Both the position numbers and the translations under genes were made by a program. Below, piece by piece: positions 1 through 53,659 of a stretch of DNA of 53,659 bases (its first letter is position 1; each line of letters opens with the position of its first letter). Source of the stretch: Deltaproteobacteria bacterium (GTDB taxonomy: Bacteria > Myxococcota > B64-G9). Below the pieces are notes generated by a model. It was given only the letters and a program-made list of their open reading frames with translations. It had not been told where the DNA came from and did no database searches. The DNA lies in contig JAUVBB010000002.1 of the NCBI GenBank assembly GCA_030591445.1, positions 1 through 53,659 of the forward strand, written 5' to 3'.

Positions 1-2
1 AG

Positions 3-134
3 GCACAGCTGGATTGGCAACGCGTCATCGGCGCCGAGATCCACCTGGGCCTCATCTTGTGCTTTTTCTCTGCCATCGCCATCCTGGCCGGCGCCTTACT
101 TACTTTTCACGAACGAATCTGGAAACATCGGTAG
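3..134 (+). CDS. 3' end of a CDS entering from upstream (membrane protein C-terminus, product unknown)
   Basis: The frame is open from the window edge to TAG at 132-134. It encodes ...IGAEIHLGLILCFFSAIAILAGALLTFHERIWKHR*, one hydrophobic helix plus a basic tail. It is too short to name. Confidence 0.3.
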   Translation, partial: AQLDWQRVIGAEIHLGLILCFFSAIAILAGALLTFHERIWKHR

Positions 135-146
135 GAACTTTTCTAG

Positions 147-776
147 CTATTTTTGCCGGGGGTGGAGCAATCCTTTAATTGTCTCAATGGCCTCCGGGCG
201 CCCCCAGGGTTTGGGCCCCGTGAATTTGGCGGTCAGTTGGCCTGCCGGATCGACCAGATAGGTCTCCGGGTACTTGGCGGTCCCGTACTGCGCCGACACT
301 TTGCCACCCTGATCGTGAACCACCAGCACCGAAGGCATCTGGTCGCGGAGCATGCGGGCTATTTCCTTACCCAGACGCGGGTCCATCCCGCCGCCCGTCA
401 TTTTTTCGACTCGGTCGGCTAACTGGGCAATGGGATCGAAACTTTCATCCACGCTGATCAAGACCAGAGTCAGTTCTTGCTTTCGTAAGGCCTGCGCCAA
501 CATAACCAGGTGCGGCAACTCGTCGATACAAGGTTCACACCAAGTGGCCCAAAAATTGACCAACACGGTTCGGCCGCGCAGACCGGCCAATGACACCTGT
601 TTGCCATTGGCCATGGGCAGGGAAAAAGCCGGCGCCGGACCAGATATCGGCTCGGGTACCAGCATTTCATCGGCGACCGTTGCCCCGGACAATGATCGGT
701 CAGGCCCGAAACTCAGTACCGCAGCCAACAATGCCGCGCCCGCCACCAGAAAACTCAGCTGCACCCAGCGGATCAT
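147..776 (-). CDS. TlpA/ResA-like thiol:disulfide oxidoreductase (thioredoxin fold, membrane anchored)
   Basis: This is a 209-aa ORF with an N-terminal signal anchor (LSFLVAGAALLAAVLSF). It carries the redox motif WCEPC within VLVNFWATWCEPCIDELPHL. Its start overlaps the dxr stop in an ATGA arrangement. Confidence 0.85.
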   Translation of the reverse strand: MIRWVQLSFLVAGAALLAAVLSFGPDRSLSGATVADEMLVPEPISGPAPAFSLPMANGKQVSLAGLRGRTVLVNFWATWCEPCIDELPHLVMLAQALRKQELTLVLISVDESFDPIAQLADRVEKMTGGGMDPRLGKEIARMLRDQMPSVLVVHDQGGKVSAQYGTAKYPETYLVDPAGQLTAKFTGPKPWGRPEAIETIKGLLHPRQK

Positions 777-1963
777 GATTTGCCCCTCTGCTCGATCAAG
801 GCGCTTGCCAACTCGGCCCCCTGCTGACCCGCATCCGCCACATCCCGCAAATCCCGGATGCTCGACGGCCGAATCCGTTCCAGTACTTCCGACAAAAGTT
901 CGACAATGGCCGGAAAGGAAATTCGGTCGGCCAAGAAAGCCTCCACCACTACCTCGTCGGCAACCGACAATGCCGCCGGCGTGCCACCCCCTGCCGTCAA
1001 GGCGCGCTTACACAGATCCAGGGCCGGAAACTTGTCCCCGTTGGCAGCATGAAAGGTCCAGCCACTTTCTCGAAACAAATCAGGCGCACGAACATTGTCT
1101 AGCCGGCCGGGAAGGTCGAGTCGATCCGGATAGGCCAGGGCATAGGCGATAGGTCCGCGCATGTCCGGAGCGGCAACTTGCGAAAGCACCGCCCCGTCGA
1201 TGGTTTCGACCAGGGCATGAACCTGGCTTTGTGGATGCACCACCACCTCGATGTCTTCGGTCGAAAAATCGAAGAGCCACCGGGCTTCCATGATCTCGAA
1301 ACCCTTGTTCATCATGGTGGCGGAGTCGATGCTGATCTTGGCACCCATTTTCCAATTGGGATGGGCCAGCGCCTCCTGGGCAGTGACGCCGAGAAGCTCG
1401 CTGCGGGGCCGACCAAAGAAAGGCCCACCCGAAGCGGTCAGCACCAGTTTGCGAATCTGTGGTCGGCGCAGGCCGGCCAAGAGTTGGTGTAAGGCGGCAT
1501 GCTCGGAGTCAACGGGAAGAATCCGGGCCTGGTGTTTCTCAGCCTCCGCCATCACCAATTCGCCGGCCATCACCAGGGCTTCTTTGTTGGCCAGGGCCAC
1601 GGTTTTGCCCGCGCGCACGGCAGCATAGACCGGAGGCAGGCCGGCGCTGCCCACAATGGCAGCTAGCACCAAGTCCGCATCGTCGGCCAAGACCAAGTCA
1701 ACCAGGGATTCGGGCCCCGTCTCTATCTGGACTTTGGCCGAAACCGAAACCTGCGCCCTTAGTTCGGCCGCGGCCGTCTTCGACACCATGCAGACCCGCT
1801 GGGGACGATGCCGCTCGATCAAGCGAATCATGTCCTTGGTTCGAGAGTGCGCCGACATGCCCACCAGGCGGAAGCGTTCCGGAAAGGCCTCGATAACTTC
1901 CAGGGCCTGCCGGCCCACCGAACCGGTGGCTCCCAACACGATTACGCCTAAAGGATCGCTCAC
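773..1963 (-). CDS. dxr: 1-deoxy-D-xylulose-5-phosphate reductoisomerase
   Basis: The protein shows VIVLGATGSVGRQALEVI (NADPH site), LANKEALV, VDSEHAAL and HPNWKMGAKISIDSATMMNKGFE. The ORF-track start is TTG at 1996 and overlaps uppS by 32 nt. I prefer GTG at 1963, which lies 1 nt after the uppS stop and 9 nt after GGAGGAA. Confidence 0.93.
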   Translation of the reverse strand: MSDPLGVIVLGATGSVGRQALEVIEAFPERFRLVGMSAHSRTKDMIRLIERHRPQRVCMVSKTAAAELRAQVSVSAKVQIETGPESLVDLVLADDADLVLAAIVGSAGLPPVYAAVRAGKTVALANKEALVMAGELVMAEAEKHQARILPVDSEHAALHQLLAGLRRPQIRKLVLTASGGPFFGRPRSELLGVTAQEALAHPNWKMGAKISIDSATMMNKGFEIMEARWLFDFSTEDIEVVVHPQSQVHALVETIDGAVLSQVAAPDMRGPIAYALAYPDRLDLPGRLDNVRAPDLFRESGWTFHAANGDKFPALDLCKRALTAGGGTPAALSVADEVVVEAFLADRISFPAIVELLSEVLERIRPSSIRDLRDVADAGQQGAELASALIEQRGKS

Positions 1964-1964
1964 C

Positions 1965-2738
1965 TTATGATTCCTCCGGAGCTTGGCGATGGTCAATTTG
2001 CTCGTCGGTCAGGCCAAAACGACGTCTTCGATTTTGATACTCGGCAATAGCGCCCAACAAGTCCTGGGAAGAAAAGTCGGGCCATAATTTTTCGGAAAAA
2101 TGATATTCAGCATATGCGCTCTGCCAAAGCAAAAAATTGGAGATGCGGGTCTCGCCGCCCGTACGAATAATCAAATCGGGATCGGGCATCTTACCGGTAT
2201 AAAGTTGCCCAGAAAACTTATCAATGTCGATGTCGGCCGGGTTCAGTTTGCCCTTGGCCACGCGACCGGCCAAGAGACGCACGGTGCGCAAAATCTCCTC
2301 GCGCGCCCCATAACTCAGAGCCAAGGCCAAGGTCATCGAGCGGTTCTTTCTGGTGGCCGCCACCAATTCCTGAAGCTGCCGCCGAACCGCCACCGGCACC
2401 TTTTTCAAATCACCCAGATGTACCACCCGGATATCGCGATCCATGATTTCCTGCCATTCCTTGACGATAAACTCGCCCAGCAGCTCCATCAAGGCTCGAA
2501 TTTCGCTCTCGGGTCGGCCCCAGTTCTGGGCCGAAAAGGCAAACATGGTCAGGTAAGATACGCCCAAGCGGCGACAAGTTCGCACTACTTTTCTGACCGC
2601 CTTGCTACCCGCCCGGTGTCCCTGGTTCCGATCCATCCCGCGTCGGGTGGCCCAGCGACCATTGCCGTCCATGATAATGCCAATGTGACGCGGCAATCGA
2701 TTGGGGTCGATACTGGGTTTGCGATTCCGGGCTGGCAA
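1965..2738 (-). CDS. uppS: Undecaprenyl (cis-prenyl) diphosphate synthase
   Basis: The protein shows HIGIIMDGNGRWA, LTMFAFSAQNWGRP, LIIRTGGETRISNFLLWQSAYAE and a C-terminal RRFG. Confidence 0.95.
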   Translation of the reverse strand: MPARNRKPSIDPNRLPRHIGIIMDGNGRWATRRGMDRNQGHRAGSKAVRKVVRTCRRLGVSYLTMFAFSAQNWGRPESEIRALMELLGEFIVKEWQEIMDRDIRVVHLGDLKKVPVAVRRQLQELVAATRKNRSMTLALALSYGAREEILRTVRLLAGRVAKGKLNPADIDIDKFSGQLYTGKMPDPDLIIRTGGETRISNFLLWQSAYAEYHFSEKLWPDFSSQDLLGAIAEYQNRRRRFGLTDEQIDHRQAPEES

Positions 2739-3371
2739 CTATTCCTCCTCTTCCCGTTGTCGCGGAATCGGGCCCCATAACTGGAAGCTCAACCCGCCGA
2801 CAAACAATAAGCTCACGATCGCAAGGGCCATGGTGGGATGTCGATCCGGAAAAGCAGTCAAGGGCAGATCGACAAAGGCGGTCAGGGCCACGGCCAGGCC
2901 CCAAGCAAAGACAACCGCGCCGAGAAAGGCCGTGGCCACCATGGTCAACAGGCGTCTTTGCCACCAACTCCAGATTCCGCCCGCCAGAAAACCAAGAACG
3001 AAGCCCCAGAGAAATCCGGCCGTGGAAGGCTGTAGCCAAAGACGCACGCCCTCGCCAACAGCCAAGCCCACAGCCAGCCCAGCCAACAAAAACACCATGA
3101 GTTTGGATAGAGAATCGGCCAGCAGCGCCAAAGACGCCCCGCCGATAAAGATGCCCCAGGCCTTCTCTACGTGAATCCAACCAGCCACGAGCGCTCCCAC
3201 AAACGACCCGATCGCAAAACCTGCCACCACCTGCGCTACCCGATGCAAGCGCCAGCCAAAAAACAAAAAGCCCAAACCCAGCACCACCGCCACAATTCCG
3301 AAGGCAGGCGGCATGCCATGCTCAAATCCGAGCAACCGGTCAATTCGGCTTGCGGGCATCACCGTTCTCAA
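2739..3371 (-). CDS. Polytopic membrane protein of unknown function (Gly-rich helices, about 6-7 TM)
   Basis: This 210-aa ORF is almost entirely hydrophobic, with Gly/Ala-rich helices and an acidic tail (REEEE). Its stop codon abuts the uppS start codon. No CdsA signature (KR..KD...PGHGG..DR.D) is present. Confidence 0.6.
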   Translation of the reverse strand: MRTVMPASRIDRLLGFEHGMPPAFGIVAVVLGLGFLFFGWRLHRVAQVVAGFAIGSFVGALVAGWIHVEKAWGIFIGGASLALLADSLSKLMVFLLAGLAVGLAVGEGVRLWLQPSTAGFLWGFVLGFLAGGIWSWWQRRLLTMVATAFLGAVVFAWGLAVALTAFVDLPLTAFPDRHPTMALAIVSLLFVGGLSFQLWGPIPRQREEEE

Positions 3372-3398
3372 CGGGCCATGGGCACGGAGACAAGGACA

Positions 3399-3956
3399 TC
3401 AAACCTCCATGATCTCCTTTTCCTTTTCGGCCAAGATTTGGTCAATCTTAGCCACAGCTTGATCGGTCTCTTTCTGGGTACGCTCCAGACCACGCTTTTT
3501 ATCATCTTCGGAAATCTCTTTGTTTTTCTCAAACTCCTTGAGAAAATCGTTACTGTCGCGACGGTGATTGCGCAAACTCACGCGGGCACTTTCGGCCAGC
3601 TTGCGAGTTTGCTTGGCCAATTCCTTACGGCGCTCTTCCGTCAGAGTCGGAATGGGCAGACGAATCACTTCGCCATCGTTTTGCGGCGTAAGTCCGATCT
3701 CGGCCATATTGATCGCTTTCTCGATATCGGACAGCACTGATTTTTCCCAAGGCTTGATAAGAATCAAGCGCGCGTCCGGAATGGATACCGCCGCGACCTG
3801 GTTCAACGGAACAGTGGAACCGTAATACGATACCCGCACCAGCTCCAGTACCGCGAGATTGGCCCGGCCGGTCCGCACCCGGCCTAAGTCGCGCTGAAAG
3901 GCCTCAATCGAGGAATTTTGACTGGCAACCAAGTCTTTGATCAAGTCGTCGATCAT
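3399..3956 (-). CDS. frr: Ribosome recycling factor
   Basis: This is a 185-aa ORF showing RTGRANLAVLELVRVSYYGSTVPLNQVA and LTEERRKELAK. It occupies the canonical position between pyrH and uppS. Confidence 0.95.
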   Translation of the reverse strand: MIDDLIKDLVASQNSSIEAFQRDLGRVRTGRANLAVLELVRVSYYGSTVPLNQVAAVSIPDARLILIKPWEKSVLSDIEKAINMAEIGLTPQNDGEVIRLPIPTLTEERRKELAKQTRKLAESARVSLRNHRRDSNDFLKEFEKNKEISEDDKKRGLERTQKETDQAVAKIDQILAEKEKEIMEV

Positions 3957-3983
3957 GTCCTGTACCTCCCGATAAATCGCGGT

Positions 3984-4724
3984 TCAATCTTCGGTGGTGC
4001 CGATTTCGCCTACCACGGTTCCCACGTCTTCGCCGGCCAAGGCCTTGAGCATATTGCCCCGTTCCAGCAACTTGAACACAACAATAGGTACCTGGTTGTC
4101 CATGCACAGAGAAACCGCAGTGGTATCCATAACTTTCAAGTCACGCCGGAGCACATCCATGTAGGTGAGCCGATTGAAGCGGCGCGCATTTGGATCTTTA
4201 AGCGGGTCTGCGTCATACACCCCGTCGACCCGGGTCGCCTTCATCAAGGCCTCGGCCTTGAGCTCCATGGCCCGTAGCGCCGCCGCCGTATCGGTGGTGA
4301 AGTAGGGATTGCCAGTACCAGCCGCCAGCAACACCACGCGACCCTTCTCCAGATGGCGAATGCCACGTCTTCGAATATAAGGCTCGGCCACTTCGTTGAC
4401 CTTGAGCGCGCTCATCAACCGGGTGGGTACTCCGAGGCGCTCGAGTGACTCCTGCAAGGCCATGCAATTGATCACCGTGGCCAGCATGCCCATATAATCG
4501 CCGGTGGCACGGTCAATGCCAGCCTCGGCGGCATCTAGGCCCCGGATGATGTTGCCACCACCAATGACCACCGCCAGTTCGACACCGGCAGCGCGGATTT
4601 CCTTGAGCTCTGCCGCCAAATCGGCCAGAACTCTGGCTGACAAAGTTGGCGCGCCTTCGGACTCTTCCCCCCGCAGTGCTTCTCCCGAAAGCTTGATCAA
4701 TACCCGCTTGAACTTGAGATCCAT
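3984..4724 (-). CDS. pyrH: UMP kinase
   Basis: The protein shows [52 protein letters not shown] and VDGVYDADP. The start is set at the ATG at 4724 behind GAGGAGAG; the ORF-track start at 4748 adds 8 unlikely residues. Confidence 0.95.
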
Positions 4725-4811
4725 CCGTCTCTCCTCGTTCGTGCGCATGTTCGAAAAGCCCCGGGCTATCGGACGCCATCTACCCAGACAGGCCCACCCG
4801 CAGGTTCGGCA

Positions 4812-5471
4812 TCAAGAGGCTGATTGCTTTAACGCGGCTGCCACCTCGGCCGCCAGATCGTCTTTCTTCTTTTCAATGCCCTCGCCCAACTCGAAACGGG
4901 CAAAGCGACGGACATTCACGTTCTCACCAATCTTGCTTACCAACTCCTGGCGAAGCTTTTCCACCGACATCTTCTGCTCACGAACGTAAGGCTGATCCAT
5001 CAGGCAGACCTCGGCAAAATATTTTTTAATTCTGCCTTCGGCGATCTTGTCCCAGAAATTTTCGGGCTTGCCTGATTCTTCAGCCTGCCGACGGTAAATC
5101 TGACGCTCTTCTGATAGGGTCTTCTCCGGCACGTCTTCCTGGTGGAGATAAGTCGGATTGGTAGCCGCGATCTGCATGGCGATTTCCCGGCAGAAGCCTT
5201 TGAAATCATCGCCGCGGGCCACGAAGTCGGTCTCACAATTAACCTCGAGCAACACCCCAATCTTGCCGCCCATATGAATATAGGATTCTACCGTTCCTTC
5301 CGCGGCAATCCGGCCTGCTTTTTTTCCTGCCGAGGCCATGCCCTTTTCCCGTAGGAAAGTAACTGCCTTGGGTACGTCGCCTTCGGTCTCTTGCAGGGCG
5401 CGCTTACAGTCCATGATTCCAGCACCGGTTTGCTGCCGCAACTCGTTTACCATTTTTGCACTAACTTGCAT
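4812..5471 (-). CDS. tsf: Elongation factor Ts (short form)
   Basis: The protein shows MVNELRQQTGAGIMDCKRALQETEGD, LREKGMASAGKKAGR, VLLEVNCETDFVAR and QIAATNP. The start is set at the ATG at 5471 behind AAAGAGG. Confidence 0.93.
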   Translation of the reverse strand: MQVSAKMVNELRQQTGAGIMDCKRALQETEGDVPKAVTFLREKGMASAGKKAGRIAAEGTVESYIHMGGKIGVLLEVNCETDFVARGDDFKGFCREIAMQIAATNPTYLHQEDVPEKTLSEERQIYRRQAEESGKPENFWDKIAEGRIKKYFAEVCLMDQPYVREQKMSVEKLRQELVSKIGENVNVRRFARFELGEGIEKKKDDLAAEVAAALKQSAS

Positions 5472-5568
5472 CGTTCTGCCTCTTTCTGTTTCCAATTAGG
5501 GCTAGCACCCCCGGGGCACTAGACCAAAAATTGATGAACCGAAAACACCATCCTGGCGTTCCATCCGA

Positions 5569-6453
5569 TTATTCGGCCTCGGTCTTGTCGGCATCCGCCG
5601 CTGGCGCTGGCGCCGGCGCCTCTTCGCTTGCGCTTTCCGCCTTCAGGGCCTCGCCCTCGAGAATCGCCCGGCTGACCACTTCCACCTTGGGTCCGCCTTC
5701 GCTTCGCTCAACCGGCTTCGGTGCCTTTTGCTCTCGCTTCTCCACCGGTTTGTCCACCAGCCGCTCCTGATTCATGCGCGCCCCTTCCGTGCAAGCGTCG
5801 GCAATCTTCGAGGTAAACAGCTTGATGGCCCGAATGGCATCATCGTTGGCCGGGATGATAAAATCGATGGGTTCGGGATCACAATTGGTATCGGTCAAGG
5901 CCACCACCGGAATGTTGAGCTTGCGCGCCTCGCGCAGAGCAATACGCTCTTTCTTCGGATCAACCAAGAACACCACGCCCGGTAAGCGCGTCATGTCCCG
6001 CAAGCCGGGCAAATTCCGCTCCAGCTTCTGTGCCTCGCGGCGCAGGTGCAATACCTCTTTCTTGGTCAACTTATCGAAGGATCCGTCCGCCTCCATCTTG
6101 TTCAGGGTCTTGAGCCGCTCGACACTCTGACGAATGGTGCGAAAGTTGGTTAATGTCCCGCCCAACCAGCGATTTTGCACATAGAACATATTGCAGCGAG
6201 TGGCCTGCTCCACCATAACGTTCTGCGCCTGCTTCTTGGTGCCAACAAACAATACGCCGCCGCCACGGGCCACCGTATCGCGCACAAAGAAAAACGCTTT
6301 ATCGAACAATTTCGAAGTCTTCTGCAGATCAATCACATGGATGCCATTGCGGGCCCCAAAAATATACGGCCGCATTTTCGGGTTCCAGCGACTGGTTTGG
6401 TGCCCAAAATGAACCCCTGCTTCGAGCAACGCTTTCATTGAAATAACGCCCAT
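5569..6453 (-). CDS. rpsB: 30S ribosomal protein S2, with an Ala/Glu-rich C-terminal extension
   Basis: The protein shows [46 protein letters not shown] and DTNCDP. A strong Shine-Dalgarno sequence (AAGGAGGAGG) precedes the start. Confidence 0.95.
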
Positions 6454-6703
6454 ACCAACCTCCTCCTTCGGGTTTTAACCTCCGCCGTAGGCGTTTGCGC
6501 CGCCAGCTTCCACCACGGAAGCACCCAGGCGACCACCCACGACGTGCGTTTTTACCAAGCACCCCAAAAATTGCGATCCTGGAGCACACCGGACCGCGAT
6601 TGCTAACACAGACCCCTGTGATATGCAAGGAAAAATTCCTTTGGGTTCAGCTAAGTGGGGAAGAAAATTCACTTGCCCCAAGCAGAAGTGAAGGCTATGA
6701 TTT

Positions 6704-7513
6704 TTGCCTATGAAGAAGCAAAGTTTGGCCGCCGACGCTCTTTTGAGAAGCCTGCGTTCCCTGGAGGCAGAAAGGAAGCTAATCCAGGGACGGTTGGGCA
6801 AGAAAAAGACACGCTTGCTAACGCTGGGACACACCGAAGCGCAAATTGAAAAAGAAGCCGGGGCCTTGGAGCAGGAAATCCGCGAACTGGCGAGCGCACA
6901 AAAACGTCTGGCGGAAAAGAAAAAAGACATCGAGCTGCGCGCCCGCGCCATCGGCCAGCAGCGAACCGACCTGATCAACCAACGGCGCGCCATTTACTCC
7001 GAGGTTGAGAACTTTCATGGTAGTTTGGCAATTCTCGACCAGAAAAGACAAAAACAAGAGGTGGAACTCGCCGGTATGCAAGGCCCACGCGCGGCCGCCC
7101 CTCCCCGACCATCTCCGCCTCGACGGAAAAAAATGACGGTCGCTGGCGAGATTCCCTTGCGCAGCCACAAACGGCTGTCCTTCGAGGTCGAAGTTAACTT
7201 GACCACCAAACACAATTTCTTCACCGGCCACAGCCAGAACATCTCTGAAGGCGGCCTTTTCTTGGCCACCGACGAAAGCCTGCCGGTGGGCACTCCCATC
7301 GATCTGACCATTCACCTGCCCGAGCAAATCCCCATTGAAGCCCCCGGAGAGGTGCGTTGGCTGCAAAACAACAAACAATTTAGCAGCCCTGGTCTATCTC
7401 CGGGAGTGGGCGTCGCCTTTACCGGTTTGAACAAAGGCGATCAGCGCGTTCTGGAACAATTCATCAAACTCCGCGCCCCTCTGCGCCGTGATGGCGACTC
7501 ATCCCAGGATTGA
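6704..7513 (+). CDS. Coiled-coil protein with a C-terminal PilZ (c-di-GMP binding) domain
   Basis: The N-terminal ~125 aa are heptad-like and charged, followed by a Pro-rich linker. The PilZ motifs RxxxR (RSHKR, starting at 7160) and NxSxxG (NISEGG, ending at 7255) are both intact. Confidence 0.8.
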   Translation: MPMKKQSLAADALLRSLRSLEAERKLIQGRLGKKKTRLLTLGHTEAQIEKEAGALEQEIRELASAQKRLAEKKKDIELRARAIGQQRTDLINQRRAIYSEVENFHGSLAILDQKRQKQEVELAGMQGPRAAAPPRPSPPRRKKMTVAGEIPLRSHKRLSFEVEVNLTTKHNFFTGHSQNISEGGLFLATDESLPVGTPIDLTIHLPEQIPIEAPGEVRWLQNNKQFSSPGLSPGVGVAFTGLNKGDQRVLEQFIKLRAPLRRDGDSSQD

Positions 7514-7536
7514 CCAAACACCCGAGGTCGGTTCCG

Positions 7537-7574
7537 TTGCCGGCAATTGATCTTTACAAGCTTGCCAATTGGCA
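7537..7574 (+). promoter_or_regulatory. Pair of related palindromes (TTGCCGGCAA and TTGCCAATTGGCA), a candidate operator
   Basis: TTGCCGGCAA at 7537-7546 is a perfect 10-bp palindrome. TTGCCAATTGGCA at 7562-7574 contains the 12-bp palindrome TGCCAATTGGCA. The two share TTGCC/GGCAA half-sites with centres 27 bp apart. They lie between the PilZ gene stop and the start at 7626. Confidence 0.25.
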
Positions 7575-7625
7575 GTACGGTCCGGCGGTTGTGTCAGGTA
7601 TTGATTTTCTCCGACCAGTGAGCGT

Positions 7626-8663
7626 TTGTTGAAATCTCGCACCCTCCAATTGCTTAATTTGTTCTCCCTGCTAGTGGGAGTGGTTTTTCTGGCGGTGTTT
7701 ATCGCCAAGTTCTCGCTGGCGGAAATTGGCAGCCGGATTGGGCAGGTAGGTTGGTATTTTGGCTTGGCCTTTGTGATTTACGCGGCCGGCCTGATGATCA
7801 CGGCCCTGGCTTGGGGTCTGATTTTTGACCCGGCAAATACCCGCGTGCCATTTGGCAAACTACTGGCGGCCCTGTGGGCCGGACATGCGATCAATCAGCT
7901 GACCCCAACGGCCAGTCTGGGCGAGGTTCTCAAGGGAACTATCCTGAGCGGATTGGTCGACTCCGATGAGCTAATCGCCTCCTTGATCACCTTCAATTTC
8001 CTGGGTACCCTGACCTCCCAGATTTTCACCCTGTTGGGACCCGCCATCTGCCTGCTGACACTTGCCTTGCCCACCCAGGTCATGGTGACCATGTTCTTTG
8101 TCGCCTTGGCTTTTTTCGTGCCGGTAGCGCTGATGTACGGCTTGCTTCGCTATGGGGTCGTCAAGTGGGTCTCGCGCCTGGCCGTCAAGATCCCCTTCGT
8201 CAAAATCAAGAATCCGGAGGCATTGGTGGATCGGGCGCGCGCGATCGACGAGCGGATTCGCGGGTTTCGGAAGCAGCGCGGGCGTGATTTCTGGCTTAGC
8301 CTGGCCCTTTTGTTCTCGGTCCGAGTGCTGCAAGCGATTGAACTTTTTGTGATTCTGATTCCGCTACTACCAGCGGAGAGCTTGTCCTTCCTGTTCCTGC
8401 TGGCCATCCTTACCCAGACCTCGACCCAGATGATTATCTGGGCGGCCACCTTCATTCCCGGCCAAATCGGCGTCGCCGAGGGTGGCAATATGCTGGTATA
8501 TAAGTGGTTGGGTCTGGATCCGGTGGTCGGTTTCTCGGTCATCCTGGTGCGCCGCATCCGCACCTTGATTGGCATTTCGATAGGTTTGGCCATCGGCCTC
8601 AGGCTCGGCGCATCCCCTTTTGGCGGCAACAAGAAGGAAAACAAGTCGAATTCCCAAAAATGA
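7626..8663 (+). CDS. UPF0104 / lysyl-phosphatidylglycerol-synthase-TM-like (flippase-like) membrane protein
   Basis: This 345-aa ORF has about 8 TM helices. The motif HAINQLTPTASLGEVLKGTIL matches the N..P...GE..+ signature I associate with this family. The start codon is TTG. Confidence 0.7.
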   Translation: MLKSRTLQLLNLFSLLVGVVFLAVFIAKFSLAEIGSRIGQVGWYFGLAFVIYAAGLMITALAWGLIFDPANTRVPFGKLLAALWAGHAINQLTPTASLGEVLKGTILSGLVDSDELIASLITFNFLGTLTSQIFTLLGPAICLLTLALPTQVMVTMFFVALAFFVPVALMYGLLRYGVVKWVSRLAVKIPFVKIKNPEALVDRARAIDERIRGFRKQRGRDFWLSLALLFSVRVLQAIELFVILIPLLPAESLSFLFLLAILTQTSTQMIIWAATFIPGQIGVAEGGNMLVYKWLGLDPVVGFSVILVRRIRTLIGISIGLAIGLRLGASPFGGNKKENKSNSQK

Positions 8664-8699
8664 ATTGACCCATTGCATTGAAGTGAGTACCTTCCCGCT

Positions 8700-9905
8700 G
8701 TGAAACAAGCAACGACCAGCCCAGAATCCTTGGCCCTGTGCGTTATCTCGGACGAGCGCTTTCCTTGTTGGGAGACCGACACCCAGCAGTTGACCAAGAC
8801 GGTGGCAGCTTTGGCAGAGCACGGAGCCAAAGTTGAACTGCTCGTGCCCCGGCGCTGGCGCAGCTTGCTCAAATCCGCCAAGCAACGCCGTTCGGAGCTA
8901 GAGTCGTACTACCAGGTAAGTGGCAACTTCGCCCTGCGGGAAATGCTGACCGCACCGGCTAGCCTGCGGGTGGCCGCCAAGCTGGTCCACGGACTGCTGG
9001 CCCCGGCCAACGCGGCCCTGCGGGGCCATGCCACTGTATACACCCGAGAGATTATGCCCGCGGTGTGCGCCCTCTTGCTAGGCCGGGAGCTTGTCTTCGA
9101 CACCTTCCGACCGCTGCCGGACTTGCATCCCTTCTATCGCCAACTGTTCCAATGGATGGCAAGCCGCCCCACTTTTCTGGGCGTCACCACCCACTCGGCG
9201 GTAGCGCGGGAGGCATTCCTCTCTGCCGGCCTGGCCGCCGATTCGGTGGCGGTCGTCTACAATGGCTACGATCCCAATGACAGGCAGCCGCGTTTGAGCC
9301 AAAGTCAGGCCCGCGCGCGTCTGGATTTTCCCCGCGAACCATTCCTGGCCGTCTATACCGGACATGTTCGACCAGACAAGGGAATTGGCTTTCTGATTGA
9401 GGCCATGGCCCAAGCGCCGCGTGCGGCCCAACTGCTGCTGGTCGGGGACAGCCCGGAAGAACAAGAATGGGTGGCCCGCGAGACGGCCCGCTGCGGCGCC
9501 GGCAAGCGGGTCAGCTGCGTAGGTTGGGTCACTGTCGATCATTTGGCCCTATACCTGCAAGCGGCGGATGTGTTGGTCATCCCGCCGTCGACAACCACCG
9601 CTACCGGGCGGGTACGCACAGTTTTACCAATGAAAATTTTTCTGTATCTGGCCGCCGGCCGGCCCATTTTGGCCACCGACCAAGCCGACGTGGCCGAGGT
9701 ATTACAGCACCGACGCAATGCCTTGCTGCAGGCTTCGGCCACCCCACAGGCCATGGCCCAGGGATTGGCCCTTCTGCACCAGGACCGCGCGCTGGGACGA
9801 AAGCTGGGCAAGCAGGCCCGTAGCGATGCCGGGCAATATACCTGGTCCGCACGGGCAAAAAAACTGCTGCAATTTATTCACACCCGCAGGCAGATGCGAG
9901 AGTAA
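8700..9905 (+). CDS. Glycosyltransferase, GT-B fold (family 4 / group 1-like)
   Basis: This is a 401-aa ORF. Its C-terminal half shows YNGYD, LAVYTGHVRPDKGIGFLIEAM, LLLVGDSPE and LPMKIFLYLAAGRPILATD, the variant of the E..G..(L/F)EYmAaG.P motif. The start codon is GTG. Confidence 0.8.
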   Translation: MKQATTSPESLALCVISDERFPCWETDTQQLTKTVAALAEHGAKVELLVPRRWRSLLKSAKQRRSELESYYQVSGNFALREMLTAPASLRVAAKLVHGLLAPANAALRGHATVYTREIMPAVCALLLGRELVFDTFRPLPDLHPFYRQLFQWMASRPTFLGVTTHSAVAREAFLSAGLAADSVAVVYNGYDPNDRQPRLSQSQARARLDFPREPFLAVYTGHVRPDKGIGFLIEAMAQAPRAAQLLLVGDSPEEQEWVARETARCGAGKRVSCVGWVTVDHLALYLQAADVLVIPPSTTTATGRVRTVLPMKIFLYLAAGRPILATDQADVAEVLQHRRNALLQASATPQAMAQGLALLHQDRALGRKLGKQARSDAGQYTWSARAKKLLQFIHTRRQMRE

Positions 9906-9909
9906 AACC

Positions 9910-10881
9910 ATGTTTGCATCAAAATCAATGGAACGTTTAACCGAACTGCCCTTGCTGATGCGTCATTTTTTCTGGGATCGTCCGCGCCTCGAAACTGGGC
10001 TATTCGATCAGCTGCGTTACAGCCCGCTCCTGGTCCAAATGGTGCTGACCCGGCGCTGCAATCTGACCTGCGGCTACTGCAACGAGTACGACCGCAGCAG
10101 CGATCCTTTGCCGCTTAGCCAAATCAAGGCCCAATTGGATCGCCTACGCGAGCTGGGCACTTTGGCTGTCGAATTCACCGGTGGAGAACCGCTGCTGCAC
10201 CCAGATTTCTTCGCCATCCTGGCCTATGCCACCCAACTCGGTTTCCCGGCGCGCATGATGATCTCCAATGCCTTTCTCTTTACCCCTGAGAAGATCGATC
10301 GCCTCAATCGTGCCGGCTTGACCCATTTGCAAGTCAGCGTCGACGGAGTGAAACCCAACCAGATCACGGTTAAGGTCTTGAACAAATTGCGACCCAAACT
10401 TGAGATGCTGGCCGCGGGCAAAAAATTCATCGTCCAGTTGTCGGCGGTCATCGGCTCTTGCTCGGTGGCGGAATTACTCGAAATCATTGCTTTCGCCCAC
10501 CAGGCCGATTTTCTGCCCCGCGTCTTGCTGCTTCACGACGAGAAGGGCCGGCTCAATCTATCGGCCGATGAGCTTAGTGCCTACGAGCAAACCAAACAGG
10601 CGATAGGCAAACGCTTCAGTGAGGCCCACGGTTACCGAGAAAAACTGCTGGCCGGTCAGCCGGCGCCCTTCAAATGTCGGGCCGGTGCGCGCTACCTGTA
10701 CGTGGATGAATTTGGCATGGTGAGCTGGTGCAGCCAGCAACGCCAAGACTTTGCCAAGCCGCTGTTGACGTACCGCGCCGCCGATTTGCGCGAACAATTT
10801 CATGTGGTCAAGGACTGCAATCGCTATTGCACCATCGGTTGCGTGCGTACGGCCTCGGCCCTAGACGAGTGGCGCCCCTGA
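9910..10881 (+). CDS. Radical SAM enzyme with a C-terminal Cys-rich (SPASM/twitch-like) extension
   Basis: CNLTCGYC (CxxxCxxC) lies at 10057-10080, followed by FTGGEPLL. The C-terminus shows CRAGARYLYVDEFGMVSWC ... CNRYCTIGC. The start is set at the ATG at 9910, 4 nt after the GT stop. The ORF-track start at 9718 lies inside the GT gene. Confidence 0.85.
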   Translation: MFASKSMERLTELPLLMRHFFWDRPRLETGLFDQLRYSPLLVQMVLTRRCNLTCGYCNEYDRSSDPLPLSQIKAQLDRLRELGTLAVEFTGGEPLLHPDFFAILAYATQLGFPARMMISNAFLFTPEKIDRLNRAGLTHLQVSVDGVKPNQITVKVLNKLRPKLEMLAAGKKFIVQLSAVIGSCSVAELLEIIAFAHQADFLPRVLLLHDEKGRLNLSADELSAYEQTKQAIGKRFSEAHGYREKLLAGQPAPFKCRAGARYLYVDEFGMVSWCSQQRQDFAKPLLTYRAADLREQFHVVKDCNRYCTIGCVRTASALDEWRP

Positions 10882-10916
10882 CCTCGCCCCTAACATCAGC
10901 CAAAGAGAGCAAACCG

Positions 10917-11600
10917 ATGCCCAGACGGAAGAACAATTTGCTTCGCTTTCTCCTTGCCGAAGCCAGCAGTCGATACCAGGTCTACGTGAAGCGTTTCATT
11001 CTGCACATGGACCTGAAGCGACCCTGGATGAGAAAGCGCGAAATCGAGGTCATCGAGAGCGTTATCGAGCGCCTGCAACCGCAAAACTGTCTGGAATGGG
11101 GCGTCGGCCACGGCACCGCTCAATTTACCAGGCTGTTGCCCGCCTCGGCCCAGTGGCTATCGATCGAGCACGACCAGGGCTGGGCCGAGAAGATCGCGGC
11201 CCGCATCACCGACCCCCGGGTAAGGGTACAGTGGCAATCTATCCCGGCAGAAGAACCAGACAATGCCGGCGCACCTCCCGATTACGTCGACTATCCCGGC
11301 CAATTCGGAAAATACGATCTCATTCTGGTGGATGGTCGATTCCGTTCTCAGTGTTTGGATCGAGCCTTTGATTGGATCGATGATCGTGGAATCGTCATAT
11401 TGCACGACGCCAACCGATCCTATTACCACGCTCCGCTGGCCCGGTTCCCCAAGCAAGTGATGCTCGGAGACTGGCGCAAAACGGAAGGGGGCGTGTGGAT
11501 CGGCAGCAAAAAGCGCGATTTGAACGATGTGCTGGATCTCGACCGGCAAATCGAATTGTGGCGAACCGTCAAGCGCATCGGCATGTTTTTGCGTCTGTGA
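10917..11600 (+). CDS. Class I SAM-dependent methyltransferase-like protein
   Basis: This is a 227-aa ORF starting at the ATG at 10917. A motif I-like sequence CLEWGVGHGTAQF is followed by an acidic-loop-like YDLILVDGRF and GIVILHD. The assignment rests on motif resemblance only. Confidence 0.55.
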   Translation: MPRRKNNLLRFLLAEASSRYQVYVKRFILHMDLKRPWMRKREIEVIESVIERLQPQNCLEWGVGHGTAQFTRLLPASAQWLSIEHDQGWAEKIAARITDPRVRVQWQSIPAEEPDNAGAPPDYVDYPGQFGKYDLILVDGRFRSQCLDRAFDWIDDRGIVILHDANRSYYHAPLARFPKQVMLGDWRKTEGGVWIGSKKRDLNDVLDLDRQIELWRTVKRIGMFLRL

Positions 11601-11612
11601 TTGAAAATCAAG

Positions 11613-14366
11613 CTAGGAGGCACGGGCCTCTTCTTTGATCATGCAGCATTTCTTGTACTTGCGGCCGGAACCACAAGGGCAAGGATCGTTGCGACCTACC
11701 TTGCGCCCGTCACGACGGACGGTTTTGACCTTGCCGCCAGCGCCATCGGCAGCGTCCCCGCCCTGGGCCTCGAACATGGTACGGCGCCGGGCCATCCGTT
11801 GGCGCATCAGGCGCTCGCCTTCGTCTTCGTCCGAAGCCTCTAACTGCACCTGGATCAGCTTTTTGGTAACTTCGGTTTTGATCCGATGGGTCATGCTCAT
11901 AAAAAGGCTGTAGCCCTCTTTCTTGTATTCCTGCTTGGGATCTTTTTGGGCATATCCGCGCAAACCCACGCCCGAGCGCAGGTGATCCATGGCCAGCAAG
12001 TGATCTTTCCATTGTTGGTCGATCTCTTGCAGGTAGAAATAATGCTCGACCCGGCGCATGTTCTCGGGGGAGATCTGATCTTCTTTCATCTGGTAGATTC
12101 GTTCGATTTCCGTCCAGAGTTTCTCGCCCAGAGTCTCGCGGCTGCGGTCAACTTCCTCCAAGGCGATTTTCTGACCGAAGACCCCGTAGACCCGATCTTC
12201 CAGGCCCTTGATGTCCCAATCCTCGGCAGAAACTTCCTCGGCACAGGTCGCGTCTAACTCGACGATAAGGATGTCTTCGATCAACTCCAGAATCTGCTCG
12301 CGCATGTTTTCGCCAGCCAACACCTGCCGGCGCAGTGAATAAATGCTCTTGCGCTGCAAATTCATCACATCGTCGTATTCGAGCAAGTTCTTGCGGATTT
12401 CGAAGTTCTGGCCTTCCACCCGCTTCTGGGCATTGGAAATCGAGCGGGTCACCCACTTGTGCTCAATGGGCACGCCCTCTTCCATGCCCAATCGTTCCAT
12501 CAGGCCCTTGAGTCGGTCGGCACCAAAAATGCGCAGCAGGTCATCTTCCAGGCAAAGAAAGAAACGAGACGAACCGGGATCGCCTTGACGGGCGGCCCGG
12601 CCGCGCAGCTGGTTGTCGATGCGGCGAGCTTCGTGCCGCTCGGTGCCCAAGATATGCATGCCACCTTGCTCGACCACATTTTTACGCTCTTCGGCACAGG
12701 TAGTTTGAAAGCGCCTGAGCACTTCGAGATACTTGTCCCGGTCCTCATCAGGGTCGGCGTGCAAGCGGGCCAAGAATTCGGGGCTACCACCCAGCACAAT
12801 GTCGGTACCACGGCCGGCCATATTGGTTGAGATGGTCACGGCCTTGAAGCGGCCGGCCTGGGCCACGAACTCGGCCTCTTTGGCGTGGTGCTTGGCATTG
12901 AGTACGTTGTGCTTGATGCCGGCTCGCTTCAAGCGCCGGGATATTTCTTCGGATTTCTCAATCGAAATGGTTCCCACCAGAACCGGTTGGCCACGGCCGT
13001 TCAACTCACGAATCTCCTCGACCACGGCGGCAAACTTCTCTTCCTCGGTGCGGTAAATGACATCCTGGTGGTCAATGCGCACATTGGGCACATTGGTGGG
13101 CATCACCATGACATCGAGGCCATAAATCTTCGAGAACTCATCCCGTTCGGTCTCGGCGGTACCGGTCATGCCCGCCAACTTGCGGTACAGGCGAAAGTAG
13201 TTCTGGTAGGTAATGGTAGCCAGGGTCTGGTTCTCGTTCTCGATGGGCACGCCTTCCTTGGCCTCGACGGCCTGGTGCAAGCCATCGCTCCAACGGCGAC
13301 CCTCGAGCACCCGCCCGGTAAACTCGTCGACTATATTGACTTTTCCATCTTCGGATACAATGTAATCGACCTCGCGCTTGAACAAGGTATGCGCCTTGAG
13401 CGCCTGGTTGACGTGGTGGAGAATCTCAATATTTTGCGGGTGGTATAGATTGTCGACGGTAAGCAGTTTTTCAACCAGGGACACACCGTCTTCCGTGAGC
13501 ACCGAGGCCCGGCTTTTTTCATCAACCGTGTAATCGCGGTCGCGTTTGAGCTTGGGAATGATGTTGTTGACCAGGTAGTACTTGTCGGTGGCTTCCTCGG
13601 CCGGCCCGCTAATGATCAAAGGGGTACGCGCCTCGTCGACCAAAATACTGTCGACTTCGTCCACCACGGCAAAAAAGTGTTCGCGCTGGGTATAGTCTTC
13701 CAGGCGAAATTTCATATTGTCGCGCAAGAAGTCAAAACCAAACTCAGAGTTGTAACCGTAGGTAACATCGGAATTGTAGGCGTCTTGCCGCTCTTGATCG
13801 GTGATGCCGTGGACGATGACCCCCACTTTCATGCCCATCCAGCGGTAAATGCGGCCCATCCACTCAGCGTCGCGCCGGGCCAGGTAATCGTTGACGGTCA
13901 CCACGTGCACCCCGCGGCCAGCGAGCGCATTGAGGTACACCGGTAAGGTGGCCACCAAAGTCTTGCCTTCTCCGGTCTTCATTTCGGCGATCTTGCCTTG
14001 GTGCAGCACGATCCCGCCCATCAGCTGTACATCATAGTGGCGCTGGCCCAGCACACGAATGCTGGCCTCGCGCACCACCGCAAACACTTCCGGTAGCATT
14101 AGGTTCAAGACACCGTGCTCAGTCAAACGTCGGGTCTTGCCATCGACATCCTTGTCACCCAGTCTCTTTTCCACCTCCTGGGCCAGGTGCTGCTTGAATT
14201 CTACGGTTTTACCCTTCAAGTCAGTGTCGGACAAGGCACGGACCGATGGCTCCCACTTGTTGATCTCCTGGACTAGCGGCTGGAGCTTCTTGATCTCGCG
14301 CAGGTTTTTCGAACCGAAGACTTTATCAGATACGTATTTTCCCAGGCCCACGAAGGAACCCTCCAT
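11613..14366 (-). CDS. secA: Preprotein translocase ATPase SecA
   Basis: This 917-aa ORF shows [43 protein letters not shown] and the C-terminal zinc motif [13 protein letters not shown]. Confidence 0.97.
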
Positions 14367-14462
14367 TCATATGCAACTGTTCGTTCTCAGCCGGGCGCCA
14401 TCCTACCACCGCCAACACCGCGGTACAAGACCACGGTTTGTTGCTTGACTACGATATAGGGC

Positions 14463-15398
14463 TTAATCTTCTAGGATGAAGCTCTTGGGATTTTCACACA
14501 CACCGTTAACTTCGACTTCGTAATGCAGGTGGGGACCCGTGCTGCGGCCGCTGTTGCCGATGTTGCCGATGATCTCACCGCGTTCGACGTGATCGCCTAC
14601 GCTGACCTTAAACTCATTCAAATGCCCGTATCGGGTTCGAATTTCGTAGCCGTGATCGATAATCAGCAATTTGCCGTAGCCACCGCTGATTCCCTTGAAA
14701 GTAACCACGCCGCGGGCCGGGGACACGATTGGCACACCTTCCTGGTTGGCAATGTCCAAACCACGGTGCATGACACGTTTACCGGTGTAAGGATCGGGGC
14801 GCATGCCAAAACCGGAGGTCACCCATCCACGCGCCGGCCAAACCGAAGGTGTCGAAGCCAGGCGGGCTTTTTGGCCCCGCAAGTAGGTCTCGAGTTGGCG
14901 GATACTGCCCTCACGTTTTTCGGCTTCAGAAGCCATTTCGTCAAGTTGCTTACCCAACAGACTGATGGCCAAATGGGGGTTTTCACCGATGGCCCGCACC
15001 AACGGCGCCACGCTCTCGCTGCCGTCGGCCTGATAGTCACTCCCGCTACGGATATCGACCGGACCCAATGCCAAATGGCGCTTGGGATCGTTCAGTTGGG
15101 TAATCGTACGCAGCTTGGTATCAAAGCGTTGCACCCGATCCAGTACGTTCTCAATGCTGGCCACCTTCTCGTGCAAAGACACTAGGCGATGACGAAGCTG
15201 CAGGTTCTGCTGCTTGAGATCCCAGTTTTCCCCTACCTGGTCAATCACCGTCAGGTAGTGAAAAACCCCGACCCCGATCACCGCCACGACCAACATACAT
15301 ATGGATAAGAAAAACCAGAGAGTGCTTTTTGAAACGCGCACACGTCGGACCTTAGAAGAACGATCCGGAACCATCATTAGCGTGTAACGCCGACTCAT
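14463..15398 (-). CDS. M23 (LytM-type) metallopeptidase with an N-terminal TM anchor and coiled coil
   Basis: The protein shows HRGLDIA, GGYGKLLIIDHG, YGHL and GNSGRSTGPHLHYEV. An N-terminal TM helix reads LWFFLSICMLVVAVIGVGVF. Confidence 0.88.
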   Translation of the reverse strand: MSRRYTLMMVPDRSSKVRRVRVSKSTLWFFLSICMLVVAVIGVGVFHYLTVIDQVGENWDLKQQNLQLRHRLVSLHEKVASIENVLDRVQRFDTKLRTITQLNDPKRHLALGPVDIRSGSDYQADGSESVAPLVRAIGENPHLAISLLGKQLDEMASEAEKREGSIRQLETYLRGQKARLASTPSVWPARGWVTSGFGMRPDPYTGKRVMHRGLDIANQEGVPIVSPARGVVTFKGISGGYGKLLIIDHGYEIRTRYGHLNEFKVSVGDHVERGEIIGNIGNSGRSTGPHLHYEVEVNGVCENPKSFILED

Positions 15399-15500
15399 GC
15401 AAGAATCCGCGGAAGTTGTGTCAAATAAAATGCACGAACCATCTCAAGCTCGGCATTGTGGCAACAGCGCCTAATAGTGTCAATCAATTTCTTGCTTTCT

Positions 15501-16388
15501 TTACTTTCTTTTCTTGCTCGACCGCCGAGCGCCGCCTGCTCTCGCTGACGAATTGCGTCGATCCTTCTTTGCCGTCTTCCCATATTGTATCACAAGAACG
15601 GTGATATTGTCGTCCCCTCCGTTTTGGTTGGCTGCCGCCACCAAACGGGTAGGTACGGTGGACAGTTTCCCCCGGCGCAGGGTCTTGCCCATCTTTTCGT
15701 CTGAAACCATGCCGTTGAGCCCATCAGAGCAAAGCAAGAAAACGTCGCCGCTTTTCATCGCGAAGCTAAAGGTATCGGCGGTCACTTGGCTTTCGAAACC
15801 AACCGACCGGGTGATGATGTTACGAAAGCGGCTATGCAAAGCTTCTTCGGGGGTGATGAATCCGGCCTTGATCTGCTCGTTGACCAAGGAATGATCTTCG
15901 GTCACTTGGCTAAAGATGCTGTTCTTGAACTGATACAAACGGCTATCGCCTACATGAGCCACGTAGGCCCTTTTGCCGTGCGTCAGCATCAAGGTAGTCG
16001 TGGTTCCCATTCCTTCCAATTCGGGATTGGACTGGGAGGCTTCGAAAATGGCCGCCGAAGCCGTACGCACGGCTTCATCCAGGACTTTCAAGATGGCCGG
16101 GGACTCGTTGAGCACCGCCCCGCGAATAAACAACCCGTCGCTGTCCTTGGCCTGGCTGATCTTCTCGCGAATGGTCTCGACGGCCATACGTGAGGCCGTG
16201 TCTCCGCCCGCGTGGCCACCCATCCCATCAGCCACGATGTATAAATTGAGGTTGGCATCGGCCAGGAAAAAATCTTCGTTGACTTCACGCTTCAAGCCCA
16301 CGTCGGTCTTGCCCCAGTGCGATACCCGCCCCTGCACACTAGATGCAGTACTGCGCCGATTTGTTTTCTTTTTTGGACGGCTTCGCAT
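15501..16388 (-). CDS. PP2C-family Ser/Thr protein phosphatase
   Basis: The protein shows GKTDVGLKREVNEDFF, VADGMGGHAGG, LLCSDGL and GGDDNITVLV. Both the N- and C-terminal tails are K/R-rich. Confidence 0.88.
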   Translation of the reverse strand: MRSRPKKKTNRRSTASSVQGRVSHWGKTDVGLKREVNEDFFLADANLNLYIVADGMGGHAGGDTASRMAVETIREKISQAKDSDGLFIRGAVLNESPAILKVLDEAVRTASAAIFEASQSNPELEGMGTTTTLMLTHGKRAYVAHVGDSRLYQFKNSIFSQVTEDHSLVNEQIKAGFITPEEALHSRFRNIITRSVGFESQVTADTFSFAMKSGDVFLLCSDGLNGMVSDEKMGKTLRRGKLSTVPTRLVAAANQNGGDDNITVLVIQYGKTAKKDRRNSSARAGGARRSSKKRK

Positions 16389-16439
16389 TGTTTCTCTTTC
16401 ATAACATAGTTCTAGCTAAGGATCAAAGTCTTTCCCTTT

Positions 16440-18143
16440 TTACCTTGATCCGCTCCGGCGTAGGGTCTTGGATTTCTGGCGGGCATGATGCAGCATTTCA
16501 CCCGCGTGTACCCGCGCCTTGTGGGTTACTTCCGCGCCGCCGGCCATCCGGGCCACTTCTTCTTGCCGTTGCTCCGGCTGCAAAAAAGATACGCTGGTCT
16601 TGGTCTGGCCGCCGCTTATCTCCTTGCGCACCACGTAATGATTGTCGGCCCAGGCGGCAATCTGGGGCAGATGGGTAATGCACAAGACTTGGTGTTGTTG
16701 ACTCACCTGGGCCAGCTTTTCACCGAGCATGCCCGCCACCCGACCACCCACGCCCGAATCCACCTCGTCAAACACATAACAGGGCACCGGGTCGACCTTG
16801 CGCAAGACCGCTTTGAGGGCCAACAACACCCGCGATAATTCCCCACCGGAAGCGACCCGGGACAAAGGCCGAACCTCTTGCCCGGGATTGGCCGATAACA
16901 AAAACCGCACCCGATCCAAACCGCTGGCGTCCAGATCCTTTTCGGTCCCGCGCTGCACCTGAATCTCTACTTTGGCCGCCTCCATGGCCAGCGACTTGAG
17001 TTGGCCAATGAGTTTACCCGCCAGATCTTTGGCCACTTTCTGTCGCGCTCGCGAGAGCCCGCTTGCCCGCTCCAGGGCTAGTGCACGGGCCTGAGCCACT
17101 TCCTCGCCCAATGCTGATTTCCGCGAGGCGCTGTCGACCAAGGCAGCCAATTCCGCCACCATCGTCTCCCGATTCTGCAGCATATCGTCGAGCTCGGGGC
17201 CATGGATTCGTAACAAGGCGCGCAGTTCATTCCAACGGTCATCGACTTGCTGCAAACGGTCCGGCTCGGCATCCAAGCCATCGATTTCGCGCTCCAGATC
17301 GCGGGCCAAGTCCTCGATTTGCCGGAGCACGGTCTCCGAGGCCGCATGACTGTCGGAAAAACTCTCATCCAGGGCGTTCAATTTGGCCAGCACCGAGCTC
17401 GCCCGGCCCAACTGCTCTACCACCGAACCGTCGTTTTGGTACAAAAGCGCCACGGCCTCTTGTAAGCCGGCACCCAGCTGCTGTCGATTCTTCAAGCGGG
17501 TGCGCTCTTTCTGCAGCGAGACATCCTCGCCGGCTTCGGGCCCGAAGGCCTCGATGCGGTCCAGGCTAAAACGCAGATAGTCCTCGCGCTGCGCGCGTTG
17601 GCGTTCTTGTTCGCTAAGAGCCATAAGTTCGCGCTCGAGCTTACGCAAGGCAGCAACCAACTCGGCAACTTCTTTTCGCCGGGGCACCAGAGAACCAAAT
17701 TCGTCCAGAATGTCGCGGTGACTTTCTTCGTCGGTCAGGCCAACGTGTTCATGCTGTCCGGTAATGTCGACCAGGCCCTTGACCAAAGCAGCCAGGCGGG
17801 TCGCACTAATCGCGTGGCCGTTGACGAAAGCGCGGCTGCGCCCATTGCGAGACAGGATGCGCCGAACCAAAAGCGTGTCACCGTCAGTCATGTCCAGCTC
17901 AGCCAAGCGCCGGTACACTGGTGCATCTAGCACCAAACGAAATTCCGCTTCGACTTCCGCATTTTCGGCCTCGCTGCGGATAAGATCCGGGCTGGCCCGA
18001 CCACCCAACACCAACTGAAGCGACTGGATCAAGATCGATTTGCCGGCCCCGGTCTCTCCGGTCAAAACGCAAAAGCCCGATCGAAACTCGACCTTGAGTT
18101 CGTCGATAATGGCCAGGTCACGAATGGCTAAATAGCAGAGCAT
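16440..18143 (-). CDS. recN: DNA repair protein RecN
   Basis: The N-terminus reads MLCYLAIRDLAIIDEL...LTGETGAGKSILI. A long coiled coil follows, then ASGGELSRVLLALK and VFDEVDSGVGG. The ORF-track start at 18275 overlaps nadK. The ATG at 18143 lies 7 nt downstream of the nadK stop. Confidence 0.93.
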   Translation of the reverse strand: MLCYLAIRDLAIIDELKVEFRSGFCVLTGETGAGKSILIQSLQLVLGGRASPDLIRSEAENAEVEAEFRLVLDAPVYRRLAELDMTDGDTLLVRRILSRNGRSRAFVNGHAISATRLAALVKGLVDITGQHEHVGLTDEESHRDILDEFGSLVPRRKEVAELVAALRKLERELMALSEQERQRAQREDYLRFSLDRIEAFGPEAGEDVSLQKERTRLKNRQQLGAGLQEAVALLYQNDGSVVEQLGRASSVLAKLNALDESFSDSHAASETVLRQIEDLARDLEREIDGLDAEPDRLQQVDDRWNELRALLRIHGPELDDMLQNRETMVAELAALVDSASRKSALGEEVAQARALALERASGLSRARQKVAKDLAGKLIGQLKSLAMEAAKVEIQVQRGTEKDLDASGLDRVRFLLSANPGQEVRPLSRVASGGELSRVLLALKAVLRKVDPVPCYVFDEVDSGVGGRVAGMLGEKLAQVSQQHQVLCITHLPQIAAWADNHYVVRKEISGGQTKTSVSFLQPEQRQEEVARMAGGAEVTHKARVHAGEMLHHARQKSKTLRRSGSR

Positions 18144-18150
18144 AATGGAA

Positions 18151-18990
18151 CTATCGCTGCCCCCATTTGAGCTTGGCGCGCAATAGCTGAAAATAATCAC
18201 GCGGCGGCTGCACCAGCAAAACCCGTCCCGGAGCCCGGCCAATTTGCAGCACATCACCTGCCTGCATTTTTTCAACCTCTTGGCCGTCGAAGGTGGCCTG
18301 GACCGAGCCGGGATTTCTTTCGACCCACAAGCGAATTTGCGATTCGGCCGACACCACCAGGGGCCGCATGGTTAATGTGTGCGGACAGATGGGAGTAATG
18401 AGTATCGCGGGCACCCCAGGCGCGACAATCGGACCCCCGGCTGATAAAGAGTAGGCCGTCGATCCAGTGGGCGACGACACAATCAGGCCGTCGGCCCGGC
18501 AAGTGGTCACATGGGCACCGTCGATTTCGATGCTGATCTCGATGATACGGCTCATGCCGAAAACGCTAACCACCACATCGTTGAGCACCTTGGCACTGAC
18601 CAGCTCTTGGCCGTCGCGAATCAGATCGGCCTGCAGCCGGACCCGTTCCGCGGTTTTCGCCCCACCGCCCAAGACCCGGGCAAACTGTTCCGCCGCTTCC
18701 TCTACCGTAAACTCGGTCAGGTAACCCATGAAACCCAGGTTGACTCCGAAGATTGGCACATGACGATCATCGAGCAGACGCACCACCCGGATCAAGGTCC
18801 CGTCTCCGCCCAGCACCACCACCAGATCCGCCCGGGCAGCCAAATCCGCCGGCGGCATGACCAAATCCGTCTCCAGCGACGTCTCGGCCCAAACCTCCCA
18901 GCCCGCCGCTTTGGCCAAACGCGACAAGTCCCGCGCCAGCGCCTCGACGTCGGGATGCTTTTGCTTACCAAAAATTCCTACCACCGCCAT
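18151..18990 (-). CDS. nadK: NAD+ kinase
   Basis: The protein shows LVVVLGGDGTLI, GVNLGFMGYLTE and GLIVSSPTGSTAYSLSAGGPIV. The nadK-recN gene order is conserved. Confidence 0.93.
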   Translation of the reverse strand: MAVVGIFGKQKHPDVEALARDLSRLAKAAGWEVWAETSLETDLVMPPADLAARADLVVVLGGDGTLIRVVRLLDDRHVPIFGVNLGFMGYLTEFTVEEAAEQFARVLGGGAKTAERVRLQADLIRDGQELVSAKVLNDVVVSVFGMSRIIEISIEIDGAHVTTCRADGLIVSSPTGSTAYSLSAGGPIVAPGVPAILITPICPHTLTMRPLVVSAESQIRLWVERNPGSVQATFDGQEVEKMQAGDVLQIGRAPGRVLLVQPPRDYFQLLRAKLKWGQR

Positions 18991-19123
18991 TGCTCATCTC
19001 CCCGGATCGGCGTTCGCCATTTTCTATCACAACCCTCGGCGGTGATCCAGCGCCGCAGAGGCTCTTCCCACCAGTTGCCAAAGACAGGCCAGGGTCATAC
19101 ACTCGGGCCGGGAGAGTGGGTCA

Positions 19124-20482
19124 ATGAAAGAGAGAGATCTATTTAGTCATCAAGCCGACAAGGAGCGCCGGCATGCGCCTTTGGCTGATCGGATGCGGCC
19201 GCAGAGTCTGGCCGAGTTCGTGGGTCAGGAGCAGATTCTGGGCGCGGGAAGGCTGCTGCAACAGGCCATCGAGGCCGATGTCCTGCCCTCGGCGATTCTA
19301 TGGGGACCACCTGGCTGCGGCAAGACGGCTTTGGCCTCGGTGATCGCGGCATCGACCGGCGCGGTGTATATTCCATTCTCCGCGGTATTGGGTGGGCTGA
19401 AGGAAATCCGCGAGATCATGCGGGCGGCAGAAACACGCCGCAACGCCCATCGCGAACGCACTATCTTGTTCATCGATGAAATCCATCGCCTGAACAAGGT
19501 GCAACAAGACGGTCTGCTCCCGCACGTGGAGCGGGGCACGGTAACGCTCATCGGCGCCACCACCGAAAATCCCTCTTTTGAGGTCAACGCGGCCTTGCTG
19601 TCTCGCTGCAAGGTCTTCGTGCTCAAAACGCTCACCGATGACCAGCTCCAGGTCATTATTGAAAAGGCACTGGCCGACCCGGAACGAGGCCTGGGGGCAC
19701 TGAAACTTAGCATCGACGATGATGCCGGTCAGGACCTGTGTCGGGCAGCCCAGGGCGATGCCCGCCGCGCGCTCAACACCCTGGAGGCCTCCGCGGCTTA
19801 CCTGGCTTCGGCCAAAGAGTATGTCGGCAAGAAATGCATCACCCGCGAGATCGTGCGCGAGGCCGCTCAACATCGCACTCTCCTTTACGACCGGGCCGGC
19901 GAGGAACATTACAATGTGATCTCGGCCTTCATCAAAAGCCTACGCGGCTCCGACCCCGACGCGGCCATTTATTGGATGACCCGTATGCTGGAGGCCGGCG
20001 AAGATCCGCGTTTTATCTTACGTCGATTGATCATTTTCGCTTCCGAGGATGTGGGCAACGCCGACCCCCAGGCCTTGCAATTGGCGACCGCCGCCTTGGC
20101 GGCCCACGAGATGGTGGGCCTGCCCGAGTCGGCCTTGTGCCTTTCGCAAACGGTGAGCTATCTGGCCTGCGCGCCCAAGAGCAACTCCGCTCTGACCGCC
20201 TATGCGCGGGCGCGCAAAGACGTCCGCGGCCGCGGCGCCTTGCCGGTCCCGATGCATCTGCGCAACGCCCCCACCGGGCTGATGCGCAAACTCGGCTATG
20301 GCCGAGAATATCGCTATCCCCATGACTTCGAGGGCCGCTACCTCAAAGAACGCTATCTGCCCGACGAGCTCTCCGATCGGCGCTACTACACCCCGGCCGC
20401 CAGCGGCTACGAAAAGACCATCGCTGAGCGGCTAGCTGCTTGGCGGGAGGAACTCCCAAAAGACGAGGAACCGGAGACGTGA
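19124..20482 (+). CDS. rarA: Replication-associated recombination protein A (AAA+ ATPase)
   Basis: The protein shows ILWGPPGCGKTALA, LFIDEIHRLNKVQQD, TLIGATTENPSFEV, YNVISAFIKSLRGSDPDAA and YRYPHDF. Confidence 0.93.
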   Translation: MKERDLFSHQADKERRHAPLADRMRPQSLAEFVGQEQILGAGRLLQQAIEADVLPSAILWGPPGCGKTALASVIAASTGAVYIPFSAVLGGLKEIREIMRAAETRRNAHRERTILFIDEIHRLNKVQQDGLLPHVERGTVTLIGATTENPSFEVNAALLSRCKVFVLKTLTDDQLQVIIEKALADPERGLGALKLSIDDDAGQDLCRAAQGDARRALNTLEASAAYLASAKEYVGKKCITREIVREAAQHRTLLYDRAGEEHYNVISAFIKSLRGSDPDAAIYWMTRMLEAGEDPRFILRRLIIFASEDVGNADPQALQLATAALAAHEMVGLPESALCLSQTVSYLACAPKSNSALTAYARARKDVRGRGALPVPMHLRNAPTGLMRKLGYGREYRYPHDFEGRYLKERYLPDELSDRRYYTPAASGYEKTIAERLAAWREELPKDEEPET

Positions 20483-20880
20483 AGCCGGCGCCCAGGCTAT
20501 GGCTGGCACTGTTCTTCTTATTGCTGCCGGCGGCAAGCGCCCAAGACTTCGGTCCCTGGTCGGTCCATCCCCGTCATCCGTCCCTGGCCAAGGCCGATCC
20601 CCAGTCGGAGTCTTCAGTGCCCGTCCTATCAGCCCAAGCCTTCGACCAATGGCTCAAACTATGGACGACCTTGCTAACGCGCATCGACGGCCCACGCTGC
20701 CAACATGCGCCATCGTGTTCCGCTTATGCCCGCGGGGCAGTGGCCCGCCATGGTCTGATCCGGGGCTTGTGGATGAGCCTGAATCGAATCCTGCGCGGCG
20801 CTCGCTCCAGCGCGCTACGCCTGCTTCCGCGCGTGCGCACCCACCGGGGCGTTCGGCTGGTCGATCCGGTCAAGGACTAG
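20479..20880 (+). CDS. YidD-like (membrane protein insertion efficiency factor family) protein with an N-terminal signal peptide
   Basis: GPRCQHAPSCSAYARGAVARHGLIRGLWMSLNRILR aligns with the YidD core GP.C+..P(S/T)CS.Y...A....G...G.W....R.L. Upstream is LWLALFFLLLPAASA-QD, a signal peptide with an AxA site. A GTG at 20479 overlaps the rarA stop (GTGA). The alternative ATG at 20440 lies inside rarA. Confidence 0.65.
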   Translation: MKPAPRLWLALFFLLLPAASAQDFGPWSVHPRHPSLAKADPQSESSVPVLSAQAFDQWLKLWTTLLTRIDGPRCQHAPSCSAYARGAVARHGLIRGLWMSLNRILRGARSSALRLLPRVRTHRGVRLVDPVKD

Positions 20881-20887
20881 AATCGCG

Positions 20888-21847
20888 TTAATCGCCCATT
20901 TCCGGTCGAAAAAAATAGGTGGTGTGCTGATAAAGGCAGACTTTGTTGGGACCAGCCTTGCGCGCCTTGTCCAAAGCCTCGTTGGCATGCGCCATCAGTT
21001 GCTCGGCCGAAGTAACGTCCTTGTTGGGAAAGAAGGACACGCCCATGCTGACCCCAATGCGTAGGCGGTGGCCGGCGCAGAGAAAAGGATAATCTTGGAC
21101 CCGCTGCCAAATCCGGGTGGCCACCGACAAAGAACCGGTAAAATGAGTACGGGGCAACAAGATCACAAACTGATTTTCGTTGCGACGCACCACCACGTCG
21201 AAGTCGCGAATGCCGCTGCGCAGGATGCCGGCGATCTCTTGAAGCGCAGCCTCGGCGGCTTCCTTGCCGTATTGCCGTTCGACAGTATCCAGGCCGCTGG
21301 ACTCGATGGAGATAAAGGACAGTGGTTCCGAGTACCGCTCGGCCCGCTTGAATTCGTCGCTCAAGCGGTTTTCGAGATAGCGCTCGTTATATAGGCCGGT
21401 CAGTTCGTCGGTCACCGAGCGATCTTCCACCGATTTTGCCAGGGCCGAAGCACGATTCTGCAATTCTTTAATGCGCAACAAGGCCTCGATGCGCGCCATC
21501 AGTTCCCGGGGCGCGGCCGGCTTGGCCATGTAGTCATCCGCCCCCAGCTTCAGGCCTGTGACCCGGCTTTCCAGGTCGTTCTTGGCGGTTAGTAAGATCA
21601 CTGGCAAGAAGTTTTCGTCGCTGCGGTTCTTCAAGATTCGACATACTTCCATGCCATCAATCCCGGGCATGATGACGTCGAGCAGCACCAGGTCGGGCTG
21701 GTGCTGGCGAACCATGGTCAAGGCGTCTTTACCGTTGGACGCGCTAAGCACATGGTAGCCCCCCTCTCGGAGTAGCTTCTCTACTTGCTGCCGGACCGTT
21801 TTCTCGTCATCCACCACGAGCACGGTTGCTTTCGACTCGGACGCCAT
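20888..21847 (-). CDS. Response regulator: canonical receiver domain plus degenerate GGDEF domain
   Basis: The receiver shows VLVVDDE, DLVLLDVIMPGIDG, LLTAK and DDYMAKP. The GGDEF-fold region shows DELTGLYNERY. It has NENQF (21167-21181) in place of GG(D/E)EF, and an RDFD (RxxD) sequence five residues upstream. The start is set at the ATG at 21847. Confidence 0.85.
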   Translation of the reverse strand: MASESKATVLVVDDEKTVRQQVEKLLREGGYHVLSASNGKDALTMVRQHQPDLVLLDVIMPGIDGMEVCRILKNRSDENFLPVILLTAKNDLESRVTGLKLGADDYMAKPAAPRELMARIEALLRIKELQNRASALAKSVEDRSVTDELTGLYNERYLENRLSDEFKRAERYSEPLSFISIESSGLDTVERQYGKEAAEAALQEIAGILRSGIRDFDVVVRRNENQFVILLPRTHFTGSLSVATRIWQRVQDYPFLCAGHRLRIGVSMGVSFFPNKDVTSAEQLMAHANEALDKARKAGPNKVCLYQHTTYFFRPEMGD

Positions 21848-21993
21848 TCTGGCTCCAACCACTGTCTGGACACGCCTGCAGTATCGCATAGCTTTCCCAG
21901 TGATTCAAGATCATGCCGGGAGAATTGGTGTCGTTGATTCTGCCGGCGGTTCGTGGCAAGCTCGGCCTCGACTGGCCGACGGGAGGACGCTTT

Positions 21994-23076
21994 ATGTGGG
22001 AACAACTGAGCAAAGTACTCGACGACACCTTTTTGGGCAACTCCCTGGGACAATACCTGCTGTTTGGCCTGGGTATCTTGCTCACTTTGGTGATCCGGGT
22101 TCTTACCCGCTATCTGCTCGATAACAAAATCAAGCAGTGGTCAAAGAAAACCAGCGGGCAAGCAGACGATCAACTCTTGGCCGCCTTTCGGCGGCCGGCC
22201 TTTTTGCTGGTGTACGTCTCCGGTATTTACTTATCCCTGAAGGCTTTGGATCTGCCCACCGATCCGGACGTACCCGCCTTTGTCGACAATCTTTACATCA
22301 GCCTGCTGATCGTCTCGGCAGCCTGGTTCCTGTTCTCGGCCGTCGATGTCATGACCTTCTACCTCAAGAAGTACACCGACAAGACCAAGTCCCGGCTCGA
22401 CGACCAGCTGGTGCCCATCGTGCGCCGCATCTGCCGGGCCACCGTGGTAGTGTTGGCCTTTATCATGGTGATCCAGAACCTGGGCGGCTCGGTCAGCTCG
22501 CTGCTGGCCGGCCTGGGACTGGGCGGATTGGCCTTTGCCCTGGCTGCCAAGGATTCTTTGGCCAATATTTTCGGCTCGGTCACAATTTTCACTGACCGGC
22601 CTTTTCAGATTGGCGATTGGGTCAAGACCAGCGCCGCCGAAGGCTATGTGGAAGACGTCGGCTTCCGCTCCACTCGTATCCGCACTTTTGAAAAAACCTT
22701 GGTCACCATTCCCAACTCCAAATTGGCCGATTCCGCTATCGAAAACATGGACGCCCGCCACATCCGCCGGGTCAAGATGACCGTGGGGATTACCTATGCC
22801 GCCAGTGCCAAGCAGATGGAGCAGGCCGTAGAGACCATCCGCGACATCTTGCGCAAACACCCAAAGGTCAGCCAAGACTATTGGCTGGTGTACTTCACCG
22901 CCTTCGGCCCCTCTAGCCTGGACATCTTCATCTATTACTACTCCCAGAGCACGGTTTGGGCCGAATACTTGCAAGTGCGCCAGGAGGTCAACCTGCACAT
23001 CATGCGCGCACTCGAGACCATGGGCTTGGAAATCGCCTTCCCCTCCCAAACCGTCTACTTGAAACCGGAAAAATAA
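21994..23076 (+). CDS. Small-conductance mechanosensitive channel (MscS family)
   Basis: N-terminal TM helices are followed by LANIFGSVTIFTDRPFQIGDWV and VTIPNSKL. The ATG at 21994 follows GGGAGGA. Confidence 0.85.
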   Translation: MWEQLSKVLDDTFLGNSLGQYLLFGLGILLTLVIRVLTRYLLDNKIKQWSKKTSGQADDQLLAAFRRPAFLLVYVSGIYLSLKALDLPTDPDVPAFVDNLYISLLIVSAAWFLFSAVDVMTFYLKKYTDKTKSRLDDQLVPIVRRICRATVVVLAFIMVIQNLGGSVSSLLAGLGLGGLAFALAAKDSLANIFGSVTIFTDRPFQIGDWVKTSAAEGYVEDVGFRSTRIRTFEKTLVTIPNSKLADSAIENMDARHIRRVKMTVGITYAASAKQMEQAVETIRDILRKHPKVSQDYWLVYFTAFGPSSLDIFIYYYSQSTVWAEYLQVRQEVNLHIMRALETMGLEIAFPSQTVYLKPEK

Positions 23077-23089
23077 TTGGAGGATCGCC

Positions 23090-23854
23090 ATGCTATTGGC
23101 CATTGATGTAGGCAACACCAATATCGTCATTGGCGCATTTGAGTCCGATCGCCTGGTCAAACATTGGCGGGTAGGTACCACACCGGCACGAAGCGCCGAT
23201 GAGTACGGTATTCTCTTGCAGCAACTGTTATCGCTGGCCGCGCTCGGATTCCAAGATGTGGATGCCGCGGTGCTCTCTTGCGTGGTCCCGCAGGTAGAGT
23301 GGGTCGTCGTGCACATGCTTGAGGATTACTGCCAGACCAAACCGCTGGTGATAGGCCCCGGGATCAAAACCGGCCTCAAGGTACTCTACGACAATCCCAA
23401 GGAAGTCGGTGCCGACCGAATCGTCAATGCGGTGGCCGCACTCGATCAGCACAGCGGCCCGCTCATCCTGGTGGATTTCGGCACCGCCACTACCTTTGAC
23501 GCCCTGAGCGAAGAAGGTGCCTACTTGGGCGGCGCCATCGCCCCGGGCATCAACATCTCCATGGAGGCCCTGTTCAAGTCGGCCTCCAAGCTACCCCGGG
23601 TCCCCTTTAGCCGGCCCGAGTCCATCATCGGCCGCACCACGGTGACCAGTATCCAAGCCGGGCTCTTCCACGGTTATGTGAGCATGGTGGACGGCATTGT
23701 CGAAAAAATGGCCGCGGAGATGGCTAATCAGCCCCGGGTGTTAGCCACCGGCGGCCTGGGCAAACTCATATCCAAAGCGTCGCGCTACATCCGCGACGTA
23801 GACAACATGCTCACCCTGAAAGGCCTGAGAATCATTCACGAGAGAAATCTATGA
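23090..23854 (+). CDS. coaX: Type III pantothenate kinase
   Basis: The protein shows MLLAIDVGNTNIVIG, VGADRIVNAVAA, LVDFGTATTFD and ATGGL. Confidence 0.93.
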   Translation: MLLAIDVGNTNIVIGAFESDRLVKHWRVGTTPARSADEYGILLQQLLSLAALGFQDVDAAVLSCVVPQVEWVVVHMLEDYCQTKPLVIGPGIKTGLKVLYDNPKEVGADRIVNAVAALDQHSGPLILVDFGTATTFDALSEEGAYLGGAIAPGINISMEALFKSASKLPRVPFSRPESIIGRTTVTSIQAGLFHGYVSMVDGIVEKMAAEMANQPRVLATGGLGKLISKASRYIRDVDNMLTLKGLRIIHERNL

Positions 23855-23897
23855 TTCGACGTCGCATCATTTTTCCTGATCGCTTTTGTCCAATCCC

Positions 23898-23927
23898 TTG
23901 ACAGTCGCCCGGAGCGTGACATACCTT
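23898..23927 (+). promoter_or_regulatory. Candidate sigma70-type promoter for the EF-G paralogue
   Basis: TTGACA lies at 23898-23903. After an 18-nt spacer comes TACCTT at 23922-27, a weak -10 hexamer. The element is about 45 nt upstream of the ATG at 23971. Confidence 0.25.
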
Positions 23928-23970
23928 AGGGTCCTTTTGGGAACTAGTGGTCTCTTTTGGAGAGGATAAC

Positions 23971-26061
23971 ATGAAGAAATACGAATCAAAAGACATCCGG
24001 AATCTGGCCATGGTGGGGCACAAGGGAGCCGGCAAAACTTCCCTGGCCGACGCCTTTCTCTTCGACGGAAAAATCACCACCCGGCTGGGTAGCGTCGACC
24101 ACAAGACCTCGACCTTCGATACCGAACCGGAGGAAATGGACCGCGGGATGACCATTGCCACCGCGGTGGGCACCATCGAATGGAAAAAACACAAGATTAA
24201 CATCATCGACACGCCTGGGGACGGAAACTTCATTTTCGACACCCGCTTCTCCATGTCGGCGGCCGACGCCGCCGCGGTGGTAGTCAGCGCCCCGGACGGA
24301 GTCGGCGTACAAACCGAGCGGGTCTGGGAACGAGCCGAAGAGCTCGGCATCCCCCGGGTGGTATTCGTCAACAAAATGGACCGCGAGCGGGCCAACCCCG
24401 AAAAGGTCATGGCCGAGATCCAGTCCCTGTTGTCGAACGATGTGATTCCGGTGCAAATCCCCATCGGCCGAGAAGCGGCCTTTGAGGGCGTGGTCGATGT
24501 GCTTAGCGGCAAAGCCCACTTGTTCGAAAAAGACGGTTCGGGCACCATGAAAACGACCGACGCACCGGCGGATCTCGCCGATGCGCTGGCAAGCGCCCGC
24601 GAAGCGCTGATGGAGAAAATCGCCGAGAGCGACGACGAGCTGCTGGAAAAATACTTAGAGACCGGTGAGCTCTCCGAAGTAGAGGCCCAAGCAGGCTTTG
24701 CCAAGGCCATCCGCGCCGGCACCCTGTTTCCGGCCTTTTTCGGCAGCGCCACCCACAACCTGGGCATCCAGCCCTTGATGGACTTCGTCGCCGACTCATT
24801 GCCGGCACCCAATGAATTGCCGGCCATCACCGGCCAAATACCCGATGGCGAAGAGGTCAGCCGCGAGCGAAACGAAAGCGAGCCCTTCTGGGGTTTCGTG
24901 TTCAAGACCTTTGACGCCCAAGGCGGTACCTTAACGGTCTTTCGGGTTATGTCCGGCTCGCTCACCAGCGACTCGTTGATGCAAAACATCAATACCGACA
25001 CCGAAGAGCGCATTGGCTCGCTACTCTTGATCAACGGCAAAAAACAGGAACAAGTCAGCTCCGCCACCGCCGGCGACATTGTCGGGGTATTGAAGCTGAA
25101 AAGAACCGCCACCGGCCACACCCTGTGCGACAAGAAAGCACCCTTGCTCTTCCCCGCCATCGCTTTGCCCCCGCCGGTCATCTCCTACGCCGTCAAGGCC
25201 AAGAGCAAAGACGACGAGGACAAGCTGGGCAACAGCCTCCATCGGATGCTCAGCGAAGATCCCACCTTGCGCCTGAGCCGCCACGAAGACACCCATGATT
25301 ATCTTTTGTCGGGCATGGGCGCCCCCCATGTGGAAATCGCCGTCGGCCGCCTGAAGCGCCGTTTTGGCGTGGACGTAACCCTGGAACAACCCAAAGTACC
25401 CTACCGGGAAACCATCACCCGCAAGGCCGAGGCCCAGGGAAAACACACAAAGCAAACCGGTGGCCGCGGCCAGTACGGCGATGTGTGGTTAGAGCTTGCC
25501 CCCCAGCCCCGCAGCGCCGGCTTCGAGTTCGAAAACCGCATTAAGGGCGGCGCGGTGCCCCAGGGCTTTATTCCGGCGGTCGAAAAAGGCGTCATTGAGA
25601 CCCTCACCAAGGGCATCCTGGCCGGCTATCCGGTGGTGGATATCAAGGTAGCCTTGTACGACGGCTCTTACCATGATGTCGACTCTTCGGAAATGGCATT
25701 CAAGCGAGCGGCGTCGAAGGGCTTCAAGGCGGCCATGGAAAAGGCCAAACCCATTATCTTAGAGCCGGTCTACGACATGGAAATCGTGGTCCCGGAAGAC
25801 AAGATGGGCGACATCATCGGCGATCTCAACAGCCGACGGGGCCGGGTACAAGGCATGGAGACCAAGGGCCGCCGCAGCATCATCAAGGCCCAGGTCCCCT
25901 TGGCCGAAATTCTCATGTACTCACCCGATCTCGATTCCCGCACTGGCGGGCGCGGCACCTTTATCATGGAGCTTTCTCACTACCAAGAAGTCCCGAGTCA
26001 GTTTGTGGACAAAGTCATCGCCGCCAACAAATCCGGTGACGAAGAGGAAGACAAGGACTAA
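23971..26061 (+). CDS. Elongation factor G paralogue (divergent G domain)
   Basis: The five-domain EF-G layout is present: P-loop GHKGAGKTS, RGMTI, DTPGD, NKMD, GGRGQYGDV, GYPVVD and YHDVDSSEMAF. The gene is not in an rpsL-rpsG-fusA-tuf context. The ATG at 23971 follows GGAGAGGA. Confidence 0.9.
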   Translation: MKKYESKDIRNLAMVGHKGAGKTSLADAFLFDGKITTRLGSVDHKTSTFDTEPEEMDRGMTIATAVGTIEWKKHKINIIDTPGDGNFIFDTRFSMSAADAAAVVVSAPDGVGVQTERVWERAEELGIPRVVFVNKMDRERANPEKVMAEIQSLLSNDVIPVQIPIGREAAFEGVVDVLSGKAHLFEKDGSGTMKTTDAPADLADALASAREALMEKIAESDDELLEKYLETGELSEVEAQAGFAKAIRAGTLFPAFFGSATHNLGIQPLMDFVADSLPAPNELPAITGQIPDGEEVSRERNESEPFWGFVFKTFDAQGGTLTVFRVMSGSLTSDSLMQNINTDTEERIGSLLLINGKKQEQVSSATAGDIVGVLKLKRTATGHTLCDKKAPLLFPAIALPPPVISYAVKAKSKDDEDKLGNSLHRMLSEDPTLRLSRHEDTHDYLLSGMGAPHVEIAVGRLKRRFGVDVTLEQPKVPYRETITRKAEAQGKHTKQTGGRGQYGDVWLELAPQPRSAGFEFENRIKGGAVPQGFIPAVEKGVIETLTKGILAGYPVVDIKVALYDGSYHDVDSSEMAFKRAASKGFKAAMEKAKPIILEPVYDMEIVVPEDKMGDIIGDLNSRRGRVQGMETKGRRSIIKAQVPLAEILMYSPDLDSRTGGRGTFIMELSHYQEVPSQFVDKVIAANKSGDEEEDKD

Positions 26062-26082
26062 CACCTTGGATCGGAAGATCCC

Positions 26083-27192
26083 ATGAGCAAGAACCCAATT
26101 CCCCTCTCGGCAGTTAGCGAAAAACTGCAAAAACACGTCGATCCCAAGTCGCCAGCGCCTTTACGCATGATGGCTTCCCGGGGCATGGTGCCCATGGGAC
26201 CCAAGGATATGCTGACGGTGTTGGCCTGCCTGTGCTTCGACGCCGACGAGAAAATCGCGGCCGGCGCCAGCAAGAGCCTCAAGGAGCTGCCCGCTCGTAT
26301 CGTCTTGGGAGCCGTGGGTGAAGCGCTCCACCCCCAGGTTCTCGACCAGGTGGCCCGGGTTCTGCCCTTGGAGAACGAGGATCCCTTCGAAGCCCTGCTC
26401 ATCAACGCCGAGACTCCAGACGAAACCTTCTCGTTCTTGGCCAGCCAGGTCAGCGAACGACTGCTGAACATCATCGCCGAGAATCAAGTTCGTATCTTAC
26501 GGTATCCTCCCATTGCCAAATCCATCCTGGACAACCCCAATGTACTGAAATCCACCGTCGATCGCCTGATGGATTTCGCCGTTCGTACCGGCATGGACTT
26601 TCGCGGCCTGGATGCCTTTGATGAAGCCAAAAGCCGCATTCTCTCCGCGCCACCCGATGCCGCCGAATCCCAGCGCATCCAGAAGGTAGTGGAAGACTCC
26701 CTGCCCGACGAAATGCTGACCGAGGAACTTGAGTTCGAACCGGGAAACCCGGGAGAAGAAGCCGAAAAGGAAGTGAAGAAAAAGACTCTGCTCCAGCGCT
26801 TGATCATCATGACCCCGGCCCAAAAAGTGGTTTTGGCATCCAAGGGCAACAAAACCATTCGGGGCGCGCTGGTCAAAGACCGCAACAAAATAGTCGCCAC
26901 CGCGGCCATCAGAAACCCGGGGGTGTCAGACTCGGAAGTTATCGGGGTGGCCGCCAATCGGGCCGTTTGCGATGATGTCATAAGAATTATCTGCAACAAC
27001 CGCGAGTGGACGCGTTCTTACGCGGTCAGAAAATCCTTGGTAGAAAACCCGAAAACACCCATTGTCTACTCCATGCGCTTCATGCAATTGCTGCGCACAC
27101 CTGACCTAAAAGGCGTAGCCACCAACAAGAACATCCCCGGCGCCGTGGCCACCAATGCCAAAAAAATGTTGCGCCAGCGACAAGGCAAGTAA
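26083..27192 (+). CDS. Hypothetical protein with LRV/HEAT-like helical repeats
   Basis: This 369-aa ORF starts 21 nt after the EF-G paralogue. Units of the form hydrophobic helix - NP/NPxxP recur: ILDNPNV, AAIRNPGVSDSEVIGVAANR, LVENPKTPIVYSM and NKNIPGAVA. An acidic linker sits in the middle. I recognise no family with certainty. Confidence 0.55.
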   Translation: MSKNPIPLSAVSEKLQKHVDPKSPAPLRMMASRGMVPMGPKDMLTVLACLCFDADEKIAAGASKSLKELPARIVLGAVGEALHPQVLDQVARVLPLENEDPFEALLINAETPDETFSFLASQVSERLLNIIAENQVRILRYPPIAKSILDNPNVLKSTVDRLMDFAVRTGMDFRGLDAFDEAKSRILSAPPDAAESQRIQKVVEDSLPDEMLTEELEFEPGNPGEEAEKEVKKKTLLQRLIIMTPAQKVVLASKGNKTIRGALVKDRNKIVATAAIRNPGVSDSEVIGVAANRAVCDDVIRIICNNREWTRSYAVRKSLVENPKTPIVYSMRFMQLLRTPDLKGVATNKNIPGAVATNAKKMLRQRQGK

Positions 27193-27224
27193 CAAAGAGA
27201 AGAAGAGAAGGGGGACGTTGCGCT

Positions 27225-29369
27225 TTAGGTATGGGCTTCGTCGTGATCGGATTCGTTGACTGCCAATTCGTCGTCGTCGCCCTCTTCTTCGGCATCAACT
27301 TGATCGGCCAATAGAGTGAAGGCAATCTCAACCGCCTTGCGTGCCTTCTCCTTGATTTTCTCGTCGTTCTTGATCTTTTGGTAGGCCTTGACCATCCGAT
27401 CTTCGCCATTGGCAACCTCTTCTTTCAGGTTGCTCACCTCGGTTTCCAGATCGGCGACCGTGCTACGGGCAGAGGCCAGGTCTTCTTCCAACTGCGGTAC
27501 CGTGGCCGCCGCTTCTTTGGTCTGTTCGTGGGCGCTACGCTCTTCGCTCAAGTTCTTGCTGGTCTCGTCCAAGTTGGACTGCAAATCCGAAATGCTGCTG
27601 TCCAGCTTTTCGATCTCGTTCTTGTAGCGCGTGCGCAAACCATAGACTTCGTCACCATGTCTTTGCTTGGTGTCCTCCATGGTCTTTTGCAGGGCTTTGA
27701 CCTCGTCCTGGACTTTTTGCAAATCTTCCTGCGCTGCTTCGCCTGCCTGTTGCTTCTCTTCTTGCAAACTTTGGATATTTTGCTCGAGCTTGGCGGTGTC
27801 GCCGCTGTAGCGATCTTCCCACTCGGTCATCTTGCCTTGATGCAACTCTTCTAACTCGTTCTTCTGCCGCAACAAAGTCTCGTAGGCGTCGGACTGCTCT
27901 TTGATTTCGCGATCTCTACTGGCCACGACTTCTTGTTGGTTCTGGATCTCGTTATCGCGCTCGCCGATTTTCTCGCGGGCATCGAGTACCTCTTGCTCCT
28001 TACTGTTGATTTCTTCCCGCAGGTCCAACAACTCTCGATCCTTGGCGTTGATCGTGTTTTTCAAGGCCAAAAATTCTTTGTCTTTCGATGCATCTCGCTT
28101 GAAATCAGCCGCTTCGGATTCGCGCTTTTGGTAGGCCTGGTGTGCTTCTTCAAGCCGCTGTTCCAACTTGAGTACTTTGTCGCGCAAATGGGTGCAGTCG
28201 CTTTCGGCATTTTGCAACTTGGTGGCCAGTACCGGGTCCGAAACCGCGGCCGCTGACACTCTTGCCGGTGCCTCCGCTTGGTCTTCTTCGATGACTTGCT
28301 CTTGGACGCTATCCTCGGCAGCTTCCATAATCTCATCTTCGATGGCTTCAGCCTCGGAGTCGGTCAACTCCGGTACCTCTTCGGAGATCTCTTCTTCCCC
28401 GGGCGCCTCGAGCAGGAAATCGTCCTCTTCTCCTGCTTCCAAGTCCTCGATGTCTTCCAGGTCCGCCGGAAGCTCCATGTCATCCAAGTCGGCATCCAGA
28501 CCCATCTCCAAATCATTTTCATCGGTCTTGGCCGCTACTTCATCCAATTCACTGATGAGTTCGTCGGATTCTACCTCGAGCATCTCGTCGACCATCGCCA
28601 CTTCGGCGTCCAGATCTTCGCTTTGCGGCACCGAGACCGGTTCATCCAAGTCTTCTTCTTTGATGGAATCCAGTACATCTTCAAAATCGGCAAATTCGTC
28701 GGAGTCGATTTGGTCTGGAATCAGCTCCGGATCTGACTCGATGTCGGCTTCGCCGGCCACCGGATCTTCTTCCATCTGCATATCGTCAAACACTTCCTCG
28801 AAACTGTCTAACTCGCCTTCGGCGTTCATCAAAGGACTGTCCATGACCACCGTTGACTCGTCGTCTTCCAGGTCGACACTGCCGTCTTCCAGGTCGGGCA
28901 TTTCTGCAATCAGGTGCTCATCGGATTCATCGATGTTGATAGCCTCGTCGTCCCCGATGGTGATGTACTCTTCATCTTCGGCTGCTAGTTTTGGCAGTTT
29001 GGCCAAGCCCGTCACTTTTTCCACAATTTGTTCGACGGTGAAGGGCTTGATGATGTACTCATCGGCCCGGGTTTTGAGCTTCTTGTGCTGCTCGAAAGTT
29101 TCTTCGGTGGCCTCGGCCGACATCACTACCAGCGGCACCGATTTGAGTTTTTTATCTTTTTTCAGCTTGTTGCATACGGAATAGCCGCTCATCTTGGGCA
29201 ACTCGACACACAAAAGAATCAGATCGGGCGGTTCTTGCTTCGCCACCTGCAGGCCCGATTTCCCGTCACCAATAATGTTCAATTCGGCGTCGAAGCCATT
29301 GAACATGGAAACCAGCGAGTTGGCAAAATCCTCGTCGCTTTCGATCACCAGGATCCTTGTGGTTGCCAT
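27225..29369 (-). CDS. Pseudo-receiver domain protein with a long acidic linker and coiled coil (FrzS/AglZ-like architecture)
   Basis: The N-terminal CheY-like fold shows ILVIESDEDF, DLILLCVELPKMSG, VVMSAEA and YIIKPF. Cys (TGT at 29208-29210) occupies the phospho-acceptor Asp position. An approximately 240-aa D/E-rich tract follows, then an approximately 320-aa heptad-rich region. Confidence 0.8.
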   Translation of the reverse strand: MATTRILVIESDEDFANSLVSMFNGFDAELNIIGDGKSGLQVAKQEPPDLILLCVELPKMSGYSVCNKLKKDKKLKSVPLVVMSAEATEETFEQHKKLKTRADEYIIKPFTVEQIVEKVTGLAKLPKLAAEDEEYITIGDDEAINIDESDEHLIAEMPDLEDGSVDLEDDESTVVMDSPLMNAEGELDSFEEVFDDMQMEEDPVAGEADIESDPELIPDQIDSDEFADFEDVLDSIKEEDLDEPVSVPQSEDLDAEVAMVDEMLEVESDELISELDEVAAKTDENDLEMGLDADLDDMELPADLEDIEDLEAGEEDDFLLEAPGEEEISEEVPELTDSEAEAIEDEIMEAAEDSVQEQVIEEDQAEAPARVSAAAVSDPVLATKLQNAESDCTHLRDKVLKLEQRLEEAHQAYQKRESEAADFKRDASKDKEFLALKNTINAKDRELLDLREEINSKEQEVLDAREKIGERDNEIQNQQEVVASRDREIKEQSDAYETLLRQKNELEELHQGKMTEWEDRYSGDTAKLEQNIQSLQEEKQQAGEAAQEDLQKVQDEVKALQKTMEDTKQRHGDEVYGLRTRYKNEIEKLDSSISDLQSNLDETSKNLSEERSAHEQTKEAAATVPQLEEDLASARSTVADLETEVSNLKEEVANGEDRMVKAYQKIKNDEKIKEKARKAVEIAFTLLADQVDAEEEGDDDELAVNESDHDEAHT

Positions 29370-29416
29370 TTTTCGCGTTCCTTCTGTATGTGATTAGCTC
29401 GCAACTTCGCGGTATT

Positions 29417-29446
29417 AGTGTAATCGAACCCAAGGCGGGCTGTCAA
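29417..29446 (-). promoter_or_regulatory. Candidate sigma70-type promoter for the pseudo-receiver coiled-coil gene
   Basis: On the minus strand, TTGACA lies at 29446-29441. After an 18-nt spacer, TACACT lies at 29422-29417. The start codon is about 45 nt downstream, with a GAAGGA Shine-Dalgarno sequence. Confidence 0.4.
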
Positions 29447-29484
29447 TATCTTGGTTGGCTCTGGATGGCTACTGGAAAGGGGGC

Positions 29485-30243
29485 TTAGGGGAAAGAGAGA
29501 TTCGATGACAGGACTTCTATCATTTCTTGGGGAGTGGCATCACCCACCAGGGAGTACACCAATCCTCGGGATCGCCACTGGGCAACCGTATAGCCCTTCT
29601 GCTCGGTCAGGCAGAATTCCTTGGACCCGACCCTTTCGCAGCGTTGACCGGCCAGATCTCCACCCGAATCAGTTACCACGAAGAGACTAAACCGGTGCCC
29701 ACTACGTTGGTAGCGGATCAGGGCAGCCCGGCGCTCGGCCAACTTGCTGAGCCGCGCACCAACCAGATTGAAACTCCGGCTCCGGAAACGAGGCAAGGCC
29801 ACATTGAAATCGACTTTTTTCCGGAACCAGTCCTCGACAGTCGCCATATCCGAAGCGTTGACATCAACCGCGGGCGCCAAGGAGTGTTGATTGACGGCTT
29901 CGCGAACCAGGGGCGTGAAGCCGGAAGTCACTGTCCAGGTGAAAGTAATCACCATGGCCAGAGCGGCGGCCGCCGGAATCGAACCCCACATCAAGCGTCT
30001 GGCCACCGGTCGGGGCTCGGACTCACGGGCCACGGCCGCGGCCAAGCGCTCACGAAAAGAATCGGGCGCGACTGGTTTTGGCACCCGAACCTTGATCGCC
30101 TTGACAAACCTGGCCTCGTAATCCGCCCGGGCCTGGCAACGGGGACACGACCGTAGATGCCGTTCAAGGGCTTCGCTGTCTTCAGGATCGAGTTCACCAT
30201 CGAGGTAAACCTGAAGAAATTTATCTAGCTCTCGGCAATCCAC
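29485..30243 (-). CDS. Zinc-binding (ZAS-type) transmembrane anti-sigma factor
   Basis: The N-terminal H-x3-C-x2-C motif reads HLRSCPRC. A single TM helix (MWGSIPAAAALAMVITFTW) is followed by an extracytoplasmic domain. The gene starts 11 nt downstream of the ECF sigma gene. Confidence 0.75.
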   Translation of the reverse strand: MDCRELDKFLQVYLDGELDPEDSEALERHLRSCPRCQARADYEARFVKAIKVRVPKPVAPDSFRERLAAAVARESEPRPVARRLMWGSIPAAAALAMVITFTWTVTSGFTPLVREAVNQHSLAPAVDVNASDMATVEDWFRKKVDFNVALPRFRSRSFNLVGARLSKLAERRAALIRYQRSGHRFSLFVVTDSGGDLAGQRCERVGSKEFCLTEQKGYTVAQWRSRGLVYSLVGDATPQEMIEVLSSNLSFP

Positions 30244-30254
30244 GATTCCGTCTC

Positions 30255-30896
30255 CTAATGGCCACGCCGGTGTTGTCGGTACTGATCCAAATCGGCCGGC
30301 TGCACAGTTTGCGAGTTAGACTCTTCCTTCACATAACCCTCCCGCAGCGCGAACTCATACAAAGAAGCCCGGAGCAGCCGACGCCCACGATGCAGCCGCG
30401 ACATGACCGTTCCCATGGGAATACCGAGGATCTCAGCCCCCCGCGCATAGGAAAACCCGTTGATATCCACTAGCAACACCACCAGTTTGAATTCCAGGGG
30501 CAATTCGGCCAGGGCCCGGACCACATCGTCGGAAAACAGTTTCTCGAAGAAATATTCCTCCGGCGCCAAGGCCAAACTCAGTTTGTCTTGGTCGATGGTT
30601 CGCTCGACCATGTCCCGACACTCGGTGCCCTCTCGCACTTCGCGCAAACGGCGGTCCCGCCGATAGCGATTGATGAAAAGGTTGACCATCATCTTGAACA
30701 TCCAGGCCTTTAGATTGGTCCCTTCCTCAAACTTCCCGGCAAAACGAAGCGCCCGCACGTAAGTATCCTGGACCAAATCCTCAGCCTCGGCTTCATTGGC
30801 GGTCATTCGCAAAGCGGTGCCGTACAGGGCATCTAGGTGTTCCAGCGCCGCTTCTTGGAATTTTTCGCCGGGTTTAGGTTTTTTCCGAAAAAACAA
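30255..30896 (-). CDS. ECF-family RNA polymerase sigma factor
   Basis: Region 2 shows AEDLVQDTYVRALRF and LKAWMFKMMVNLFINRYRR. Region 4 shows FKLVVLLVDINGFSYARGAEILGIPMGTVMSRLHRGR. The TTG start at 30896 lies 6 nt after GGAGGA. Confidence 0.9.
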   Translation of the reverse strand: MFFRKKPKPGEKFQEAALEHLDALYGTALRMTANEAEAEDLVQDTYVRALRFAGKFEEGTNLKAWMFKMMVNLFINRYRRDRRLREVREGTECRDMVERTIDQDKLSLALAPEEYFFEKLFSDDVVRALAELPLEFKLVVLLVDINGFSYARGAEILGIPMGTVMSRLHRGRRLLRASLYEFALREGYVKEESNSQTVQPADLDQYRQHRRGH

Positions 30897-30973
30897 GCAT
30901 TTCCTCCGCGCCTTATCGCTTGCAGGTAGAACAGCGCACGAGGCGCGCCTATTCCCGGACTTAGATACTTTCG

Positions 30974-31768
30974 CTAAGTGGCCGATTCTGATGGCAGACT
31001 TAGGTCTGCCAAATCCAAAACCAGCCCATCGTATGCTAGCTCTACGCCGATGGGAAGCATCTTGTTGACGGTTTCATGATCCACCTGATGGGACAGATGG
31101 GTCAAAATGCAACGTACCGGTTTGGCTCGTTCAGCCGCCGCTACCGCCTGATCGATAGAAAAATGGGTCGCGTGGGGACGTAGCCGCAGGGCATCGATGA
31201 CCATAACATCTAGACCCCGCAACAAGTTCCAGGACGAAGACGGGATTTCGCTGACATCGGTCAGATAGGCAAAGTTGCCAATCCGATAGCCCAAGACCTC
31301 TAGCCGGCCATGCAATAAGGGCACCGGCACCACTTCCACGCCCAGCAGCATGAATGGCGCACCCACCTCGTGCAGGGTCAAGAAGGGCCGGAGGCTTTCG
31401 TGTTGCTCTTGATCGAAGATGTAGTCAAAATAGGCCCGCAGGCGCCGAATGGTATCGGCATTGCCATAGCAAGGGATTTCATGCAGATGGCGAATGTTGA
31501 AAGTACGCAATTCGTCAATGCCATGGACATGGTCGGCGTGGGCGTGGGTGTAGAGCACGGCATCGACCCGGGGCAACTGGGTGCGTATTGCTTGGGCGCG
31601 CAAGTCGGGCGCGGTGTCGATCAAGATCAAGCGCTTGGGCCCCAGTTCGACGGCCACCGAGGAGCGTAGCCTTTGGTTCTTCGGGTCAGGGGAAGTACAC
31701 ACCGCACAGTCGCACCCGATCATGGGAACGCCGGAGGAAGTGCCTGAACCGAGAATGGTTACCCGCAT
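30974..31768 (-). CDS. MBL-fold metallo-hydrolase (PhnP/GPMBL-like)
   Basis: The protein shows MRVTILGSGTSSGVP and the metal motif HAHADHVHG. Later His and Asp residues are also present. Confidence 0.85.
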   Translation of the reverse strand: MRVTILGSGTSSGVPMIGCDCAVCTSPDPKNQRLRSSVAVELGPKRLILIDTAPDLRAQAIRTQLPRVDAVLYTHAHADHVHGIDELRTFNIRHLHEIPCYGNADTIRRLRAYFDYIFDQEQHESLRPFLTLHEVGAPFMLLGVEVVPVPLLHGRLEVLGYRIGNFAYLTDVSEIPSSSWNLLRGLDVMVIDALRLRPHATHFSIDQAVAAAERAKPVRCILTHLSHQVDHETVNKMLPIGVELAYDGLVLDLADLSLPSESAT

Positions 31769-31784
31769 GCGCCAATGCCGCCTA

Positions 31785-33772
31785 TCAAGGAGCCAACAAG
31801 TGAGTTTGCAGGAAGCGGATTCGCACCCGGTTCATGAAATCCTTGTTTTTCTTTTTGCGAAAACCGTGCCCTTCGTCTTTGGCCAAGAGATACCAGACCT
31901 CACGCTTGCCTTGTTTTACCTTGCGCACAATCTGCTCGGCCTCGGAGGCCGGCACCCGGGGATCGTTGGCCCCCTGGATCACCAACAGGGGCACCGATAT
32001 CCGCTCGACACTCGACAAGGGAGAAATGCGCTGGAGAAAGTCGTGCATGGCGGGAATCCGCTCGTCTCCATACTCGACCCGGCGCAGATCGCGGCGGTAG
32101 TCCTTGGTGTTTTTCAAAAAAGTGACAAAATTGGAGATGCCGACATAGTCAATTCCGCAGCGTAGCCGCTCGGAGTAATGAACCATGGTCGCCAGACTCA
32201 TGTAGCCACCGTAGGATCCACCGCTGACCGCCACCCGGTTTTGGTCCAGATCCTTGCGCTGGGCAATCCAATCGAGCAAGGCCCCGATATCACGGACAGT
32301 GTCCTCTCGTTGCCGGTCGTTGTCCAAGCCCAAATAGCTGCGCCCGTAACCGTCCGATCCCCGGACATTGGGACGAACCATGGCCACGCCCATCTCATTG
32401 ATGATGTAGTTATTGCGGTCCAAAAAGTAGGGCCGCGCCTGGCCCTCCGGCCCACCGTGAATGGACACCAGCACCGGGTAGGGCGGCTTGAACTTGGCCG
32501 GCGGCAAATAGAGCAAGGCGGGGATCTCCCGCGGCTTGCCGGCAACTTGATCAAAGGTCGGGAAGTGGACGATTTTCGGCTCGACAAAGTGAGCCACGTC
32601 CAAGCCACCGGTCTCGGAAAAAGTCCAGCGCCGGGTGGTGTTCTTCAACAAATCGTAGACAAAGACATCACCGGGCAACTGGTTGCTCACCAGAGTAAAA
32701 GCCAAGCGATCACCCGCGGGGCTAAAGCGCAGTTGTTTAATGACCCCGGCCGGAATCTGGGGGCTGCGTTTGCCTTTGCCCTGGACCTTTTGCAGACGCA
32801 AGCGAGAAAACCACCCTCGTTAATCACCAAGGCCAACCATTTTCCGTCGGCCGACAGATCGAATTTATCCACGTTCCAGGCCAGGGCGTCGGCCAGAGTG
32901 CGCGGTCGAAACTTCTGGGCCCGGGTAGCCAAAGCGGCCAAGCGGACAAACTCGCCGCCGGCATCCGTGGTCAGATAGATGGTCTTGCCGTCAGGCGAAA
33001 ACTTGGCATGGGGGTTCGAGTTGCCCTGGGGGCCGGCCAGGGTCAGCTCCCGCAACTTGCCGCTTTTTAAATTGAGCAAATGCAAACTGCTACGGGTAAT
33101 CGAGACGTAGTGCTGCAAAAGCAAACTCTTGTCGTCCGGGCCAAAACTCATTGGCGACCAGCGACCTTTGGTCTTGGCCACCAAGTGGCGCTGCGCGGGC
33201 CGCATGGGATCCATCAGGTAGATATCGAAGTTGCGCCCATCCCGTTCGGTGGCGGCATAAGCCAGCCGAGTGCCGGCCCGGTTCCAGATCACATTGAGGT
33301 AACGACTCTTGCCATCGGTCAGCAGCGTGACCCGGCCGGAATCCAAATCCCGCCGATAAATCTGATAGGTTTCGGACCCACCCCGATCCATACCAAAGAC
33401 CAGATAAGGACAATCTTTGCGCGGGCAGGCCAAAGCCCACGAAACCCGGTCATGCTGGAAGGTAAGCTGGGTTCTTCTCCCACCCGCCGCGCTTACTTGA
33501 TGCACCTGGGCAGTGTCGCCAAAGCGGGTCGAGATCAACATGCCACCTTTGGCGGGCAGCCAATCCAGAAAGGTCGCGCTCCGCACGTCTTGATAGGGAG
33601 ACAAACCGGGCATCGACGCCGCCGGAATGGCCGGGATATTTTCTAGCACCAAGTTCTCAGCCGGCTGGGCAGAGACCGTTCCCGCTAAAAAAAGCGGCAT
33701 CAAGATAATCCATCCGCTACCCGCTCGCGCTCTCACCGTGTCTCTCCTTGCCCCTCTAATGTTCATCCACAT
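31785..33772 (-). pseudogene. S9 (prolyl oligopeptidase family) serine peptidase, split by a 1-nt frameshift (or an assembly error)
   Basis: ORF 32687-33772 encodes a signal peptide plus TolB-like beta-propeller repeats. ORF 31785-32801 encodes the alpha/beta hydrolase domain with GGSYGG (GxSxG), GANDPRV and EGHGF. The two frames join cleanly if the A4 run at 32807-32810 (T4 on the coding strand) had one more base: ...LVINEGGF|SRLRLQKVQGKG... Confidence 0.75.
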
Positions 33773-33900
33773 TCAACCATTGTGTCTCGATAGGGTCAAT
33801 GTCTTTTGCTTGAATCTGCCCGGCGAGCATCTATGATTGGCGGACCTAGTTGACAGGAGCGGTGGCGCTTGACAGCATGACCCAGCAAAGGAGAATCGGC

Positions 33901-34695
33901 ATGGCGGAGCAAAGCACCGCAGTCCATTGGAATCGGGAAAACGAGATTGGCATTCTCACTCTCGATCGGCCCGAGAGCATGAACGCCATCACCCTGGAGT
34001 CGCGGCAAGAGCTTAGCGATATGCTGGGCCAGATCGGCCGGGAAAAAGATCTGCGCGCGGTCATCATAACCGGGGCGGGCAAGGCTTTTTCCGCCGGGGG
34101 CGATCTCGAAACCCTCGCTAGCCGCGCCCGCGAGTTCCGCGCCCGCGGCGGCGCCCGCGAACTATTTTCCAATCACATGGCCCGCGCCTTGCTCGACTTG
34201 GACATGCCGGTCATCGCCGCCATTAACGGCCCCGCGGTCGGCGCCGGCTTGGCCATCACTCTGGCCTGTGATCTGCGCATTGCCGTCCCTGGGGCCCGCT
34301 TTGGCGCCGTCTCTACCAGGGTCGGTTTGTCGCCCGAATACGCTACGTCCTTTCTCTTGCCCCGTATTGTCGGTCTTACCAAGGCCAGCGAACTGGTGCT
34401 CACCGCCCGTCTATTCGATGCCCCCGAGGCCCTGGCCATGGGACTTATCGGCGAAATCGTCGAAGCCGACGAACTAATGACCCGCGCCCGCGCGCTGGCT
34501 CATCAAATCGCCGCCCTGCCCCCTGTGGCCGTGCGCATGGCCAAGCAAAGCCTGCGTTATGGTCTCGATTGCACGCTGACCCAGGCGCTATCTTACGAAG
34601 AACTGGCCGAGAGCTACTGCTTGACCAGCGATGACCATGTCGAGGCCATCGATGCTTTCTTGCACAAACGCAAACCCAGCTTTACGGGCCGCTAG
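33901..34695 (+). CDS. Enoyl-CoA hydratase/isomerase (crotonase) family protein
   Basis: The protein shows IGILTLDRPESMNA, ITGAGKAFSAGGDL and IAAINGPAVGAGL. The ATG at 33901 follows AAAGGAGA. Confidence 0.88.
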   Translation: MAEQSTAVHWNRENEIGILTLDRPESMNAITLESRQELSDMLGQIGREKDLRAVIITGAGKAFSAGGDLETLASRAREFRARGGARELFSNHMARALLDLDMPVIAAINGPAVGAGLAITLACDLRIAVPGARFGAVSTRVGLSPEYATSFLLPRIVGLTKASELVLTARLFDAPEALAMGLIGEIVEADELMTRARALAHQIAALPPVAVRMAKQSLRYGLDCTLTQALSYEELAESYCLTSDDHVEAIDAFLHKRKPSFTGR

Positions 34696-34710
34696 GACGG
34701 GAGGCACGGG

Positions 34711-35052
34711 GTGAAACCCAAATACCGCCGCATGCTGGCCGGCATGCAAGCCAAAGTCGAAGCCGGAACCGAATACGATCAGGGCGAGCCCTGGTTTCTT
34801 TACATTCTCGAATGCCGAGACGGCAGCTTCTACACCGGCGTAACCAAGGACATCGAGCGCCGCCTGACCCAGCACAACGCCGGCACCGCCTCCCGTTACA
34901 CCCGTTCCCGGCGACCGGTGGTGCTTCGCTATCAGGAAAACCATGTCGGCCGTTCCCAAGCCCTTTCGCGCGAATACGCGGTCAAGGCGCTTAGCCGCCC
35001 CCAAAAAGAAGCCCTGGTCAAGGGCACGCGGCCTTGTGAACCGGAGCCTTGA
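34711..35052 (+). CDS. GIY-YIG (URI-type) nuclease-domain protein, small stand-alone form
   Basis: The protein shows WFLYILECRDGSFYTGVTKDIERRLTQHNAG...YTRSRRPVVLRY...REYAVKALSRPQK. The start codon is GTG. Its stop overlaps the nqrA ATG (TGATG). Confidence 0.85.
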   Translation: MKPKYRRMLAGMQAKVEAGTEYDQGEPWFLYILECRDGSFYTGVTKDIERRLTQHNAGTASRYTRSRRPVVLRYQENHVGRSQALSREYAVKALSRPQKEALVKGTRPCEPEP

Positions 35053-36425
35053 TGGGAATTTTGGCCATAGCCCACCAGAATAAACGAGGCCTTGATCTGC
35101 CTATCAGCGGTGCGCCGCGCCAGGAAATATCGCTGGGGGCCGAAGTAAAATCAGTAGCCCTGCTGGCCGCAGACTATATTGGCATGCGGCCGAAGTTCCG
35201 GGTCAAAGAAGGGGAACAAGTCAAGCGCGGCCAGATCCTGTTCGAAGATCGCAAGAATCCGGGGGTAGTTTTCACCGCTCCGGGCAGCGGGATGGTCCAC
35301 ATTCACCGGGGCAAGCGCCGGGCCTTGCAGTCAGTACTTATTGCCTTGGCCGACGACTCGGTCGACTCCCAGGTCGCCTTCCAGAATTTTCGCGCCCAGG
35401 ACACCACCCAATGGTCGGCCCAACAAGTAAGGGCCTTGTTGATCGAATCCGGGCTATGGACCGCGCTGCGGGCCCGACCCTTTGGCAAAGTGGCCGCGCC
35501 CGACCGACCGCCCCAGGCCATCTTCGTCCAGGCCATGGAGAGCGAACCCCTCGGTCCCGAGGTTCAGGTTATTTTGCAGGGCCGGGAACAAGAATTTTCC
35601 GCCGGCCTGACCGCTCTGGTCCAACTGGCCGCGGGGAAGAAAGTCCATCTGTGCCGTCGCGCCGAAAACCCGCTGGCCGGCGAAGATCAGCCGGGCGTGG
35701 CAGTCCATGAATTCTCGGGCCCGCATCCGGCCGGCACCGCGGGCTATCATATTCACTGCATCGATCCGGCGGGCCGAGATCGAATCCAGTGGCAACTGGG
35801 CTACCAAGATGTAGTCGCCATCGGCGCCCTGTTTATGACCGGCCACCTTTTGCTTGAGCGAGTGGTGGCATTAGGCGGGCCCGCGATCAGTGCGCCCCGC
35901 CTGCTGCGCACCCGGCTGGGCGCCAACCTGACCGAACTGACCCAGGGGCAACTCAAAGCGGGCGAGACCCGCATTGTCAGCGGCTCGGTGTTGAGCGGCC
36001 GAATCGCCATGGGCCCAGCCTGCGCTTACCTCGGCCGTTACCACCACCAGGTCTCGGCATTGATAGAAGAGCGGGCCCGGCGATTCTTGGGATGGCTTAG
36101 GCCCGGTTTTTCCAAGTTCTCGGTCACCCGGCTCTTTGGCTCGGCGCTCAGGCCCGGGAAAAAATGGGATCTGGGCACCGGCACCCATGGCGGACGGCGA
36201 ACCCTTTTTCCGCACTCTGCTTACCAGAAGGTGATGGCTTTCGACTTGCTGGCGCCGTTTTTACTGCGGGCCCTGATGGCCCGGGATCTGGAGACGGCCG
36301 AGGCCTTGGGTTGCCTGGAGCTTTGCGAAGAAGACCTGGCGCTTTGGTCCCTGGTTTGTCCGACCAAGAACGATTTCGGCCCTGTGCTACGCGAAGTGCT
36401 CACGGCGATTGAAAAAGAGGGTTGA
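35052..36425 (+). CDS. nqrA: Na+-translocating NADH:quinone oxidoreductase subunit A
   Basis: The N-terminus reads RGLDLPISGAP. The length (about 457 aa) and the position as first gene of an nqrABCDEF array fit nqrA. Confidence 0.9.
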   Translation: MGILAIAHQNKRGLDLPISGAPRQEISLGAEVKSVALLAADYIGMRPKFRVKEGEQVKRGQILFEDRKNPGVVFTAPGSGMVHIHRGKRRALQSVLIALADDSVDSQVAFQNFRAQDTTQWSAQQVRALLIESGLWTALRARPFGKVAAPDRPPQAIFVQAMESEPLGPEVQVILQGREQEFSAGLTALVQLAAGKKVHLCRRAENPLAGEDQPGVAVHEFSGPHPAGTAGYHIHCIDPAGRDRIQWQLGYQDVVAIGALFMTGHLLLERVVALGGPAISAPRLLRTRLGANLTELTQGQLKAGETRIVSGSVLSGRIAMGPACAYLGRYHHQVSALIEERARRFLGWLRPGFSKFSVTRLFGSALRPGKKWDLGTGTHGGRRTLFPHSAYQKVMAFDLLAPFLLRALMARDLETAEALGCLELCEEDLALWSLVCPTKNDFGPVLREVLTAIEKEG

Positions 36426-36430
36426 GCAAG

Positions 36431-37636
36431 ATGCTGAGAAGATTTCTCGACAAACATGCCCCGGCCTTCGCCCCGGGGGGCAGGTTTGCCCGGCTCTATC
36501 CCCTTTACGAAGCCTTGGATACTTTTCTCTACACCCCAGGCCAGGTCACCACCGGCGCCGCCCATGTGCGCGACCAGGTTAATATGAAGCGACTGATGAT
36601 GACCGTGGTTCTGGGGCTGACCCCGGCCATGTTCATGGCCATGTTCAATACCGGCTACCAAGCCAACCTGGCCCTGGCCGCCGGGTTTCGCGCCAACGGC
36701 TCTTGGCAGTACGCCCTGACCACGGCTCTGGGCGTGGGCTTCGACCCCCAGAACATGTTTGCCAATTTCGTCCATGGGGCTGCCTATTACTTGCCTCTGT
36801 TCCTGCTCACCTTTTTGGTGGGCGGCTTCTGGGAAACCTTGTTTGCCTCCGTGCGCAAACATGAAATCAATGAAGGCTTCCTGATCACCGGCATGCTCTT
36901 TCCCCTGCTGTTGCCACCGAACATCCCATTGTGGCAGGCCGCGCTGGGAATCTCCTTCGGCGTGGTGGTGGGCAAGGAAATTTTCGGCGGGGTGGGCTAC
37001 AACATTTTGAATCCGGCGCTGACCGCGCGGGTTTTTTTGTTCTTTGCCTATCCCGGACAGATCTCGGGCAACGCTTGTTGGGTCGCGGTCGACGGCTATA
37101 GCTCGGCCACCCCCCTGGCCGCGGCCGCCGAACACGGCGCCGGCGCGCTGACCGGCAACCCCCAACTGTGGTGGGATGCCTTCTATGGTTGGTTGCCGGG
37201 CTCCATGGGAGAGACTTCGGCCCTGGCCTTGGGGCTCGGTGGTGTGCTTTTACTGGTCACCGGCGTGGCCTCCGCGCGCATTATCTTCTCGATTACGCTG
37301 GGCACCATCGCCATGTCTTTGCTGCTCAACGCCGTGGGCTCCGAGACCAATGCCATGATGGCCCTGCCTTTCTGGTGGCACATGGTCATCGGCGGTTGGG
37401 CCCTGGGCACCATCTTCATGGCCACTGACCCAGTCTCGGCCCCCTACTCGGATCGGGGCAAGCTCATCTATGGCTTGGCCATCGGCGTGCTGGTGGTCCT
37501 GGTGCGCGCGCTCAATCCCGCCTATCCCGAAGGCATGATGCTATCGATCCTGCTCATGAACGTTTTTGCGCCGCTGATCGACCACTATGTGGTCCAGGCC
37601 CACACCAAGAAAAGGATGGCGCGTCATGGCCGCTAG
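36431..37636 (+). CDS. nqrB: Na+-NQR subunit B
   Basis: The protein begins MLRRFLDKHAPAFAPGG...LYEALDTFLYTPG and is polytopic. The flavinylation-type motif reads DGYSSATPL. I prefer the ATG at 36431 over the TTG at 36422. Confidence 0.93.
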   Translation: MLRRFLDKHAPAFAPGGRFARLYPLYEALDTFLYTPGQVTTGAAHVRDQVNMKRLMMTVVLGLTPAMFMAMFNTGYQANLALAAGFRANGSWQYALTTALGVGFDPQNMFANFVHGAAYYLPLFLLTFLVGGFWETLFASVRKHEINEGFLITGMLFPLLLPPNIPLWQAALGISFGVVVGKEIFGGVGYNILNPALTARVFLFFAYPGQISGNACWVAVDGYSSATPLAAAAEHGAGALTGNPQLWWDAFYGWLPGSMGETSALALGLGGVLLLVTGVASARIIFSITLGTIAMSLLLNAVGSETNAMMALPFWWHMVIGGWALGTIFMATDPVSAPYSDRGKLIYGLAIGVLVVLVRALNPAYPEGMMLSILLMNVFAPLIDHYVVQAHTKKRMARHGR

Positions 37637-38390
37637 ACACGGCACCGGCTACACTTTGGCCTTTGCCGCCGCCGTGTGTCTGGTCTGCTCGATCTTGGTC
37701 TGCCTGGCCGCCGTCGGGCTCAAAGACCGCCAAGAAGAAAACCGGCGTCTGGATCGACAAAAAAACGTGTTGCTGGCGGCCACTTTGATCACTGCCGACG
37801 AAAAACCAAGCCGCGCGGAACTGAGGACACGATTCGAAAACGTCAAAGCCCTGGTCATTGAACTAGCCACCGGTTTGCCGCAAGCAGACATCGATCCCAT
37901 GCGCTTCGATGCCGAAGCGGCCGCCACCGACCCGGTACCAACCAACCCGGCCGGCATCACCAAAATTGCCAAGCATGCGGTGGTCTACCAGGTGCGCAAA
38001 AACGGGCAGCCCGATATGTGGATCCTGCCCATCAAGGGCAAAGGCCTGTGGTCTACCATGTACGGCTTTCTGGCCCTGGACCAAGACACCAGAACCGTAC
38101 GCGGGATCTCTTTCTACGATCATGGCGAGACCCCAGGACTCGGCGGTGAGATTACCAATACCGGCTGGACCGCCCGCTGGGTCGGTCGCCAGGTGCTCGA
38201 CGAGAGCTTCAAACCGGTCTTTCAGGTAATCAAGGGCAGCGCCGGCACCATCGCCGCCGACCCTTTTCGGGTGGACGGTATTTCGGGAGCCACGCTCACG
38301 GGCAACGGGGTGACCGCCACGGTACGATTTTGGCTGGGAGAACATGGTTTCGGCCCGTTCCTTACGAACTTACGGGAAGGAAAGATCTGA
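37626..38390 (+). CDS. nqrC: Na+-NQR subunit C
   Basis: A single N-terminal TM helix is present. The protein shows ETPGLGGEI and the FMN attachment motif [13 protein letters not shown]. Confidence 0.9.
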
Positions 38391-38391
38391 G

Positions 38392-39015
38392 ATGGCCAGC
38401 AAAAGAGCCCGCGCCCTCATTGATCCGCTGCTGGACAACAACCCCATCTCCACCCAGGTGCTCGGTATCTGCTCGGCCCTGGCGGTGACCACTCAGATGG
38501 AACCCTCGCTGGTCATGGCCGCCGCCCTGACCGCGGTCTGCGCGGTATCGAATTTGTCCGTCAGTCTGATCCGTCGCCACGTCCCGGCCAATATTCGCAT
38601 CATCGTCATGTTGGTCATCATCGCATCCTTGGTCATCATCACCGACCAAATCCTCAAAGCCTTTTTCTTCGACGTCAGCAAACAGTTATCGGTCTTCGTC
38701 GGCCTAATCATCACCAACTGCATCATCATGGGTCGCGCCGAAGCCTTCGCCATGCAAAATGGGCCCCTCGACAGCTTTCTCGACGGCATCGGCAACGGCC
38801 TGGGCTATAGCGCCTTTTTGCTGCTCACCGGTTTCTGCCGGGAACTGCTCGGCTCCGGCAAACTCTTTGGCGTAGAGGTACTGCCGCTGACCAAAGACGG
38901 CGGCTGGTATACGCCCAACGGGCTGATGCTTTTGGCCCCCGGCGCCTTCTTCATCATTGGCTTTGCGATTTGGGCCCTGCGGGCGTTCAAACCCGATCAA
39001 ATCGAGGCGGACTGA
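38392..39015 (+). CDS. nqrD: Na+-NQR subunit D
   Basis: The protein shows [23 protein letters not shown] and [17 protein letters not shown]. The ATG lies 1 nt after the nqrC stop. Confidence 0.95.
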
Positions 39016-39632
39016 TGTTCGAGCACTACCTCAGCCTTTCGCTCAAAGCCATCTTCGTCGAGAACATGGCCCTGGCCTTTTTCCTGGGCATGTGCTCGTT
39101 CCTGGCCGTATCCAAAAAAGTAGAAACCGCGGTCGGCCTGGGTCTGGCCGTCACTTTCGTGCTGGTCATCACCGTACCGCTCAACCAGGCCATCTACGTA
39201 GGCCTGCTGGCCCCGGGCGCCTTGAGCTGGCTGCATGCCGACTTGGCCACGGTGGATCTGTCCTTCCTGAATTTCCTAACCTTTATCGGCACCATCGCCG
39301 CCATGGTGCAAATCGTAGAGATGATCCTGGACAAGTACGCCCCCGGCCTCTACGGCGCCCTGGGCGTATTCTTGCCCCTGATCGCGGTCAACTGTGCCAT
39401 CCTGGGCGCCTCTTTGTTCATGGTCGAGCGCAACTACTCCCTGCTTGAGTCGGCGGTGTACGGTTTCGGCTCCGGCATTGGCTGGCTGATGGCTATCGCC
39501 GCCCTGGCCGCCATCCGCCAGAAATTGCGCTTCCATAACATCCCGGCACCGCTACGAGGTCTGGGCATCACTTTCATCATCACCGGCTTGATGGCCATCG
39601 CCTTTATGGCTTTCGCCGGAATCCAGCTCTGA
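39015..39632 (+). CDS. nqrE: Na+-NQR subunit E
   Basis: The protein shows [20 protein letters not shown] and [15 protein letters not shown]. Its ATG overlaps the nqrD stop (TGATG). Confidence 0.95.
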
Positions 39633-39642
39633 GGCCACCCGC

Positions 39643-40866
39643 ATGGAAACCGTCATTCTCGGTGTCGCCATGTTCTTGTTAGTGATTCTCTCTTTGGTGG
39701 TAGTACTCATGATCGCCAAAAAGAAGCTGGTAGCCAGCGGCGAGGTCCAGCTCAAGATCAACGACCAAGCCGATCTCTCGCGCTCCGTGCCGGCCGGGAG
39801 CACCCTATTGAACACGCTCGCCGCCGAGCAGATCTTCCTGCCTTCTGCCTGCGGAGGCAAAGGCACTTGCGGAGTTTGTACCGTCGCGGTACATGCCGGC
39901 GGCGGCAGCCTGCTGCCCACCGAGACCGGACACATCAATCGCGGTCAGGCCCGGGCGGGCATCCGCTTAGCCTGTCAGGTTAAAGTCAAACAGGACATGG
40001 CCATCGCCATCCCAGCCGAAGTGTTCCAGATCAGAAAATGGACCTGTACCGTGCGCTCCAACCGCGGCGTGGCTACTTTCATCAAGGAGTTGGTACTCGA
40101 GATCCCGGCCGGCGAGCAGGTCCCCTTTCGCGCCGGCGGCTATATTCAGATCGAAGCGCCACCGCACATCGTCAAATATCAGGATTTTGACATTGAGTCC
40201 GAGTATCGCGGCGACTGGGACAAATTCGACCAGTGGCGGTATCGCTCAAAGGTCACCGAGGATATTGCCCGCGCCTACTCCATGGCCAGTTATCCGGCGG
40301 AAAAAGATATCATTATGCTCAACGTGCGCATTGCCAGTCCGCCGCCCAAGCTGCCCAAGGTACCGCCAGGACAGATGTCTTCGTACATTTTCAACTTGAA
40401 AGCTGGTGACCAAGTGGTCATCTCCGGCCCCTATGGTGAATTCTTTGCCCGCGACAGCGAAAATGAAATGTGCTTCGTCGGTGGCGGCGCGGGCATGGCA
40501 CCCATGCGCAGCCACATTTTCGATCAGCTAAAAACCCTCCAGACCAACCGCAAGATCACCTATTGGTACGGCGCCCGCAGCTTGCGTGAGTCTTTCTACA
40601 ATGACGAATTTGACCAGCTAGAAAAAGACCATGCCAACTTCCACTGGCACTTGGCCCTGTCGGAACCCTTGGCCGAAGACCACTGGGATGGCCCGGTAGG
40701 CTTTATCCATCAGGTGCTCTTCGATCAATACCTTTCCCAGCACGATGCCCCCGAAGACATCGAATACTATCTATGCGGCCCGCCCATGATGAACGAGGCC
40801 GTCACCAAGATGCTGCTCGATCTGGGCGTCGAACGCGAAAACATTCTATTCGACGATTTTGGTTAA
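39643..40866 (+). CDS. nqrF: Na+-NQR subunit F (2Fe-2S ferredoxin plus FAD/NADH domain)
   Basis: An N-terminal TM helix is present. The 2Fe-2S cysteines read [12 protein letters not shown]...C. The protein also shows [16 protein letters not shown] and YLCGPPMM. Confidence 0.95.
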
Positions 40867-40889
40867 ATGCTGCCTACTGGACCTTAGCC

Positions 40890-41960
40890 ATGAGCAAGAA
40901 TTCCCATAAGCCTTCGCGCGCCTTCGCCGCTTGTCTGCCCATTCTGCTAGCCGGCCTGGCCTGGTGGGCCATCAAGCAGTCTCCCCAAGCCCAAGCCGAA
41001 CCTTTGATCTTCAGCGGGCAAACCATGGGCACCACTTACCAGATCAAAGTGGTCGATACGAACTTGGATCGGGCGCAAATAGAAAAACTGATCAACGCGC
41101 AACTGGATCTGGTCAACCAGGCCATGTCCACCTATCGGGCCGATAGCGAAATCTCCCGTTTCAACGACGCCCGCTCCACCCTGCCCATGAAACTGTCCGC
41201 GCCCACCGTCGAAGTCATCGCCCAGGCACTCGAAATCAACCAACTCTCCGGCGGCGCCTTCGACCCCACCGTCGGTGCCCTGGTGCGCCTCTGGGGCTTT
41301 CACAAAAAGCAAGCGCTCAGCACCGCCCCCAGCCCCGAGACCATCGCCGCCGCCCGCGCCTCGGTAGGCTGCGACAAACTAGTCCTCGATCACAAAGCTG
41401 CCACCCTGCAAAAAACCCGGCCGGACTTGCAAGTCGATCTCGCCGCCATCGCCAAAGGCCGCGCCGTAGACCTCATCAGTGAAGCATTGACCAGCCTCGG
41501 TGCCCGCCATCACATGGTAGAAATCGGCGGCGAAGTCCGCTGCCAAGGCCAAAGCCCCCGCCACACCCCCTGGCGCGTCGGCATCGAACGCCCCGACGCC
41601 GGCCTCCGTGACGTCTACCGGGCCCTAGAACTTAGCGACCAATCTCTGGCCACCTCCGGCGACTATCGCTCCTTTTATCTGCTAAACGGCCAGCGCATTT
41701 CCCACACCATCGACCCCCGCACCGGCCACCCCATCACCCACAAGCTAGCCTCGGTCACCGTCATCCTCCCCGACTGCATGAGCGCCGACGCCTGGGCCAC
41801 CGCCCTAAACGTACTCGGCCCCGTAGCCGGCCTGGCCCTAGCCGAAAAATTGAAGCTCCCCGCCCTCTTCATCACCCGCAACCCCGACCAATCCTTCACC
41901 CAACAAAGCAGCACCCACTTCTCAGCCCTCTTCCCCTCACCACCCGAGAAAACCCCATGA
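40890..41960 (+). CDS. apbE: FAD:protein FMN transferase (flavin transferase ApbE)
   Basis: The protein shows GQTMGTTYQIKV, MSTYRADSEISRFN, GAFDPTVG, DLAAIAKG, ATSGDY and HTIDPRTG. It occupies the canonical position after nqrF. Confidence 0.9.
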   Translation: MSKNSHKPSRAFAACLPILLAGLAWWAIKQSPQAQAEPLIFSGQTMGTTYQIKVVDTNLDRAQIEKLINAQLDLVNQAMSTYRADSEISRFNDARSTLPMKLSAPTVEVIAQALEINQLSGGAFDPTVGALVRLWGFHKKQALSTAPSPETIAAARASVGCDKLVLDHKAATLQKTRPDLQVDLAAIAKGRAVDLISEALTSLGARHHMVEIGGEVRCQGQSPRHTPWRVGIERPDAGLRDVYRALELSDQSLATSGDYRSFYLLNGQRISHTIDPRTGHPITHKLASVTVILPDCMSADAWATALNVLGPVAGLALAEKLKLPALFITRNPDQSFTQQSSTHFSALFPSPPEKTP

Positions 41961-42151
41961 ACCCCCTGCTCATCTTCCTCCTAGCCTTCGCCCTTTTCGC
42001 CCTGACCTTCCTCCTAATCGGTCTCGGCATCCTGCTAAAAAAACGCACCCCATTGAAAGGCTCCTGCCATCAGTCCGTAGACGGCACCCCCTCCGGCTGT
42101 GATACCTGCCATTGCCAAGCAGCAAATAAAAAGAATCTCGATGATTCATAG
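41957..42151 (+). CDS. nqrM: (Na+)-NQR maturation protein NqrM-like
   Basis: This is a 64-aa ORF with one TM helix followed by four Cys (CHQSVDGTPSGCDTCHC). It overlaps the apbE stop (ATGA). Confidence 0.75.
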   Translation: MNPLLIFLLAFALFALTFLLIGLGILLKKRTPLKGSCHQSVDGTPSGCDTCHCQAANKKNLDDS

Positions 42152-42166
42152 AAAAGGAGAAAATCC

Positions 42167-42679
42167 ATGGTGGGGGAAAGCAACTTTTCCATATTTCAGC
42201 TACTGATTCTTGTCATCGGCGCGACTGCTAGCGTGGCAATGATTGTCGGCTGCTTCTTTTCTTGTCTGAAGAAGGACAGCACGACGACCTTCATCTTTGC
42301 CGGAAGTGGTTTGCTAAGCGTATTGGTAACAATGGCACTGTCTTGGTCCGAGTACCTGCAGGAAAAAGCCATGGTTCAGAAATCCATTGCCAACGCGAGC
42401 AGTTACCTTGAATCGGCAAAAGCCATGGCGGGCCTAACCGATTGCGCCAAGATTGTCACCTACAGTTTTTGGCTATCCATTCTACCTTTGGTACTGGGCA
42501 TAGCCTTGCTAGTGAGAGGCATGTTCCTTCTGCCCAATGAAGAGGCAAACTTGGGTAACCGGGTTCGGCTGGTGACTGCGATGGTTTGTGTGGCGGTAGG
42601 AGTTGGGCTGAGTCTGGTAGCCTTTGTAGACTACCTGCGATTCGATGATTTCTTTGCCTTGCTTCTGCTGCTGACCTAA
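42167..42679 (+). CDS. Four-TM membrane protein, no recognised family
   Basis: This 170-aa ORF starts 15 nt after nqrM behind AAGGAGA. It has two TM helices, an amphipathic loop (EYLQEKAMVQKSIANASSYLESAKAMAG) and two more TM helices. It is visibly AT-richer than the nqr genes. Confidence 0.6.
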   Translation: MVGESNFSIFQLLILVIGATASVAMIVGCFFSCLKKDSTTTFIFAGSGLLSVLVTMALSWSEYLQEKAMVQKSIANASSYLESAKAMAGLTDCAKIVTYSFWLSILPLVLGIALLVRGMFLLPNEEANLGNRVRLVTAMVCVAVGVGLSLVAFVDYLRFDDFFALLLLLT

Positions 42680-42689
42680 GGAGCCAGCC

Positions 42690-44030
42690 ATGGACTGGGA
42701 TATGCTCTTTTTTCCAAAGCATTTCTACATATGGACGATCGCTGGGATAACTTTGATGGGGCTGTTAATCGTTCTCATTGCGTCTTTCTCGGCAAAGGAC
42801 GAAAAGCGTTCGCTCCTGGTTCTTCAGTGGGCCTATATCCTAGCAGCGCTATCACCAATCGTCATTACCCTGCCTATGGTATTCCATTCCCATGCAGGAA
42901 AAATACCTGCTCTTGAGGTTGTTACCACTTACCTTGCATCTGAAAAGGTAGTGGTTTTAGCGAGAGGTATTGCTGAATTCAAGAGTTACTGGTTTCTCGG
43001 CGGCCTGGCCTTGATCGTGCTTTGCGCTCTTGGGTTTGTCTGTGTATTTACTTCGTGGCTCCGGCTGGGTAGGTCGGTCGCGAGATCCATTTTGCCAGTG
43101 TTGGCTCTGGGCGGTTATTCAATCGCTTTTATGGTTTCTGGGCTTGGCCTGGTCATACGCAGTGTAGTTCTTATGAACAGCTATTCAGCGGTTTCTTTCG
43201 CGGATTTCGCAGAAAAGAGAATACTGCTAGAGAGAAGTATTTTCGACGCTCCCAACCTGAGTCCTTACCTTATTGTGGCCACAACAGTGTTGCTGATTAC
43301 TTGTCTGATCATCATCGGCTTGACGATAGTCAATAACAAGGGACTCCCTCAGTTGGGAAGGTGGTCTCTGGCGCCTAGTGTCGTCGTCTTGATTCTGGGT
43401 GTTGGTTTATTTACCGCCACTCGTGATCATGCCAGTGATGCAGACTCAATTTCAAAACTGTTCCAAACAATACCGCGCGATGGAGACATATTATTTATCG
43501 AGAAAGACATACAGATACCAGATTTGAAGAACACGCAGAGTCTCGATCAAGCACTTGTCATTTTGATGGGCAAGCGTCACATTGCCATGGAAGGCAGAAG
43601 TATCGGAGCGATTGACGCAGTCATGGCCGACGAAAACTTGTACATCTCACGTTTGCAAGAGCTTCTTGAAAAATCAAAACAAAACCACAAACTACTATAT
43701 CCCCATCAGGAATTCGTTGGTCAAATCATTCTTCAATGTGATCGAGATACTCCGGGCCAAGCCGTGGCCAAAGTCGTAAGGACTTGCCACCAGAGTGAAT
43801 TTCGAAAAATTCAAATCGCAAGTGGTGGTTTGCTAAAAGTCACAACGGCAGTATTGGGTGATTATGTTCGCTACCGTCCAAGAGCAGTTCATATTGAATT
43901 AACAGAAGGACAAAAAGAAAACGTGATTGACCTTCCAGGCCAAGAGAAATTTTGGCAATGGGCAGACAAGATAGATAGATCCTCTGCGGATGGCAGAAAA
44001 GTTCTGATTAGTGTTGAGCAAGCACTGTAG
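42690..44030 (+). CDS. Six-TM membrane protein with an approximately 200-aa soluble C-terminal domain, no recognised family
   Basis: This 446-aa ORF starts 10 nt after the previous gene behind AAGGAG. Its first four helices repeat the TM-TM-loop-TM-TM plan of the upstream protein (loop motif TYLASEK versus SYLESAK). The soluble domain begins at about 43422. Confidence 0.65.
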   Translation: MDWDMLFFPKHFYIWTIAGITLMGLLIVLIASFSAKDEKRSLLVLQWAYILAALSPIVITLPMVFHSHAGKIPALEVVTTYLASEKVVVLARGIAEFKSYWFLGGLALIVLCALGFVCVFTSWLRLGRSVARSILPVLALGGYSIAFMVSGLGLVIRSVVLMNSYSAVSFADFAEKRILLERSIFDAPNLSPYLIVATTVLLITCLIIIGLTIVNNKGLPQLGRWSLAPSVVVLILGVGLFTATRDHASDADSISKLFQTIPRDGDILFIEKDIQIPDLKNTQSLDQALVILMGKRHIAMEGRSIGAIDAVMADENLYISRLQELLEKSKQNHKLLYPHQEFVGQIILQCDRDTPGQAVAKVVRTCHQSEFRKIQIASGGLLKVTTAVLGDYVRYRPRAVHIELTEGQKENVIDLPGQEKFWQWADKIDRSSADGRKVLISVEQAL

Positions 44031-44057
44031 AGATGAGTGAAATAGGTAAGCAGAAAA

Positions 44058-44087
44058 AAGCCCCGAAAAGGGGCTTAGGAACTTTTT
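44058..44087 (+). terminator. Rho-independent terminator
   Basis: AAGCCCC-GAAAA-GGGGCTT forms a 7-bp stem (4 consecutive G:C pairs within it) at 44058-44076, followed by a T5 run at 44083-44087. It lies 28 nt after the stop at 44030. Confidence 0.6.
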
Positions 44088-44139
44088 ACAGATTAACCTA
44101 GATATGCTTATGAGGTTATCACAAACTCCCGTTTCCCAC

Positions 44140-44168
44140 TTGCCAGGTTCACAGTTATTGTGTACTAT
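44140..44168 (+). promoter_or_regulatory. Candidate promoter of the toxin-antitoxin pair
   Basis: TTGCCA lies at 44140-45. After a 17-nt spacer, TACTAT lies at 44163-68. The ATG at 44175 is only 6 nt downstream, so the mRNA would be leaderless or nearly so. Confidence 0.35.
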
Positions 44169-44174
44169 GGTGAC

Positions 44175-44456
44175 ATGATCAAGCTGGTTCGGATATCCGC
44201 GGCGGCGCAGAAGCAGCTCAGAAAAGTTCCGGCACATGTTGTTGACAAACTGCTTGCTTGGGTATTGCTGGTGGAAAACAGGGGGCTTGATGAAGGGAGA
44301 CGGGTACCGGGCTACCATGATGAACCGCTGAAAGGAAAGAGGAAAGGTCAACGCTCTATACGTCTTACCAGGGCTTACCGGGCAATTTACCGGATTTTGA
44401 GAGATGGCAGCATCGAGTTTGTGATTATTGAGGAGGTAAGCAAACATGGCTACTAG
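44175..44456 (+). CDS. Type II toxin, RelE/ParE superfamily (HigB-like gene order)
   Basis: This is a 93-aa ORF from the ATG at 44175. HDEPLKGKRKGQRSIRLTRAYRAIYRI...IEEVSKHGY matches the RelE/HigB-type C-terminal pattern (L.G...G..S.R....R..Y). It overlaps the downstream HTH gene by 11 nt. Confidence 0.8.
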   Translation: MIKLVRISAAAQKQLRKVPAHVVDKLLAWVLLVENRGLDEGRRVPGYHDEPLKGKRKGQRSIRLTRAYRAIYRILRDGSIEFVIIEEVSKHGY

Positions 44457-44760
44457 GAAAAAAAGCGTCGCGGTCAGTTTCCTGGAGGGCATCGCTGGTG
44501 GACCATTGACCCTGGGTCGTCTTATTTACGCCATCCGCACGGGCGAAAATATGAGCCAGGTTGGTTTTGCTGAAAAACTAGGCATTTCGAAATCCCACCT
44601 GTGCGATATCGAAAAAGACCGAAAACCCATAAGCCCAGTAAGGGCTGCAGGATTTGCCAAGCGACTGGGCTATTCAGAAGTGCAGTTTGTTCAACTTGCA
44701 GTACAGGATTCTATGAAACGCGCGGGCCTCAGCTATAAAGTTCACATCGAAGCAGCTTGA
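44446..44760 (+). CDS. XRE-family HTH antitoxin (HigA-like)
   Basis: The HTH reads MSQVGFAEKLGISKSHLCDIEKDRKPIS. The ORF is 104 aa and is preceded by a GAGGAGG Shine-Dalgarno sequence inside the toxin gene. Confidence 0.85.
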   Translation: MATRKKSVAVSFLEGIAGGPLTLGRLIYAIRTGENMSQVGFAEKLGISKSHLCDIEKDRKPISPVRAAGFAKRLGYSEVQFVQLAVQDSMKRAGLSYKVHIEAA

Positions 44761-44821
44761 ATTGTGTTCACCTTAAGGGCATGGGCCTGGCGTCAACTAC
44801 TTTCCGGATGGAGCTGCTTAG

Positions 44822-45427
44822 ATGAATCTACCTTTGCATTGGAAATTGATGTTATGTTCCGTCTTTTTTCTGGGGATCTGCGCCTGCGATCGGCAACCTG
44901 ATGATGCCTATGTAAACAAAGACTTAGGGGTTCGTTTTGACTTTCCGGATGGCTGGAGCCGGATGGAGACCGATGAGTATGGACCGGGCAAAAAAGCGCT
45001 GGTGGTCATCGGGAATTCATCGCGTACGGCGATGATGTCGCTTTCGGCATTCGATATCAGACCCTTTCTTGACGCCATCGAGACCAAGGTCATCCTGTCT
45101 TATGCCAGCCAGGAAAAGATCAACCGGGGAGCGGCGTTCTTTGTCCATATCAACTCGACCTTCGAGAAGTCTTTTTCCAAGCGCTATGACGATTACGAAT
45201 TGCTGGATCAGACCTGGACCAAACTGCTCCCAGGAGGCGCGGCCACGGAAATGATATTCACGGGCAGCCGGCCGGGCGAAGATCCCAAGTGGCGGAAGGT
45301 GGTCATCATTCTGGTTGAGGAAGTAGAAGACTACGGCATGATCATGGCGTTCAGTGTACCCATGGATGCCAACGAGAAATTCCAAAAGGATTTCAGAGCC
45401 ATTGAAAACAGCTGGAAAAAGCTGTGA
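44822..45427 (+). CDS. Secreted protein or lipoprotein, unknown function (possibly a PsbP/DcrB-like fold)
   Basis: The signal peptide ends in LGICAC. The mature part begins DDAYVNKDLGVRFDFPDGWSRME, the F.(F/L)P.GW pattern seen in DcrB/PsbP-like lipoproteins. The fold assignment is a guess. Confidence 0.55.
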   Translation: MNLPLHWKLMLCSVFFLGICACDRQPDDAYVNKDLGVRFDFPDGWSRMETDEYGPGKKALVVIGNSSRTAMMSLSAFDIRPFLDAIETKVILSYASQEKINRGAAFFVHINSTFEKSFSKRYDDYELLDQTWTKLLPGGAATEMIFTGSRPGEDPKWRKVVIILVEEVEDYGMIMAFSVPMDANEKFQKDFRAIENSWKKL

Positions 45428-45439
45428 GTAGCGGTAAGA

Positions 45440-46591
45440 TCAAGCGGAGAAGTCACCCTGCCAGAGTTTATTGATAAAATCTTTCCAAGGAAAGATATGA
45501 ATCCCATCCACCGTTCGTTCTCGATCTTCGAAGGAAACCACCATGTAGTCCTTTAGCAATTTCTCTTCCCGCAGCGCCTTCAATCCGCGCAAGTCTCTGG
45601 CTGAGACATGGCTGGTGGATTTAACTTCGATGGCCAATGCGTCATTGAATATGAAATCGACTTCAAACTGGGACTTTGACCGCCAGTAGTTGAGTGTCCT
45701 CAATGCTTGATAGTCGGTCAGGGATTTGAGTTCATGAAAAATGTAATGTTCAAAAAATTCTCCAAATTCTCTTGTCTTTTGATTGCTAATCGGTCGTCGT
45801 TGCTGCAAGACACGAACAACACCCATATCGAAAAAATAGAATTTTGATGTCGCCAAAGGTTTTCGCTTGGAGGTTTTGGCATAAGGCTCTAGTTCAAAAG
45901 CAATCAATGTGTCTTTTAGAATCTGAAAGTAGTCGCGCACCGTGGCAGTAGGCACTTGGGCGTCACTGGCAATTTTGGAATAATTGATCAGTTGGCCATT
46001 GCTTAAGGCGGCCACCTCCAGGAACCGGCTGAATGCGGGCACGTTTCTGACGATGGCTTCCGCGGAGATTTCTTCCTTTAGGTATTCACCCACGTAACTC
46101 TGCAGATCTTCATCGGGAGCATCGGAAAAATAGATGGACGGTATCAATCCTTGGTTGATGGCCTTGATTAGATCGAACTTCTCTTTGAGTTCTTTCAAAA
46201 CAAAGGGATGAAAGATTCTCTTTCGAGCCCTTCCGCCCAGGAGATTAACCCCACCCCGACGAAGTTTTCTGGCGCTGGAACCGGTCAGTAAGAAATGAAC
46301 ATCGGATTTATCGATGATCAACTGAACTTCATTGAGAAGATTGGGAAGTTTTTGAATTTCATCAATGACGATGATCGAATCCGAGGGCTTGAGTTCCTCC
46401 CGAATTCTGGTTGGGGTAGTTCCAAGAGCGAGAAAAACTCTGGTATCGAGTAGATTATAGGTTTTCACATTCTGCAAACTATGATCAATCAAGGAAGTTT
46501 TGCCCGTTTGCCTGGGACCAAACAGAAAATATGATTTGTTTTTCAATAACTTGCCCAAATCGAGCAACCTGGGAACAAACTTTTCTTTCAT
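45440..46591 (-). CDS. AAA_14-type ATPase with a DUF4143-like, PD-(D/E)xK-like C-terminal domain
   Basis: Walker A reads FGPRQTGKTS and Walker B reads IIVIDEIQ. The C-terminus FEVDFIFNDALAIEVKS carries a D...ExK arrangement. This is the most AT-rich gene in the window. Confidence 0.85.
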   Translation of the reverse strand: MKEKFVPRLLDLGKLLKNKSYFLFGPRQTGKTSLIDHSLQNVKTYNLLDTRVFLALGTTPTRIREELKPSDSIIVIDEIQKLPNLLNEVQLIIDKSDVHFLLTGSSARKLRRGGVNLLGGRARKRIFHPFVLKELKEKFDLIKAINQGLIPSIYFSDAPDEDLQSYVGEYLKEEISAEAIVRNVPAFSRFLEVAALSNGQLINYSKIASDAQVPTATVRDYFQILKDTLIAFELEPYAKTSKRKPLATSKFYFFDMGVVRVLQQRRPISNQKTREFGEFFEHYIFHELKSLTDYQALRTLNYWRSKSQFEVDFIFNDALAIEVKSTSHVSARDLRGLKALREEKLLKDYMVVSFEDRERTVDGIHIFPWKDFINKLWQGDFSA

Positions 46592-46641
46592 TTGACACCT
46601 CTGTCGTTAATTATCATGACATTTAACGACAAAGGTGTCAA
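46592..46641 (-). promoter_or_regulatory. 19-bp inverted repeat (12-nt loop) abutting the ATPase start codon; an RNA hairpin hiding the Shine-Dalgarno sequence, or an operator
   Basis: The arms are TTGACACCTCTGTCGTTAA (46592-46610) and TTAACGACAAAGGTGTCAA (46623-46641), with 18 of 19 positions complementary. In the minus-strand RNA the single mismatch becomes a G:U pair. The 3' arm contains GAGG 6 nt before the AUG. Confidence 0.7.
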
Positions 46642-46780
46642 TAAGCACATAAGTTCCACACCACGCTATTTTGGAGTTGCTCGAAAGATACTGAAGGAAT
46701 CCCTGCGCGATAGGATTTGGTTTCCATATCCGTCCTCAGTTTAATAAAAAAAATACCTTGGGCAAATTCATTCCAGAGAG

Positions 46781-46789
46781 TGGTACAAT
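46781..46789 (+). promoter_or_regulatory. Candidate extended -10 promoter (TGGTACAAT) for the EGF-like lipoprotein gene
   Basis: TGnTACAAT lies at 46781-46789, preceded by the A/T-rich tract TTTAATAAAAAAAATACC. It is about 90 nt upstream of the ATG at 46878. Confidence 0.3.
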
Positions 46790-46877
46790 GAGTAGTTCAA
46801 AGTCATCTATTGCCCGTATGGAGAAAGTAGATGGCTCGATAGATTTAGGAAAACAAAACCTGAGGCGGGAGGATAGA

Positions 46878-49274
46878 ATGGGAAGGATTTTATGGCTTGT
46901 TTATTTATGCTGTCTAGTGGGCCTGGCCGGCTGTCCTAAAGTTGAAACTTCTGGCTGCACATCCGACAACGACTGTTTGGATACGCAACTTTGCTTGGAC
47001 AATTATTGTCAGTGCAAAGAGGCCTATGCTGGAGAAAATTGCGAGCAGTGTGCCGAAGGATTCGACAGGGATGGAGATGAATGCCTGCGTCAGCAGCTGT
47101 GTACCAATGATTCTTGCGCTGGTCACGGTCTTTGTGACGACAGTACCGGGGCCATCGAGTGCACTTGCTTTGTCGGTTATACCGGTGACACCTGCTCAGA
47201 ATGTAAAGACGGGTTCCATCTCATCGACGAGCAATGCGAAGCCGACAAAATGTGTTTGGAAAACAGCTGTTCTTTCCATGGAAGTTGTGAGGACCAGACA
47301 GGGGAGATCGTTTGCCAATGTGATACAGGCTATGCTGGAGATATCTGCGAAAGTTGTGATGATGGCTATCAAGACAAGAACGGGGACAGCACTTGCCGAA
47401 AAGACTGCGCGTCATCGGGTCTCAATTGTAGCCCCAACGGTTATTGCTCCGACGAAAGCGGAGAAGCCCTCTGTTTGTGTGACGAAGGCTACAGCGGCAG
47501 TCTCTGTAATGACTGTGCCGCCGGGTATCACGCCGAAGCCCAGGCTTGCGTTTTGGATACCACTTGCACTGAGAGTTCCTGTGCCTTCCGGGGAAGCTGT
47601 GAAGACAACAGCGGTGTGGTTGTGTGTACTTGCGATGAGGGCTACGCCGGATCATACTGCGACGAATGCGCGCCCGGCTATCATGAAAACGCCAGCCAAG
47701 ACGCCTGCACCAAGGACCCATGCGATCCCGATCCTTGTACCGGAGAACACCAAATATGTGAAGCAGACGGAAATTGCGGCTGTCAAGACGGCTACCAAGA
47801 CAACGATCAGAATCTGAGCTGTTTGGTGGATTGTCAAACCGCTCAACTAAGTTGTTCCGAGCATGGAAATTGTTCCGACGCCAGCGGCCAAGCCATCTGT
47901 GACTGTGACCTGGGCTACATCGGCGAGGCCTGTGACGCGTGTGCCGGCGGTTATCATATCGAAGACAGCTTATGCGTTGCCGACAGCGATTGCCTGGAGG
48001 CCTCCTGTTCCCATCGAGGGACTTGCGATGATAGCACCGGTGTCGTGGTTTGCACTTGTGAGGAGGGCTATGACGGAACCCATTGCGAAACCTGCGACAC
48101 GGACAATGGATATCACCTGAACGCAAAGGGTGATGCCTGTACCAATGATCCTTGTGACCCCAACCCTTGTATCGGTTCCTATCAGTTCTGTAATGCGCAG
48201 GGCGCCTGTGAGTGCATCGCCGGCTATCAAGACAACGATGGCGATGAGGAATGTAGCGCCAATTGCGCCGTCGCCGCCTTGACTTGCGACCACCACGGTG
48301 TTTGCAACGATGAAGACGGAAGCGTCGGTTGTGACTGTGACCCTGGCTATGCCGGAGATTATTGCGAGGACTGTTCTGCCGGTTTCCATCGGGAACTAGG
48401 TTTGTGTGTAGTGGACCAGACCTGTCAACTCGACACCTGCGCCTACCACGGCCAATGCGATGACTCAACGGGAATCGTCATTTGCGATTGTTACCCAGGC
48501 TATCAAGGCGACTTCTGCGATGAGTGTGCCAGCGGTTATCAGGACAACGATGGCAATGAGACTTGCGAACCAACTTGTGCGACCGCCAGTTTGTCCTGCC
48601 CGACTTACCAAACGTGTTTCGACGACAAAGGAGCGCCTCGTTGCGATTCCATCTGTCTGGTGCCGTCAAACGATGGTGCAACTTGCAGCAGTGATGGAAA
48701 TGTCTGTTTCGAAAACTCTTGCTGCACTCCTGAAAACTGTACGGATTTGGACCGGGAATGCGGTCTTTGGCCAAGTTGCGGTAGTGAGATCGATTGCGGC
48801 ACCTGCGGAGCATTGGAGGTTTGCGAGTCCGGACATTGCTTCGGCCTGGAATGGCAAGATCCTCCCAGTCCAATAAACAAATGGCAAGATGCGATCAACT
48901 ACTGCGAGAGTCTTTTGCATGACGGCCGTGACGACTGGCGTTCGCCGTCCATTAGCGAACTGCGGTCCTTCATTCGCGGCTGCCCGAACACCGAAACCGG
49001 GGGTACCTGCGCCGTGACTGACGAGTGCCTTGACTATGCGTGTCGGGATAGTTCTTGCGACGGCTGTACTGGGAATGAAGGTCCTGCAGATGGTTGCTAT
49101 TGGCTCGAAGGCACGGAAGCGGCTACCTGTTGGCTTTTCTGGTCATCGTCGTCCTATGCAAACAACTCGGCCTATGCATGGGCCGTCAACTTCAGCGGCG
49201 GCTACGTCACCGGCGGGGCCAAGGATGAGAACCAAATGAACGCCAGTGTGCGTTGTGTGCGCAGGGGGCCATGA
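46878..49274 (+). CDS. Cysteine-rich lipoprotein: tandem EGF-like modules plus a C-terminal DUF1566 (Lcl C-terminal)-like domain
   Basis: The ATG at 46878 follows GGGAGGA. The signal peptide and lipobox read LVYLCCLVGLAGC. There are nine copies of C-x-C-x2-[GA]-Y-x-G-x2-C-x2-C-x2,4-G-[YF]. The C-terminal 142 aa (48846-49271) show DWRSPSISELRS...FWSSSSY...AWAVNFSGG...VRCVR. Confidence 0.8.
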   Translation: MGRILWLVYLCCLVGLAGCPKVETSGCTSDNDCLDTQLCLDNYCQCKEAYAGENCEQCAEGFDRDGDECLRQQLCTNDSCAGHGLCDDSTGAIECTCFVGYTGDTCSECKDGFHLIDEQCEADKMCLENSCSFHGSCEDQTGEIVCQCDTGYAGDICESCDDGYQDKNGDSTCRKDCASSGLNCSPNGYCSDESGEALCLCDEGYSGSLCNDCAAGYHAEAQACVLDTTCTESSCAFRGSCEDNSGVVVCTCDEGYAGSYCDECAPGYHENASQDACTKDPCDPDPCTGEHQICEADGNCGCQDGYQDNDQNLSCLVDCQTAQLSCSEHGNCSDASGQAICDCDLGYIGEACDACAGGYHIEDSLCVADSDCLEASCSHRGTCDDSTGVVVCTCEEGYDGTHCETCDTDNGYHLNAKGDACTNDPCDPNPCIGSYQFCNAQGACECIAGYQDNDGDEECSANCAVAALTCDHHGVCNDEDGSVGCDCDPGYAGDYCEDCSAGFHRELGLCVVDQTCQLDTCAYHGQCDDSTGIVICDCYPGYQGDFCDECASGYQDNDGNETCEPTCATASLSCPTYQTCFDDKGAPRCDSICLVPSNDGATCSSDGNVCFENSCCTPENCTDLDRECGLWPSCGSEIDCGTCGALEVCESGHCFGLEWQDPPSPINKWQDAINYCESLLHDGRDDWRSPSISELRSFIRGCPNTETGGTCAVTDECLDYACRDSSCDGCTGNEGPADGCYWLEGTEAATCWLFWSSSSYANNSAYAWAVNFSGGYVTGGAKDENQMNASVRCVRRGP

Positions 49275-49329
49275 CGGCGCGGCAGCCCTTGGGTTTCGGC
49301 GGGGGAGATAACAACTACCCTGGCTTCGG

Positions 49330-51465
49330 TTAGTCGTTACAGGCAAACAGTCCTGTGGTTGAGGTTTCGGCGCAGCCATTATCGCATTGGGTCTTTTCCC
49401 AAGAACCACTGTCGTTGCAAACCTCCAAGGTGTTGGCATCGAAGCAACGAGTGGCATCGCTCGCGCAACCGCACTCCTCTACCCACAAATCAAATTCGGG
49501 TATACAATCTGGCCCACCTGATACTGCATCCACCAGAATGTCGATCATGATGTAATGAGTCCCAGCAGAAAGAGGACCACAAGCAGTGGTGGAAGGGTCC
49601 GGTCCGGCCCAACCGCCATATTCACAATTACCGTTGCTGGGCGGGCAGTCGCTTCCAATAACAAATCCCACCGGGTAAGAGCCCTTCGGGTCGATCTTGA
49701 AGGACATCATCGTGTCTTTTTCTAGGGTCAATGCGTAAAAAATATCCTGGCCGCGAGAGGCCGCCGCGGCACATAGATTGTCTTCATCATTGTAATTGTC
49801 ACCACTCCCACAGGTTGTCTGACCCAAACTCTGCACGGGCAAATCGGCTACGCTAATAGGTATCATATTAGCATCGTCGCAGGTGTTTCCAGGCGCGAAC
49901 GAGCCCCACTCCACACAGGCTGGGCCGGCAGCTTCGTCGCAGGATTTGTCCTGGGCCCAGCAGTCGGTGGTCATGATCCAGTCATTGCAACCGTCGGCGC
50001 CGACCGTGCAAGTCTCGATGGCGCTATTGTTGCAGCGTTGGTCGGCGGGGGTGTCGCACTCGTTGGTGCAATCGGCGCAGGCGGCGGTGGTACCGGTCTG
50101 GCTACACTCTTGATTGTTGGTGGCACAATTGGTGCCGTCTTGCCAGACAGTGCAACCGGATCCGCTGTTGGCGCAGGTCTGAATCATGGCGTCATCGCAC
50201 TGCGAAGTGCCCATGCTACAGGCATCGGCACAGCAAGCAGAGCCGGCAAACATGGTAAAAGCGATGTCGGTGGCAGTGGTCTCTAGGGCATTAATGTCCT
50301 CCCAGCCGGTGTCGGCCCCGGGTAGGATCAGCTTGGCGATAGCACCATTGCTGGTATCGGCCAAACCAATAGAATACTCGCGGCCATCGTTGCCGTAGTC
50401 CATGTGTGGCCAAAAGGTCAGCCACCAGGTACCAGCCGGCAGAGTGATGGGTTCGTCCAGCCACAGGGTCACGCTGCCGTACATACCCGTTTCGATGTCG
50501 TCGCGAATGAAAACTTGCGGATCGTCTGGTTCTAAAATGATGATTTCCTGGGGTGTGGTAACACCATCTTCAGGCACCCCGGCCGGCTGGCCACCGTTGT
50601 CGGCGTAAAAGGCCCAATGCAAGTGACGGGCGTAGAACAAAGACGAAACCGAATCATCGATGCGGTGTCTCACTGTGCCCGGGATATAGATCATATCGAT
50701 TTCAGTTGTTGTGGCGAAGGTGAAATCGTCGGCGGCAAAGGTATCGAGTTGGCTAAAGCTGGACTCTAGCTCTTGCACAAAGAGGGTCTCTTTGGCGGCG
50801 CCGAAGATTTGTTCGGCTTTTTTATCGCAGCTACCGCCGGTGGGTTCACAGCTGGCGGCGCTGGCTTTTTCGATGCAGACTTCGCTGGTGGCGGCACAAT
50901 CGGTGCCGTTGACCCAGTCGGTGCAGCCATTGGCATCAGCGCTGCAATTCTGGATTACGGTGGTGGAGCCGGGCAAGCAGCGGGACTGACCGGCGGTGCA
51001 CAAGTTGTTGCACTGGGTGGCACAGCCAGCGGTAGTGCCGGTCATAACGCAGGTTTGGCTAGAGGCGGCACAGTTGGTGCCATCGAGCCAATAGGTACAG
51101 GCCTGGGCATCGGCAGTGCAAGTTTGGATGACCGCGGGCTCACCGGGCTTGCAGCGAGTCTGGCCGGCGGTGCAAACACTGGCACATTGACAGGAAAATC
51201 CCTGGGCCGAAGAGCCGCAAGTCTGGCTGGCGGTGCAGGTCTCGGTCAGCGCCCAAACCAGGCAGCCGTCGGTATTGCGCAGGCAAGTTTCAACGCCGGT
51301 AGCCGGCACGGCGCACTGCTTCTGGTTCTCCACTACACAGGGATTCAACGCCAAATTGCAATCGGCATCAAGACCGCTGTCGCTGGAGCAAGCGCCCGCC
51401 AACAAAGCGGCGCACGAAAAACCTACCGATAAGAAAGCAAATCTCATCCCTGACTGTCTTTGCAT
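49330..51465 (-). CDS. Cysteine-rich repeat lipoprotein, unknown function
   Basis: The ATG at 51465 follows GAGGAG. The signal peptide and lipobox read FLSVGFSCAALLAGAC. Five to six copies of an approximately 45-50-aa module (C..G..+C......I(Q/E)TC.....C..W.....C.....C.......C) flank a Cys-poor approximately 230-aa core. A C-terminal beta-rich domain follows. Confidence 0.7.
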   Translation of the reverse strand: MQRQSGMRFAFLSVGFSCAALLAGACSSDSGLDADCNLALNPCVVENQKQCAVPATGVETCLRNTDGCLVWALTETCTASQTCGSSAQGFSCQCASVCTAGQTRCKPGEPAVIQTCTADAQACTYWLDGTNCAASSQTCVMTGTTAGCATQCNNLCTAGQSRCLPGSTTVIQNCSADANGCTDWVNGTDCAATSEVCIEKASAASCEPTGGSCDKKAEQIFGAAKETLFVQELESSFSQLDTFAADDFTFATTTEIDMIYIPGTVRHRIDDSVSSLFYARHLHWAFYADNGGQPAGVPEDGVTTPQEIIILEPDDPQVFIRDDIETGMYGSVTLWLDEPITLPAGTWWLTFWPHMDYGNDGREYSIGLADTSNGAIAKLILPGADTGWEDINALETTATDIAFTMFAGSACCADACSMGTSQCDDAMIQTCANSGSGCTVWQDGTNCATNNQECSQTGTTAACADCTNECDTPADQRCNNSAIETCTVGADGCNDWIMTTDCWAQDKSCDEAAGPACVEWGSFAPGNTCDDANMIPISVADLPVQSLGQTTCGSGDNYNDEDNLCAAAASRGQDIFYALTLEKDTMMSFKIDPKGSYPVGFVIGSDCPPSNGNCEYGGWAGPDPSTTACGPLSAGTHYIMIDILVDAVSGGPDCIPEFDLWVEECGCASDATRCFDANTLEVCNDSGSWEKTQCDNGCAETSTTGLFACND

Positions 51466-51556
51466 CTGGACTCTCCTCAACTCCCGAATGGTTCCATGCG
51501 CCTGCTTCCCCAACAGGCAAAAAGTGCTACACACTCGCACCGTTTGGGCAATCTTG

Positions 51557-52309
51557 TCAACCGGTCACCAGAAGTAGCAAGCCGATCAGCGCGATAGCCG
51601 CGGCCACCAGGCGGCGGAAGTTCTGCTCACTTAGGCGGAGGTGGATACGACTGCCGCCCCAAGCGCCCAGGACCACGGCGGGAAAAACAATCAGGGCAGC
51701 CCAAACTCGATCGGCGCTAATCAGACCCGACCAGCCGTAAACGGGTAGGCGAAACAAAGCGGTGAGTAGAAATATGGCCATCAAGTTGCCCCGAAAGCGC
51801 TGCTTGTCGGCGCCACCGAGTTGAAAATAGAGAATCAGCGGAGGCCCGCCGGTCCCGAACAGGCCTGCCAGCAGGCCGGATAGCAAACCCACCGGCGGGG
51901 CCGACCAGGCCGGCAGGCGCACTTGCCTACCACCGCTCCCCCAAAGCAAAGCCGGGCCTACCAACAGCAAAAAGCCACCCAGCACAGTCAAGATGAACGT
52001 CGGCTCTTGCGCTTTCAACAACCAGGTTCCCAACGGGACCCCTAAGCCAATGCCCACACAAATCAGCGCCACGCCACGCCATTGCACCACTTTTCTCGAC
52101 TGGTAAACCACGTAGATTTCGACCGGCAGGCTGACCAGCAGCAGCATTACCACCACGTCCTGGACATTGGGCAAAACCAGAGCCAAGGTACCGACCGCAA
52201 TAAGACCGGCGCCGAAGCCAAAGGCCACATACACCAACTGCGCCGCTATCAGAGCCAAGCAAACCAGGACCAAGATGTCCAGGCTCGGAAATACCGTCGA
52301 CGACAGCAA
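51557..52309 (-). CDS. TauE/SafE-family anion exporter-like membrane protein
   Basis: This 250-aa polytopic ORF has Gly-rich helices (FGFGAGLIAVG, GLFGTGGPPL), typical of the family. Confidence 0.8.
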   Translation of the reverse strand: MLSSTVFPSLDILVLVCLALIAAQLVYVAFGFGAGLIAVGTLALVLPNVQDVVVMLLLVSLPVEIYVVYQSRKVVQWRGVALICVGIGLGVPLGTWLLKAQEPTFILTVLGGFLLLVGPALLWGSGGRQVRLPAWSAPPVGLLSGLLAGLFGTGGPPLILYFQLGGADKQRFRGNLMAIFLLTALFRLPVYGWSGLISADRVWAALIVFPAVVLGAWGGSRIHLRLSEQNFRRLVAAAIALIGLLLLVTG

Positions 52310-52317
52310 GGGTGCTT

Positions 52318-53058
52318 CTATTTTTTCAAGAAGCCACTGATCAGGTCCACCGGTACCGGGAAAATCACGGTGGAGGAGTTTTCGGTGGAGATCTCGGCCA
52401 GGGTCTGTAAATAGCGAAGCTGCAAGGCTGCCGGCTCTCTCTGGATGATCGCGGCCGCCTCGGCCAACTTCGAGGAAGCCTGAAATTCACCCTCGGCGTG
52501 AATCACCTTGGCCCGCCGTTCGCGCTCGGCCTCGGCTTGCTTGGCCATGGCCCGCTGCATCTCCTGCGGCAAGTCCACGTGCTTGATCTCGACCTTGGTC
52601 ACCTTCACTCCCCAGGGGTCGGTGTCGGCATCGAGGATGTTCTGTACCTCTTCGTTGAGCTGATCCCGCTTGGTCAGCAAATCGTCGAGCTCGACCTGGC
52701 CCAAGACCGAGCGCAGCGTGGTCTGGGCCAACTGACTGGTGTTATAGAGGTAGTTGTCCACTTCCAGAATCGCCTTGTCGGGACTCATGACCCGCATGAA
52801 CACCACCGCGTTGACCTGCACGGTCACGTTGTCCTTGGTGATAATGTCCTGGGGCGGCACATCACGGGCGATGGTACGCAGGTCGACTTTTACCAATTGA
52901 TCGACGAAGGGGATGATAAAGCGCAAACCTGGGCCCTTGATACCCACGTACTTGCCCAGGCGAAACACCACCCCTCGTTGATACTCGAGCAGGGTTCGCA
53001 TGCCCATGAAGAAGAAGAGGATGACCACCACCACCGGGATACCGATTGCGTATTGCAT
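52318..53058 (-). CDS. SPFH/band-7 (stomatin-like, slipin) protein
   Basis: An N-terminal TM helix is followed by [13 protein letters not shown]...[25 protein letters not shown] and a coiled-coil [11 protein letters not shown]. Confidence 0.92.
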
Positions 53059-53128
53059 GACTTTGCCTCCTCGGAGCGATCAGCCTAGCCCTAGGCCGCC
53101 AGCCCCCCAAAAAATGGTTAAATTCGAT

Positions 53129-53659
53129 TTAATCCTTCTTCTTGACCTGCACCACCAAGCCGTCTAGCCCAATCACTTCTATTTTGGCCCCGGCTTCGAT
53201 AGGCTGCTCGCTTTTGGCCTTCCAAAGTTCTCCGCGCACAAAAACCATTCCGCCATCCGGCCCCAACTCGTCCCGGGCCTCGCCCATTTGCCCTTCCATG
53301 CCTTCGCGGCCGGTGTGCACCCTCTGCCCCAGCGCGTGCACCACCTTGTAGCCCACGAATAAAATCAAGGCCGACAGCACCAAGGTCATGGGAATCAACA
53401 CGATCCAGTCCACCTTCAGGTTCGGGTCCAAATAGTGCGGTTGACTACTGGGGTCGAAGAGAAAGACCCCGCCCATCAATAACAAAACAGCGCCGGCGGC
53501 GCCCAGCAATCCGTAACTGGTCACATATACCTCCGCGACTAAAAGACCTATGCCAATAAAGACCAGCACCAATCCGCCCCAGCTAACCGGCAAAATCTGC
53601 GAGGAGATGGCGGCCAGAATCAAGGCCAGGGCCCCGATGGCCCCCGGAAAGATGGCCCC
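53129..53659 (-). CDS. NfeD-family protein, C-terminal part (gene continues past the window edge)
   Basis: TM helices are followed by the OB-fold tail GMVFVRGELWKAKSEQPIEAGAKIEVIGLDGLVVQV. The frame stays open upstream to 53659 (GAIFPGAIGALALIL...). NfeD-SPFH is a classic gene pair. Confidence 0.85.
   Translation of the reverse strand, partial: GAIFPGAIGALALILAAISSQILPVSWGGLVLVFIGIGLLVAEVYVTSYGLLGAAGAVLLLMGGVFLFDPSSQPHYLDPNLKVDWIVLIPMTLVLSALILFVGYKVVHALGQRVHTGREGMEGQMGEARDELGPDGGMVFVRGELWKAKSEQPIEAGAKIEVIGLDGLVVQVKKKD

Follow-up and report, generated by a model that had tools for sequence, protein, structure and literature searches.

Two genes lie directly behind the Na+-NQR operon in the window, i.e., the whole 53,659-nucleotide stretch of DNA analyzed here. 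They belong to a rare, small, and undescribed family of Myxococcota-type bacteria, annotated only as "hypothetical protein". Judged from its sequence, the large subunit is a six-transmembrane (TM) protein of repeated helical hairpins, and its residues ~261–383 form a true ExbD/TolR-type domain with a predicted periplasmic location. We suggest, at somewhat better than even confidence, that the pair forms an autonomous two-subunit inner-membrane complex with an ExbD-type periplasmic domain, a Ton/Tol/Agl-related envelope link or transducer that is here a read-through passenger of the nqr operon. The layout of the locus is as follows.

41957–42151, + strand: nqrM-like ORF, 64 aa, one TM helix, four Cys; last gene of nqrABCDEF-apbE-nqrM
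42152–42166, + strand: spacer of 15 nt carrying the Shine-Dalgarno sequence AAGGAGA, free of hairpins, T-tracts, and promoter-like sites
42167–42679, + strand: small partner gene, 170 aa
42629–42649, + strand: partner motif D155-Y-L-R-F-D-D161, where the last TM helix reaches the periplasm (alignments A6, A8, and A11)
42690–44030, + strand: large gene, 446 aa
42690–43469, + strand: six-TM domain of the large protein, residues 1–260; long helical hairpins and periplasmic amphipathic loops with (S/A)EK..LL
43419–43439, + strand: motif T244-R245-x-H247-A248-x-D250, where TM6 meets the periplasm; conserved above all other motifs in the family
43470–43838, + strand: ExbD/TolR-type periplasmic alpha/beta domain, residues 261–383 (Pfam PF02472, hhalign, and PDB profile matches)
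43839–44027, + strand: additional C-terminal subdomain, beta-rich and with a single helix, residues 384–446; family-specific
44058–44076, no strand assigned: G+C-rich hairpin AAGCCCC-gaaaa-GGGGCTT, probable terminator closing the nqr-to-pair transcription unit

The coordinates of both reading frames, the gaps of 15 and 10 nt, and the AAGGAGA and AAGGAG sites, as given in an earlier note on this DNA, are all exact; the AAGGAG in the 10-nt gap between the small and large genes overlaps a stop codon. Both genes are real: a distant relative conserves them at full length, with identities of 43% and 48%. A sister contig of the window's own lineage (L002; ~97% nucleotide identity over the compared stretch) has the identical nqr-then-pair layout, and 14 of the 15 spacer nucleotides are the same. 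The upstream boundary of the two-gene module is the nqrM-like ORF, which has an ATGA overlap with the apbE stop codon. Pfam confirms the identities of ApbE and NqrA. The 64-aa ORF has no match in Pfam or NCBIfam, and it is assigned as nqrM by its location behind apbE, its one TM helix, and its four Cys. Placement of apbE-nqrM downstream of nqrA-F is a known arrangement (PMC12174285, PMC6209661).

The large protein and its small partner

The earlier note had seen no recognizable family here, which is too strong: the Pfam ExbD family (PF02472) matches residues 273–377 with E = 1.4e-5 at 25.6 bits, only 0.2 bits above the cutoff of 25.4. Its hunch that the C-terminal domain resembles ExbD/TolR turns out to be right. 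ExbD is matched by 10 of the 19 family members, and the family profile pulls in about 200 canonical ExbD proteins, for which a Pfam check gives 1e-13 to 1e-21. When aligned by hhalign with 16 canonical ExbD proteins of ~180 aa, the family scores 99.7% (E = 5.5e-26). The profile of those 16 proteins leads in turn to the solved ExbD 6tyi and TolR 9ddm, i.e., a transitive link, and a profile of the domain alone finds ExbD in all six of its best PDB matches. The secondary structure predicted by AF2 for the domain is beta-beta-beta-alpha-beta-alpha-beta. The profile of the full-length protein found nothing among PDB sequences, and Foldseek with the full-length model placed no ExbD structure among the best 50; its best match, NosY, is not significant (E = 0.16).

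Beyond the ExbD-type domain, AF2 predicts strands at residues 381–386, 390–395, 398–405, 412–414, and 438–441 and a helix at 421–432. The conserved residues of this C-terminal subdomain are V388, G390, L404, E419, and A425, and no known relative of residues 384–446 was found in Pfam or by PDB profile.

Hydropathy bears out the earlier prediction of six TM helices in the large protein and four in the small one. Those of the large protein are at residues 17–35, 42–60, 102–120, 138–160, 195–213, and 226–244; AF2 helices extend over 9–34, 38–69, 83–126, 135–168, 191–214, and 224–258. The AF2 model built on a 19-sequence alignment has a mean pLDDT of 82.9, compared with a pLDDT of 42 for a 2-sequence alignment. 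Six TM helices are found in all 19 full-length family members, and across these members loops 1, 3, and 5 are rich in K/R. By the positive-inside rule, therefore, the C-terminal domain is placed in the periplasm. TM6 is without a charged residue in 18 of the 19. In the motif that follows it, T is found in 16 members, R in 17, H in 14, A in 15, and D in 17, with E in 2. Residues 1–260 have no relatives outside the family in Pfam, PDB, or Foldseek searches, and no channel or transporter similarity was detected.

It had been proposed that the small protein and the first four helices of the large one arose by duplication and fusion. In part this stands: deeper profiles disclose an internal hairpin repeat in the large protein, in which residues 8–100 align with 96–194 (hhalign 91.9%, score 36.8, whereas controls reached a score of at most 20.9 and a probability of at most 17%). 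The relationship of the small protein to TM1–TM4 does not stand. Three-sequence profiles of the small and large proteins give no duplication signal (hhalign 1.3%), and deeper profiles align the small protein to TM3–TM6 (88%, score 44.4), where the reversed-profile control, at 36.8, is nearly equal. Shared architecture may explain much of this match. Separately, the loop motifs SYLESAK and TYLASEK were considered as a sign of small-to-large homology and were rejected in that register, as hhalign puts the small protein on TM3–TM6 with the reversed control close behind.

The small protein has TM helices at residues 12–30, 40–58, 103–121, and 136–154 and a predicted N-out/C-out topology. Conservation centers on the last TM helix and the C-terminal tail. 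D155-Y-L-R-F-D-D161 is the protein's best-conserved stretch and is retained even in a mini-partner of 43 aa. Searches of Pfam, NCBIfam, and PADLOC gave no match to the small protein, nor did its profile against the PDB.

Distribution of the pair and its linkage to nqr

The family is small. About 20 full-length relatives of the large protein are present among 1.84 billion representative proteins. Word-indexed homologue searches returned one relative per protein, so that an exhaustive HMMER search was needed to assemble the family; an initial genome scan and a metagenome scan gave no new relatives, and a search with a 4-sequence alignment found two metagenome-assembled genomes (MAGs). Labelled relatives come from Myxococcota-type MAGs (labels Deltaproteobacteria and Myxococcales), and NCBI names them "hypothetical protein". 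In one relative (P0018/P0152), a domain of the AgmX/PglI/TonB_C type is joined to the same architecture, with NF033768 scoring 82.4 bits against a cutoff of 40 and a tail that is GltG-like (E = 8e-26). No other relative has such a domain, and neither Pfam nor NCBIfam finds TonB_C or AgmX in the window protein.

The pairing, whose conservation the earlier note left to be checked, is kept. At every locus with readable upstream sequence, a partner gene lies directly upstream of the large gene, with gaps of 3–16 nt. Partners are either 170–175 aa long or a mini version of 43–66 aa. Homologous partners are upstream in L001, L004, L007, L012, L013, and L006, and the minis are in L009/L017 and L011. 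In contrast, the neighbors differ in all 12 lineages that carry the large gene. Outside the window's own lineage they are unrelated and include a MYXO-CTERM Cys-rich protein (adjoining the pair in L001), an S26 peptidase, a cytochrome-c-like protein, unknown proteins, and toxin-antitoxin genes. No MotA_ExbB/TolQ gene is found in the flanks of the 12 lineages, which reach up to 10 kb per side in L013 and L017. Most contigs are short, and an ExbB/TolQ or TonB partner may be encoded at another place in these genomes. As a positive control, the closest canonical ExbD (P0020) sits in an exbB-exbD-exbD operon.

What, then, of the nqr operon? Between nqrM and position 42167 there is no terminator-like site and no sigma-70-like promoter, and the folding of 42120–42200 gives z = -1.1; the earlier claim that no hairpin or T-tract separates nqrM from the small gene holds. 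The sequence, with its 15-nt gap, is compatible with nqr co-transcription, and read-through from nqr most probably accounts for expression of the pair. On the + strand, the next promoter-like site is at 44140–44168, ahead of a toxin gene. The "convincing intrinsic terminator" once assigned to 44058–44087 calls for a caveat. Its hairpin is real and is 100% identical in L002, but the canonical T-run is on the minus strand only (the + side then reads TTAGGAACTTTTT), and the terminator scan did not call the hairpin on +.

The earlier note entertained the pair as an undescribed membrane partner or accessory of Na+-NQR, i.e., a subunit for assembly, regulation, or ion coupling. Tight packing behind nqrM without a terminator agrees with this proposal, as do the same layout in L002 and the maturation genes apbE and nqrM, which occupy the same position (PMC12174285). 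Nevertheless, the window and L002, members of one lineage, are alone in having nqr upstream; 11 of the 12 lineages lack it there, so that the pair does not recur beside nqr. The base composition of the pair is also sharply unlike that of the nqr genes, and to our knowledge the ExbD/TolR superfamily has no role in NQR. Because nqr precedes the pair in no lineage but the window's, we reject the accessory proposal as extremely unlikely. The lesson for Na+-NQR is that genes packed behind nqrM are not automatically accessories of the pump.

The low-GC segment and selection on the large gene

The earlier hand counts of G+C (37/60, 28/60, and 23/60) are exact on recount. GC3 falls from 0.70–0.80 in nqrA-F/apbE to 0.60 in the small gene and 0.46 in the large gene. 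The G+C drop on which an AT-richer two-gene module had been based is thus real, but it is not limited to the two genes: the low-GC stretch runs from about 42.0 to 47.0 kb, i.e., ~5 kb. Beside the pair it holds a RelE/HigB-like toxin, an HTH protein, and a PDC-S01 ATPase (candidate defense). No tRNA, integrase, or convincing flanking direct or inverted repeats mark the block as a discrete element, and Rfam has no match over 34–48 kb. The pair is the first cargo of this ~5-kb low-GC accessory segment directly behind nqrM, and is a passenger, not a part of Na+-NQR. The other alternative of the earlier note, a membrane system acquired horizontally and relying on the operon for its transcription, fits the low GC3, the accessory segment with its toxin-antitoxin and candidate-defense genes, the 15-nt gap without terminator or promoter, and the matching layout in L002.

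Comparison of the window with L002 gives a dN/dS of 0.76 for the large gene, with 27 non-synonymous and 11 synonymous differences, against 0.13–0.19 for the flanking genes (Fisher p = 6e-4). The dS of the large gene is unusually low (0.036), and high dN/dS values are common in very close comparisons. The ratio could reflect relaxed constraint in the window's lineage. In the extreme, the large gene would be a decaying passenger there, under relaxed selection and with no current function, for which its atypical GC3 might also be cited. We consider this quite unlikely: both copies are intact and full-length, with no frameshift or stop; all family motifs are kept, with 0 of the 27 changes at T244, R245, H247, A248, D250, or D351; and purifying selection acts on the partner gene (dN/dS = 0.15).

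The company kept by the pair raises another proposal, namely that it serves a defense or toxin-antitoxin island, e.g., an abortive-infection module, as its membrane effector or sensor. The toxin, HTH protein, and PDC-S01 ATPase of the window point this way, and at other loci HipA/HTH genes adjoin the pair (L006) or an HTH_37 protein (L004) or ParE and DUF1016 (L009/L017) are present; the elevated dN/dS of the large gene would also suit such a role. Set against these points, neither protein matches PADLOC-DB at E <= 0.1, and no homologues of the pair are found in phage, plasmid, or viral-contig collections. Moreover, no one toxin-antitoxin or defense gene is kept beside the pair, such genes being marks of variable regions, and ordinary neighbors (aminotransferase, acetyltransferase, S26 peptidase) are found at other loci. 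A defense role is very unlikely.

Proposed function and comparison with known systems

We return to the envelope link or transducer. Co-conserved motifs at equivalent membrane positions suggest that the partner's last helix packs on TM6 of the large subunit. The partner's YLRFDD and the large subunit's T-R-x-H-A-x-D would then make up a polar cluster at the foot of the ExbD-like domain. By analogy with Ton, Tol, and Agl, the ExbD-type domain is proposed to dimerize and to hold a TonB-like protein or peptidoglycan as its periplasmic partner. In this way the complex might connect the inner membrane with the cell envelope or pass signals between them.

A bolder proposal makes the pair a self-contained, ExbB-independent, ion-driven transducer, with its own ion path through R245/H247/D250 and D155/R158/D161 driving the ExbD-like domain; behind Na+-NQR, the sodium gradient might serve. 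An ExbB/TolQ gene is present in 0 of 12 contexts, the conserved ionizable motifs of both subunits are at the same membrane face, and one relative carries a fused TonB_C-type domain, a domain that needs energization in known systems. The conserved charges, however, are at the periplasmic boundary and not in the bilayer, where TM6 is all but free of charge, and neither the missing channel or transporter similarity nor the restriction of nqr adjacency to one lineage favors ion coupling. The proposal is purely inferential, and we deem it unlikely. Its most far-reaching form is a minimal new envelope energizer, in which a polytopic ExbD-domain protein and a one-helix partner conduct ions, replace the ExbB/TolQ pentamer, and power an ExbD/TonB-like arm, wired here to the sodium-motive force of Na+-NQR; this is rather improbable.

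Among known systems, ApbE and NqrM hold the same position as the pair, directly after nqrA-F and with probable co-transcription (PMC12174285). They differ from the pair in having no sequence relation to it, and the pair's own nqr linkage is not conserved and its composition looks foreign.

GltG/GltJ are myxobacterial TonB-like gliding proteins, and the relative P0018/P0152 ends in a TonB_C-type domain of the kind shared by these proteins and the AgmX/PglI C-terminal domain (NF033768). Going by its sequence, this fusion places the family in the functional neighborhood of the envelope-spanning Ton/Agl-like machinery of Myxococcota, and it offers a handle for myxobacterial experiments. No gliding or agl/glt genes are seen next to any family member.

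The closest sequence relatives of the domain are the long (~180 aa) second ExbD proteins of exbB-exbD-exbD operons (P0020, L015), with family-profile E values down to 5e-19. Homology begins right after the TM helix ("GEILF..KDI.LP"). Unlike the window protein, the long second ExbD is bitopic and has the TM Asp, and its gene follows those of a MotA_ExbB protein and another ExbD.

With ExbD/TolR (PF02472) in general, the window domain is homologous, shares the core "IILQADR...AGY..VQLA", and is likewise periplasmic just after a membrane helix. We know of ExbD/TolR-type domains only as the single-pass axles of 5:2 ion-driven motors (Ton, Tol, Agl), and a literature search for polytopic ExbD proteins or ExbD-like fusions surfaced only a general review of 5:2 motors. 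The differences are several. ExbD/TolR proteins are bitopic, with one N-terminal TM helix, N-in/C-out, whereas the window protein has six TM helices, with C-out kept. Their membrane Asp, D25 of E. coli ExbD and D23 of TolR, is invariant in the canonical subfamily A7 and absent in the window family. They are encoded beside a MotA/TolQ/ExbB-family gene, which the window family lacks in its flanks. The large subunit is therefore probably not a canonical 5:2 motor axle, because it has no single-pass helix, no membrane Asp, and no neighboring ExbB/TolQ gene. In addition, the window protein has the ~65-residue C-terminal subdomain and a dedicated small partner of unrelated sequence. To summarize, the family sets an ExbD-type periplasmic domain on a six-helix body with its own small partner, without the stator Asp or an adjacent ExbB, and so shows the ExbD fold either in a non-motor role or coupled to the membrane in a different way.

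Position, composition and divergence of the pair

Directly behind nqrABCDEF-apbE lie three ORFs, the second and third of which form the pair:

41957-42151, + strand, nqrM-like ORF, 64 aa
42167-42679, + strand, small gene, 170 aa
42690-44030, + strand, large gene, 446 aa

The 15-nt spacer between nqrM and the small gene contains AAGGAGA; in the 10-nt spacer ahead of the large gene, AAGGAG overlaps the stop codon. Hydropathy gives four TM helices for the small protein and six for the large one. Coordinates, spacers and helix counts are all as the earlier note had read them. The position of nqrM after apbE is a known gene arrangement (PMC12174285, PMC6209661), and the 64-aa ORF is identified as nqrM by that position, its single TM helix and its four Cys (Cys37/48/51/53). 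No Pfam or NCBIfam model matches it; it is therefore a divergent NqrM, if it is NqrM at all. At the other end of the operon, a small GIY-YIG nuclease-domain protein (34711-35052, + strand) lies directly 5′ of nqrA and overlaps its start.

The change in composition reported earlier is real, and three hand counts of G+C proved exact, but the low-GC stretch reaches beyond the two genes. GC3 falls from 0.70–0.80 in nqrA-F and apbE to 0.65 in nqrM, 0.60 in the small gene and 0.46 in the large gene, and the G+C of the nqrM-like ORF (0.53) is already below that of apbE (0.61). The low-GC block extends over approximately 42.0–47.0 kb (G+C 0.42–0.50 versus 0.55–0.64 on either side). Besides the pair it contains toxin and antitoxin genes, an unknown 201-aa protein and an ATPase. 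Neither flanking repeats nor a tRNA or an integrase could be detected. The remaining window is core chromosome, with dxr, pyrH, rpsB, secA, recN, rarA, fusA and an MscS channel. On the minus strand at 31785-33772, the ORF for a TolB-like β-propeller (32687-33772) overlaps, in another frame, the ORF for a Peptidase_S9 catalytic domain (31785-32801). Together they resemble a single prolyl-oligopeptidase/DPP-type gene cut in two, and so point to a frameshift or an error in sequencing.

A scan of the interval between nqrM and the small gene found no terminator-like and no sigma-70-like site, and its folding is ordinary (z = -1.1), in agreement with the earlier claim that no terminator separates them. 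The features 3′ of the pair are, in order, as follows, with the 201-aa protein between antitoxin and ATPase:

44058-44076, hairpin behind the large gene, real and identical in the sister contig L002
44140-44168, promoter-like site TTGCCA-17-TACTAT (sequence scan)
44175-44760, + strand, RelE/HigB/ParE-like toxin and HTH antitoxin, genes overlapping; toxin 93 aa long if started at the ATG at 44175, as called in L002
44446-44760, + strand, HTH_3 antitoxin, overlapped by the toxin gene
45440-46591, - strand, AAA_14 + DUF4143 ATPase, PADLOC candidate defence family PDC-S01 (E = 8.6e-52)

The hairpin had been taken for the terminator of the pair, but its canonical T-run (U-run) sits on the minus strand (AAGCCCCTTTTCGGGGCTTTTTTT). 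No convergent minus-strand gene terminates there, and the hairpin may act bidirectionally. Farther on, 46758-49274 (+ strand) encodes an 838-aa secreted protein with many Cys-rich EGF-like repeats and a terminal Lcl_C (DUF1566) domain. Cys-rich secreted proteins adjoin the pair in locus L001 as well, one of them with a MYXO-CTERM sorting signal (TIGR03901, 24 bits versus a cutoff of 20).

Contig L002 (JGI 3300013101) is from a sister strain with the window's order of nqrM, small gene, large gene, toxin and antitoxin. Nucleotide identity rises from 86–89% at the apbE end and nqrM to 97% in the large gene (L002 796-2136), where dS is 0.036 and dN/dS 0.76, with 11 synonymous and 27 non-synonymous differences. 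For the small gene, nqrM and the toxin-antitoxin genes, dS is 0.11–0.31 and dN/dS 0.13–0.19. Synonymous divergence is 5-fold lower in the large gene alone (Fisher, large versus flanking genes, p = 1e-5; synonymous/non-synonymous ratio, p = 6e-4). The pattern could come from relaxed selection together with a recent sweep or recombination of the 1.3-kb gene, or from diversifying selection on the periplasmic part. A decaying passenger might also show so high a dN/dS; all 27 non-synonymous changes spare the conserved family motifs, and we regard decay as unlikely.

A conserved two-gene module

In word-indexed searches of 5.8 billion clusters, the large protein had a single distant homologue (P0002, 445 aa, 43% identity) and the small protein a single near-identical copy (P0003, 94%). 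The L001 pair has the same lengths and 48% and 43% identity to the window pair. An exhaustive HMMER search, with a two-sequence profile against 1.84 billion representatives (E <= 1e-3), gave 219 matches. About 20 are full-length (408–465 aa) with the architecture of the large protein, one has 649 aa, and the remainder are proteins of ~120–200 aa with similarity confined to residues ~257–378. NCBI holds two members, both annotated as 'hypothetical protein' (MBN2495527.1 and MBN2497647.1). Both come from one Zodletone Deltaproteobacteria MAG (L013, JAFGRB010000192; protein P0012), and are therefore paralogues in that genome. A genome scan located the family in this MAG and in a Myxococcales MAG (L014).

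Wherever the sequence 5′ of the large gene can be read, a small gene ends 3–16 nt ahead of it. The partner has 170–175 aa in the window, L001, L004, the P0007 contig, L007 and L012, and at least 141 aa in L013; in L006 the contig stops within it. Only 43–66 aa are encoded in L009/L017, L011 and the P0017 contig. In alignments, these mini-partners match the 170-aa protein over its last TM helix and the 'DYLRFDDFF' tail, a segment that is therefore the conserved core of the partner. The pair is thus a conserved, tightly coupled module.

Its neighbours vary over 12 lineages and include a MYXO-CTERM Cys-rich protein, an S26 signal peptidase, a cytochrome-c-like protein, an acetyltransferase, an aminotransferase and unknown proteins. 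Only in the window and L002 does nqr lie 5′ of the pair. Linkage to nqr is not conserved, and the earlier suggestion of an NQR partner is rejected; an NQR accessory is highly improbable. The alternative then offered, an acquired system riding on nqr transcription, fits better. The G+C of the pair tracks the host in most loci and is ~0.10 below it in the window and L001. Toxin-antitoxin genes (HipA/HTH, ParE, HTH_37) recur beside the pair, as might be expected of a defence-island effector; searches of PADLOC and of plasmid, phage and viral-contig collections did not find the family, and we consider that role quite unlikely. Two unrelated loci have an FHA + sigma-54-activator (NtrC-like) gene no more than ~3 kb from the pair (L011 1406-2791, - strand; L017 10963-12714, + strand), which may be coincidence, such regulators being numerous in Myxococcota.

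The 649-aa member (P0018/P0152) keeps the family architecture and adds a GltG/GltJ-like, AgmX/PglI/TonB_C-type domain at its C-terminal end (NF033768, 82.4 bits versus a cutoff of 40; GltG-like tail, E = 8e-26; TIGR01352, 26.6 bits):

L009 486-2435 and L017 6014-7963, 649-aa member with a 53–66-aa mini-partner 5′ and DUF1016/ParE and nucleotidyltransferase-type toxin-antitoxin genes in the flanks

The ExbD/TolR-type domain and its membrane part

Residues 273–377 of the large protein match Pfam ExbD (E = 1.4e-5, 25.6 bits versus a gathering score of 25.4), as do 10 of 19 family members; no other family recurs. The short proteins from the family-profile search are true ExbD (Pfam E = 1e-13 to 7e-21). 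Profile-profile comparison of the 19 members with 16 of these gave 99.7% probability (hhalign, E = 5.5e-26). Window residues 261–383 align to positions 55–177 of the ~180-aa proteins; homology therefore starts right behind their TM helix. The profile of the short proteins matches solved E. coli ExbD (6tyi, 6.7e-8) and TolR (9ddm, 1.2e-5). With the C-terminal-half profile, the six best PDB matches are all ExbD (E = 0.02–0.05), aligned on 'IILQADR...AGYRxVQLA'. An earlier hunch of an ExbD/TolR-type periplasmic domain is thereby borne out. A confident AF2 model (19-sequence alignment, mean pLDDT 82.9, pTM 0.66) has β-β-β-α-β-α-β at residues 289–378 and an extra β-rich subdomain at 381–441; a Foldseek search with the full-length model gave no significant match. 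Throughout the family, K and R are abundant in loops 1, 3 and 5, and loops 2 and 4 are neutral or acidic. This charge pattern gives the polytopic protein an N-out topology and makes its ExbD-like domain periplasmic.

No relatives of the 6-TM domain were detectable by profile, PDB or Foldseek searches. It contains an internal repeat, hairpin 1 (8–100) versus hairpin 2 (96–194), at 91.9% in hhalign (score 36.8; reversed control 17.9; twelve window-shuffled controls at most 20.9). The duplication and fusion proposed earlier is partly supported by this repeat. The small protein, with deeper profiles, aligns to TM3-TM6 of the large protein (88%, score 44.4); with a score of 36.8 for the reversed control, the case for common descent of the two proteins is only suggestive.

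TM6 stands where ExbD has its anchor helix and is uncharged in 18 of 19 members, unlike the canonical subfamily, where the TM Asp is invariant. The closest canonical relative, P0020, is gene 3 of a MotA_ExbB-ExbD-ExbD operon (L015); no MotA/ExbB/TolQ gene was found in any flank of the pair in the 12 lineages (flanks covered to as much as 10 kb for L013 and L017). The large protein thus has neither the stator Asp nor an adjacent ExbB. An ExbB-independent ion-driven transducer could make use of the ExbD-type domain, and the uncharged TM6 leaves this rather unlikely.

Comparison with Ton, Tol and Agl systems

We infer that the two proteins form a complex in which the partner's last helix packs against TM6. 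The charged motifs of both would meet at the periplasmic face, where the strongest family motif, T244-R245-x-H247-A248-x-D250, lies at the end of TM6. The ExbD-type domain would dimerise and bind a periplasmic partner, a TonB-like protein or peptidoglycan. In the window genome the pair would be expressed by nqr read-through, as first cargo of an accessory segment. The large-protein family is an undescribed architectural variant inside the ExbD/TolR superfamily; the complex would be an envelope link or transducer, kin to the Ton, Tol and Agl systems.
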